IMG/VR virus record: IMGVR_UViG_3300037483_000192
Location: 1-56,872 of that record
Source: a virus
Lineage: Duplodnaviria; Caudoviricetes
Length of the DNA stretch: 56,872 nt
Direction: 5' to 3' (one strand)
Below, one piece after another: positions 1 through 56,872 of this stretch; within the stretch, counting starts at the first letter, position 1; every line of letters begins with the position of its first letter. Below the pieces are notes generated by a model. The model was not told where the DNA came from and did not search any database. It was given only the letters and a program-made list of their open reading frames with translations. The position numbers and the translations under genes are program-made.

Positions 1-48
1 GTCCCCGTACCCGGCCCCGTACCCGGCCCCGTCCCCGTCCCCGTACCC
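1..48. repeat. Terminal direct repeat / circular assembly overlap (copy at 56825-56872)
   Basis: Bases 1-48 are identical to 56825-56872; the match lies inside a low-complexity repeat. Confidence 0.8.
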
Positions 49-207
49 GTCCCCGTACCCGGACCCGTACCCGTACCCGTCCCCGTACCCGTCCCCGTCC
101 CCGGCCCCGGACCCGGCCCCGTACCCGGCCCCGGCCCCGTACCCGGCCCCGTCCCCGGCCCCGTACCCGGCCCCGGCCCCGTACCCGTCCCCGTACCCGT
201 CCCCGGA
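1..207 (-). repeat. Hexamer tandem repeat GGG-(GAC/TAC/GCC/TCC) encoding Gly-X (X = D/Y/A/S)
   Basis: Directly visible; continues at 56702-56872. Confidence 0.95.
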
Positions 208-249
208 CAATTCATGCGCGACTTCGCCGCGCAGAATTACCGCGCCCAC
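1..249 (-). CDS. 5' part of a Gly-X repeat protein that spans the contig junction
   Basis: GTG at 249 overlaps the end of the upstream gene; reads MGAVILRGEVAHELSGDGYGDGY; in frame with 56357-56872. Confidence 0.8.
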   Translation of the reverse strand, partial: MGAVILRGEVAHELSGDGYGDGYGAGAGYGAGDGAGYGAGAGYGAGSGAGDGDGYGDGYGYGSGYGDGYGDGDGAGYGAGYGD

Positions 250-530
250 GGCGACGCTTCCCAAGCCTTGACAGCTTCCGGCGTTACTTCGGCAACGCAC
301 GTGATGTTGCGAATTTCGATGTCCGCCGCAGGGCCAACACGTGAACCACTAATCGGCCCGACGCTCGCGAGCCCCAGAAAACCTTTCTGGCCACTCGGCC
401 AGTAGAGGCAGTTACGAGCCGCACGTAACTGGATGGTGTCGCCATCGGTTTTGCTGGCGTACCCGAAAAATACTCCACGATGAGCCGTGGTCACGAGGAC
501 TGCGCGCTCTTTTAGCTTAGGTCTGGTCAC
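237..530 (-). CDS. DUF6948-like phage protein
   Basis: VLVTTAHRGVFFGY...AARNCLYW...GLASVGP pattern; this type of gene typically precedes GYGDG-repeat ORFs. Confidence 0.7.
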   Translation of the reverse strand: MTRPKLKERAVLVTTAHRGVFFGYASKTDGDTIQLRAARNCLYWPSGQKGFLGLASVGPISGSRVGPAADIEIRNITCVAEVTPEAVKAWEASPWAR

Positions 531-565
531 TTTGTTTCTCCTGTTGATTACTCACGTCCTCTCTC

Positions 566-772
566 CTACCCGTTAGCCTTGGAATGACGTTCGTTCAACG
601 CTCGCTGTTCGGCGAGAATTGCTTCGCTCTCCACGTACTCGAACGCCGCGAGCTTCAAAACTTTCAGAGCTTCGCCAGCATCGTCGATATTGAACTTCGT
701 TCTACCGATAACCTCCACGTAATCCAGCGCGGCTTTCGCGAGTGCGTACACCGGGTCGGTCGTTTCGTTCAT
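566..772 (-). CDS. Hypothetical early protein
   Basis: ORF in the PL operon; GGAGAG RBS-type context downstream. Confidence 0.6.
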   Translation of the reverse strand: MNETTDPVYALAKAALDYVEVIGRTKFNIDDAGEALKVLKLAAFEYVESEAILAEQRALNERHSKANG

Positions 773-932
773 GACGAACGCGCCAACCGCGCCGCCTTCC
801 CATTCATCGCCGCTATCTCCCGGTCAACCCGTTTCAGATGCGCCCGCGTCTCCCGTATCGTCGCGAGCCTTTCGCGGCTGGCTTCGTCGAGACGGCGGTG
901 GCAGGTGGAGAGGCGGGTGAGGATGGTGGTAC

Positions 933-1181
933 TCATGCAGCAGCCCTCCCGTTTTCACGCGCCCATGTGAGTTCAAATAGAACCGAACGGTTAGCGCGCC
1001 GCGCTTGCTCAACCCAAAACGACATCGGCCGGCGGTTCGTGACGATCAGCCCGGCATCCAGTTCGGCATTGAACGCAGCCCGCGCGTACCGCGCTTGCAG
1101 CACGTACCAGTTACGGGATTTGATGGCGCGACGGAGCGCAGTAGCGGGACGGCCATCAATCTGTGCAAATCGTGTGTTCAC
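933..1181 (-). CDS. Hypothetical early protein
   Basis: First sizeable ORF after PL, with a purine-rich RBS. Confidence 0.55.
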   Translation of the reverse strand: MNTRFAQIDGRPATALRRAIKSRNWYVLQARYARAAFNAELDAGLIVTNRRPMSFWVEQARRANRSVLFELTWARENGRAAA

Positions 1182-1333
1182 TCTCGTCTCCGGTTCGGTT
1201 TTGCGTCTCAGTGGTTAGCCCTTGTAACCTTCCCGCTGACGGGTAATATGTCCGGTACAACAACAACGATGGAGGGCGAAACCGTGGTCCCTGGTGCGTA
1301 GCGGTTATTAGTGCCCTGGTTCATTGCGGAGCC

Positions 1334-1375
1334 AGAGTAAACCCTAATTAGGGCTCTGTCAACCCTGATTAGGGT
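1334..1375 (-). promoter_or_regulatory. PL promoter with two operators
   Basis: Minus strand TTGACA (1362-1357), 17 nt, TACTCT (1339-1334); palindromes ACCCTAATTAGGG (1341-1353) and ACCCTGATTAGGGT (1362-1375). Confidence 0.85.
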
Positions 1376-1414
1376 CGTTTTGGGCGGTCGAAAGTCGGGC
1401 CGTTGACGGGCGGG

Positions 1415-1741
1415 CTAAGCCCGTCGGCGTCGGGTGCGAAGTGTGATTGGGCCGGACGTATGCTTAGCCGCGAAGTACGGCGTCAGCAAGTCTTGGGGTC
1501 TGGTATCGAGGGCGCGGGCAATCGCCTCGATGTGATCGACACTTGTTCCGAGTTCGTATTTGACGATGCGCTGTATCTGACTGGCAGACACGTCGGAGTC
1601 TTTGGCAAGCGCCTTGTTCCTGGCAGTTTCCGACAATAGCTCTTTGTACTTTAGATCGCGCAGTGCCTTGATGTTGTCGGCCAGGTGAACGCGCAGCGTT
1701 CCTTGTGGTTTGTCCCGCTTGGACCGTCGAGTATTTCCCAT
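1415..1741 (-). CDS. cI: CI-like XRE HTH repressor with no peptidase domain
   Basis: LAKDSDVSASQIQRI...TSVDHIEAIARAL HTH; divergent from cro and flanked by operators; start reassigned to ATG 1741. Confidence 0.8.
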   Translation of the reverse strand: MGNTRRSKRDKPQGTLRVHLADNIKALRDLKYKELLSETARNKALAKDSDVSASQIQRIVKYELGTSVDHIEAIARALDTRPQDLLTPYFAAKHTSGPITLRTRRRRA

Positions 1742-1780
1742 AGCGGAAAATGCTACTGATTCCGTCGGCCCTGTTCCGGG

Positions 1781-1809
1781 TTGCAATGACCCTAAATAGG
1801 GTCTATGCT
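1781..1809 (+). promoter_or_regulatory. PR promoter with an operator in the spacer
   Basis: TTGCAA, 17 nt, TATGCT; the spacer holds GACCCTAAATAGGGTC (1788-1803), the same consensus as the PL operators. Confidence 0.85.
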
Positions 1810-1819
1810 CAGCGACACC

Positions 1820-2023
1820 ATGAGCGAATCGATTCACGAGTACGTAGTCCAGCGGCTGACCGAGTGGAAGGGGCGCTGGGATGAAGTATCGGACGGTAGC
1901 GGGGTTCCCCTGCGAACTATCGAGAAGGTCGCCCGCCGGGAATACAAGTCGCATCGTCTAAGCACAATCGATCCGCTTCACAGCTTTTTCCGTCAGCGCG
2001 AACGTCGCCGGAAAGCCGTCTAG
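1820..2023 (+). CDS. cro: Cro-like HTH protein
   Basis: EVSDGSGVPLRTIEKVA HTH; position directly after PR. Confidence 0.75.
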   Translation: MSESIHEYVVQRLTEWKGRWDEVSDGSGVPLRTIEKVARREYKSHRLSTIDPLHSFFRQRERRRKAV

Positions 2024-2374
2024 TTGTTATGCGGTCGAATCTACCTGAATCGCCGCCCCTTTCGTGCGGAATCGAACATAAGCCCCCGCTGAGCGACATA
2101 ACCCGAGCCCGCCTCATCCGTCTCGCGGTCGCTGTTGTGGCGGCGGTGGTGTGGTGGGCGTGGTGAGAGCGAAGCGAAAACCCATTACCAGCTTCCCGCT
2201 GCGCAAGTGTTACAGCATGCACGAGTGCTACATCTGCTGCCGGCTGATTCAGCTAGGCGAGATGTACTACGACGGTGGCTATTCGCGCCGCGCTCACGAG
2301 GTGTGCGTTTACGTGATCTATTGCCCCGAGTGCGGCGGGCGTCATTCGGCTGCGCATTGCACAAACATGGGGTA

Positions 2375-3002
2375 ATGACGATGAGCCAAAACTTCAATCA
2401 ATCACCGACAGATTCAGTTTACGACAGACCGCTTATTCGGGTGTGCGTTCTTTGCCGCAAGGCCAAGCTCGCGCAAGAAATGGAAGTAGTTTTCAAGGTC
2501 GGTGAGGTCTGTTCGGAATGTCGATTCTATGGCAATGCCGTGCCGCCTTCTATGGAGCAACGATGAGCAACAGACCGACGTGCCCAGCAGTTTGCGAGTG
2601 CGGTTCCGACGATCTACACATCGCTCACGATGGCAATGGCCATTACATCGAATGCTGCGGATGCGGTACGGAATACGAGCACGACGGCCTGTTCCCTGGC
2701 GATCCAGAATTCGACGAGCAAGAGCGAGTGTGGCTGCTCGAAAAGTCGGGGCTCGTATGAGCATCCACCGCGGCGACAAGCTACCAGACGCACCCTGCGA
2801 GCACGGGTACCAGGACTCGCTTTGCCCGAAGTGCTATCCGTCCGAACTCGAATCCCTGCGCCGTCTCGCGGATGACTTGGCTGATTGGGATACCAAGAAC
2901 CCGCGTGGCCGAACGTACAGCTACGCAAGTTTCAAGGACATCGAGGGCGCCCTTGATGCGATCTGTGACCGCGCCAAGCAGATAAGGGGGCAGAAGCCAT
3001 GA
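2375..3002 (+). CDS. Run of small Cys-motif hypothetical proteins (about 2375-2566, 2563-2760, 2757-3002)
   Basis: ATGA overlaps and CxxC motifs. Confidence 0.5.
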
Positions 3003-3676
3003 CCCTCAACATCCCCCTCCAAAACCCCGAGGGCGTTCTCCGCCTCCCTCAGTGGATGGTGGCGAATCCGAGTACTAATTCCAAACCGATTAGTAGTCAA
3101 TTAGTACTCATCGGGGAACAGCCTACGACGTTCGTCGAGCGCCGACCGTACGGGGATGAGCCGTGAGCGCGAAGTGCAAAGTCTGTCGTGAGCGTCCAGC
3201 CGCCGTGCCGGACCGATATTCACACAGCCTGCGCAAAGCGGTGTGCCGCGAGTGCCACGCTAACCGGCTTCGCAATGACCTCTCGGACGTTCTGTACTGG
3301 CACGAGAAAAGAAAGGCGCAGCCGTGAGCACATTCCTCGTCACCGTCTCCTTGGGCAGCTATCGAGACGTAAAGGTCTCGTCTCACAAAACGCTCAAGGC
3401 CGCACGAGTCAAGGTCCTAAAGCGTAAACGGCAATGCCGGAACGCGATAGCGCCGAGATACGCGATTTGGAGGCGGGTGGGGTGAGCGTTCAGCTTCGCG
3501 ACCCTTCGGGAACCGTGGTGCAGACTCCCATGCCGCGCATGGCGCAAATCGTTCGCCGAGCAGGCTACATCCATACCGTAGAGGGCGACCCTCAAATCCC
3601 GACACCGGCTGGCGGCGATGGCGGCGTGGCGGAAGCGTGTGTCACGGGGAACGCTCGACAAGGAGGCCGCGAGTAG

Positions 3677-4000
3677 ATGTCGATCTATGCCATGACGCTG
3701 GTATGGCGCGTCACGGATCTGAACCAATCGCAAACACTCGTGGCGTTGGCAATTGCAGACCACGCCAACGATGAGGGGTTCTGTTGGCCGTCTATCAAGA
3801 CACTCGCCACAAAGTCCCGGCTGAGCGAACGCCAAGTGCAGCGGATTATCAGGGAACTCGAGGATGGAGGAATCCTTGTTTATGCGTACAAACCGGGTAA
3901 ATCAAACGTCTACAAACTCGACCTCCAATGGCTCTCCAAGAGGGGTGACATGGTGTCAGGGGTACAAATACTACCCCGGACAAATGAGGCTGACCCCTGA
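3677..4000 (+). CDS. Replication initiator N-terminal winged HTH (HTH_36-like)
   Basis: LALAIADHANDEGFCWPSIKTLA...SERQVQRIIRELE. Confidence 0.85.
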   Translation: MSIYAMTLVWRVTDLNQSQTLVALAIADHANDEGFCWPSIKTLATKSRLSERQVQRIIRELEDGGILVYAYKPGKSNVYKLDLQWLSKRGDMVSGVQILPRTNEADP

Positions 4001-4041
4001 CATAGCTATGTCACCCCACCCCCGACATAGCTATGTCACCC
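3942..4041. repeat. Putative replication origin iterons
   Basis: Palindrome GACATAGCTATGTC at 3999-4012 and 4024-4037, plus GGGGTGACATGGTGTCAGGGG at 3942-3962. Confidence 0.65.
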
Positions 4042-4063
4042 GAATCTTCATTGAACCATCATT

Positions 4064-4693
4064 ATGAATCAAGAGGCTGAGCAAAAGACGAAAGCCGAAG
4101 ATGCTTTCGCAAGATTCTGGGGGGCGTGGCCAGACAACGGCAAGTCACCATTCGACGAATACGTCCGCAAAAAGAACAAGTCCGGCTGCGAGAAAAAGTG
4201 GCGGCAGAAAAAGCTCGATCAGCACTCTGCCGAGATCCTACTCGACGTTGAGCAGCGGAAAAAATACGACAAGGCTTGGCTGAATCAGGGCGGCGGGTTT
4301 CTGTGTGGTCCGCTCGTTTACCTCAATCAAGAGCAGTGGAAGGACGGCGGGTTTGCCGACGTTCGCGACGAGAAGCGCAAACGAGCCAGTGCGCCGTCCG
4401 AACAACGAGTGAGTGACGACGGTCCGATCGTCTCGCGATACGGACGGTATGCCAACCGATTCATGTTGCAAAGCATTCTGCGTCTTGGGGGAGTGGGTGA
4501 CGCCACGAAGCTCGCGCAAGCCGTGAAGGCCAAGAACGAGATAGTTCAACTAGCCGAACAAGCGGAGGCGAACGGCGATAAATGGGAGGACGAGGATTTT
4601 GTCAGCGTGATTCAAAAGACGATACGTGAGGCGGTTGGGCTCAGGTCGCCGCTCGATCAGGATGCGCGAAGCGCAAGGGAGAGGGCAGCGTGA
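4064..4693 (+). CDS. Replication protein (C-terminal-type domain)
   Basis: FARFWGAWP...K...C.KKW...P..YLNQ.QW.D, typical of phage initiator C-terminal regions. Confidence 0.7.
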   Translation: MNQEAEQKTKAEDAFARFWGAWPDNGKSPFDEYVRKKNKSGCEKKWRQKKLDQHSAEILLDVEQRKKYDKAWLNQGGGFLCGPLVYLNQEQWKDGGFADVRDEKRKRASAPSEQRVSDDGPIVSRYGRYANRFMLQSILRLGGVGDATKLAQAVKAKNEIVQLAEQAEANGDKWEDEDFVSVIQKTIREAVGLRSPLDQDARSARERAA

Positions 4694-5328
4694 GCCCGGT
4701 CATCATCGGAGATGCGACTTTGTACTTGGGAGACTGTCGAGAGATTTTGCCGACGTTGCCGAAGGTCGATGCGGTCGTGACTGATCCGCCGTATGGGATT
4801 GGGTACAAATCTCCTAGTGGACGCGGGCAAACTGTACGCGGGGACTACCCTGTAATTGCAGGCGATGACGAAGGTTTCGACCCGTCACCGTGGCTAAATT
4901 TTGATGATGTAGTTCTATTTGGAGCAAATCACTTTGCAGACAAACTGCCGCCATCGCCAGCGTGGTTAGTTTGGGACAAACGAGATGGATTCACGTCGAA
5001 CAACAACAGCGATTGCGAGCTGGCATGGCGCAAGTGTGGCGGTTCAGCTCGTCTGATTAGGCACTTGTGGAACGGAATGTTGAAGGACAGTGAGCGGGAC
5101 CAACGCCGAGTCCATCCGACGCAAAAGCCAGTGGTAGTAATGGAGTGGTGCCTGTCGTTCGTGAGTGGGCTAACGGTCCTTGACCCCTTCATGGGCTCCG
5201 GCACTACCGGAGTTGCCTGCGCCAATCTAGGCCGCAAGTTCATCGGCATCGAGATTGAGCCCAAGTATTTCGAGATCGCCTGCGAGCGAATCAAAGCCGC
5301 TTACGCACAGCAACGACTGTTTGCCTGA
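4690..5328 (+). CDS. DNA N6A/N4C methyltransferase (beta class)
   Basis: DPPY, HPTQKP and DPFMGSGTTG motifs. Confidence 0.95.
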   Translation: MSPVIIGDATLYLGDCREILPTLPKVDAVVTDPPYGIGYKSPSGRGQTVRGDYPVIAGDDEGFDPSPWLNFDDVVLFGANHFADKLPPSPAWLVWDKRDGFTSNNNSDCELAWRKCGGSARLIRHLWNGMLKDSERDQRRVHPTQKPVVVMEWCLSFVSGLTVLDPFMGSGTTGVACANLGRKFIGIEIEPKYFEIACERIKAAYAQQRLFA

Positions 5329-5341
5329 AGGAGCGCGACGG

Positions 5342-5800
5342 ATGAGATCGATGATAGATCGCTTCAACGAAAAATACGAACTCGCGGCTAGCGGGTGCTG
5401 GCTATGGACCAGCACTGTCAGCGGCGGCTATGGGTATTTCTGGCTAAATGGCTGCCAAAAATTGGCGCATCGCGTCTCGTGGGAGATAGAGAGTGGGCAG
5501 CCAGTGCCGCTCGGGCAGTGTATTTTACACGAATGCGACACGCCGCTTTGCGTAAATCCAAAGCACCTGTTTCTTGGAACTGACGCTGACAATGTTGCAG
5601 ACAAAACGGCCAAGCAAAGGCAGGCGCGCGGCGCGACTCAGGGGCTCGCGAAACTCACTGACGACAGCGCGCGAGAAATATTTCTAGCTGTCGGCTCGCA
5701 AAAAGAGATAGCGCGCCGCTACTACATTCATCAGTCCCAAGTGAGCAACATCAAGCGTCGCGTCACATGGCGACACGCTACTTCTGAGTTATTCGCATGA
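5342..5800 (+). CDS. HNH homing endonuclease with C-terminal HTH
   Basis: GCWLW...AHRVSW...HECDTPLCVNPKHL...N. Confidence 0.9.
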   Translation: MRSMIDRFNEKYELAASGCWLWTSTVSGGYGYFWLNGCQKLAHRVSWEIESGQPVPLGQCILHECDTPLCVNPKHLFLGTDADNVADKTAKQRQARGATQGLAKLTDDSAREIFLAVGSQKEIARRYYIHQSQVSNIKRRVTWRHATSELFA

Positions 5801-5843
5801 TCCCCGACCTCTTCGGCGATCCCGTCAGATCCAAGGATACGTA

Positions 5844-6528
5844 ATGGGCGATACCACGAAAATAGAATGGTGCGACAAAACCTTCAACCCGTGGGTCGGA
5901 TGCACGAAGATCAGTCCCGCGTGCGATCACTGCTATGCCGAGTCATGGGCGAAGCGCACTGGCTCGCCTCAGCTGTGGAACGGCAAGCGGCGTCGCACGA
6001 CGCCGGCCAACTGGCGCAAGCCGCTCAAGTGGGACCGCGAGGCGGCCGAGCTTGGCGTGCGATATCGAGTGTTCTGCGCGTCCTTGGCTGACGTGTTCGA
6101 CAACGCCGCGCCGCTCGCGTGGAGAACCGATCTATTCAGGCTGATTCACGAGACGCCAAATCTCGATTGGCAACTGCTCACGAAGCGTATCGGCAACGTG
6201 CCGACGATGCTGCGTGTGCTAGGCGACGACGCCTTGCCGCAGAACGTGTGGTTGGGATCGACCGTCGTGAACCAAGATGAAGCCGATCGCGACATCCCAA
6301 AGCTGCTCGCGGTTCCCGCGGCCGCGCGGTCAGCGAGACGGCTTCCCAGATTTCAATACAGCACTAGGCCGCGCCGGTAAGCCGCCGGCCTTCTTCATCG
6401 ACGACGCCGGCAACGTCCATTGCTTCACGAGTCAGAGTCAACCATCAGAGACGGTTGTCGTTCGCGTCGGCAAGAAGAACGCCGGACGTTTGCTTGACGG
6501 CCGCATACACGGGGAGTTTCCGACATGA
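5844..6528 (+). pseudogene. Gp37/Gp68 (DUF5131) gene with internal deletion and frameshift
   Basis: N-terminus has TKIEW and GCTKISPACDHCYA; family tail VGKKNAGRLLDG lies in another frame; the central SxEPLL/GGESG part is absent. Confidence 0.75.
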
Positions 6529-6872
6529 GCTATTGCCGCTTTAGCACTGACGGACACATGTGCGACGTATACGTGTATGAGGCTCGCGAGGGTTACGTCA
6601 CGCACGTTGCGAACACGAAGCAAATGGTTCCCGCTCCGAAAGATTGGTGGCCGGGGATCACCGACGAAGAATTCAAGCTAGCCGCTGCTGCGAGACGAAC
6701 GTTCATGGAAGAGCGAGAACTCGTGCAGATTGGGTTGGAGCACGACGGGGCTACTTTCATCGACGACTCCCCGCTCTCGTGTGCTGAGCGCCTTCAATCC
6801 CTGAAGGACAAAGGCTATCAGGTTCCACAGTCGGCGATAGATGCGCTGCTGAAAGAGGCTGGGGAAGCGTGA
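6525..6872 (+). CDS. Hypothetical protein
   Basis: Translationally coupled ORF starting MSYCRFS. Confidence 0.7.
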   Translation: MSYCRFSTDGHMCDVYVYEAREGYVTHVANTKQMVPAPKDWWPGITDEEFKLAAAARRTFMEERELVQIGLEHDGATFIDDSPLSCAERLQSLKDKGYQVPQSAIDALLKEAGEA

Positions 6873-7225
6873 ATCATTCAACCGGAACACCAACGAAAGC
6901 CGAGCGGGTGAGACTTGAGACTCTATCCGTCATGCGCTGCGTTTGCTGCGAGAGAGAGGGCGCTACACAGCTACTACCTACGGAAGTGCATCACTTGGTA
7001 GACATGGGCACCAGGAAGCTCTCGGGCGGGCACATGGCGACGATCCCGCTCTGCGGATGGCATCACCGCGGCGTGATCCCGGAGCGCTCAGAGCTTACGA
7101 CAGGCGACATGCTGTTCATCTACGGCCCGTCGAAGGCTTTGAACGGCCGGCTGTTCCGAGACACCTACGGAACGGATCGCGAGTTGTTGGAGCTAGTGAA
7201 CGCGAGAATGGAGTTGGCAGCGTGA
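6869..7225 (+). CDS. Ref-like HNH recombination-enhancement nuclease
   Basis: CVCC...EVHH...TIPLCGWHHRG. Confidence 0.8.
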   Translation: MNHSTGTPTKAERVRLETLSVMRCVCCEREGATQLLPTEVHHLVDMGTRKLSGGHMATIPLCGWHHRGVIPERSELTTGDMLFIYGPSKALNGRLFRDTYGTDRELLELVNARMELAA

Positions 7226-7530
7226 GTCCCACACAGCGCAGTCTAAAGCTACTTCGCGACCGAGGGTACAGGGCGGCGGTCGTCGAGAAATGGAACCCTC
7301 ATGCCAGACGACGTATTGACCTGTTCGGGATCATCGATCTTGTGGCGATCGGCAACGGCGAGACGATCGGGGTGCAGACGACATCCGGCAGCAACGTAGC
7401 GTCGCGTATCGACAAGATTACCGAGAGTGAGGCCATAGCCGACTTGCGGGACGCTGGCTGGCGGATCGTCGTGCATGGCTGGCGGAAGCTCAAGAGCGGC
7501 TGGGCGTGTCGGGAGGTGGACGTGTCGTGA
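7222..7530 (+). CDS. PD-(D/E)XK resolvase-like nuclease
   Basis: LRDRGY...DLFGIIDLVA...GVQTTS; GTG start at 7222. Confidence 0.7.
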   Translation: MSPTQRSLKLLRDRGYRAAVVEKWNPHARRRIDLFGIIDLVAIGNGETIGVQTTSGSNVASRIDKITESEAIADLRDAGWRIVVHGWRKLKSGWACREVDVS

Positions 7531-8003
7531 AGCCCAAAGCCAAGCAAGAAACCTTCCTACTCCGAGTGACGAAAGGCGCTCTAGTTCCTGCCGACCAGTA
7601 CACGCAGGAGCGGCTACGTGCGAAGGGCTACAACACCAATGATGTGCTGACCGCCACGTTACGCAAGGACCGCTCTACGGGCTTTCACCGGCTCGTTCAC
7701 GTATTCGGGCAGCTATGCGCCGAGAACATCGACAGGTTCGCCGGGATGAACGCACACGCCGTCTTGAAGGCCATCCAATACGAGGGCGACATAGCGTGCG
7801 AGCGGATGATGGTGAACCTGAAAGGCTTTGGCATGGTCGAGGTTCGGATTCCGATGTCGCTTAGCTATGAGAGCCTTGATGAGGGCGATTTTCGGGAAAT
7901 ATTTTCTGCGATGTGCGGCCATGTTGCCGAACAATATTGGAAAGGTCTAACTGCTGAGCAGGTAGAAGAAATGACACAGGTTATGGTGGAGCAAGCGGCA
8001 TGA
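7527..8003 (+). CDS. NinB/DUF1367-like protein
   Basis: R...FHRL..F and P.SLSYESLDEGDF motifs. Confidence 0.55.
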   Translation: MKPKAKQETFLLRVTKGALVPADQYTQERLRAKGYNTNDVLTATLRKDRSTGFHRLVHVFGQLCAENIDRFAGMNAHAVLKAIQYEGDIACERMMVNLKGFGMVEVRIPMSLSYESLDEGDFREIFSAMCGHVAEQYWKGLTAEQVEEMTQVMVEQAA

Positions 8004-8236
8004 GAAAACCTATTGATGTGCGCCTTCATTCTTTGACGCGACAAGGTGCGAATGGGTGCTTGCTGTGGATTGGGCACACCGGGCATGCGGGGCACGGGCA
8101 AATCCGTAATGAGGATGCAGTGAAGTTGATTCGGCGCGATCCTCGGGGACCATCAGAATTGGCAACAGTTCTGCATGTAAGTGCTGCAACTATTTGCGAT
8201 GTGCGCAAGAGGCGCAGTTGGAGGCATGTTCCATGA
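8000..8236 (+). pseudogene. HNH endonuclease remnant lacking the catalytic core
   Basis: N-terminal GCLLWIG joined directly to an HTH and RRSWRH tail like those of 5342-5800. Confidence 0.7.
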
Positions 8237-8273
8237 TAGAGGCGATGGCCGAGACGATGAAGGATGCCGCCTG

Positions 8274-9062
8274 ATGCGCCTGATAGACCTCCTGGCGGCG
8301 AAGCACGCGAAGGATGTTTTCGTCCCCGAGTGCAAGGATGGGCCGACGCATTCCAGCAATCATGTGCGCCTCGATGCGTGGGCGCTCGCCTCGTCATGGG
8401 CTCACCCGTGCGTGTACGGGTACGAGATCAAAGTGAGTCGGGGAGACTTTTTACAGGACAACAAGTGGCCGGCGTACCTGCCGTTGTGCAACCAGCTCTA
8501 TTTCGTGTGCCCGACCGGGTTGATCCAGCCGACAGAGGTTTCGCCAGATGTTGGACTCATGTGGGCGTCCAAGACCGGGACTAAGTTGTACACGAAGAAG
8601 AAAGCGCCATACCGAGACGTGGCGATCCCCGAGGACGTATACCGCTACGTGCTGATGTGCCGCGCGAAGATCACGCGCGAACCGCTCCATCTAGAGACTG
8701 CGCGAGACTTCTGGGAGCGTTGGTTAGAGGATCGCGATGCGGATAAGGAATTCGGGAGCCACGTTGGCGGGCGGATTCGGGAGCATTACCTAAAGCGCGT
8801 GCTAGACGTCGAGGCAGAGAATCAACGGCTGTTGAAGCTGATGCACGGTTATGACGATGTGCGACGAATGCTGACCAGGCTCGGGATGAATACCGAATCA
8901 GTTTGGTCGTTCACGGTCGAGCGAAAAATCGAGGAAGCGCGCACGGCCGTTCCAACGAAGCTATTGACAGACCTAGAGCGGGCCGAGCGGGCGCTGGCCG
9001 ATGCTCGCAAGTCGCTCGAAGCATTCAAGCAACCCGACGAACTACTTGCGAAGGCAGGATGA
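8274..9062 (+). CDS. MmcB-like PD-(D/E)XK nuclease with coiled-coil tail
   Basis: RLDAW...YEIKVSRGDFLQD.KW..Y...CN.LYFV.P. Confidence 0.75.
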   Translation: MRLIDLLAAKHAKDVFVPECKDGPTHSSNHVRLDAWALASSWAHPCVYGYEIKVSRGDFLQDNKWPAYLPLCNQLYFVCPTGLIQPTEVSPDVGLMWASKTGTKLYTKKKAPYRDVAIPEDVYRYVLMCRAKITREPLHLETARDFWERWLEDRDADKEFGSHVGGRIREHYLKRVLDVEAENQRLLKLMHGYDDVRRMLTRLGMNTESVWSFTVERKIEEARTAVPTKLLTDLERAERALADARKSLEAFKQPDELLAKAG

Positions 9063-9240
9063 AATTGAAATTCCCGCCCACTCACCGTGTAGACGCCATT
9101 GGCCTGCGACGGATGCGGATAGATGGGTGGGCGGGATCTTATTCGAGGTCAAGGGGCGCAAAGCCGAGCCGCGTCCAGACTGGCGGGAGTATTGCTGCAT
9201 CTCGTAACTGAGGCGCGGCTCGGCAACGCGGGGAGATGGT

Positions 9241-9669
9241 ATGCGACGGTACACGCTAGAGGAACAGGAAGCGGTCAGCGACCTGAAGTTTTGGGGGCTG
9301 TGGAAGGGGGTACAATACGCTGCCGAAGGATACTCGCCTGAAAATACGCTGACGCGAATTCTGACTGGCGGTGTCGGGCAGGCTGGACACAAGATTCTGT
9401 GCGTCGATATGCCGCCGCGAGCATGGAGGATCAACGGCCGGGTGTTCTCGCTCGACATGATTTACATCGAGGTGCTGGTAGCCCGCTATTGCCTGCCGCT
9501 CAAACCGAACGGGCACACATTCGAACCGAGGGAGATTGCGCCTCTGCTGGGCATATCGGAGCGTCTGTATCGGCATCGCATCGGACAGGCGCGAAGGGCG
9601 TACAAAGACCGATTATTTGTACCGTTGGCATTTTCAACGGCTGAACAGTCTGTTACAGTCATGATGTAA
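9241..9669 (+). CDS. Q-like antiterminator / late regulator
   Basis: L..WG.W N-terminus and C-terminal HTH (IAPLLGISERLYRHR); last gene of the early-right operon. Confidence 0.6.
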   Translation: MRRYTLEEQEAVSDLKFWGLWKGVQYAAEGYSPENTLTRILTGGVGQAGHKILCVDMPPRAWRINGRVFSLDMIYIEVLVARYCLPLKPNGHTFEPREIAPLLGISERLYRHRIGQARRAYKDRLFVPLAFSTAEQSVTVMM

Positions 9670-9742
9670 CAATTGCCCCCGGGGCAAATTCAGCCGTACA
9701 GACGGCACCACTAATTTCGAGCTGCCCCCACAGCACCCCCTG

Positions 9743-19113: not shown

Positions 19114-21127
19114 AGTAGACGAGTTCGAGACCCGCCAGGAGGGGGATACTCGCGTTCCCGACCCGAAGGGGATCGTCACTCGCTGGCTTGCAGAACTGGC
19201 TTTAGCCTCACGCACCGAAAGCAAGTGGCGTGACGAGGTCAAGAACATTTGGAAGCGGTACAAGACCGATCAGGAAAGGGCGTCGTTTCAGGACACGGAC
19301 GAGGCGACGTTCAACATCTTGTGGTCTAACACCGAGATTATTGTCCCTGCTCTGTACAACTCGACGCCTACGCCCGATGTTCGACGCAGGTTCAAGGACG
19401 CAGATCCGATCGGGAAGGTTGCGAGCACTGTTCTCGAACGCGGACTTTCGTACTCGATCGACACCTACGATTTCGACGGCGAGATCACGAGCGCTGTTCT
19501 GGATTTCGCGCTGGCGGGTCGAGGGATTACCAGAATTCGGTATAGGCCGAACGTTCAGAGTGTCGATGTCGAGCCGAACGAGGCTGGGGAGGCTCAGGAG
19601 CCGACAGAACGGATAGTCGATCAAGACACGACGTGTGAGCACGTTCAGTGGGACGACTTCCGTAGAGGGCCTGGAAAGACTTGGGGCGTCGTTCCGTGGG
19701 TTGCGTTCCGTCACGACATGGGCTGGGACGATCTGGTTGAATACTTCGGCGAGGAAAAAGCGCAGACGATCAAGCTGACGCAGCTTTCCGAGGACGATTC
19801 GGATGGGATGGACTCCGCATCTGGGGTCAAGCGACTGTTCCAGTCCGGGGAAGTATGGGAGATATGGGACAAGCTTAAAAAGCGAGTCCTGTTCATCGCG
19901 CAGGGGACCGAGGAGCCGTTGCTGGTCGATGACGATCCGAGGTTGAAGCTTCGCGGATTCTTCCCGATGCCAAAGCCTGCAATGGCAGTTTTGGACTCGA
20001 CATCGTTGGTTCCCATCCCACTGTACAGGCAGTACAAAGCCCAGGCGCAGGAAATGGACCGGCTGACCCGGAGGATAGAGAAGATCACGGCCGCTCTAAG
20101 ACTGCGCGGGGTGTATCACGCGAACGTCAAAGAAGCGGCACAGCTGATGGACGCCAGTGATACCGAAATGATCCCGATCGAGGATGCTGCTGCTCTTTCA
20201 ATGATTGGGCTCGATAAGCTGATTTGGATCATGCCGGTAGAGAAGTTGATCACTGTGCTAGAAGGTCTGTACAAGGCGCGCGAGCAGATCAAGCAGACGA
20301 TCTACGAGATTATCGGGCTCTCGGACATCATGCGCGGGGCTACTAAAGCCACTGAAACATTGGGCGCACAGGAGCTTAAGAGCAAGTGGGGCTCGGTCAG
20401 ATTGCAGCGGATGCAGAAGGAGATTCAGCGGTTCGTCCGGGACATTCTACGGTTGAAAGGCGAGGTCATTGCAGAACATTACGAGCCTGACGTTCTGGCC
20501 GAAATGACGCAGATCAAGTTACCTAGGGCGCAGGAGAAGGAGCAGTTGCAGATGGGCGTGCAGCAGATGCAGGCTCAGGGGCAGGAAGTGCCTCCGGAGT
20601 ATCGGAAGATGCTCGAAACGCCGACATGGGAGGACGTGATCGCCGTTTTGAGGTCGGACGCGATGCGCACCTTCCGCATTTCGGTGGAGACCGATAGCAC
20701 GATCCGCGAGATGATTCAGCAGGACTTTGCGGGTTTGAGCGAGGTATTGAATACGCTCTCGGCAGTGTTCGGGGCGGCTCCGCAGCTACAGCAGGCGGGG
20801 GCAAGCAATGGCCCGGAAGTGACGAAAGAAATAGCGCTTTCCGTGTGCCGGCAGGCTAAAATGGGCAGGGCCGTAGAGGACGCAGTTGAGAACCTTGATT
20901 TTCAGGCAGGCGGATCGCAGATCGACCAACTGACGCAGATGGTGCAGCAAATCGGACAGGCCGTGCAGCAGGGGGCGGAGCAGCTCCAGCAGATGGGCCA
21001 ATCTTTGGAGCAGGGCACTCAGAAGCTCGGCCAGCATGAGAAAATCCTTGAGCAACTGATAAAAATCGTGCAGACCCTTGGCCCAGAGCCTCCGCAGCAA
21101 CAGCCAGCAATGGCGGCCGTTCAGTAA
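19091..21127 (+). CDS. Portal protein
   Basis: 678 aa directly after terL; FNILWSN and GLSDIMRG motifs; Gln-rich barrel tail. Confidence 0.85.
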   Translation: MAEAERLKVDEFETRQEGDTRVPDPKGIVTRWLAELALASRTESKWRDEVKNIWKRYKTDQERASFQDTDEATFNILWSNTEIIVPALYNSTPTPDVRRRFKDADPIGKVASTVLERGLSYSIDTYDFDGEITSAVLDFALAGRGITRIRYRPNVQSVDVEPNEAGEAQEPTERIVDQDTTCEHVQWDDFRRGPGKTWGVVPWVAFRHDMGWDDLVEYFGEEKAQTIKLTQLSEDDSDGMDSASGVKRLFQSGEVWEIWDKLKKRVLFIAQGTEEPLLVDDDPRLKLRGFFPMPKPAMAVLDSTSLVPIPLYRQYKAQAQEMDRLTRRIEKITAALRLRGVYHANVKEAAQLMDASDTEMIPIEDAAALSMIGLDKLIWIMPVEKLITVLEGLYKAREQIKQTIYEIIGLSDIMRGATKATETLGAQELKSKWGSVRLQRMQKEIQRFVRDILRLKGEVIAEHYEPDVLAEMTQIKLPRAQEKEQLQMGVQQMQAQGQEVPPEYRKMLETPTWEDVIAVLRSDAMRTFRISVETDSTIREMIQQDFAGLSEVLNTLSAVFGAAPQLQQAGASNGPEVTKEIALSVCRQAKMGRAVEDAVENLDFQAGGSQIDQLTQMVQQIGQAVQQGAEQLQQMGQSLEQGTQKLGQHEKILEQLIKIVQTLGPEPPQQQPAMAAVQ

Positions 21128-21294
21128 TGAGCATGACTCACGGGCATACGCGCGGTAAGCGAATGTCGCCTACCTATTGCGCATGGCAAAACATGCTCAA
21201 GCGCTGCACCAATCCGAGCGCGTCGGGCTTTAAGCACTACGGGTACGTCAATCTCTACGTCGGTGGTGTGCCGATTATTCGAGGGTTGTCATGA
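21127..21294 (+). pseudogene. HNH endonuclease fragment
   Basis: THGHT...PTYCAWQNMLKRCTNP...KHYG, then truncated. Confidence 0.7.
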
Positions 21295-21596
21295 ACAGAC
21301 GCCAGCTCATCAAGTCCATAATCGGAGTCGCTGTTGCAACGGCCATTCCGGCGATGCCGTTTGTGTGGCGGGAAAAGTCGCTAGCAGAGATTGCGGCTCA
21401 CGTCGAGATGCTAACTGTTACGGCCCATTGGCTCGTTTCCTGGGGAATCAGGCCGCCGCATAGTTGGCTGTATAATCCATTGATGGACGACTATACGGCT
21501 CCAAAACGAGAAATTGTAGCAATCCAACGGGCAACCGTTTTCGGATTTCCGCTGCCGAACGATCTCGCACATTTGTCGCCACAGTCAATCTCTTAG
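21291..21596 (+). CDS. Hypothetical protein with twin-arginine-like leader
   Basis: MNRRQLIK followed by a hydrophobic stretch. Confidence 0.55.
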   Translation: MNRRQLIKSIIGVAVATAIPAMPFVWREKSLAEIAAHVEMLTVTAHWLVSWGIRPPHSWLYNPLMDDYTAPKREIVAIQRATVFGFPLPNDLAHLSPQSIS

Positions 21597-21599
21597 CCA

Positions 21600-22031
21600 A
21601 TGCCAATTTACGAATCCTCGTGCCAGAACTGCGGCGCGACGGGAACCTATTACCGCAAGATAGCCGACCGTCACGACACGCCGGCCTGTTCTGAGTGCGG
21701 GGGCAAGACGAGGCAGATCATATCGGCTGTGAAGGGCTTCGGAGACTTGCCCGCATACGAGTCGCCAATCGACGGCCGCGAGATTCGAGGCCGAAGGGCG
21801 AGAGCCGAGGATCTAAAGCGATCTGGCTGCCGCGAGTACGAAGGCCGCGACGTAGAACTCCGCGAGGCCGCACGACGACGCGCAGAGATTCAGGCCAAGC
21901 GCGAGGCCCGGCTTGACGAGTCTATCGAGCGGACGATCACCGAGCTTGATGCGAGTAACAAGCTCGAACGAGTGAGCGAGCGTGTAGACCAATTACCAGA
22001 CCTATCGAACATGAGGATTCTCAATGGCTAA
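21600..22031 (+). CDS. FmdB-like zinc ribbon protein
   Basis: MPIYE..C..CG...C..CGG...IIS; YESPIDG. Confidence 0.85.
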   Translation: MPIYESSCQNCGATGTYYRKIADRHDTPACSECGGKTRQIISAVKGFGDLPAYESPIDGREIRGRRARAEDLKRSGCREYEGRDVELREAARRRAEIQAKREARLDESIERTITELDASNKLERVSERVDQLPDLSNMRILNG

Positions 22032-22362
22032 GGACTCGATGGACAAGGCGCTTGGCGACGCGGTCGATAAAGCGACTGGTATGGTCAGCATGAAAATGAC
22101 CAAGAAAGAGAAGAAGGAGCATCACGAAGGCATGGTTATGGCATCGCCAGATGACGGGCCAAGCTATCCATACGGACTCCGATTGAGGCTCGATGATGAT
22201 TCACTCACGAAGCTCGGAATGTCGCTACCAAAGGTCGGCTCGAAAGTATCGGTGGATGCCGTTGGTGAAGTCGTCGAGGTCTCTCAGCATGAGGACGGCA
22301 AGGACAAGCGGCGCAGCGTCGAGATTCAGATTCAGAAACTTTCGGTAGGTGGTAAAGCATGA
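22024..22362 (+). CDS. Capsid-associated (staple-like) protein
   Basis: YPYGLRLRLDDDSLTKLG..PKVG motif; location in the head module. Confidence 0.55.
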   Translation: MAKDSMDKALGDAVDKATGMVSMKMTKKEKKEHHEGMVMASPDDGPSYPYGLRLRLDDDSLTKLGMSLPKVGSKVSVDAVGEVVEVSQHEDGKDKRRSVEIQIQKLSVGGKA

Positions 22363-23513
22363 GCGAAGAAACCGTAGAGAACGTAGAGACGGTAGAAACC
22401 GAGACGACGCCGAGCATGGACGATGCGTTGGGGGCAGCCCTGGACGCGCTGGACGCTCCGGAGACTACCGCTGAGGCCGGCACGGAAACCACAGAGACGA
22501 CCGAGACGACAGAGCGCGCTCGCGGTGCCGATGGCAAGTTCGTGGCGAAGTCTGAGACGACGGAGAAGACAGAAAAGACTGCGGAAGACGCAAAGCCGAA
22601 CGGCAAGGCTGTCGAGGGCGAGCAGGTTCAGGCATCCGAGGAGACTACTGAAACGACTGAAACTGCCGATCCGCAACTTGTGGACGGCAAGGACATCACG
22701 AAAGCGCCCGTGAGCTGGAAGGCCGAGGCCGCTATCGAGTTCTCGAAACTCCCGGAGGCGGTGCGCAAGGAGGTCCACAAGCGCGAGGAAGACATTCACC
22801 GCGGGATCGAGCAGTACAAGGGGGCCGCGACGTTCGGCGTGGAGGTTGCAAGGCAGTTCCAGCCGTATCAGCCGATGATGCAGGCGTTGAAACATGCGCC
22901 TACGGATATCATCAACTCTGCGTTGCAGTTCGAGTACGCCATGCACACGGGGAGCAAGGAACAGAAGATCGAGGTTTTCCGCAATCTCGCCAAGAGCTAC
23001 GGATTGATCGAGGAGCAGCCGGAGCTTGGGCCGGATGGTAAACCGATCCAGCCAGATCCGAAGTTCACGGCGTTGGAATCGAAGATTCAGACGCTCGAAG
23101 GAAAGCTGACGGCCAAGGAGCGAGCCGATCAGCAAGCGGAAGAAAGACGGGTCGAAGCTGCACGGTCTGAGATCTCAAAGGAGATCACCGACTTCGCGAA
23201 CGACCCGAAAAACGAGTTCTATGGACTTGTCAAGGACGATATGTTAAAAACCATCCAATCTGGACAGGCTGCTGACCTCAGAGACGCCTATGACAAGGCT
23301 GTTTGGGTCAACCCTGTGACGCGCGGGAAGCTGATTGCTCGACAGCAAGAGGCGGATCGCAAGTCAGCCGCTGAGAAAGCAGCGGAGGCCAGGAAAGCCA
23401 ATCTAGTCAACGTGACTCCTCGGGCGACCCCGGCGGGGAAAGCGGCTAGCAAAGGCACACTCGAAGAATCGCTTGGAGCGGCGCTCGATGAGCAGCTGGC
23501 GAAAAGCGCGTAG
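22359..23513 (+). CDS. Scaffolding protein
   Basis: Acidic TE repeats, R..DGKF motif and coiled coil; precedes the major capsid gene. Confidence 0.8.
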   Translation: MSEETVENVETVETETTPSMDDALGAALDALDAPETTAEAGTETTETTETTERARGADGKFVAKSETTEKTEKTAEDAKPNGKAVEGEQVQASEETTETTETADPQLVDGKDITKAPVSWKAEAAIEFSKLPEAVRKEVHKREEDIHRGIEQYKGAATFGVEVARQFQPYQPMMQALKHAPTDIINSALQFEYAMHTGSKEQKIEVFRNLAKSYGLIEEQPELGPDGKPIQPDPKFTALESKIQTLEGKLTAKERADQQAEERRVEAARSEISKEITDFANDPKNEFYGLVKDDMLKTIQSGQAADLRDAYDKAVWVNPVTRGKLIARQQEADRKSAAEKAAEARKANLVNVTPRATPAGKAASKGTLEESLGAALDEQLAKSA

Positions 23514-23557
23514 TGCTTAGCTAGTCGGAGCTTCTGTAGCTCCACGCGGGGTCATCA

Positions 23558-24538
23558 ATGGTCGATCAAGTAACCCTTGAGGGATTCGGGGACGTCATCA
23601 CTGCGACGCTCCGAAACTCAAAGACTGAGGTTGCGGACGGCATTTCCAACCACAACGCTCTGTACGCCCGGATGAAGAAGAAGGGCAACATTCGTATGGA
23701 AGCGGGCGGGACGGTTATCGACTGTCCGATCATGTATCAAGGTCCGGGCGTGTATCAGCGTTATTTCGGCGCCGATCCGCTCGACATTTCGTTCCAGCAG
23801 TCTCACACCCATTCGCGGTGGGAGTGGAAGCAGGCTGTGGTTCACGTTACGTCTCACGGGCGTGAGCTTCAGATCAACCGCGGACGCTCGAAGATATTCA
23901 ACTTGGCGAAATCCAAGATCAAGGCTGCGATTGCGCAAGCAGCCAACGGCATGAGCGCCGATCTTTGGTCGGCCGGATTGTTGGACAATCAGCTGACCGG
24001 CATCCAGGCGATCGTCACAACGGACGGGCTTGGCGTAGTCGGCGGAATATCGGCTACCACGGAGGAGTGGTGGCGGTCGATCGTTCAATCCGCGGCGGCC
24101 CCGATTCAGGGCGGTGGTGCGATCACACCAGGACCGACGACGATCGAGTCGCTGATGGGGCCGCTGTACCGTCGCTTGACGATCGGTTCTAGCACTCCGG
24201 ATATGATCGTGTTGTCCGAAAGCTACTACAACTTCTTCGAGCTTTCTCAGGTCTCGCTGAAGCGGTACACGAACGAATCGTCTGGAGATGCAGGGTTCGT
24301 CAGCTTGAAGTACCACGGTTCGGACGTGTTCCACGAAACCGCAGTCTCGGGGATTCCGGACAACACCGGGTATTTCCTGAACACGGATTACATGGAGCTG
24401 GTCGTGTCCGAAGGTCGGAACTGGGAGCAGGCGGACGACAAGTCGCCGGTGAACCAGGACACGGTCGTCACGCCGATCTACTTCATGGGCAACAACGCGG
24501 CATCGGATCGTCGTCGCCTCGGTTTGATGAAGGCGTAG
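23558..24538 (+). CDS. Major capsid protein
   Basis: 326 aa; GG..I..PI.Y, WKQ, PDMI, GF.SLKY.G.DV and YFLNTDY motifs. Confidence 0.9.
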   Translation: MVDQVTLEGFGDVITATLRNSKTEVADGISNHNALYARMKKKGNIRMEAGGTVIDCPIMYQGPGVYQRYFGADPLDISFQQSHTHSRWEWKQAVVHVTSHGRELQINRGRSKIFNLAKSKIKAAIAQAANGMSADLWSAGLLDNQLTGIQAIVTTDGLGVVGGISATTEEWWRSIVQSAAAPIQGGGAITPGPTTIESLMGPLYRRLTIGSSTPDMIVLSESYYNFFELSQVSLKRYTNESSGDAGFVSLKYHGSDVFHETAVSGIPDNTGYFLNTDYMELVVSEGRNWEQADDKSPVNQDTVVTPIYFMGNNAASDRRRLGLMKA

Positions 24539-24550
24539 GGAGAAAAACAC

Positions 24551-25069
24551 ATGAGCACAGCATTCAACATTCCCCATCGCGATACGGCTTCGTTGAACAA
24601 GGAGTTCGCGCTCGGGGCAGAGACAGAGTTCGGTGGCATCGTATATCGATACGTGCAGGCCGGTGCGGCTATTTCGACCTCGGTCAACGAGCCGTACGCT
24701 TTGGCCATCGACGAGGCCGAACAAGCATTGAAGCTTACCGCTCCTTTGGCGCTCGCCGGCCACCGGATCGGGTTCGCGCCACGGGCGATCATTCCGGACA
24801 ACGCCTACTTCTGGGCGCGTATGAAAGGCGTGTTTCCAATCCGTGTCGCGGCGGACACGGCGGCGGATGTTCGTCTACGTGTCGCGGTCGCAGGTGGCGG
24901 ACGGCTTTCGTCAGCCTCTCTCACCGCCTCTGGAGCGCAGATCATGGGTGTCGTGATTACCGCAGCGGCATCGACATCGACGAGTGCCGACGACCTGAAC
25001 GCCCAGACGATCCGCACGGCGATCGCTGGGCCGCTCACGGCGATCATCGGCGGCGTCACGCTCGCCTGA
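24551..25069 (+). CDS. Capsid decoration/cement protein
   Basis: Follows the major capsid gene; YRYVQAGAAI and YFW motifs. Confidence 0.65.
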   Translation: MSTAFNIPHRDTASLNKEFALGAETEFGGIVYRYVQAGAAISTSVNEPYALAIDEAEQALKLTAPLALAGHRIGFAPRAIIPDNAYFWARMKGVFPIRVAADTAADVRLRVAVAGGGRLSSASLTASGAQIMGVVITAAASTSTSADDLNAQTIRTAIAGPLTAIIGGVTLA

Positions 25070-26433
25070 TGTCAAGCTACTTCGCGGCTCAAGCTGAGGG
25101 GCAGGAGACTGCCCCTCTTTTTTTGCAGCTCGTGGTCAACAACGATACTGGCGAGATCGAGAGCCAGATCCGGCAGAACATCGCTCGACGGCCGAAGGTT
25201 TTAGAGCCTCGGCCGAAGATAGATACGCCACTCATCATCGCCGCCGGAGGTCCGTCTCTGGCGGATAACGTTGACCTGATTCGTCAGTTCGGGCTCCCGG
25301 TTCTTGCCGTAAACGGTGCCTACAACTTTCTTTTGAAACGTGGAGTGGTAGCCGACTACTTCATGATGATGGACTCGCGCGCATCGAACTACGTGCACGT
25401 GGAGAACATGCAGAGAGAGACCGAGTGCATCTTGGCCAGTCAGGTGCATCCCGACATTTTCGAGCGGCTCTCGACGCACAATGTGACGATGTACCACTCG
25501 TTCGTAGACTCTGCTAAACGAGCGCTGGCCAGCATGAAAAGCGGGCCTGTCCACGGGGTTCTAGCTCCGTTGGGAGCGGCCGGGATACACGCGCTGTACA
25601 TCGCGCTCATTCTCGGGTTTCGTAATCTAAAACTGTTTGGCTACGACTTAAGCTATCGGGGGGACGACCATCGAGCATTTCCGCAGCCGATGAACGACGG
25701 AGAGTTTACGGTCGATGTTGTGGTCAATGGAGTCACGTATCGAACGCCAGGGCTTTTAGCTTTAGCGGCAGAACAGTTCCCGTCGATCGCGGGTAATTTG
25801 ACGAGGGAGCAGGGGGCAGAGATCGAGCTTTGGAGTGGTGGCCTTTTGTCCGCGGTGCTGGAGAGGGCTAATCGAGAGGGTGAAAAGCCTGTCGAGGATC
25901 GGGAGCGTGAGAAGTACGAGGACATTTGGCGGGTCGATCAATACCGCAAGGTGTCTCCGGGAATGCGGTATGTCGATGAGGCGTTGGGCCTTCTTACTCC
26001 AGAACCAGGTGCCTCTTTCTTGGACCTTGGCTGCGGGACGGGCCGTGTCGTTACAGAGCTTCGCCGTCGTGGGTTCGATGCTGCTGGGGTTGATATCGCT
26101 GAGAACGCTCTGGAGGAGGACGTTCCGTTTACTCGGGTAGCCCTGTGGGATGCACTACCTCAAGCAGACTACGGATTCTCCAGCGATGTCCTTGAGCACA
26201 TTCCTCCCGAGCGGGTCATGGACGTGCTTGAGTCCATTCGAGCATCAATCAGGGTCGCGTGCTATCTCAACATCGACACGTTCGATGACAATTTCGGCGC
26301 GTACATCGATAGAAAGCTCCACATGACCGTCATGGAGCCATCGGGATGGATAGCTGCGGCAAAAACACTGTGGCCTAACGTCGATGCCATCGAGCGCACC
26401 GGAGAAGTGGTGCTGATTTGCAGGACAAGGTAA
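25069..26433 (+). CDS. MAF_flag10/DUF115 (MptE-like) domain fused to a class I SAM methyltransferase
   Basis: IIAAGGPSL, AVNGA, LGFRNLKLFGYDLSY; then LDLGCGTG and SDVLEHIP. Confidence 0.85.
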   Translation: MSSYFAAQAEGQETAPLFLQLVVNNDTGEIESQIRQNIARRPKVLEPRPKIDTPLIIAAGGPSLADNVDLIRQFGLPVLAVNGAYNFLLKRGVVADYFMMMDSRASNYVHVENMQRETECILASQVHPDIFERLSTHNVTMYHSFVDSAKRALASMKSGPVHGVLAPLGAAGIHALYIALILGFRNLKLFGYDLSYRGDDHRAFPQPMNDGEFTVDVVVNGVTYRTPGLLALAAEQFPSIAGNLTREQGAEIELWSGGLLSAVLERANREGEKPVEDREREKYEDIWRVDQYRKVSPGMRYVDEALGLLTPEPGASFLDLGCGTGRVVTELRRRGFDAAGVDIAENALEEDVPFTRVALWDALPQADYGFSSDVLEHIPPERVMDVLESIRASIRVACYLNIDTFDDNFGAYIDRKLHMTVMEPSGWIAAAKTLWPNVDAIERTGEVVLICRTR

Positions 26434-26460
26434 GGATCGGCTAACGCCGAAGGAGCCATC

Positions 26461-27360
26461 ATGTCAGTAGACGCCTCTTTCATGCGCGGGATCGACAACA
26501 AGCGCAGACCTCCAAAAGTTTCGTACAAGAAGCGAGCCCGCTTCGATCAGGCGTTGACGAACCGTAACGGACGATCGACGTATGTCGATGAGGATGTAGC
26601 GGAGATCACGAGCCCGGACAACGGCGTGACCCTGACGATGACTGTCAAGGAGTGGTTTGCGAAGATCGACAAAGACCCGGCGAACTACCTGCACTGGTCT
26701 GCTGCTTACAAGCAGATGTACCGAGACTGGAAGGAGGCTCACGACACGGAGGCTGTTGACGGTACGCACATCTCGAACTGGTCTCTATTGTCTCCCGGAC
26801 AGTGCGAGACGTACTTGCACGCCAATTATCGAACTATCGAGTCGATTGCGGAGATGACCGACGAGGTTGCGACCACGTTTGACGGTGGCCTGTTCATCCG
26901 GAGCAAGGCTCGTTACTGGATCAACTCAGCCGAGGATATCGGCGGGATTACGTCTGAGATAGCGAGCCTGAAGGCCGAGAATGAGACGTTGCTGGCCGAC
27001 GTACAGCTGAAGGGCCAGAAGATTGCGGAGATGAAGTCGGAGCTAGACAGGCTGACTGCTCATTTTACCGGCAAGGAAGGGTACGACGTGATCGCCGGTC
27101 GGGTTCAGCCGGTTGGATTGCAGATTGTTCGGGATGCGCGAAGCGCAGATGCGCAGCCGCAGGTAGTCGCACCGCAGCCGGTTGAAAACGCCCCGGTAGT
27201 ACAGCAGCAGCCTTCAACCTTGCTCACGCTCGACGCGGTCAAGGTTCTGGATATGGCAGCGCTTCGATCTTATTGCTATGAGCACAACGTCAAGCCAAGC
27301 ACGGCCAAGGCCGAGACTTACGAGCGGTTGATCGAGGCGAAGCAGCTCACCGGCATTTGA
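26461..27360 (+). CDS. Hypothetical head-module protein
   Basis: GAAGGAG RBS; GT.I..W..L and RTIE.IA motifs; coiled coil. Confidence 0.7.
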   Translation: MSVDASFMRGIDNKRRPPKVSYKKRARFDQALTNRNGRSTYVDEDVAEITSPDNGVTLTMTVKEWFAKIDKDPANYLHWSAAYKQMYRDWKEAHDTEAVDGTHISNWSLLSPGQCETYLHANYRTIESIAEMTDEVATTFDGGLFIRSKARYWINSAEDIGGITSEIASLKAENETLLADVQLKGQKIAEMKSELDRLTAHFTGKEGYDVIAGRVQPVGLQIVRDARSADAQPQVVAPQPVENAPVVQQQPSTLLTLDAVKVLDMAALRSYCYEHNVKPSTAKAETYERLIEAKQLTGI

Positions 27361-27362
27361 GT

Positions 27363-28100
27363 ATGAGCGTTTTCACGATCTCAGAAATGGTTTCAAAGGT
27401 CGGCAGGCGGGTCGGTTTGCGCATAACGAGCGCACCGATCGGATCTTCGGATGACCAGATAGCTCAGTTTGTGGAACTGTTCAACGAGGAAGTATCTGAG
27501 ACTGGGACACGATTCCGCTGGTCAGCGCTGACCCACGAGGCAACGTTTCAAACCGTGGCTGTCGAGGATCAGGGCATGTTCGTCGGCTCAGGTGGAATTC
27601 TGGCCGTTGCAGATGAATACAATTACATCATTTCCGACACGATGTGGGATCGTACCGGGAGGTTTCCGGTAGCTGGGCCTACGAGCACTCTGAATTGGCA
27701 GGCTAAGAAAGCACTCAACTACACCACTGGGCCATTCCCAGAGTACCGCATTCGGGCAAACCGATTGCTGTTCTCTCCGATTCCAGCGGCTTCACACGAC
27801 ATCTTTTTCGAGTATGCGTCCAAGAAGTTCGTCTACAACCCTGACGAAGATACTTACGGGCAGGTGTTTTCTACCAACGATTCAGTTCCGGTCCTTGACT
27901 GCGACTTGATCATGCAGGGTGTCCGGTGGCGTTGGAAGATGGCCAAAGGATTCCAGTACGCAGAGGAAAAGCGGACCCATGAGCTGGACGTTGCGAACGC
28001 CTCCTCTCGCGATGCGGGGCGTAAGCGTTTGAGTCTGGCCGGCGGTAACTCGATCGGCGGCGGTCAGCGTGTCGGGGACCTGAGAACGACTCAACTCTAA
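27363..28100 (+). CDS. Head-tail adaptor (tail tubular protein A-like)
   Basis: Position and size; W..L..E and T.WDRT motifs. Confidence 0.7.
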   Translation: MSVFTISEMVSKVGRRVGLRITSAPIGSSDDQIAQFVELFNEEVSETGTRFRWSALTHEATFQTVAVEDQGMFVGSGGILAVADEYNYIISDTMWDRTGRFPVAGPTSTLNWQAKKALNYTTGPFPEYRIRANRLLFSPIPAASHDIFFEYASKKFVYNPDEDTYGQVFSTNDSVPVLDCDLIMQGVRWRWKMAKGFQYAEEKRTHELDVANASSRDAGRKRLSLAGGNSIGGGQRVGDLRTTQL

Positions 28101-29689
28101 TGTCAGCCGTAGCTCTTAACGTCGCCGTCAATAAACCTTCGGCGCGGATAACCTCTATTCAGGCTCCGACTGGAGGCTGGAACAGGCGCGATCCGTTGTC
28201 GGGCATGAAGCAGAAGTATGCCGTCATTTTAGACAACTGGTTTCCGCTCCCGTACTCGATTCAGTTTCGCAAGGGATCGAGTGATTGGGCGACGGCGATT
28301 ACTGACGAGGAAGTAGAGCCTTCTGAAATCACGGTCAATACGCTGATTACCTATCGTCCGGCGAGCGGGAACGATGAATTGTGGGCGTTCGCTGGAGAAC
28401 TGTTGTTCGATGTGTCGGCTAGCGGAGATGTGGGCGCAAGTGAAGTCTCTGGATTGGCCAGTGATGAGTGGAACTGCACGAACTTCTCGACCACCGGGGG
28501 GAACTTTCTAATCTGCATGAATGGCGTAGATTTGATGCTGTTGTACGACGGTACGGATTGGACGCCGATTGACGGGTTATCGACTCCGGCTATTACCGGG
28601 ATTGCTACAAGCAGCCTGATCAACCTGTTCGTTCACAAGGAGAGACCTTACTACATCGAGAAAAACTCGATGAGCGTCTGGTATCCGGCTGTTGGGGCCA
28701 TTGCCGGAGCTTTGACTGAATTGAACCTTGCCTCGGTGTTCAACAAGGGCGGGTATCTGGTAGCCGGAGGTTCGTGGTCGGTCGATGCCGGGGACGGAAA
28801 GGATGACTACTGGTGCGTCATTACCTCAGAAGGGGAGATAGCCGTTTACCAGGGGGATGATCCTGGCACCGCCAACACATGGTCCCTGATCGGAGTGTTC
28901 GAGGTCGGGCAACCGATCGGCAGAAGGTGTCTGAAAAAGTACGGCGGGGATCTGCTGATTCTCACCGTGGACGGAATTGTATCGGCTACCGCGGCTTTCC
29001 AGCTTGGCCGAGAAAAGGCGATGCAATTGGCGTTGACCGATGTAATCCAGGGGGCAGTCGCTGAGTCAGGGGAACTCTACAAGGGCTCCTACGGCTGGCA
29101 CATGACCCTGTTCGCCACGGCCTCAATGTTCTTGGTGAACGTCCCTGAATCGACCGGGGTCAAGCAGTGGGCGATGAACACGGTCACCAAAGCTTGGGGG
29201 CGGTTCCTTGACTGGGAGACGACGTGCTTTGAGATATTCAACGATGAACTTTATTTCGGCGGTCTTGGGCTGGTCAAAAAGGCGTGGACTGGAAAGAGCG
29301 ATAGTAGCGTTGCGATCATGGCCGAAGTCGTACCTGCTTTCAGTTACTACGGATCTAAGGGGAACACGAAACAGTTCTTGATGCTCCGTCCGACGATCGA
29401 GTGGGACTCCAATCCTCTATCGATCAAGATTGGGGTTGACGTTGATTTCAGGACCGAGACGCCGACACAGGAAATAGCGCTCGGCCCTTCATCGAGTGCA
29501 AGTCTTTGGGGTACGGGAGTTTGGGGAACTGCGCAGTGGGGGAGCGGGCAGCTCATTCCAAGATCGGAGTGGTACACGGTTTCGGGTATTGGTCTGTCTG
29601 GTGCTCCGCATATGATTTTGCAATCCGCAGTATCTGCGGCTCGAATCACGTCATTTGATGTAGCTCATCAGCAAGGCTCGGTGTTTTAA
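28100..29689 (+). CDS. Tail nozzle / DNA stabilization protein
   Basis: APTGGWNRRD..LDNWFP start, beta-propeller character and a WG..xWG repeat. Confidence 0.75.
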   Translation: MSAVALNVAVNKPSARITSIQAPTGGWNRRDPLSGMKQKYAVILDNWFPLPYSIQFRKGSSDWATAITDEEVEPSEITVNTLITYRPASGNDELWAFAGELLFDVSASGDVGASEVSGLASDEWNCTNFSTTGGNFLICMNGVDLMLLYDGTDWTPIDGLSTPAITGIATSSLINLFVHKERPYYIEKNSMSVWYPAVGAIAGALTELNLASVFNKGGYLVAGGSWSVDAGDGKDDYWCVITSEGEIAVYQGDDPGTANTWSLIGVFEVGQPIGRRCLKKYGGDLLILTVDGIVSATAAFQLGREKAMQLALTDVIQGAVAESGELYKGSYGWHMTLFATASMFLVNVPESTGVKQWAMNTVTKAWGRFLDWETTCFEIFNDELYFGGLGLVKKAWTGKSDSSVAIMAEVVPAFSYYGSKGNTKQFLMLRPTIEWDSNPLSIKIGVDVDFRTETPTQEIALGPSSSASLWGTGVWGTAQWGSGQLIPRSEWYTVSGIGLSGAPHMILQSAVSAARITSFDVAHQQGSVF

Positions 29690-29691
29690 GG

Positions 29692-30135
29692 GTGCGGGTC
29701 GTTACCGGCCCAGATGTTGTTACCTGGGTCCATGTGCAGCTTCACCGTTTTTGCCCGGACAAGAATTTAGCACGCGGGCTTGGATTCGTGCTCGATGGTC
29801 GTTTAGTAGCGGGCGTCACGTACTGCAATTGGAATGGCTATGACGTGCAAATGTCGATGGCAGTGAATCCTGGCTTTCAGTGGTCTCGGCGCGCATTGGC
29901 CGCGATTTTCGGGTATCCATTTTTACAGTTGAAATTGAATCGTGTTACAGCACTAGTTGAGTCGGACAACGTCGATTCGCAGCGTTTCGTTAAAAGGCTC
30001 GGAGGCACGCTTGAGGCGAAATTAGCCGAGGCGTGTCACTCTGGGGATCTACTCGTGTATCGCATGTTGCGATCCGAGTGCCGTTGGCTGAGGGATAGAA
30101 ATGACCAACCTGTTTTCAGGTCCGAAACCGCCTGA
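29692..30135 (+). CDS. GNAT family acetyltransferase-like protein
   Basis: F.YPF.QL...RVTALV..DN..S..F..RLG..LE. Confidence 0.8.
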   Translation: MRVVTGPDVVTWVHVQLHRFCPDKNLARGLGFVLDGRLVAGVTYCNWNGYDVQMSMAVNPGFQWSRRALAAIFGYPFLQLKLNRVTALVESDNVDSQRFVKRLGGTLEAKLAEACHSGDLLVYRMLRSECRWLRDRNDQPVFRSETA

Positions 30136-31405
30136 TACGCCTGACTACTCTAGGCTCGCTCGCGAGCAAGGGGTAGAAAACCAGCGCGCCGCGCAGCAAA
30201 CCGCACTACTCGGGAGCCCGAACGAAAATACTCCGTGGGGGTCTATTGATCGTCAGTTCGATCCGGCTACCGGGCAGTTCACGTACACGACGAGCCTCAC
30301 CGAAGATCAGGACAAGCTTTTCCAGGGTGGGGAGGATATCGACCTTGCCCGTATGAATTTGGGCAAGGAGCAGATCGGGAATATCTCCGACATATGGGGC
30401 CAGTCGTTCGATACCTCGGGGATGACCGATCGTGTCACTGGGGTTCCAAGGTCGGATATTCAAACTTCGATCAACGGCACGGATTACAACTTCGATCCAG
30501 GTCAGGCTCCGGGTTATCAGTCGGCGCTCGACCTTGGGAAGCTGGGGAACAGGCCGACGCTTGATTTCTCAGGACTTCCGCAAATGCCTGGAGTTGGGGA
30601 TTTCGGAGCGGAAAGGCAGAAGGTCGAGGACGCTCTGTACGCTCAGCATACGTCCAGGCTTGACCCGCAGTTTCAGCAGGACGAGACGGCGCTCAAGAAC
30701 AGACTCTACTCGCAGGGAATTCGCGAAGGAAATCCGGCGTGGACACAGGCTTTCGACGATTTTCATAGACAGCGATCCGGGGCGTACACAGATGCTCGTA
30801 ATACGTCGATTACCGGGGCTGGTGCCGAGCAATCAAGGCTGTTCGGCATGGCCTCAACGGCGAGAGGTCAGCAAGCACAAGAGGCTCTAGCGTCCGCAGG
30901 GTTTGGCTTGGATTCTCGTTCGCAGGGAGTTTCCGAGGCGTTGACGGAAGGAAATTTCTCGAACGTCGTGACCCAGCTTGAGAGGTCTTACGGGTTGGAC
31001 CGACAGGCGGCGATCAACATGGCTACCCAATTGCAGAATCAGCTCGAATTGCAGTCCGGTACATTCCAGAACGCGGCCGGTCAGCAAGGGTTTGATCAGG
31101 ACCTAACGAACGCGATGCTAGCCAATCAGTCTAGGGGCCAGGAAATGGACGAGGCTGCTTTCCTTCGATCGCTGCCGTTCAACGAATTCTCGGCGATGAC
31201 CCAAGGTACTCAGGTTACTCCTCCAAACTTCAGCGGTCCTACGGTGGCGCCAGGAATCCAAGGGGCACCGATCTATCAGGCTGGGCAGGATACCAATCAG
31301 GCCCAGTACAACAACTGGGTACAGCGCATGAATCAGCTCAATGAGATGTGGGGCAACATCAGTAGTGTTGCGGGTTCTGCGGTGAGCGCTCTGAGTCCCG
31401 TCTGA
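30101..31405 (+). CDS. Ejection / internal virion protein
   Basis: PKPPDTPDY, N..TPWGS and L..QGI..G motifs; Q/N-rich. Confidence 0.7.
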   Translation: MTNLFSGPKPPDTPDYSRLAREQGVENQRAAQQTALLGSPNENTPWGSIDRQFDPATGQFTYTTSLTEDQDKLFQGGEDIDLARMNLGKEQIGNISDIWGQSFDTSGMTDRVTGVPRSDIQTSINGTDYNFDPGQAPGYQSALDLGKLGNRPTLDFSGLPQMPGVGDFGAERQKVEDALYAQHTSRLDPQFQQDETALKNRLYSQGIREGNPAWTQAFDDFHRQRSGAYTDARNTSITGAGAEQSRLFGMASTARGQQAQEALASAGFGLDSRSQGVSEALTEGNFSNVVTQLERSYGLDRQAAINMATQLQNQLELQSGTFQNAAGQQGFDQDLTNAMLANQSRGQEMDEAAFLRSLPFNEFSAMTQGTQVTPPNFSGPTVAPGIQGAPIYQAGQDTNQAQYNNWVQRMNQLNEMWGNISSVAGSAVSALSPV

Positions 31406-32925
31406 TGGCGATGAACAAGCAGCAACTTCTCGCGATGCTGATGTCGCAGCAACCGAACATCACGACGGGCTCTGCAAATCCAGCGCTGCGAACATCTGCA
31501 CCAGCTCCACCGACACCACAGTCAGTTGATCGCCGGCGAATGCTTGCCGAGATCCTGTCGGTGCCGGTAGAGACCCCGCGGACACCGGCCGGCATGGTGC
31601 CCTCTATCGAGGGCGCGGCAATCTCAGGAGTTGCCAATATCGCAAAAGCCATCATGGGCGCTCGAAATCGCAAAAAATCCGACGCACAATCACGCGAATT
31701 GCTGGCGAAAGAGCTTGCGATCTCACAAGGACAAGATCCGTTCGCGTCCGAGCTGCAACCGATCGAATCTCCTGTTTTGAGCGGCCGTGTGCCCATTCTG
31801 GAGGGGCCGGGTGCCGATGAGGCGGTAGCGGCTACCCAAGCAGGTATTCAGCCATTCCAGGGGGCTACAGAGGCCACTAGGGCGGCCGAGCAGCCGGCCA
31901 GGGCCGAGCATGACCTAGCGGCACTTCTCGATCCGCGGGCGAGTGGGATGGCCGCACAGAGGATTGCTCCGCCTCCTGGCGATCCGTTTACGCTCGGGGC
32001 GGGACAATCAAGGTTCGATGCGCAAGGGAACGTGATTGCTCAAAGCCCGCACGCTCCTGGAACTGGGAATGACGCCAAGCCTCCGGCGTCGATAGCCGAG
32101 TACAACCTCTATTCTGAGCAAACCCGTGCCGCGGGAGAGGAGCCGGCATCGTTTCAGGACTGGCAGCAGAGCATGGCGCGAGGACAGGTTATCGAGTTCG
32201 AGGGCGCCAAGTACATCCTGAATCCGGTAACGAAGGAGTACACGCCGATCTCGACCAGGGAAGGCGAGATATCGGCAGCAGCAGATAGAGCCTCCCAGAT
32301 TTCGGCGGCAGAGGAGGGGGGCGTGTCCCTGACCCCTGGACAGAGAGCCGTCGATACCAAGTTCGCGGATGATTACGTGCAGTGGCAAGCCGTTGGAGGT
32401 TTTGCCGATGTGCAAAAGAACCTATCGCAGTTGCAGGACGTGCAGAGACGGCTTGAGTCTGGCGAGGAGTCTTTGACTGGAACCGCTATCGGTAATACTC
32501 CTCGGAATATTCTAGCTGCAACCAACCCTGCCGCACTGAATACGCTTGAGGCAGTTGAGGAGGTTGTCCAAAGGAACCTAAGACTCATACTTGGCGCGCA
32601 GTTCACCGAGAAAGAGGGCGAGCGACTTATCGCTCGTGCATACAACCCTAGGCTCCCAGAATCAGACAACGCGGTGCGCGTTGGGCGACTGATGCGGTCT
32701 CTCGAAGATGCTGCCAAGGCAAAAGACAGTGCAGCACAGTACTTTGCGGAGAGAGGAACGCTGGCTGGCTGGAATGGAAGGCTGTTTACGCTTGGTGATT
32801 TTGAATCGGCGATCAGTTCGTCTAGCAATGAGACTGAACCATCGCAGACGCGCGAAGCGCAAGAGATCACAGATGATCCTCTTTCGTCGCTCACGCCAGA
32901 GCAGCGGCAACGGTACGGACTCTGA
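31405..32925 (+). CDS. Ejection / internal virion protein
   Basis: Podovirus gene order; LGAQFTEKEGERL motif. Confidence 0.65.
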   Translation: MAMNKQQLLAMLMSQQPNITTGSANPALRTSAPAPPTPQSVDRRRMLAEILSVPVETPRTPAGMVPSIEGAAISGVANIAKAIMGARNRKKSDAQSRELLAKELAISQGQDPFASELQPIESPVLSGRVPILEGPGADEAVAATQAGIQPFQGATEATRAAEQPARAEHDLAALLDPRASGMAAQRIAPPPGDPFTLGAGQSRFDAQGNVIAQSPHAPGTGNDAKPPASIAEYNLYSEQTRAAGEEPASFQDWQQSMARGQVIEFEGAKYILNPVTKEYTPISTREGEISAAADRASQISAAEEGGVSLTPGQRAVDTKFADDYVQWQAVGGFADVQKNLSQLQDVQRRLESGEESLTGTAIGNTPRNILAATNPAALNTLEAVEEVVQRNLRLILGAQFTEKEGERLIARAYNPRLPESDNAVRVGRLMRSLEDAAKAKDSAAQYFAERGTLAGWNGRLFTLGDFESAISSSSNETEPSQTREAQEITDDPLSSLTPEQRQRYGL

Positions 32926-34433
32926 TGACAGACCTAAACCAACTTGTCATCGCTCTGAAGAAAGCGGACGAGGCGGGGGACGAGCAAGCTGCTCAGGCCA
33001 TCGCAGCGGCGATAAAACAGCAGCGATCGAATCCCGTACAGCAGCCAGAGCAGGCTCCTGAAAACCCTACCCGCCTTCCGTTCGCCGGAGGTGAGTCATA
33101 CGCAGAATCCGGACCTATGGGCGATCAGTTGATGCGCGTACTTGGTCAGGGTGCTAGATCAATGGGGAACGCGGTAGGCGGAACGGCTGGCATATTCGTC
33201 GATCCGATCATCATGGGGAAGAACAAACTGTTCGGCACTAACGATCCTTTCGCTCGCGAGGCGATGTCGCAAGTTTCCGACAAGGTCGGGCTTCCGGCAG
33301 CGGAAACAGGGCCAGAAAAAGCCGCGGCTTTTACCACGGAGTTTGTAACTGGCATGCCGTTAGGCGGTCTGTTGACTCGCGCAATTACTCCAGCAAGCGT
33401 GCCTCGCGTTCCTACATCGAGTGCTACCGCTCCGGGTGCGGCAACGCTTGAGAATGCCGGCGTTCCTCTGGATGCCAGTCAACGCTCTGGTAGTGCCTTG
33501 GCCGGGCGTGTTAGGTCAGCGGTAACCGATCATCCGATGACGGCTAATCGTCAGCAGTCGTTCACGACCGATCAACTGAAGGCTTATACGAGAGCCGTGC
33601 TTAACACAATCGGAGAAAAGGCGGACGAGGCGAGTCAGTCGGTGATGGCCAGAGCTAAATTAAGGATCGGGTCTGTATTCAACTCGATCGCCAAGAAAAG
33701 CCCGGCGATGTTCGATGATGCGCTTGAAACCGATATTGCAGGAACGGTTCAAAAAGCGAGCCGCATTCTGACCGATAGCGAATTGAAGGTATTGCAGAAC
33801 AACGTCGATGACATTCTGAACGCGGTTGACGATACGGGGCATATCAGTGGCGATGTGTTCAACAGAATTTCATCGACGCTCGGTCAGCTGTCGAAGAAAA
33901 AGGACATCGGGCATTTTGCCAGAGATATTCAGGAGTCGTTGTTTTCGTCTTTAGAGCGATCGTCTCCGGCGGACTCGGAAGTACTGAGAATTGCCCGTCA
34001 GCAATGGCGGAGTATGAACATTATCGATGATGCGATCGGAAAAGGGGTTGAGAAGTTTATCAGCCCGCTGAGGCTGTCGAACGCAGTTGCTTCGAGGCCC
34101 AATCAGAACATGAGCGTGTACGGGGCCGGGGGAGACCAAAGCTTGGTGCGCCTTGCAGAAGCCGGGAGAAGTGTTTTACCTGAAGGACTGCCAAATTCCG
34201 GTACTGCGCCGAGAGGGTGGTTGCAGTCTCCGTTGAGGGCCATTGCCACGGCTCCAGCCTACAAAGGTGCTCAGTCATTGCTTCAGCGATCAACAGGTGA
34301 TCTTGCTCAGCGGCCGCCACCGTTTCGGCCGGAGTCTCTGATTACTCCGTCTGCGTTAGCGACTGAACGCGCGTTGAGTCCTGAAGAGCAGCGTCGTCAG
34401 TTGCTCATCCAACAACTTTCGGGAGCGAACTGA
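32925..34433 (+). CDS. Ejection / DNA transfer protein
   Basis: Podovirus gene order; PNSGTA.R motif. Confidence 0.65.
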   Translation: MTDLNQLVIALKKADEAGDEQAAQAIAAAIKQQRSNPVQQPEQAPENPTRLPFAGGESYAESGPMGDQLMRVLGQGARSMGNAVGGTAGIFVDPIIMGKNKLFGTNDPFAREAMSQVSDKVGLPAAETGPEKAAAFTTEFVTGMPLGGLLTRAITPASVPRVPTSSATAPGAATLENAGVPLDASQRSGSALAGRVRSAVTDHPMTANRQQSFTTDQLKAYTRAVLNTIGEKADEASQSVMARAKLRIGSVFNSIAKKSPAMFDDALETDIAGTVQKASRILTDSELKVLQNNVDDILNAVDDTGHISGDVFNRISSTLGQLSKKKDIGHFARDIQESLFSSLERSSPADSEVLRIARQQWRSMNIIDDAIGKGVEKFISPLRLSNAVASRPNQNMSVYGAGGDQSLVRLAEAGRSVLPEGLPNSGTAPRGWLQSPLRAIATAPAYKGAQSLLQRSTGDLAQRPPPFRPESLITPSALATERALSPEEQRRQLLIQQLSGAN

Positions 34434-35602
34434 TGCCTAGAGCGGGAGGTACATATTCGTTACCAGCGCTGAATCCGGTTGTAGAAGGCACGGATATCGA
34501 GCCCACATGGGCGAATAACACGCTGAACGACATTGCGGCTGCGCTCACGGCTTCGCTTGCCAAGGACGGGCAAACGGTTCCGACGGCTAATCTGCCGATG
34601 GGCACGAATATCCACACTGGCGTCGGCGCCGCAACTTCCCGTACTCATTACGGCCAAGTAGCTCAGGTACAGGATGGCGCTTATAACCTTGCTGGATCTG
34701 TCGCTGGGGCTGACACGATCACCGGCTCTTTGTCTCCGGCGATTGCCGCGTATGCGAATGGAATGGCCGTGGTTATTCTCCCAGCCGAGAACAATACTGG
34801 GGGCGCAACTCTCGGCCTGAACGGCTTGACGGCTAGAAGCATCGTTGATTTTGCTGGCAATGCTCTTGCAGCCGATGCGCTTGTTGCCGGAATTCCGGTA
34901 ACAGTGCTCTACGACTTGGCGAATACCAGGTGGATTTTACAAAAGTCGCCGACTCATGCAAATCTTACGGCGCTTTCTAGTCTCTCTCTCATTGCCGATC
35001 GCCTGCCCTACGCAAACGGCACGGGTACGCTTGCTCTTGCGACATTTACCGCAGCTGCGAGGAACCTGTTAGACGACGCTGACGCATCTACGATGCGTAG
35101 CACTCTCGGGCTAGGAAGCCTTGCTGTGTTGTCGAGCGTGAACAACGACAACTGGAGTGGGGCCGATCTCGCCGTTGCGAATGGTGGCACGGGCTCTTCG
35201 GACGACTCGGGCGCACGCACGGCACTTGGCTTGGCGATTGGCACCAACGTCCAAGCCTGGGATGCAAACCTCGATCAGATCGCGGCGCTGGCCGTCACCG
35301 ACTCCAATTTCATCGTCGGCAACGGCTCGGCCTGGGTTGCAGAGTCCAGCGCCACGGCGAGGACATCTCTCGGGCTTGGCTCAATTGCAACGCAAGCAGC
35401 CAGCAACGTTGCTATTACTGGCGGAGCAATTTCCGGCATTACCGATCTCGCAGTTGCCGACGGCGGCACGGGCGCGAGCGACGCCGCGAACGCGCGCTCG
35501 AATCTAGGCGTTGGCTCGATGGCGACGCGCGCCGTCACAATCAGCACTGGCGATCCGTCTGGTGGCGCAGACGGGGATGTTTGGCTCAAGTACACGGCCT
35601 AG
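34433..35602 (+). CDS. Tail fibre protein
   Basis: N-terminal GTYSLP..NPV...DIA.ALT.S...DG; ARxxLGL and LAVAxGGTG repeats. Confidence 0.85.
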   Translation: MPRAGGTYSLPALNPVVEGTDIEPTWANNTLNDIAAALTASLAKDGQTVPTANLPMGTNIHTGVGAATSRTHYGQVAQVQDGAYNLAGSVAGADTITGSLSPAIAAYANGMAVVILPAENNTGGATLGLNGLTARSIVDFAGNALAADALVAGIPVTVLYDLANTRWILQKSPTHANLTALSSLSLIADRLPYANGTGTLALATFTAAARNLLDDADASTMRSTLGLGSLAVLSSVNNDNWSGADLAVANGGTGSSDDSGARTALGLAIGTNVQAWDANLDQIAALAVTDSNFIVGNGSAWVAESSATARTSLGLGSIATQAASNVAITGGAISGITDLAVADGGTGASDAANARSNLGVGSMATRAVTISTGDPSGGADGDVWLKYTA

Positions 35603-35604
35603 CC

Positions 35605-36108
35605 ATGACGCTGCACACCAAAGTTAGCGGAGATTGGAAAGAGGTTGCGTCGGGCGGCGGGCTCAGCGTGAAGGTTTCCGGTGACTGGAAGACGGTAGCC
35701 GAGGGCTTGGTCAATGTCTCTGGCGCGTGGAAACAGTTCTATCAAAACGCGGTGGTCACGCTTTCAGGCGAGACTATTACAGGCGTCATTGAGGCGCAGC
35801 TTGTTGTCAAGTCTGATGGCACGGTAGAGAAGTATCTAGACGGCGTATTCACACAAATAGACGGAGGCACAGATTGGGTCATTCCGAACTCGGCCGCATC
35901 GTCACTGTACGAAGTGATGTTCAGCCAAGATTCTGGAAGTGCGCCCGAAGTTGGCACGCTAGACTCATGGCAAGACCTCGGAACTGATCGTTCGCTTGGG
36001 TACAACACCGACACCCCTGGCTCTGGGATATTCACTGTTCAAATCAGATACAACGGCGGCGCGCCTCTTTCTAGCGCTCAATATACCATTGGCCATACAG
36101 GAACATGA
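35605..36108 (+). CDS. Tail fibre tip / receptor-binding adaptor
   Basis: Triple KVSG.WK repeat. Confidence 0.6.
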   Translation: MTLHTKVSGDWKEVASGGGLSVKVSGDWKTVAEGLVNVSGAWKQFYQNAVVTLSGETITGVIEAQLVVKSDGTVEKYLDGVFTQIDGGTDWVIPNSAASSLYEVMFSQDSGSAPEVGTLDSWQDLGTDRSLGYNTDTPGSGIFTVQIRYNGGAPLSSAQYTIGHTGT

Positions 36109-36617
36109 GCGGGTACCCATCTTTAGATGACGCCGTTTCTGCGGCGTTGTTTGAGGCGTCTCGATTATCGCGCGAGCACAGAAGCAATCCTGAATATGTC
36201 GGGGTGATCTACGAGCAAGACGGGCAGCACTTTTATACGCCTCCAGTATCGTCAGGGAACACCAATGCAGCGAAACGCTCAGTGCATATACCCTCGGGTA
36301 GCGCAAGAGCGCTCTATCATAATCATCCAGGTCGTGGCGCTGAGGACTTCACACCGCAAGATATATCTACATCTAGTCGCTACGGAGTGCCAAGCTATAT
36401 TTCAGTTGAAGATCATAACAATGAGATTCGCAAGTGGAATCCAGCGGCTCCTTCGGCTACGAAAGTGAAGACTGGATCTTTGAGCAGAGATGTAGGAAAT
36501 TCTTTTAGTCGCGGCGAACCCGTTCTCGCTCAACTCCCATGGACCGAGATGAAGCGTCACATGATGATCGAATTGCTCGGTCGAAAGCCAGACGATTCTC
36601 GCGGGCTGACTAGATAA
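36105..36617 (+). CDS. DUF4329/JAB-like domain protein
   Basis: EYVGVIY...YHNHP...FTPQD...PSYI. Confidence 0.65.
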   Translation: MSGYPSLDDAVSAALFEASRLSREHRSNPEYVGVIYEQDGQHFYTPPVSSGNTNAAKRSVHIPSGSARALYHNHPGRGAEDFTPQDISTSSRYGVPSYISVEDHNNEIRKWNPAAPSATKVKTGSLSRDVGNSFSRGEPVLAQLPWTEMKRHMMIELLGRKPDDSRGLTR

Positions 36618-36683
36618 CATGGCCTTTGCGTTGCCATGACCCACTCCCCAGATGCGCGAAGCGCAAACCTGACCCTGACCCGC

Positions 36684-37052
36684 ATGGCTGAAACTCTCCG
36701 GCAAAAGCAGTCGAGGTTCGCGCGTCTCGTCGGCCTGCTGATCGAGTGGCTTTATGCCAATGGATATGAAGCGACGTTTGGCGAGACGCTGCGAACGCAG
36801 GCCGAAGCCACGCTGAACGCTGCGCAGGGCGACGGCATCAAGAACAGTTTGCATCTAGTCAAGCTCGCGATCGATCTGAATCTGTTTCGTGACGGCAAGC
36901 TATTGAAGACGGCGAGCGCCTATGCGCCGGCAGGGGCGTTCTGGAAATCGTTAGGTTCTGACTGTCGGTGGGGCGGTGATTTTCGCCGCGCTGATGGGAA
37001 GCCGAAACCGGATGCGTACCACTTTTCGATTGAGTACCAAGGAATCAAATGA
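36684..37052 (+). CDS. Endolysin, M15 family peptidase
   Basis: RT..., SLH..KLAIDL and WGGDF...D..HFS motifs. Confidence 0.9.
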   Translation: MAETLRQKQSRFARLVGLLIEWLYANGYEATFGETLRTQAEATLNAAQGDGIKNSLHLVKLAIDLNLFRDGKLLKTASAYAPAGAFWKSLGSDCRWGGDFRRADGKPKPDAYHFSIEYQGIK

Positions 37053-37390
37053 ATAGACCGCCACTTTCGTACATCACCGCCTACCTACAGTGTGCCGTGG
37101 CAATCATTTTCCTGATTGGCTACTTCGGATTTTTGGTGATGCTGTTTTCGGGGAAGGCGAACATTGACCCAGAAATGGCCGAGCTAGGCAAAACGCTCGC
37201 TGTTGGATTGAGCGGCGCGCTCGGATTGCTGTTCGCCTTTCTCTATCTGCGCTCCCGTATTGACGGCCCGCCCGATCCTGCAAGGACCACGATCGACCAA
37301 ACGACCGTGACCAAAACTGTTCCCGAAGAACCGATCATTGCCCCAGTTCCCGAAGGAGGGAAGCAAGATGAGAAGCCTGAAAGTACCTAG
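37049..37390 (+). CDS. Holin-like membrane protein
   Basis: Two hydrophobic helices; directly after the endolysin. Confidence 0.65.
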   Translation: MNRPPLSYITAYLQCAVAIIFLIGYFGFLVMLFSGKANIDPEMAELGKTLAVGLSGALGLLFAFLYLRSRIDGPPDPARTTIDQTTVTKTVPEEPIIAPVPEGGKQDEKPEST

Positions 37391-37655
37391 TCTATTTCTA
37401 GTTGCGCTGCTCGCCGGCTGCGCCAACCTGACGTTCGATCAAAAGCTCCAGAACGGATACGACCTGAATGTATCTGTTCGGGACGCCGCGACTCTATCTC
37501 TGAACGCCGGCCGGCTCACGAGCGAACAGGGTACGGAAGTGCTCGAAATCACTGATCGTACACGCCTGCTGCTCGATACGGCCGCTACTGGTGATGAACG
37601 AGGACTCAACCTCGCTCTTGAGATTCTGCAAGCAATTGAAAAGGAAACGCCATGA
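37368..37655 (+). CDS. Lipoprotein (spanin-like)
   Basis: Lipobox LAGC after a hydrophobic leader. Confidence 0.7.
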   Translation: MRSLKVPSLFLVALLAGCANLTFDQKLQNGYDLNVSVRDAATLSLNAGRLTSEQGTEVLEITDRTRLLLDTAATGDERGLNLALEILQAIEKETP

Positions 37656-39366
37656 CCGCTACAAGTGACGCCATTTTTCTAATCCAATTGATTCAGCACG
37701 CCGCTGGCCTGCTCGTCAAGCTGCGCTCTCGTGATGCTGAAGTGCTCACGCCAGAAGAACGCGCATCGCTCGGCATTCCGGATGACGCTGCTCGCGAGAG
37801 GCTCGTCGCGGCAATTGACGCTGCCAAGGCCAGAGAGTCTGACGGCGGCGGCTGATCGCTTTCTATATGCACCTTCTACCTATAAACTCAGGAGACCGAC
37901 CAGCCACGGAGCCTCAAGCAGCCGTGACCGGCCGGCCGCACAAACCCGATCGGATGAGGATCGAGTATGCACAGCACAAGATTAGCACGGGCCTAGTCAA
38001 CATCATGGCACGCGCATCCGAGCCGAACGGGTTTTTGGTAAAGGCCATCGCCGTCGGGGCTACCGGGATTGTAGTTGCCGTCGTCGCATGGTCGATCATA
38101 GACGGGATTTCCGCCGACCGGGATCACAGCGTACGGCTGACTGGCCTGGAAAATAGAGAGAGCATCAGGGACGCAAGAGACGCCGAGATGCTGACGATCT
38201 TAAGAGATCTCCGCGATGCAAGACCGTAACCACCGGGAACTCGAGGCTAAGCGGCCGAAGGGGCAGGACGAGGGCGGGGCTCTGAACTCCCCCGGTTCTA
38301 TGCAGGCCGACTCAGGCGGCGGTCCGCAGCAGATCGTTCATCTCGTCGAGACCGTGGGCAAACTCGGCATGTTCGTGATTCTCGCCATGTTCCTGGTCAT
38401 AGTGGCTCTGGCGTTCTTCACTGGCCGTATAGACGGTTTGGGAGAGGCTAGGGCCGAAAGCCTCTCGACGCAAGTGCGCCAGCTAAACGCCGAGGTGCAA
38501 ATACTCAAGTCTGAATTCAACAAGACTCAGGCGCAGTTGCTCGTTCAGGACATCATAGAAAACCCGCATCAATAGGAGGTATATCGTGAGCCACGCATAT
38601 TGGCATTGGTGTTTGACCATCGGTGACGAGACTGGCGAGAAAGTGTCGCTCAGGTTGAAGGAGGGTAAGCGGGGCAATTCGTGCGGTCTGTTCAGGTTTC
38701 CACACGGCTGGACCGAGGAACAGAAGATTGAAGCTCGCGCACTCGGTGAAAAGAAGGTGATGGAGCTGACTGAGATTTTCCGCCAGCCCCAGGAAAGCAT
38801 CGTGTTCAATCCGATGCAGGGCGAGCCTACTCCGTTACCAGAGGATGATATCCCATGATGCTATTTTTGATCCTCATCGCTTTGTGCCTTGGTCATCTTG
38901 GCTTGGGTGCTCGTGCGAATCTCATCATCGCAATCGTCCTGATCGTGCTCGGCGCCATTCTCGTGTTCAGCGGGTGGGACGGCGGGATCGCCATTCGGGC
39001 ACGGGTTGACTAGATGTGTCCACCGACTCGACCGAAGTCCGCCTTGCCCGCATCGAAGAACGGATGGCCGGCAATGAGCGGGCGCTCATCGTTCAAACTG
39101 CCGACCTTGCGCGCAGGCTAGAGGACTTGAACCACGCGCACGCAAAAAACATAGCTGACAAAGCATTTTTCGTGAGCGAAGATAAGTTCGGGGGCTTCGT
39201 GAAGGAAATCCAGGCTTGGCAGAGGCAGGTAGATACTCAGCTATCGGAACTCTCTGGAAGGGCAGGCGGGGCCATCCAGGTTCGGAACACGAGTCAGCAG
39301 AACTGGGTTCTGGTGCTCATGGGGCTGGCGCTTCTGGTGGCGATTGGGGTGGCGTTTTTTAAGTAG
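37652..39366 (+). CDS. Six small lysis-region genes, four with TM segments (37652-37855, 37867-38229, 38216-38575, 38586-38858, 38855-39013, 39016-39366)
   Basis: Coupled ORFs with TM and coiled-coil composition. Confidence 0.6.
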
Positions 39367-39531
39367 GGAGCGCGTCTCGTTCGTACAGAGGCCGTTATTC
39401 GTTACGGCCAAACGCTGGCACTAATTTTCCGGGAGTATGTACTTACTGAAAGCCATATTAGATCAAGTGGTTGCACTCGCCTAAAAAGTGGTGGGATGGA
39501 TAGCTGAAAACCCTTTGGGACTGGCCTATTT

Positions 39532-39696
39532 TTAGTTCGATTTTGGCCCGGAGTGGGATTTCTCGTCCGAATCAGGCGTAGGCCAGCCATCCTTGGGGCG
39601 TTTCTTGGTTAACGCCCGCTCGACGGCCTTCTCCCAGTCCTCGTCGATCTTGACGCGCTCTGGTTCTGGTCCACGCTTACGCTTTCGCTCAGTCAT
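39532..39696 (-). CDS. Small basic transposon passenger protein (54 aa)
   Basis: MTERKRKRGPEPERVKIDEDWEKAVERALTKKRPKDGWP. Confidence 0.6.
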   Translation of the reverse strand: MTERKRKRGPEPERVKIDEDWEKAVERALTKKRPKDGWPTPDSDEKSHSGPKSN

Positions 39697-39715
39697 AGTG
39701 TGAGTATAATTGGTG

Positions 39716-39802
39716 TGCCCCCGGTGGGACTCGAACCCACACGGACCCAGGAGGCCCGCCAGCATCCAAAGCTGGTCCGTCTACCGATTTCGGCACGGGG
39801 GC
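39716..39802 (-). tRNA. Class II tRNA: Leu-type body with Pro (TGG) anticodon
   Basis: 7-bp acceptor GCCCCCG/CGGGGGC, D arm CCG-AAATCGGTAGA-CGG, anticodon arm CCAGC-TTTGGAT-GCTGG, 17-nt variable arm, T arm GTGGG-TTCGAGT-CCCAC, A73. Confidence 0.9.
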
Positions 39803-39807
39803 AAATT

Positions 39808-40911
39808 CTATCGTTTGGTCTCCACTGCCCGCAGATTCACTACGTTCTTCCGTTCTTGAGGCTTCTCGGGCAGCTGGATTCCGACCACTTCTTCTAGCAG
39901 ATCGACAGTCAACCCAAGGCTCTCTGCGATATCCTCGCGATAGATGGACACGTGGTCTCTCAAAACCTCAGCGGCCATAAGCATCGCTTCCGGTCGTTCC
40001 GGTGTATTCGGCTCGTAAGGCTCAGCCTTAGCGTAGCCACGTCTACTTAGATAGGCGTTTGCGCCCTTGAATTGCGCCGCATTGATTACTCCAAGTTCTC
40101 TCGCGCGATAAACCAAAGCTCTGAAGCTTACACCCCATCTGCGTTTCATCCCGGCAAGGCCAGACCAGTTGAAGCCACGGCCTTGCATCTCGGGGAACTC
40201 CCGAAAAAATGCGGCCTTGGGAAGTAGAAACTCAGCCGCAAATTGATTCGCTTGAGTCTCTGTGTCGTCGTCGCCAGTTACCATTCCTGAATGCATGACG
40301 AAGTGTCCGAATTCATGACACATATCGAAACGAAGCCGTGTCGGTTGGGCGGACTCGTGATTATGCAGAACGAGCGGACGCTTCTCGTTCACAGACAGGG
40401 CGCTGATCTTCTCTGATACGCCTACCGCGTTAACGCATACTGCGCCAGCGTTCTCGACGATTCTGGTGACGCTATCGATCGGGGCGTCCATACCAAGACC
40501 CCACTCAGCGCGGACAACGGCGGCCGCGCGCTCTGGTGTTTGCGATGAACCCAACTCCACATGCGGGATACAAACGGGCGGCAAATCCACATGCTGGTCC
40601 GTCCAGCTAACGATTTCTGAAACAAGGGTTGACCTTGCAATAATTTGATTTGCAAAGGTTTTGCTGGTGGTCTTTTGCTTTCTGAAGTTGCACTGATCGG
40701 CTGATATCCAATGAGTCACCGGCCGCTCAAAAAACAACGGAGTGACACCCGTAAGCGCACATAGCGCATCCGTGGTGTCCGCATTCGGCGTGCGGTCACC
40801 TACCTCAAGCTGATGTATGAACTGTCGAGAGACGCCAAGCTGATCCGCATAATCGGCTTGGCTCTTCCCACGATCCTGTCGAATTAGCTTAAATCTCTTC
40901 GGATGAAACAT
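39808..40911 (-). CDS. XRE-HTH plus ImmA/IrrE metallopeptidase fusion
   Basis: HTH QLGVSRQFIHQLE.G; RFDMCHEFGH; E.QANQFAAEFLLP. Confidence 0.95.
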   Translation of the reverse strand: MFHPKRFKLIRQDRGKSQADYADQLGVSRQFIHQLEVGDRTPNADTTDALCALTGVTPLFFERPVTHWISADQCNFRKQKTTSKTFANQIIARSTLVSEIVSWTDQHVDLPPVCIPHVELGSSQTPERAAAVVRAEWGLGMDAPIDSVTRIVENAGAVCVNAVGVSEKISALSVNEKRPLVLHNHESAQPTRLRFDMCHEFGHFVMHSGMVTGDDDTETQANQFAAEFLLPKAAFFREFPEMQGRGFNWSGLAGMKRRWGVSFRALVYRARELGVINAAQFKGANAYLSRRGYAKAEPYEPNTPERPEAMLMAAEVLRDHVSIYREDIAESLGLTVDLLEEVVGIQLPEKPQERKNVVNLRAVETKR

Positions 40912-41141
40912 CCTCGTCCTTTCCCGCGCCCTTCGGCCCTACTGCGGGAGGTCCAATCCTCTTGCCTTCCGGACGTTTCCAGGTCATACGCGAGGCATCC
41001 TGCCCCCCATGGGATGTTCTCCGGCTCAATCCCTTTAAGGGTCATCGCCGACTTTCTCGTCCGATAGATGGTTGAGGCAACGGTGCGGAGTCGGTAGTCG
41101 GATAAGTCGGGATGGTGCTCCCATGGCTCTAGGTGCTTCAT
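40884..41141 (-). pseudogene. Probably internally deleted partner gene upstream of HTH-ImmA
   Basis: PWEHHPDL...W..GC.AY N-terminus, then a shifted-frame tail IGPPAVGPK. Confidence 0.45.
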
Positions 41142-41181
41142 TTGGATGGCCCGCCAAGCTTTGTTGTAACAGGACGATTTT

Positions 41182-41268
41182 GTCAAGCAGTGAAGCCTAC
41201 GTCAAGCAAATCCTTAAAAGTCAAGCAATTATATTTTACTTGACGCAAAGCACTGGTTCTGATAGATT
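41182..41268. promoter_or_regulatory. Divergent control region of the transposon
   Basis: GTCAAGCA three times at 19-bp spacing (41182, 41201, 41220); plus-strand TTGACG, 17 nt, TAGATT (41240-41268) just before tnp. Confidence 0.7.
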
Positions 41269-41275
41269 TATGATC

Positions 41276-42253
41276 ATGACCAAGGTACAAAATAGAAGCA
41301 CCAAGGCAGACCAGCCAATCCAAGACCTTCCAGCGGCTTGTGCGGATGAGGCCGTAGCGGTTGAGTTCATGGAAAAGCACCGTTGGGGCAAGCATCCGGG
41401 TTGCCCGCGTTGCGGCGATATGGACGTCTACAAGATGGTTGGCCGTGACGGTGCCCGCGAGAAATATTTCCGCTGGCGCTGCCGGGGTTGCAAGAGCCAG
41501 TACAGTGTCCGCACGGGGACTGTATTCGAGGATAGCCGCATCCCCATGCGCCACTGGTGCTTTGCCTTCTGGCGCGCCTCAACGTCCAAGAAGGGCGTTT
41601 CCGCGCTGGAGATTCACCGTCAAACGGGACTGAGCTACAAGTCCTGCCTGTTCCTCCTGCATCGCATCCGGTTCGCAATGGCCCCAGTGGACGGCAACCC
41701 GCTTACCGGCACGGTCGAAGTGGACGAGACGTATGTCGGGGGTAAGCCGCGTCATTCTCGTGACGCTCGGGAGGCTTGGACGACTAAAGCGCCCGTGGTT
41801 GCGATGGTCGAGCGTGGTGGTCGGGTACGCTCCTTTCACGTTGCAGACGTGACCGCCAAGACCCTCAAGACCGCGATCCGGCAAAACGTGGACAAGCGGG
41901 CGCGGATCATGACAGACGAGGCCCGGACGTATCGGGGGATCGGGCGCGAGTTCGCAGGCGGGCACCACACGGTGAACCACAGCAAGAAGGAATACGCTCG
42001 CGGCGACGTATCCACCAACACGGTCGAAGGCTACTTCTCAATCGTGAAGCGCGGACTCAACGGCATCTATCACTCGGTCAGCAAGAAGCATCTGCATCGT
42101 TACTTGGCCGAGTTCGAGTTCCGCTATAACGGCCGGGAGCTGGAGGATGGGGAGCGAGTAGTTGCGGCGATCCAGGCGGCGGATGGCAAGCGTCTGCGGT
42201 ATCGTGATCCAGTAGAGAACATCGCCGCAATCGAGCCGGCCCAGCTATTCTAG
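41276..42253 (+). CDS. tnp: IS1595-family DDE transposase
   Basis: Zn ribbon CPRCG..CRGC; VEVDETYVGG; IMTDE; VNHS; TNTVEG; YLAEFEFRYN. Confidence 0.97.
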   Translation: MTKVQNRSTKADQPIQDLPAACADEAVAVEFMEKHRWGKHPGCPRCGDMDVYKMVGRDGAREKYFRWRCRGCKSQYSVRTGTVFEDSRIPMRHWCFAFWRASTSKKGVSALEIHRQTGLSYKSCLFLLHRIRFAMAPVDGNPLTGTVEVDETYVGGKPRHSRDAREAWTTKAPVVAMVERGGRVRSFHVADVTAKTLKTAIRQNVDKRARIMTDEARTYRGIGREFAGGHHTVNHSKKEYARGDVSTNTVEGYFSIVKRGLNGIYHSVSKKHLHRYLAEFEFRYNGRELEDGERVVAAIQAADGKRLRYRDPVENIAAIEPAQLF

Positions 42254-42346
42254 CGGCTCTGGGAGATGCCGCCGAAGCCGCGTACTGGAGGAGGCTAATA
42301 AGGGTGTGCAGCACAAGGTTAGTCTTGTTATGATCCACACCCAGAA

Positions 42347-42877
42347 ATGCCCAATAGCCAATATCTCAAGCACGCCGGCACCGAAATGCTTATTGCAGAG
42401 GCTAAGGTGCCACTGCCAGACGGCGGTGTTAAGGATGGGCTGTTGGCGATAAGAGCGCAGGATTTAAAGCGGCTTTGGCAGCGCGGACAACGTTTCGCGA
42501 TTATCCAACTCTATAAGTTGGTTATTCCTGGGATAATTCTGTCAAAGCACATCTTTCAAGGATTGCGACGGCCGCTGTTGACAGATGGACTACCAAACGC
42601 GGATAAGACGAAGTGGATCTATTCGCGCCGACCTCAGTTCGATTGGATGCCATCCGAACCGACCGACGGCGGTGCGGATAGGTCGGCACGAACGAGCGCG
42701 CCGGAAGGGAAGGTTTTTGTGGTGATTGTTAGCCCGAATGAACGTCACCAGGCAGAGTTTCCGATGGTTGACGGCTGGCTCGACCATTGGAACTGGGTAC
42801 AACAAGACGATGGATTGGCGGAAGCACCGAGTAACTGGTTAGAAAGGTACGACAGGAAGGTTTGGAGTTTGCAATGA
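42347..42877 (+). CDS. Transposon passenger, putative toxin
   Basis: ORF coupled by ATGA overlap to the downstream gene. Confidence 0.55.
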   Translation: MPNSQYLKHAGTEMLIAEAKVPLPDGGVKDGLLAIRAQDLKRLWQRGQRFAIIQLYKLVIPGIILSKHIFQGLRRPLLTDGLPNADKTKWIYSRRPQFDWMPSEPTDGGADRSARTSAPEGKVFVVIVSPNERHQAEFPMVDGWLDHWNWVQQDDGLAEAPSNWLERYDRKVWSLQ

Positions 42878-43275
42878 CTATGCCGAACGAATTGACATTG
42901 GAAAACTTCATCAGGGATATGCCTGAGTTTAAGCCAATGGCTTACTACGATAAGCACTTGGATGCGATACGCATTCAGATACTTGATTGCAGTATTTGGG
43001 AAGACCGTCTTGATCCCATAATGACCGTCTATCATAGAAACCATCACCCGAGACCGGATGGGGTGAATGACATAGTCGGGTTTGTAATCAAGGGCGTCCG
43101 TCACCTATTGAATACTTTGGGCAACAAGGATTCGAGTGGACCAATAGTCATCGCTGAATTTCTTGACGAAATAGTCAGGGAATACCCCACGAAGTCAACC
43201 AAGTTAGTGGTTGAGTTCTGGCGCAGCCTTGGTGAAGGCATTCCTTCGAGTATCGAGATTAGAGACGCCGCTTAG
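42874..43275 (+). CDS. Transposon passenger, DUF2283-like putative antitoxin
   Basis: YYDKHLDAI.I...IVGFVIKG pattern. Confidence 0.5.
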   Translation: MTMPNELTLENFIRDMPEFKPMAYYDKHLDAIRIQILDCSIWEDRLDPIMTVYHRNHHPRPDGVNDIVGFVIKGVRHLLNTLGNKDSSGPIVIAEFLDEIVREYPTKSTKLVVEFWRSLGEGIPSSIEIRDAA

Positions 43276-43985
43276 AAATCCAGCGTAAGCTGCTCTGGCG
43301 TGGACGCTGAGATCTCCTAGAGGTGGTCATTCACCTGTAGGTGAGCCGCTTCCCGGTGATACCAGCCAGCAGTAAGCGAGCGCGCTGCGCGTCCTCGACG
43401 CCGAAGCAGTTTTGAACTCTACGTTAACCCCCACGTTGGGATTGACGTTGACTTCATTCAGTGGAAATCGCGCGCTTTCAAATTTTGAAAGAATAACTGC
43501 GCCAACAGCATCCTCCTATGTCCAAGATGTCCACTTTCGGCCCGATTTCCGGTGCGTCCTGTTTTCAACAAGTACATACTCCCGTAATTTTCTCCAGGCG
43601 CCACCACAGTTAAGGATTGCGGCTCCCTCGTGCTCGTCGCACAAGCTCAATACCGTCTCGAACCCATCGCCGAACGCGCAACTCGCATCCGACTGTTAAT
43701 GCCACCCCGTTTGCCATGCCGATATGTGTTGCCCTGCGTTTGCAGCAGGTACAGTGTCGGCGGCTTCGTGGTTCTACTGGTTGCATGTATCGCGCGTGAT
43801 GTTCTACTGAGCCCCACTGGCCCCATGTCATTGCCAACGCCTCATTAAGTGCCGGTCAATTATCCTATCCAGCCAGCTAGGACGACATCGCACGTCGCAA
43901 ATGGCTTGCCATAACAGCGCAATCAGAAGCATAACCATCGGCGAGATAAGAACTATCAGGTGAATCAGTTCAGGATCATCGAAGA

Positions 43986-44459
43986 TCATGTGCGCAATCC
44001 TCCAAGGCGACTAGACCGCAACGCACCTGCCATACGCCGGCCGAACGCCATAAGCACGTTTCCGTAACCGGGCGATTCTCCCTCGGTGCCGTCTGGCCGC
44101 AGAAACCGAATCTTGCCTCGCACGAACAGGAGCCCGTCTGCGGCTTGCGCGAAGTCCTGCCACCAGTCCGCCCCGGTTCGGTTCGGTACGAGCGCGATGC
44201 CATCGCCGTGGCGCTGTAGGTGCCCGAGCCACGGGCGGATACCGTTGCGAGCACCGTATGGCGGGTTGAGCCACACAGAGCCATTCCACGGGCGCGACAG
44301 AGCCTCGAACGTGATGTGCTCTCTCGCGGGTATCCACGGCACGACGGCGGCTCCTGGGCTTGCTGCGTCGGTGTCGAAGTCAATCCGCAACGCCTCGAAG
44401 ATCCACGGCGGCGTGTACCACTCGTCGGTGAGTCCAAGGCTTAGTTCATGCGCGGCCAT
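43986..44459 (-). CDS. Phage Dam-like N6-adenine methyltransferase
   Basis: DEWYTP, FDTDAA, VWLNPPY and GKIRF motifs. Confidence 0.9.
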   Translation of the reverse strand: MAAHELSLGLTDEWYTPPWIFEALRIDFDTDAASPGAAVVPWIPAREHITFEALSRPWNGSVWLNPPYGARNGIRPWLGHLQRHGDGIALVPNRTGADWWQDFAQAADGLLFVRGKIRFLRPDGTEGESPGYGNVLMAFGRRMAGALRSSRLGGLRT

Positions 44460-44471
44460 TCGTCTTGTGCC

Positions 44472-45194
44472 TCACTCAGACGGTGGAACAATAAGCAACG
44501 GTGCTATCACTGCATCGACTTCTGGCCACGTCGGTTGCACGTCGCTGCGATGTTCATACTTTCCTTCTAAACCCCTAACAAGCAAGGTTCCGTTTCTGAT
44601 CTGCGGCGATAGGTCCGTCGCCCAGTTCTTTCCTATGCTGTGAAGCAGCTCATGCTGGTCAGAGCGTTGCTTTCCGTGTAGCTGCTTATGCGAGAAGTGC
44701 GCCTGACAATACATCGAAACACTGTTGCGCTCCCAGTCCTTCATACGCCACAGAAAATAGTTCGAGACTTCGGCTAGAGGCACGTTAAATGCCCTTGCAT
44801 CGAATATGGCTGGCGTATCGCGTCCAATACCGGTCGGCCACGGCCACCAAAGATTAAACCATGCCGTCATGAGAGCAGCAGAGATGCTCTCCACCTTAGA
44901 TTGGTTGTAGTTGAACCACGCCTCGGTGGTGAGCTTGTCGAAATCGGTCAGCAGGAACGACGCCTCGTCACTTTGGACGTAGACGGCTTTGCAGCCTTGC
45001 ATATCCTCTGCAACGGCGCGCGACGCCGAAACCATCGTGTCGATGATCCGCTGGTCAAACGGGCGCTCAAGCCCTCTCGTCCAGCTGTGGAATGCCCTGC
45101 CATCCACGCGCACTATGACCGGCGTTCGGCGCATCAGATAGTGCCGGTCACGGTCCTCGTAGTTCCCCTTCATTCGGTCGCCTAGAGAACCCAT
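44472..45194 (-). CDS. thg1: Thg1-like tRNA(His) guanylyltransferase / 3'-5' polymerase
   Basis: RVDGRAFH, YVQSDEAS, FDARAF and YFLWR..D..RNS motifs. Confidence 0.93.
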   Translation of the reverse strand: MGSLGDRMKGNYEDRDRHYLMRRTPVIVRVDGRAFHSWTRGLERPFDQRIIDTMVSASRAVAEDMQGCKAVYVQSDEASFLLTDFDKLTTEAWFNYNQSKVESISAALMTAWFNLWWPWPTGIGRDTPAIFDARAFNVPLAEVSNYFLWRMKDWERNSVSMYCQAHFSHKQLHGKQRSDQHELLHSIGKNWATDLSPQIRNGTLLVRGLEGKYEHRSDVQPTWPEVDAVIAPLLIVPPSE

Positions 45195-46843
45195 TAAATC
45201 TCCTGCTTCTCTACAACAAACGGCGAATCCCACACTCTGCCGCACGGTTGACATTCAACCTCGTCACCAGCCAGACGAACCGTGTTGTCGCTGCCGCAAT
45301 CTGGGCAGGCAGGGCCGCGGCAGAGACGTGATGGGTCGCGCTCTTTAGTCTCTACTCCAGGGGCACATGCGTCGATGATGGCCCTGCCAATGTCGATCTG
45401 ACCTTGCGCGTAATACCCATCTAGGTCGCGTTCCGCTTCGACGGCACGCCTGGCGATCTCCAAGACTCTGGATAATCTGCGCAGAGCCTCGTCGCGCTCC
45501 GCCACGAGTATCCTGATCCGGCCCTGCTCGGCGTCGATGAGCTTCTGATCCATCGAGCGCTCGATTTCTAACGTGCCCAGCTTGGCCTGCGGGACATACA
45601 CTGCGCCGCATAAAAGGCACCACGCATCCCCATCAGATCTAAGCTCTAGCGAGGATTCGTCTCTGTTTTTGTTCCAATGCTTGCATGCATCGCTCATTCC
45701 GTCTCTCCCGCGCTTCTGGGTCCAGTATCCAGTTTCTCATTCCGCGCCCGAGCTTGCTGGCACTTGATCTGCTCGGCGATCCACGCCTGAACCTCCTTGG
45801 CGACTTGTACGTATTCAGCGCTGGGAGTCTTGGTGACCTCCTGACCACGGCGGTAAGCCTTCCAGATTCTGTCCTGGAAACGCTTGGGGAGCGATCGCCA
45901 ATGAGCCCAGCATCCCCAGAACTTCGGGGCTACCTCGACCTTGCAGCCGGGCCAGTGGCATGTGTGCTTCATGGGTTTCCGTCTCCCGAGAGCGCGCGGC
46001 GATACACGTCAGTCAACGGCCCGATGTACACTGGCGGTCCTCCGAACTGATCTGCGGTTGCATCAAGGATAGTGCCGTCAGGCAGTTCTAGCCACACGTG
46101 GTTGATTGATCCGAAGTCGCCCTCTACCAGCTTGGACTCTATACCGAGCAACGCCCGTAGCGCTCCACCTAGCGCCGCACTGACCGCAAAGCACATCCGT
46201 GCAGAGCTTCCGCCGTTGAGAATGCCGTCTCGAAAATCTTGCGACCACTCGCGAAGGAAATCATGGCTGTAGCTCATGAGTCCGTGCCTTCCCGATACAG
46301 GTCCCGATAGCGCTCCATCCAGTCGTCGAGCGTCCACGTCGTAGGCAAATGATTCTGCCGATCATCAGCGTTCTCGCGGATTTGGTTCGCAAACATTTCT
46401 AGCGTGTCGGCCAGCTCGCGCTGTTCTGCTTTGCTCACGGGTCCCTCCGAGACTGTTCCTTCCTGCCGGCGCGCAGCCCAGCCGCATAACTGTGCGCGAG
46501 CCATGTTTGTATCTGCTCAACCGACAACCCTTCGCGCACGTCAAAGGTCGCTCGCACGTAGCGCTCGGCTTTCTCGCGGTCGCGCTCACTCATTGCTCTT
46601 GCCCTCCCGTTCCTGAGGCGGCGTCGTTACGCGCGTGCCGACAAGTCCAATGGCGTATTGGAGAGGGCAGCCGCCGCCGTGGGAGTCAGGATCAGCGGAC
46701 TCGCATCCCGAGCAGATGAAATCCGCGCCTGTAACTGGTTCCATGCACGCATCGACAAGCTCGACAAGTGCGCCGAATAGTAGGCGGGCAGCACCATCGG
46801 CCGCGTAGTTCTCTCTCATTTCATCAACGCTGTTGTATGGCAT
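45194..46843 (-). CDS. Cluster of small hypothetical early genes
   Basis: Coupled ORFs at 45194-45697, 45694-45972, 45969 to about 46277, 46586-46843 and others. Confidence 0.55.
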
Positions 46844-47310
46844 CAGTCCTCCGAAGACACGCGCATGTAACGCGATGCGTCAAGTGTTTGGTAGTAGAAC
46901 CGATGTAGGAACCCTAGGCTCAGTGCCCAATCCCATCCGACCATCCACGCCCACAGCATTCGTCCCGAGCGTCCGTTTCCGTCCGTGAATGGGTGTAGCG
47001 TTTCGTACTTCACATGGATGTCCCACGCCGAATGGCGGCGCATGTTCGCTAGAGTGACAATCAGGTCTAGCTCCCTGGAGATATCAGGGCCTCCAGGCGG
47101 GGCGATGTGGTTGCCGACGCGCACGTCTAGCCCCTTACGATTTCGCAGCACAGCGTTCGGCTGGTAGACCGACACGAACTGGATCAGGTCGTGCATGGTC
47201 ACTTCGTCGAGATTCATGAATCGCTCGAACTCCGCAACCTCAGTAGCGAACGGCGGCCGCTTGATTCCCTCGATGTGGTTGCTCTCGGCGACGAAATCTG
47301 TACTTAACAC
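46843..47310 (-). CDS. Fic-domain protein
   Basis: HPFTDGNGRSGR; N-terminal SNHIEG inhibitory-type motif. Confidence 0.92.
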   Translation of the reverse strand: MLSTDFVAESNHIEGIKRPPFATEVAEFERFMNLDEVTMHDLIQFVSVYQPNAVLRNRKGLDVRVGNHIAPPGGPDISRELDLIVTLANMRRHSAWDIHVKYETLHPFTDGNGRSGRMLWAWMVGWDWALSLGFLHRFYYQTLDASRYMRVSSED

Positions 47311-47483
47311 TATTCGCTCCTGCCCTTTGAGGACTCATACCGTAATTCAGCAACAACCCAATATGCGTACACGCCGAGTGCAGCGACGAGATTGTGCCAA
47401 TTAGGTCCGATCGCGATGACAAGCAATGTCACCATGCAAAACCAGTGCAGCAATGGCATTTCCATCCTAATCATGCTCGTGCT

Positions 47484-47684
47484 TTACCTCGGCACGGGAC
47501 GGAAACGGTACGCGGACACCGTGCCGTCCGGGTTCATGAAAGAGACAACCGTCTCGTCGTCGTTTGTCGCAACGTCGAAGCTCAACGTCATTCTCCGTAT
47601 TTCTGTAGACCGCTCGATGTACCACGGGATAGCCGCAATCAAAGGAGCGGCAATCGCAGCCTTTAACAGATCTCGTCTATTCAT
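47484..47684 (-). CDS. Small protein with twin-arginine-like leader
   Basis: MNRRDLLK followed by a hydrophobic stretch. Confidence 0.5.
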   Translation of the reverse strand: MNRRDLLKAAIAAPLIAAIPWYIERSTEIRRMTLSFDVATNDDETVVSFMNPDGTVSAYRFRPVPR

Positions 47685-47703
47685 CGTCCATATACTCCCG
47701 TGC

Positions 47704-47964
47704 TCATCGTCTTTGCGTGTTACATGGATGGCAAGCCAATGCCAGATTCGAGAAGTCGTTAGTGCCGCCAGCTGAAAGAGGCACAATATGTTCCAAAGTC
47801 GGTTTGAACCGCTGCGGAAGATTAAAGTATCGAGACAGTGGCGGCTTAAATTCACGCCGACACCAATGGCACCACGGGCGTTCCAATAGAAGCTTCTCCT
47901 TCATCTCGACTCGGTAATCGGTTGTCGGCCCGCGACCTGAATGACTGCGCCCGTTCTGTTTCAC
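47704..47964 (-). CDS. Small HNH nuclease
   Basis: CHWC...TLEHIVPLSAGG.N..SNL.LAC..CN. Confidence 0.85.
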   Translation of the reverse strand: MKQNGRSHSGRGPTTDYRVEMKEKLLLERPWCHWCRREFKPPLSRYFNLPQRFKPTLEHIVPLSAGGTNDFSNLALACHPCNTQRR

Positions 47965-47996
47965 TATCGTTCTCCGTCTACTCCCAGGGGTTCCCT

Positions 47997-48576
47997 TTAG
48001 GCCGCGCGCATGTCGCGATCTGCATCCTTGATCTGCGTCGGCAAATGCTCTTGATCGTCCTCGACCACGACGTGCAGAACGTGATTGACGGTCGATCGAC
48101 TCCCGCCGTCCTCTTTCACCGAAGTCACCTTGACCGGCCGCTTGAGTACCTTCTCGTTCAGGTAGAACTGCACGGCTTCGATCAACTCCGCTTGGCTCAT
48201 ATGGTATTGCATCGTTTTCTCCTAAAGTGCTGTGGGTGCGCTAGGCAGCGGCCGGCTCGCGTACCGGCTCCCACATGAACCCGTTCCACCGAACAGTGCG
48301 ACGTGCTTCGCCTTTGTAAGCGTCGAGAACAATTAGCTCTCCTGGCTTTAGGACTGTCATGCGATCCCAAAGGTCATCTATCGCGGCCTCTGGCGTGCCT
48401 CCGTTTCCCGTCGGGGTCGTCAGAAACCGCCCGTTCCCGATCTCACCGGCGCACACGGCGTACCACTCTCCGGTGTCGCGAATCTTGACCGCGAACTCGT
48501 ACCAGCCGAGAGCACTCAGGGCGAGGGCTTTTTGCCTGTAGTCCATGTCATCCACCGGCACTATCAGGCGGCACAT
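47997..48576 (-). CDS. Two hypothetical genes (47997-48212, 48241-48576)
   Basis: ORFs in the operon direction; AGGAG RBS before 48212. Confidence 0.55.
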
Positions 48577-48846
48577 CTACTTTCGTTGGGTAGATGTAGT
48601 CCAGCACTACCCGAAACACGCGCATGAACTCCTGCTTATATTCCTCTGCAAGAGGTTCGCCTGGTGGTGGCAACTGACGAAGCATTCCGATCAGCGCCGG
48701 ATGAGATTCAATGTTCATTGGTTCACCATAAGCAGATTACTCCTGTGCCCAAAAGTGTGTCCCTGAGACGCACTGAGACGCGCCAGGAGACGCGATCAGG
48801 CTAGGCAGGGCGTGGGGTCTATGTACGCCGTCTAGGCGCGTATCGG

Positions 48847-48892
48847 ATTCGTAATGCGTGGGTCGGCGGTTCGAATCCGTCCACCGGCACCA
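48847..48892 (+). other. attP core: 3' half of tRNA-Thr(CGT)
   Basis: ATT-CGT-AATGCG...GGCGGTTCGAATCCGTC-CACCGGC-ACCA with no 5' half; 8 nt from the integrase stop; flanking TGTGCCC and GAGACGC repeats. Confidence 0.88.
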
Positions 48893-48900
48893 TAAATCAA

Positions 48901-49908
48901 TCACTTGCGAGCTTTGCGTTTTGGCCTGTGCCCTATATTGTGCGCCCACTCGGCCAAATGCTCGGCCCCGAGGTGGGCATACCGGCGAACCATCTTGTCG
49001 TCCGACCATCCCCCAAGCTCGCGAAGAATGTGCGGGGGCGTGCCGTTCTGAATGTGCCACGAGGCCCACGTATGCCGTAGATCGTGGAAGCGGAAACCCT
49101 TGAGACCGACCGACTTGACCGCGGCCCGCCATTGCTCCCAGTAGTAGCCGTTCTGCGCTGGGACCGGCCCGCCGTTGTACGAGAACACGAACTCGTCGTG
49201 CTGGCCCTTCACCGTCCGCAGGATACGAATCGCCTCCGGCCCCAAAGGCAACGGGATCGGCTTCTTGTTCTTGCTTCGAAGGGCCGAGATCCATGCGTGC
49301 TTCCGCTTCAGGTCCACGTTCGGCCACGTCAACGTTATGATCGGCGTTCGTCGAAGCCCTGTCACGACGGCGAATCGTGCTGGCCGTTCCCATGCCGGCA
49401 ACAAAGCGCGCACCAGTTCCTCGAACTTCTCGCGCGTAATCCACATCGGCTCCGGTTCTTCGAGCGAATACATCGGGACCGCAGGAATCTGACCGATCCA
49501 TTCCCACTCGTCTCGTGCCCTTCGAAGGATCGCCCTGAGTAGCGCGAAGTGCCGGTTGACGGTGGACGGCGACGCATCCTTGAGTGCCCGCAGCTCGTCG
49601 ATCTTTGCCCGGTCGATCTCTACGAGCTTCTTCCCGGTCAGGTGCGGCTGAAACCACGCCAGAATCCCCTCGTCGCTGTGCAACGATCGCTTGCCAGCCG
49701 ATTCCTCCAGCCACTTCTCCGCGGCCAGATCCCACGTATAGGCAACCTTGCCGAGTTTCTTCAGTTCCCATAGCTGCTGCCTGAGACGGTCTTCAAATAG
49801 CCGGGCCTGCGACTTCGAGGCCGTGCCAGTCGTTCGTCTAACCGTTTCGCCGCTGACAGTAACCTTGCACCACCAATAGCGTGACTCGGGACGTTTGTAG
49901 AGGGACAC
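48901..49908 (-). CDS. int: Tyrosine integrase
   Basis: TGLRR, FHDLRHTWAS and LGGW...MVRRYAH motifs. Confidence 0.97.
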   Translation of the reverse strand: MSLYKRPESRYWWCKVTVSGETVRRTTGTASKSQARLFEDRLRQQLWELKKLGKVAYTWDLAAEKWLEESAGKRSLHSDEGILAWFQPHLTGKKLVEIDRAKIDELRALKDASPSTVNRHFALLRAILRRARDEWEWIGQIPAVPMYSLEEPEPMWITREKFEELVRALLPAWERPARFAVVTGLRRTPIITLTWPNVDLKRKHAWISALRSKNKKPIPLPLGPEAIRILRTVKGQHDEFVFSYNGGPVPAQNGYYWEQWRAAVKSVGLKGFRFHDLRHTWASWHIQNGTPPHILRELGGWSDDKMVRRYAHLGAEHLAEWAHNIGHRPKRKARK

Positions 49909-50087
49909 GTCGTCTCCAAGTAGGCGAGCAGCTCGTGTTCTTTGAACACCCAGGCACGGCCGGGCTTATAGCCACGAATCGTACCCGCAGCTGCGCGTGC
50001 CCGCAAAGTGGAGGGGTGAATTAGTAGGAGAGCGGCGGCCTCAGCGAGTCCGAGTGTCCTTGTCGCGCTTTGTGGCAGCCCGCTCAT
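49761..50087 (-). CDS. xis: Excisionase (HTH_17-like)
   Basis: EAAALL.IHP.TL...G.I...K.GR.W.F; overlaps the int start. Confidence 0.8.
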   Translation of the reverse strand: MSGLPQSATRTLGLAEAAALLLIHPSTLRARAAAGTIRGYKPGRAWVFKEHELLAYLETTCPSTNVPSHAIGGARLLSAAKRLDERLARPRSRRPGYLKTVSGSSYGN

Positions 50088-50225
50088 ACCCGCATTCCCG
50101 ACAGTGGAGCGTTTCGCCGCGAAGCACGAGCTTCGATGCGTCGAGCGGGCACAGCTCCGGCCCGCGATTTGTGATGGTTCTCATGCACTGATTTTACCAT
50201 GATTGTGCCGGCTGAATGCAGTTAC

Positions 50226-51086
50226 CTAAAACGCCATCGCGCGCTGTGCAAGTCGTTTCTGTTGCAGAGGCAGGTACTCAGGATTGATCTCGCAGCCTAT
50301 CCACTGACGGCCGAGATGTTCTGCCACCTGCGCCGTGGTCCCGCTGCCCATGAATGGGTCTAGGACAACATCGCCTGGACGTGCCCCGGCGAGAATGCAT
50401 GGCTCGATTAGCGTGCGCGGGAATACGGCGAAGTGAGCGCCGTCGAATGGCATTGTTGGAACCGTCCAAACGCTACGACGATTCCTACCTGCTGGGTGAT
50501 ACTCCATACTGCCAAAGTTTTGGCGAACATCTCCTGACAAGCTCTCTGGGCTTCCACCTCCGTTTTGATGCCTATTTTTAGATATCGGAGGTGAAGTGTG
50601 TTCCTCTCGAATAGAATCCACGTCGTAGTAATACCGCTCAGACTTCGCCAGCAGGAACAGATACTCATGCGCCTTCGTCGGTCGATCTGTAACACTCTCC
50701 GGCATCGGATTGGGCTTGTGCCAGATGATGTCGGAGCGGAGATACCAGCCATCTTCTTGGAGCGCGAAGGCGACGCGCCACGGGATGCCGATCAGGTCTT
50801 TCGCTTTGAACCCTTGGGGCAGAGCTTTCGCCCTAGCGTAAGAGTCTCCAAGGTTGAGCCATACCGTCCCGTCATCGGCGAGCACGTCACGCACAGCAGC
50901 GAACACGGAGACGATCTGGTCAACGTACTCGTCAGGCGTCGGCTCAAGCCCGATCTGCCCGGAGTGCCCATAGTCACGCAGCCCGAAGTACGGCGGGCTC
51001 GTCACGCACATCTGAGCGCGCACACCGGCATCGGCGAACTCGCGAAGCAGTTCGCGGCAGTCTCCGATGTGGCACTTATTCAGCAT
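50226..51086 (-). CDS. DNA N4-cytosine (SPPY-type) methyltransferase
   Basis: TSPPY, WHKPNPMPES, HFAVFP and DPFMGSGTT motifs. Confidence 0.95.
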   Translation of the reverse strand: MLNKCHIGDCRELLREFADAGVRAQMCVTSPPYFGLRDYGHSGQIGLEPTPDEYVDQIVSVFAAVRDVLADDGTVWLNLGDSYARAKALPQGFKAKDLIGIPWRVAFALQEDGWYLRSDIIWHKPNPMPESVTDRPTKAHEYLFLLAKSERYYYDVDSIREEHTSPPISKNRHQNGGGSPESLSGDVRQNFGSMEYHPAGRNRRSVWTVPTMPFDGAHFAVFPRTLIEPCILAGARPGDVVLDPFMGSGTTAQVAEHLGRQWIGCEINPEYLPLQQKRLAQRAMAF

Positions 51087-51106
51087 GTGCGTTGGTTGTC
51101 CAGTGG

Positions 51107-52167
51107 CTAACCGAAATACACGCAGCCGTTCTGCGCCGCAGTCGCAAATGCCTCGGCCCACTCGTCGTACTTCGTGATGTCGTAATTATCGACACTCGGA
51201 TGGCGTGCGAAGCGTTCGCGCCCCTCCGTGAATTCCTTTGCGAGACGAGCAGACCACACGGGACCAATGCAGCCTTCGTTGTCGGCGAAGTTGATGAGCC
51301 CATAGAACGGCTGGTCGCGCCATTTGTCGGGATTGTCCCAAACCTCCCGAGGCTCAACGCCGAGCATTACCCTACATAGCAGGGCGCGCCATTGGTTGTA
51401 TCCTCCATAGCTGCCCGCTCTGAAGTCGCCCACGCATTCGCCTTCGTACCAGCCGTCAGAGAAGCCTTCGAGGCGGTCTGCGATGGCGCTATACGCGAAG
51501 TAATGAAAACTTGTGCCGTCGTCCCCGACTGGTTCTTCGACAGCTTTTATGTTGCGGTAGTAGGTGATATCTAAGCCCATAAAATTCGTCCTCTGCTTCT
51601 TGGCGGCAGCTACCCGATGTTTCTTTCTGCCGTCTCGGCAAACGTCCGGCCGCTGTTGTGGTCGCGGTGTCCGCTCGTGGACCACTCGACGATGCGCTCC
51701 GCGATGCCTGGTTCCAGATAGATCGTGTCTGTCGCTTCTGAGCCGACCCCATTAGCGGTCAGAACGATGTGGTAGCCGTCGAATGCGGCGTACACGCCGT
51801 CACCGAAATATGCTTGTGTTTTCATAGCTTCTCCGTCTTAGCAAGACAGTATTCAGTTACGACTGATTGCTAGTCGTTCTGAGCGCGCGTCCTTCGGCCC
51901 GCCGTTCTTGCGGCGACTATCCTGAACTGCTTCTGGCACGTTCGCTCTCTTGATGATGTGAAGCGATGGTTCGTCGAATACCTGAGTCTCGATCGGTAAC
52001 CCATCTTTGCTGAGCTTCGTGGGGCGAACCTGGATGCGCCGACACCCAAAGCGCCATACCGTGATAGATTCGACTGATCCCTCGAACCCGGTTATCGAGT
52101 CTCGAACGATGTCGCCAAGTTCAACCCTGGTGGTCAGGCTCGCTTGTTCAAGAATCTTCGTTGCCAT
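51107..52167 (-). CDS. Three hypothetical genes (51107-51580, 51610-51825, 51853-52167)
   Basis: GAGG/GGAG RBS; phage-type motifs MGLDI, YFGDGVYA.FDG and D.ITGF.G. Confidence 0.7.
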
Positions 52168-52200
52168 GATTTCTCCTAAATGAATCTGTATTAACAGAAC

Positions 52201-52342
52201 AGTTGAGCAAAGCGGATCGGTCGCTACCCCGATTCATCGCGGTCCCCTTCGTTGGGCTCGAACCAACTGAGGCCGGGACACACCTACCGCGAACCCTCCC
52301 GGTCGTGCGTGTCTGCTTTCCACGCCGCCGCTTTGCTCAACT
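52201..52342 (-). ncRNA. tRNA-like structured RNA candidate
   Basis: 15-bp perfect closing stem; D-like arm GCGTG-GAAAGCAGA-CACGC; hairpins GTTGG-TTCGAGC-CCAAC and ATCGG-GGTAGCGA-CCGAT; intergenic. Confidence 0.6.
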
Positions 52343-52373
52343 ATCCTCATTCCTCCTATCTGCCCACCCATCA

Positions 52374-52580
52374 TCACGCCCGGACGTACTTCCGAAGCGT
52401 ATTCATCGTGATCCCGTAGTCCTCGCATATGCGCTTCGGCGTGTTCTCTTGCCAGAGCCGGTAGCGCACGGCGATCTTCTCGCGATCCGCCTCCGATACC
52501 TTGCGCGGCCTGCCGGGCATTCGCTCGTACTCGCGGTCTAGGCGGTCGATGAAGATTACTTCTGGGCAGAGCTGGTTCAT
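52374..52580 (-). CDS. Small HTH protein
   Basis: GRPRK...ICEDYGITMNTLRKYV. Confidence 0.7.
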   Translation of the reverse strand: MNQLCPEVIFIDRLDREYERMPGRPRKVSEADREKIAVRYRLWQENTPKRICEDYGITMNTLRKYVRA

Positions 52581-53641
52581 GCGGCCTCTCGCAGTTTCGA
52601 CAGCCACGCTTGCACGACTTCCGCTGTAACGCCGAAGTGCTCGCATAGGGCTTCGACGATGGCGCGCTCGCCGGGGTACTTTGCCTTGCGTGCTTTCGCT
52701 GCGGCTTCCTCGCGGCGCTGGAGTTCCGCAGCCTCTTCGGATTTTCGCTTGCGCTCGGCTTCCTCAGCCTTGCGGCGCTCCGCGGCCTTCTGCCGTTCGA
52801 GTTCGGCACGTTCATCGGCGAGCTTCTTGTTCTCGGCATCGATGCGAGCCTGTTCCTCAGCTTGGCGTTTTCGCTCAGCCTCTAGGGCTGCGCGTTGCTT
52901 GCGGTCCTCTTCCTCGCGCTTGGCCTTAGCCTCGGCCTCGGCTGCTTCTCGGTCTGCGCGCGCCTTCGCTTCTTGTTCGGCCATCTTGGCGCGCAGCTTC
53001 TCCAGCTCGGCACGCTCGGCCGCGATGCGTTCCTGCTCTGCCTCGCGCTCAATGGATGACTTGTGCAATTCACGCAAAGTCGCAAGCGTGGCCGCCTTCG
53101 CGTCCTCGGCTTGCTGGCGGAATTCGTCGAAGGATTCATCCACGATGATCTTCTCAACGTCGGCGATGAATTCAGCAACCTTCTCGGACGATGGCGCACC
53201 GAAGGAATTAACGGCCGGCAGCGCTCCGCGAATCTCGGTGATACGCTCTTGAATGGACTCGACGCGCTTTTGCTCGGCCTCAATCTTCGCTTGCCGTTCG
53301 CGCTCCTTCCGGCCTTCCTCGTGCTTGATGGATAGGTCGATGGGCTCCTCGATCGCCAGCAATGCATCGGTGATCTCCTTCGCTTTGGAGTCAAGCTGCC
53401 GGCCAAGAGAGAGTATCGGAGCCTTCGCCTCTTTCCTGATCCGCTCCACTTCGTAGCGCGGGCCTCGGATGGCTTGGCGGGCTTCCTTTGCGTCCTTCAT
53501 CCCGTCCGTGGTATCGACGGGGAAAATGACCTTTTCGTACTTCTCGCGAAGCTCTGATAGTCCAGCTTGAACCTTGCTGAATTCAGCAACGGCGTTCGTG
53601 ACTTCATCGAGACTCGTCTGTAAATCGGCTTTATTGTTCAC
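52577..53641 (-). CDS. Long coiled-coil recombination-module protein
   Basis: E/A/K/R-rich; follows the exonuclease. Confidence 0.7.
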   Translation of the reverse strand: MNNKADLQTSLDEVTNAVAEFSKVQAGLSELREKYEKVIFPVDTTDGMKDAKEARQAIRGPRYEVERIRKEAKAPILSLGRQLDSKAKEITDALLAIEEPIDLSIKHEEGRKERERQAKIEAEQKRVESIQERITEIRGALPAVNSFGAPSSEKVAEFIADVEKIIVDESFDEFRQQAEDAKAATLATLRELHKSSIEREAEQERIAAERAELEKLRAKMAEQEAKARADREAAEAEAKAKREEEDRKQRAALEAERKRQAEEQARIDAENKKLADERAELERQKAAERRKAEEAERKRKSEEAAELQRREEAAAKARKAKYPGERAIVEALCEHFGVTAEVVQAWLSKLREAA

Positions 53642-54256
53642 CTACATTCTCCGCAGCCAGTCAACCAATTGATTCAACTCCGCAACGAACTCGTCAACGT
53701 CTACCCTAAGGGCAGCGATGTACGACTCATCGCGTTCGACGCGGATAATCAGCGGCGGTAGTCCTCGACTGTGGCTGACAAAATCTACCCATCGCCTGCC
53801 GCTAACCATGAGCTGGCCTTGCACTTGCGCCTTGTGCTCTGGCGGTAAGGCGCCGTGTATCAGTCGCTCGATTTGCACCGAAGGCTTGGCGTCTTTTATT
53901 TCCACGAGCCCGTCGCTTCCGATCACGGAATCAGGACTTGCGCCGCAGTTGCCGTTGCGGATGAACCCGACCTGTTGCGGCTCGTTCCCGGTCAGCAAGG
54001 CGTACAGATTGCGGGCCTCGTCCTCTCTCTCCTGCCCCCTGAGCATGTCGGCGTTCTGGTAGGTATCCTCGGGCTCTCCCGTCAGAATCTCGCCTGCCAG
54101 ACGCCATAGGAGCTTCTGACGGCCTCGCGGGATTCCGCCGCGCGGCCCCTTCTTGGCGGCAACGTCGTGGAACTCTGACGCCGTGGGTAGGCCACAGCGC
54201 AGCCTCAGCCACTCCGGCGTGCCTTGGGCTACTTCGTCGAAAATCTCGATGCTCAT
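53642..54256 (-). CDS. YqaJ/lambda-type exonuclease
   Basis: QGTPEWL..R.G..TAS, GASPD, VEIK and QVQGQL motifs. Confidence 0.93.
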   Translation of the reverse strand: MSIEIFDEVAQGTPEWLRLRCGLPTASEFHDVAAKKGPRGGIPRGRQKLLWRLAGEILTGEPEDTYQNADMLRGQEREDEARNLYALLTGNEPQQVGFIRNGNCGASPDSVIGSDGLVEIKDAKPSVQIERLIHGALPPEHKAQVQGQLMVSGRRWVDFVSHSRGLPPLIIRVERDESYIAALRVDVDEFVAELNQLVDWLRRM

Positions 54257-54981
54257 TCCGCGCGCTTCCGTTCCAGAATCTTCACGCAGCCGGCGTATGC
54301 CTTGGCGTTCACGTCCTCCAACTTCTCGACCTTGGCCCACTTGAGGAACACGGCCTTGTCTGCTCCGACCTCGTCGATCAGGCATTGAAGGTCAGCCGCT
54401 TGCTTCTCCGTGATCCGCTGGTAATCATTTGGCTTGCCGCCGTCATTGTCCTGGTCCTTTGCGGCAAGTCCGGTGATCGCCATGAATGTGTAGCGTTGCA
54501 GGTAGGTCACGGCAGAACCGATTGCCTGAATGCTGTTCTTGCCCCCGGAGTTATCAGGCGCGGCTGTGAGCGTGGTTCGCTCGCTGTGCCCGAACTGGTG
54601 CGTAACGATGCACGAGACGGTGATAGCTCCGTTCTCGGATTGGGATGTCTCCCACCGATGGGACAGGCCGTGCTTGCTCAATGCCGGGGCGGCGACTTCC
54701 ACAATATCTGCGAGCGTCGCGTGCTTGTAGCTCGTGGTCCCGAACGAGACTTCCTTGGTCTTGATGACTTGAAGAGTCTCGGCGCGAAAGTCGTTCATGG
54801 CCGACACGAAGGCATCGCGGGCTCGGTCAGCCTTCCACTCGCGTTCGAGCTGCATGAGCTGCTTTAGCTGCTCGGTATCTACGCCCCTGGAGATTGCTAC
54901 CTGTAGCATCTGCATCGGGGTCATGTCGGTCGGCTCAGGTAGCGTCGTCACTTCTTTGTTTGCGCTCACGTTGTTCTCCAT
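54253..54981 (-). CDS. erf: ERF family ssDNA-annealing protein
   Basis: HATLAD...L.KHGL; GSAVTYLQRYT...GLA..D.DND. Confidence 0.93.
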   Translation of the reverse strand: MENNVSANKEVTTLPEPTDMTPMQMLQVAISRGVDTEQLKQLMQLEREWKADRARDAFVSAMNDFRAETLQVIKTKEVSFGTTSYKHATLADIVEVAAPALSKHGLSHRWETSQSENGAITVSCIVTHQFGHSERTTLTAAPDNSGGKNSIQAIGSAVTYLQRYTFMAITGLAAKDQDNDGGKPNDYQRITEKQAADLQCLIDEVGADKAVFLKWAKVEKLEDVNAKAYAGCVKILERKRAE

Positions 54982-56283
54982 TAACCTATCGGCATTCGGT
55001 CCATATCCCATTTGTAATCGTCGCGAGCCCGCTGCCAAAGCTCCTGAACAGGCGCAGCTCGAACCAGAGCACGACGAACGATCACGCCGACTTCTGCATC
55101 GTCACCTGACTTCAACAGGCGTAGAATCTCGTCTTGGTCGTCACACAGCGCGTCGGCGAAGTCGTTCGGATGCTCGGCAAACCAGGCAAGTACGAGTTCT
55201 ACCTCGTGACACGAAAGCAGAGTCGGCGACTCGGCGTGTTCGGATAGGAGTTGGGTGAAGGTGTTCATACGACTTCGCTCAGGCGGTCGATTGCGTCTTG
55301 CAGGGAACTGCACGCTTCGTCCAGACGGTCGCCATGATCGGCAACTTCCTCTTCAAGATCTCTCATTGCGTCACGCTCGCGCTCCATAGCCTTCAATCGC
55401 TTTGCTAGTTCGGCGCGAATCTGTTTGATAGTCATACTTCCTCCACTTCGGTCAGCGTCGGAATCCCCCGCGCCCGTACAAGTTCATCCATCAGCCAGTC
55501 GATCGCAGTTGCCGCCCTCAGCAGAAGGTTGGCTAGCGTGTGCTCGCCGTTCTCTTCGGCTAGGACGATAGCGGTGGCGAGATCTTCGATTAGGTAGTCG
55601 TCCATCATGGTTCGGCGTACCCAATAAAATACGAATCAGCACGCTTCTCGGCTTGCTCGATAGCGGAGTCCTCGTCGTCTATCACGCAATCGCACCGCAG
55701 CTTCCCGCGATCGTCTGTAGGGCATGGGCGCTGATTCCGATCGCAGTAGGTTCCACTGATGATGTGGCGCAGGGTCATAGGTGTTGCTCGATGTAGTCGG
55801 CTATCTCGGAGAACGAGGCCCTATCTCGATCGTTCATCCGCCATAAGATGTTCTGTTCGTCCTGAGAGATTCCGGTTGCCGCTAACATCTCTTCACTCAG
55901 GAATACCACTTCCCCATCGCTAGATATGTAATCTCCAAAATCTTGACGAGGTTCCCAGGAAGTTCCCGATACGTCGTATAGGACTCCAAGGCAGCAAAAG
56001 CTGTTATCTTGTTTCCGCAGCGAGGTTCTACACTGTTTGTACTCACCACTCCGCAAAGCCGCGAGCCACTTCTGTTTTAGTTCTGCGTTCATTCCGGTTT
56101 ATCCCAATACTCGGGAGGCGGCTCCAGGTTCGTCCAATGAGTAGCCTCGGTTAGCGTCGGCAACAGTTCCGCATCGATGACTCGGTATCTGGTGTGGCCC
56201 CAAACCGGAGTGAACACGAGGATGCGCGAGCCCTTCACGGGAGTCTCGGATATGGGCTGCCAGTCCATTAGATCGTCACCCAT
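54981..56283 (-). CDS. Cluster of small hypothetical early genes (54981-55268, 55775-56092, 56089-56283 and others)
   Basis: Phage motifs W.AALRSGEY.Q..L..CCLGV and WQPISETP. Confidence 0.6.
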
Positions 56284-56356
56284 TCAGCCGAGCCCAGGAT
56301 CAGGAACAGAAGGAACCCGATGCCGATGGCGTAGTCGCGGAGGGAGGGGCGAGAAT

Positions 56357-56872
56357 TCATAGCGCTTCACCGATAATTTCGCGAGTCAGCGCCCCATACT
56401 TTTCGTCGTCCCCAACGACTTCCCCGATCAGAGCGACAATCCACCAGCGCGAACCTTTCCACTTCGGCGGGATAAGGGTTGCGTGTAGCGTTCCGCGCTC
56501 ACACAACGAGAGCGGCCCCGGTGATGTTTCGACGACTCCTGGGGCAACAGGATTATTGCTGCCACCGTTGCACGCTCGCCCGTCGTCACCAGACCGCCAG
56601 AACGCGATCTTTGCTCCGAGCTTTTCCAGCTCGGCTAATCTCGCGCGTTGCGTGGCGCTCCATCGCGCAGAGAAATATTTGATGGTCTTGGACCAGTAAG
56701 ACCCGTCCCCGGACCCGTCCCCGGACCCGGACCCGTCCCCGTACCCGTACCCGTCCCCGGCCCCGTCCCCGGCCCCGTACCCGGCCCCGGCCCCGTACCC
56801 GTCCCCGTCCCCGTCCCCGTACCCGTCCCCGTACCCGGCCCCGTACCCGGCCCCGTCCCCGTCCCCGTACCC
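56357..56872 (-). CDS. 3' part of the Gly-X repeat protein, with a globular C-terminal domain
   Basis: Repeat continues into SYWSKTIKYF...CERGTLHAT...RWWIVAL.GEV...REIIGEAL*; missed by the ORF track because no start lies in this part. Confidence 0.8.
   Translation of the reverse strand, partial: GYGDGDGAGYGAGYGDGYGDGDGDGYGAGAGYGAGDGAGDGYGYGDGSGSGDGSGDGSYWSKTIKYFSARWSATQRARLAELEKLGAKIAFWRSGDDGRACNGGSNNPVAPGVVETSPGPLSLCERGTLHATLIPPKWKGSRWWIVALIGEVVGDDEKYGALTREIIGEAL

What the first reader, a model, noticed from the sequence alone, without database searches (positions are those of the whole stretch)
39716..39802. Transposon-borne tRNA with leucine identity but a proline anticodon: candidate mistranslating tRNA
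Seen: an intact cloverleaf with all stems paired, anticodon TGG (39766-39768 on the minus strand) and a long variable arm. It has A15:U48, a GGTAGA D-loop with A20a, G1:C72, A73 and A37. Known: A73, A15:U48, A20a and the long arm are bacterial tRNA-Leu features, and bacterial LeuRS largely ignores the anticodon. Bacterial tRNA-Pro is short-armed with C1:G72 and G37. Inference: this RNA would be charged with Leu and read CCA/CCN codons, giving Pro-to-Leu mistranslation or bypass of proline stalling or tRNA-Pro loss. It begins 5 nt after the HTH-ImmA/IrrE stop, so it is probably co-transcribed and regulated, perhaps as an RNA effector. CCA does not directly follow A73 (the tail reads A-CACCA).
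Basis: partly seen in the sequence, partly recalled or inferred. Interest (0 to 1): 0.9.

Follow-up and report, generated by a model that had tools for sequence, protein, structure and literature searches.

The report
Transposon-borne leucine-type tRNA reading proline codons
A jumping gene sitting in a phage genome carries an intact tRNA that is built like a leucine tRNA but reads the proline codon CCA, and the jumping gene's own transposase keeps that exact codon at fixed places, so the element seems to control how its own gene is decoded.

Summary
A canonical 7/5 cloverleaf at 39716-39802 (minus) has a long variable arm, a Leu-type D arm, A15:U48, G1:C72, A73, A37 and anticodon UGG. It lies inside a 4,155-bp IS1595-family transposon (TIRs, perfect 8-bp duplication) inserted in a 56.9-kb phage-like genome.

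It is neither a one-off mutation nor an assembly error. Contigs of three other sequencing runs carry the same anticodon. Leu-type class-II tRNAs with UGG sit inside related transposons in 31 of 157 transposase loci. Their stems covary strongly and A73 is invariant.

Transposases of tRNA(UGG)-bearing elements use CCA at three fixed proline positions (49 of 56 Pro codons). At universally conserved prolines the figure is 5 of 66.

Who charges the tRNA is unresolved. The body, the invariant A73 and one sister element with a Ser-type UGG tRNA point to LeuRS. However, tRNA-less sister elements keep proline (CCG/CCC) at the special sites, and no CCA stands at a conserved leucine position.

I read it as a private decoder for the element's own transposase.

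This scan reported the same family at least eight times on other DNA. I found no paper describing it.

The parts
39716..39802 (-). Class-II (long variable arm) tRNA with a Leu-type body, anticodon UGG, A37, G1:C72 and A73. No CCA is encoded directly after A73.
   Evidence: 87.8 bits to family model R1
39766..39768 (-). Anticodon UGG
   Evidence: unchanged in contigs of runs X5, X6, X11
39808..40911 (-). HTH (XRE) plus Peptidase_M78/ImmA-IrrE fusion gene. Its stop lies 5 nt upstream of the tRNA.
   Evidence: Pfam HTH_3 1.5e-09 and Peptidase_M78 2e-16. Homologues lie beside sister tRNAs in L166, L163 and L107 and in element L348.
39532..39696 (-). Small basic peptide (54 aa) with motif GPxPE..W..A....L.KKRP..GWP. 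It is a conserved core gene of this transposon family, and its Pro10 and Pro12 are CCA.
   Evidence: tblastn finds it in 34 distinct loci. No Pfam family. Codons.
41270..42253 (+). IS1595-family DDE transposase (327 aa). The real start was inferred from alignment with relatives.
   Evidence: Pfam DDE_Tnp_IS1595 1e-42 and Zn_ribbon_IS1595 1.3e-09; alignments A1 and A3; AF2 model pLDDT 89
41330..41332 (+). Special CCA codon S1 (Pro21)
41684..41686 (+). Special CCA codon S2 (Pro139)
42209..42211 (+). Special CCA codon S4 (Pro314)
39430..39451 (.). Left terminal inverted repeat (CGGGAGTATGTACTT...). The 8-bp target duplication TAATTTTC lies at 39422-39429.
43563..43584 (.). Right terminal inverted repeat. 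The 8-bp target duplication TAATTTTC lies at 43585-43592.
41177..41268 (.). Divergent promoter-like sites: TTGACG-17-CAAAAT on the minus strand toward ImmA-tRNA-peptide, and TTGACG-17-TAGATT on the plus strand just before the transposase start. These are consensus matches only.
42347..43275 (+). Two overlapping cargo ORFs (176 and 137 aa) with no Pfam family. They are variable cargo, not conserved in sister elements.

Best explanation
The RNA is a functional decoding tRNA and a conserved passenger of a clade of IS1595-family transposons. It has the architecture of bacterial tRNA-Leu, whose synthetase ignores the anticodon, but it reads the proline codon CCA. The transposase of the same element keeps CCA at three fixed, substitution-tolerant proline positions: Pro21, Pro139 and Pro314 in this window. 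I infer that the tRNA works mainly as the element's private decoder of those codons, in competition with the host's ordinary tRNA-Pro(UGG). It is most probably charged by LeuRS. If so, part of the transposase molecules carry Leu instead of Pro at these sites, which would give a second isoform or a translational gate that couples transposase output to tRNA expression. In this window the tRNA is probably transcribed with the HTH-ImmA regulator. Low-level Pro-to-Leu misreading of other CCA codons in host or phage genes would be a side effect. What is shown: the structure, the conservation, the location inside the transposon, the recurrence of UGG and the codon/anticodon matching. What is inferred: expression, charging by LeuRS and the isoform or gate role.
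For: Intact tRNA.

Family: 40 aligned class-II relatives form standard pairs in 98.2% of stem cells against 66.5% in shuffles, 18 of 20 pairs change on both sides, and A73 is 40 of 40.

Inside transposons: a conserved TIR pair with perfect 8-bp duplications encloses tRNA and transposase in the window, L086, L087, L167, L223, L225, L228, L299, L301, L302, L310, L316, L321 and L355.

Anticodon: among 157 distinct transposase loci searched with model R1, UGG decoders occur in 31. The others are CGG 3, AGG 3, UGC 3, GUC 1 and GGA 1. Twenty-four of the 31 come from loci fetched by transposase similarity alone.

Codon match: in those 31 transposases the three special columns are CCA in 49 of 56 Pro codons. 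That compares with 5 of 66 at the three universally conserved Pro columns (Fisher 2e-20), 40 of 191 elsewhere, and 17 of 72 in 113 loci without a detected tRNA. S1 is the only one of 61 conserved four-fold columns where an A-ending codon holds more than 0.4 of the codons: its share is 0.88, against a median top-codon share of 0.50. Flanking genes use CCA for 20% of Pro codons.

Tree: rows without a UGG tRNA and without CCA at S1 fall in at least four separate places. The close pair L192 (UGG, CCA) and L170 (CGG, CCT) differs in both traits.

Leu identity: the window tRNA is 56-71% identical to 12 host tRNA-Leu and 45-55% identical to 4 canonical tRNA-Pro. A73 is kept whatever the anticodon. 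The Ala-anticodon members lack G3:U70. Element L310 has all three CCA sites but a Ser-type UGG tRNA with G73.

Hosts G002, G003 and G005 also have a normal class-I tRNA-Pro(UGG).
Against: No expression or charging data are available. At S1, S2 and S4 the complete tRNA-less sisters L309 and L324 keep proline as CCG/CCC, so Pro is functional there. Other relatives have A/D/N/E/Q at S1 and S2, and Leu appears in only 2 and 1 of 157. There are 0 cases of CCA at conserved hydrophobic columns in the UGG group. CCA is no rarer at essential prolines in tRNA-bearing elements than in tRNA-less ones (5 of 66 against 25 of 259, p 0.81). Conserved prolines of the small peptide use CCA and CCG freely. G35, G36 and A73 are bacterial ProRS determinants by established knowledge, so ProRS could charge the tRNA. 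Two elements with a UGG tRNA have CCT at S1 (L299, L318), and L221, a complete element with no tRNA, has CCA. The counted sequences are related, so the Fisher tests overstate independence. CCA does not follow A73 in the gene, so maturation needs RNase Z-type cleavage and CCA addition.
Confidence: 0.5

Rival explanations
1. The tRNA is charged with proline by ProRS through G35, G36 and A73. On this reading it is simply an extra, odd-shaped tRNA-Pro. The transposon carries it to speed decoding of its own CCA codons, so there is no miscoding.
For: The special sites are Pro in tRNA-less sisters (CCG/CCC in L309 and L324). No CCA stands at conserved Leu/hydrophobic columns. There is no extra avoidance of CCA at essential prolines. 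Five of 40 family members have C1:G72, the bacterial tRNA-Pro acceptor pair. Conserved prolines of the small peptide are encoded by CCA or CCG in 21 of 27 cases at the first site.
Against: If the product were the same amino acid, strong selection for CCA over CCG/CCC (49 of 56) would be hard to explain, because CCA is not rare in flanking genes (20%) and hosts have their own tRNA-Pro(UGG). Two of the five C1:G72 members carry an Ala anticodon, so C1:G72 does not track the Pro anticodon. Element L310 serves the same CCA sites with a Ser-type G73 tRNA. The window tRNA has G1:C72, A15:U48, A37 and a long arm. From general knowledge, none of these is a tRNA-Pro feature, and a long arm faces class-II synthetases.
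Confidence: 0.22
2. The tRNA is a general mistranslating or toxic effector. It is charged with Leu and misreads CCA/CCN across the host or phage proteome. Its role would be that of a stress, addiction, defence or anti-defence factor under HTH-ImmA control, and the transposase CCA sites would be incidental.
For: The tRNA has a Leu-type body with an anticodon-blind synthetase. It follows an XRE-ImmA regulator by 5 nt here and by 16 nt in L166. Cargo of sister elements is of toxin-antitoxin or defence type: SocA/Panacea, MqsA-like, NYN, Schlafen AlbA_2, Bro-N. Mukai et al. 2017 (PMC5389517, passages read) found allo-tRNAs near toxin-antitoxin genes, and two variants killed E. coli. The phage itself has 123 CCA codons among 575 Pro codons in 41 ORFs.
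Against: This reading does not explain the site-specific CCA conservation in the transposase or its loss when the tRNA is lost or its anticodon changes. HTH-ImmA accompanies the tRNA in only 4 of 20 loci. Cargo is variable, whereas tRNA, transposase and small peptide are the constant parts. Element genes show no avoidance of CCA.
Confidence: 0.18
3. The feature is a non-translational RNA or a decayed gene. It could be a tRNA-shaped processing signal, a stability element or an RNA cofactor of transposition. Alternatively it could be a tRNA-Leu(UAG) pseudogene with a point mutation.
For: The family loop CUUGGAA is one change away from the loop CUUAGAA of a genuine tRNA-Leu(UAG) in G005. Some relatives have degenerate T loops or very long arms of 97-116 nt. 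Mukai et al. found allo-tRNA-UAU species inactive in translation. No RNA run holding the window's stretch was listed; that blank is recorded under Tried and rejected and is not used as evidence.
Against: Covariation in all four stems, invariant U8, G18/G19 and A73, a 7-nt anticodon loop with U33, and recurrence of UGG in 31 loci indicate selection on decoding features. The match between anticodon and transposase codons implies ribosomal decoding. The window copy has a canonical T loop.
Confidence: 0.07

Closest known systems
Allo-tRNAs and 'polycistrons of irregular tRNAs' of Acidobacteria and soil metagenomes (Mukai et al. 2017, Nucleic Acids Res, PMC5389517; review by Krahn et al. 2020, PMC7609411; passages read)
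   Same: They are bacterial class-II-like tRNAs whose anticodon does not fit their synthetase identity. They occur near toxin-antitoxin genes, and one pseudogene overlaps a 'transposon-related protein'. Neighbouring small irregular tRNAs are also seen here (L301, L302, L303, L314, L325).
   Different: Allo-tRNAs have 8/4 or 9/3 acceptor/T geometry and Ser (or Ala) identity. The window tRNA is a standard 7/5 cloverleaf with Leu features and A73. The main text of that paper contains no 'UGG', 'tRNALeu' or 'LeuRS'. Residence inside IS1595 elements and matched codons in the transposase are not described there.
tRNA-ProX with ProRSx of Streptomycetaceae (Schuntermann et al. 2023, J Biol Chem, PMC10404621; abstract and one passage seen)
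   Same: It is a natural bacterial tRNA family that mistranslates because body identity and anticodon disagree.
   Different: The logic is the reverse: a Pro-identity body with Ala/Thr/Asn anticodons, paired with a dedicated synthetase paralogue. No synthetase gene lies in the window's element, and that paper does not mention transposons or mobile elements.
Nematode nev-tRNAs and engineered anticodon variants of tRNA-Leu and tRNA-Ser. The nev-tRNAs are recalled and no call supports them. Hasan et al. 2024, PMC11028032, and Berg et al. 2019, PMC6827378, were seen only in search listings and abstracts.
   Same: They work alike: a tRNA whose synthetase ignores the anticodon is given a non-cognate anticodon and inserts Leu or Ser at other codons. 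The laboratory tRNA-Ser(UGG) corresponds to the Ser-type UGG tRNA of element L310.
   Different: Those are eukaryotic chromosomal genes or laboratory constructs. This one is natural, bacterial or phage-borne, mobile, and coupled to fixed codons in its carrier's gene.
bldA tRNA-Leu(UAA) and TTA codons in Streptomyces
   Same: A particular codon is kept at a few positions of regulatory targets and is matched to one tRNA gene.
   Different: With bldA the tRNA is cognate and is the only decoder. Here the hosts tested also have an ordinary tRNA-Pro(UGG) (3 of 5 genomes), and the tRNA body is non-cognate.
IS1595 family insertion sequences with passenger genes (Pfam DDE_Tnp_IS1595/ISXO2-like). The existence of passenger-carrying subgroups is recalled from ISfinder descriptions.
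   Same: It shares the DDE_Tnp_IS1595 and zinc-ribbon domains, the terminal inverted repeats and the 8-bp duplication.
   Different: I found no report of a tRNA as a conserved passenger. The search for 'IS1595' + 'tRNA' + 'passenger' returned 6 papers, none on this by title and abstract.

Membership tests
Bacterial tRNA-Leu (LeuRS substrate) | Class-II architecture: long variable arm, 3-bp D stem with a 13:22 mismatch, Leu-type D loop placing G18G19, and the A15:U48 pair | tested here: met
   Read. The layout is the same as in 12 genuine host tRNA-Leu, with 56-71% identity to them.
Bacterial tRNA-Leu (LeuRS substrate) | Discriminator A73 | tested here: met
   A73 in the window. It is invariant in 40 of 40 relatives.
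Bacterial tRNA-Leu (LeuRS substrate) | Leucine anticodon (NAG or YAA) | tested here: not met
   The anticodon is UGG and is supported by contigs of 3 other runs.
Bacterial tRNA-Leu (LeuRS substrate) | Aminoacylation with leucine | not testable with these tools
   Needs LeuRS assays or mass spectrometry.
Bacterial tRNA-Pro | Anticodon G35 G36 | tested here: met
   UGG
Bacterial tRNA-Pro | Class-I body with a short variable loop, C1:G72 and G37 | tested here: not met
   The window tRNA has an 18-nt variable region, G1:C72 and A37. The three 5'-complete canonical tRNA-Pro genes found in G002, G003 and G005 have the short variable loop, C1:G72 and G37. Identity to them is 45-55%.
Allo-tRNA (Mukai et al. 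2017) | 12-bp acceptor branch arranged 8/4 or 9/3 | tested here: not met
   7-bp acceptor stem and 5-bp T stem.
Allo-tRNA (Mukai et al. 2017) | Anticodon unrelated to synthetase identity; neighbourhood of toxin-antitoxin or transposon genes | tested here: met
IS1595-family transposon (carrier) | DDE_Tnp_IS1595 transposase with N-terminal zinc ribbon, terminal inverted repeats and 8-bp target duplication | tested here: met
bldA-like codon/tRNA control | The matched codon is kept at fixed positions of target genes | tested here: met
   CCA at S1, S2 and S4 in 49 of 56 Pro codons, against 5 of 66. Control columns.
bldA-like codon/tRNA control | The tRNA is the only decoder of that codon in the cell | tested here: not met
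   A canonical tRNA-Pro(UGG) is also present in 3 of 5 carrier genomes searched. The pattern missed the other 2, which does not show absence.

The most novel reading that the evidence does not exclude
A transposon encodes its own ambiguous genetic code. An anticodon-swapped Leu-type tRNA (Ser-type in some relatives) competes with host tRNA-Pro at three reserved CCA codons of the transposase. The element would then make two protein isoforms (Pro or Leu at positions 21, 139 and 314), or gate transposase synthesis, from one reading frame. This would be a new way for insertion sequences to regulate transposition, comparable in purpose to programmed frameshifting in IS1/IS3 or to the inhibitor isoform of Tn5. 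The same element also spreads a codon-misreading tRNA horizontally among phages and at least six bacterial phyla.
Probability: 0.3. Interest if true: 0.92.

Novelty: new variant of a known kind. Interest (0 to 1): 0.8.

Why it matters
Natural tRNAs whose body and anticodon disagree are rare and are usually treated as curiosities of single lineages. Here such a tRNA is a conserved, mobile gene. It rides in an insertion sequence found in phage contigs, metagenomes and genomes of six bacterial phyla by record titles, and its carrier's transposase has co-evolved codons for it. If it is charged with leucine, then genetic-code ambiguity can be transferred horizontally and is used by a selfish element on its own gene. 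That would bear on how codon reassignments begin, on IS regulation, and on genome annotation, because these genes are currently called tRNA-Pro. It also makes the question directly testable with a small defined system of one tRNA, one transposase and three codons.

Tried and rejected
Assembly or sequencing error at the anticodon is rejected. Contigs of runs X5, X6 and X11 agree and dozens of relatives have UGG.

A recent copy of a host tRNA-Leu is rejected. Family members are only 55-67% identical to the tRNA-Leu genes of their own genomes.

'Encrypted leucine', meaning CCA standing where the protein needs Leu, found no support. There are 0 such cases in 31 transposases, and Leu is rare at S1 and S2 in relatives.

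Alanine identity for the UGC members is rejected because they have no G3:U70.

Extended pairing between the anticodon loop and the mRNA around the CCA sites is not supported. Beyond what the neighbouring Ile/Leu codons impose, no flanking bases are conserved.

Rare-codon gating in the strict sense is weakened. CCA is 20% of Pro codons in flanking genes and 21% in the phage.

L243 and L355 have CCT at two sites, but CCT at S4 is common in that distant clade without any tRNA.

The CGG members show no matched CCG sites.

The AF2 model puts Pro21 inside a predicted helix and Pro139 and Pro314 in coil. This does not decide between Pro and Leu.

No empty-site joint across the transposon was seen in four runs. 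Contigs break at the element ends.

No RNA holder was listed among 24 runs. This says nothing on expression.

Searches with nothing found: megablast of 38000-43000 against phages; the exact D-arm/anticodon-arm pattern in viral contigs; the HTH-ImmA protein in viral contigs.

Literature searches that found no description. Supplements of Mukai et al. 2017 were closed and may list similar tRNAs.

I did not run tRNAscan-SE isotype models because none was available.

Row L316 pairs a transposase with a tRNA from a second, neighbouring element, so one of the three 'UGG but not CCA' exceptions is a mis-pairing. I did not recompute the counts.
Full report
What the window is. The record is the whole 56,872-bp genome held for this window. 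It encodes a terminase, a portal, an amidase, a DNA-ejection protein and tail fibres, so it is phage-like. Both ends carry the same 6-nt repeat array in the same orientation. The closest portal relatives in IMG/VR are at most 48% identical, and megablast against named phages found nothing.

The observation. ARAGORN finds one tRNA, at 39715-39802 on the minus strand, and calls it tRNA-Pro(tgg). Rfam's tRNA model matches 39716-39802 at 54.4 bits.
- a 7-bp acceptor stem with G1:C72;
- U8;
- a 3-bp D stem with an A13/A22 mismatch;
- the D loop AAUCGGUAGA;
- a 5-bp anticodon stem with loop UUUGGAU, giving UGG at 39768-39766 and A37;
- an 18-nt variable region with a stem;
- U48;
- a canonical T arm;
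- A73 followed by CACCA;
- a start 5 nt after the HTH-ImmA stop.

Contigs from three other runs cover the anticodon without any difference.

Context. The tRNA lies in a 4,155-bp element bounded by 22-nt inverted repeats and a perfect 8-bp duplication TAATTTTC. The element holds:
- an IS1595-family transposase (Pfam 1e-42), whose real start is at 41270 by alignment;
- the HTH-ImmA gene;
- a 54-aa basic peptide;
- two unassigned ORFs.

Promoter-like sites face outward from the ImmA/transposase intergenic region. Nothing promoter-like or terminator-like separates ImmA from the tRNA. This is weak support for co-transcription.

Is it a one-off? No. I scanned with a pattern requiring a Leu-type D loop, an NGG anticodon and a long arm.
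- In viral contigs it hit 18 loci. Five of these are clear Leu-type UGG/A37 tRNAs and five are Pro-type bodies with long arms.
Of the 80 listed, 55 are 51-nt archaeal off-targets. Fourteen full Leu-type NGG tRNAs, plus one cut by the locus end, lie in bacteria of six phyla by record titles: Pseudomonadota, Acidobacteriota, Actinomycetota, Planctomycetota, Chloroflexota and Gemmatimonadota.
- At least seven more are among the 40 unlisted loci.

Link to the transposon. Ten of 20 such loci have a homologue of the window's transposase within 4 kb, and four have an HTH-ImmA homologue. To remove the bias of my NGG pattern I then sampled by transposase similarity alone. A conserved TIR (CGGAAGTATGTACTT...) with perfect 8-bp duplications encloses both tRNA and transposase in 14 checked elements.

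I built a covariance model from 40 aligned tRNAs and searched 157 distinct transposase loci with it. Together with ARAGORN and Rfam, this gives element-associated decoders with these anticodons:
- UGG in 31 loci, 24 of them from the unbiased sets;
- CGG in 3;
- AGG in 3;
- UGC in 3;
- GUC in 1;
- GGA in 1;
- Ser-type bodies with CGC and UAU, the latter outside its element.

The tRNAs are concentrated among transposases at least 47% identical to the window's. A third constant part of the family is the small peptide, which tblastn finds in 34 distinct loci. It has no Pfam family. Cargo is otherwise variable and of regulator, toxin-antitoxin or defence type.

Is it a working tRNA? Across the 40 aligned relatives, 98.2% of stem cells pair, against 66.5% in shuffles and 40-48% for slid partners. 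Eighteen of 20 pairs show changes on both sides. U8, G9, G19 and A73 are invariant, and A14, A15, G18 and U48 are at least 90% conserved. This is selection on a tRNA fold and on the discriminator base, which folding does not need.

Which identity? Four points favour LeuRS or another anticodon-blind synthetase.
- The window tRNA is 56-71% identical to 12 genuine tRNA-Leu from carrier genomes and 45-55% identical to four canonical tRNA-Pro.
- A73 stays whatever the anticodon.
- Members with an Ala anticodon lack G3:U70.
- Element L310 has a UGG tRNA on a Ser-type body with G73. Its best pairwise match is a tRNA-Ser at 69%, against 56-63% to tRNA-Leu.

Bacterial LeuRS and SerRS ignore the anticodon (established knowledge), so these are the scaffolds one would expect for anticodon swapping. 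On the other side, G35, G36 and A73 are ProRS determinants (established knowledge), and 5 of 40 members have C1:G72, although two of those carry Ala anticodons. Carrier genomes G002, G003 and G005 also have an ordinary tRNA-Pro(UGG), so the odd tRNA is an addition and not a replacement.

The codon test. Earlier notes of this scan claimed that partner transposases keep the matching codon at fixed places. I tested this on my own loci. In a codon-aware alignment of 157 transposases, four columns are enriched for CCA among Pro codons: 27 of 41, 19 of 38, 19 of 45 and 23 of 58, against a background of 18.5%.

In the 31 transposases with a UGG tRNA, three of these columns (window Pro21, Pro139, Pro314) are CCA in 49 of 56 Pro codons. 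That compares with 5 of 66 at the three universally conserved prolines, 40 of 191 elsewhere, and 17 of 72 in the 113 loci without a detected tRNA. Among 61 conserved four-fold columns, S1 is the only one where an A-ending codon holds more than 0.4 of the codons (0.88; median top-codon share 0.50). Flanking genes use CCA for 20% of prolines.

On a transposase tree, rows lacking both the UGG tRNA and CCA at S1 appear in at least four separate places. The close pair L192 and L170 differs in both anticodon (UGG, CGG) and S1 codon (CCA, CCT). Exceptions exist: L299 and L318 have the tRNA but CCT, and L221 is a complete element without a tRNA but with CCA. The L316 row pairs a transposase with the tRNA of a neighbouring element. 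The window has CCA at S1, S2 and S4 and at two conserved prolines of the small peptide.

What the codon test says about the amino acid. The complete tRNA-less sisters L309 and L324 keep proline (CCG/CCC) at the three sites. More distant relatives have A/D/N/E/Q at S1 and S2, with Leu in 2 and 1 of 157. No UGG-group transposase has CCA at a conserved hydrophobic column. So the sites are proline or tolerant positions, not hidden leucines.

The AF2 model (pLDDT 89) puts Pro21 inside a predicted helix and the other two in coil, which does not decide the matter. Yet if the element's tRNA delivered the same amino acid as the host's, there would be little reason to hold CCA against the GC-rich codon bias. 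This is why I rank a non-proline outcome, or at least a qualitatively distinct decoding event, first, at only moderate confidence.

Comparison with what is known. The nearest described objects are the allo-tRNAs and irregular tRNA polycistrons of Mukai et al. 2017 (passages read). They share mismatched anticodons and toxin-antitoxin or transposon neighbourhoods, but they have 8/4 or 9/3 geometry and Ser identity. The tRNA-ProX/ProRSx system is the mirror image and carries a dedicated synthetase. Searches for tRNA-Leu(UGG), for IS1595 with tRNA passengers, for allo-tRNA with transposase, and for transposon-borne missense suppressors found no description of this family. Supplements were closed. 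This scan has reported the same family at least eight times on other genomes. I used two of those notes as leads and tested them here.

Verdict. The feature is a member of a widespread family, unreported as far as I can find, of transposon-borne Leu-type tRNAs with proline anticodons. Here the transposon sits in a phage. The best-supported new element is the coupling between the tRNA's anticodon and reserved CCA codons in the transposase.

Noticed in passing
window 1-208 and 56702-56872: Both ends of the record carry the same-orientation array of 6-nt units (GNNCCC; 34 and 28.5 copies). This suggests a circularly closed or permuted assembly running through one long repeat. Read on the minus strand, it could encode a Gly-X dipeptide repeat.
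   Followed up: partly
window 39532-39696 (minus) and 34 loci listed: A small basic peptide (GPxPE..W..A....L.KKRP..GWP) is a third constant gene of this transposon clade. It has no Pfam family. Its GWP proline is never CCA (0 of 24), while its first proline is CCA in 12 of 27.
   Followed up: partly
L310:4478-4888: One sister element carries three odd tRNAs in a row. One of them is a Ser-type body (G73, CCA end) with anticodon UGG. The transposase of that element has CCA at all three special sites.
   Followed up: partly
L219:6080-6195 and L219:7348-7435: The element closest to the window's (transposase 71% identical) holds two class-II tRNAs and a SocA/Panacea-domain gene. One tRNA is a 116-nt Leu-type with UGG and the other is a Ser-type with CGC.
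   Followed up: no
L084:9466-9551, L085:1010-1097, L091:5161-5247, L095:3393-3481: Phage tRNA arrays contain Pro-type tRNAs (C1:G72-like acceptor, G37, UGG) that also have long variable regions of about 18-20 nt. This is a different oddity from the Leu-type family.
   Followed up: no
L380 (genome G002, C1:3448906-3451935): A Phycisphaeraceae chromosome has a cluster of irregular tRNAs. It includes 74-75-nt 'tRNA-Leu' (GAG, CAG) genes without a long arm, next to His, Pro, Ala and a normal-length Leu(UAA).
   Followed up: no
L301:4840-5006, L302:2265-2339, L303:44-117, L314:5585-5659, L325:451-524: Small class-I-length irregular tRNAs (anticodons UCG, UGG with A37, GGC, AGU, CGU, ACU) sit directly beside the class-II tRNA inside sister elements. 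They resemble the polycistrons of Mukai et al. 2017.
   Followed up: no
L100-L177 (55 archaeal loci): My tRNA pattern also hit a conserved 51-nt stretch in Methanomicrobiales and related archaea. It has a tRNA-like T arm and a UUGGG motif. I treated these as off-target and did not examine them.
   Followed up: no
window 39428-39430 and 43585: In other runs, contigs stop or change exactly at the transposon ends (records starting at 39428; a loose end at 43585). This is what one expects if the element is multi-copy or sits in other contexts in those samples.
   Followed up: partly
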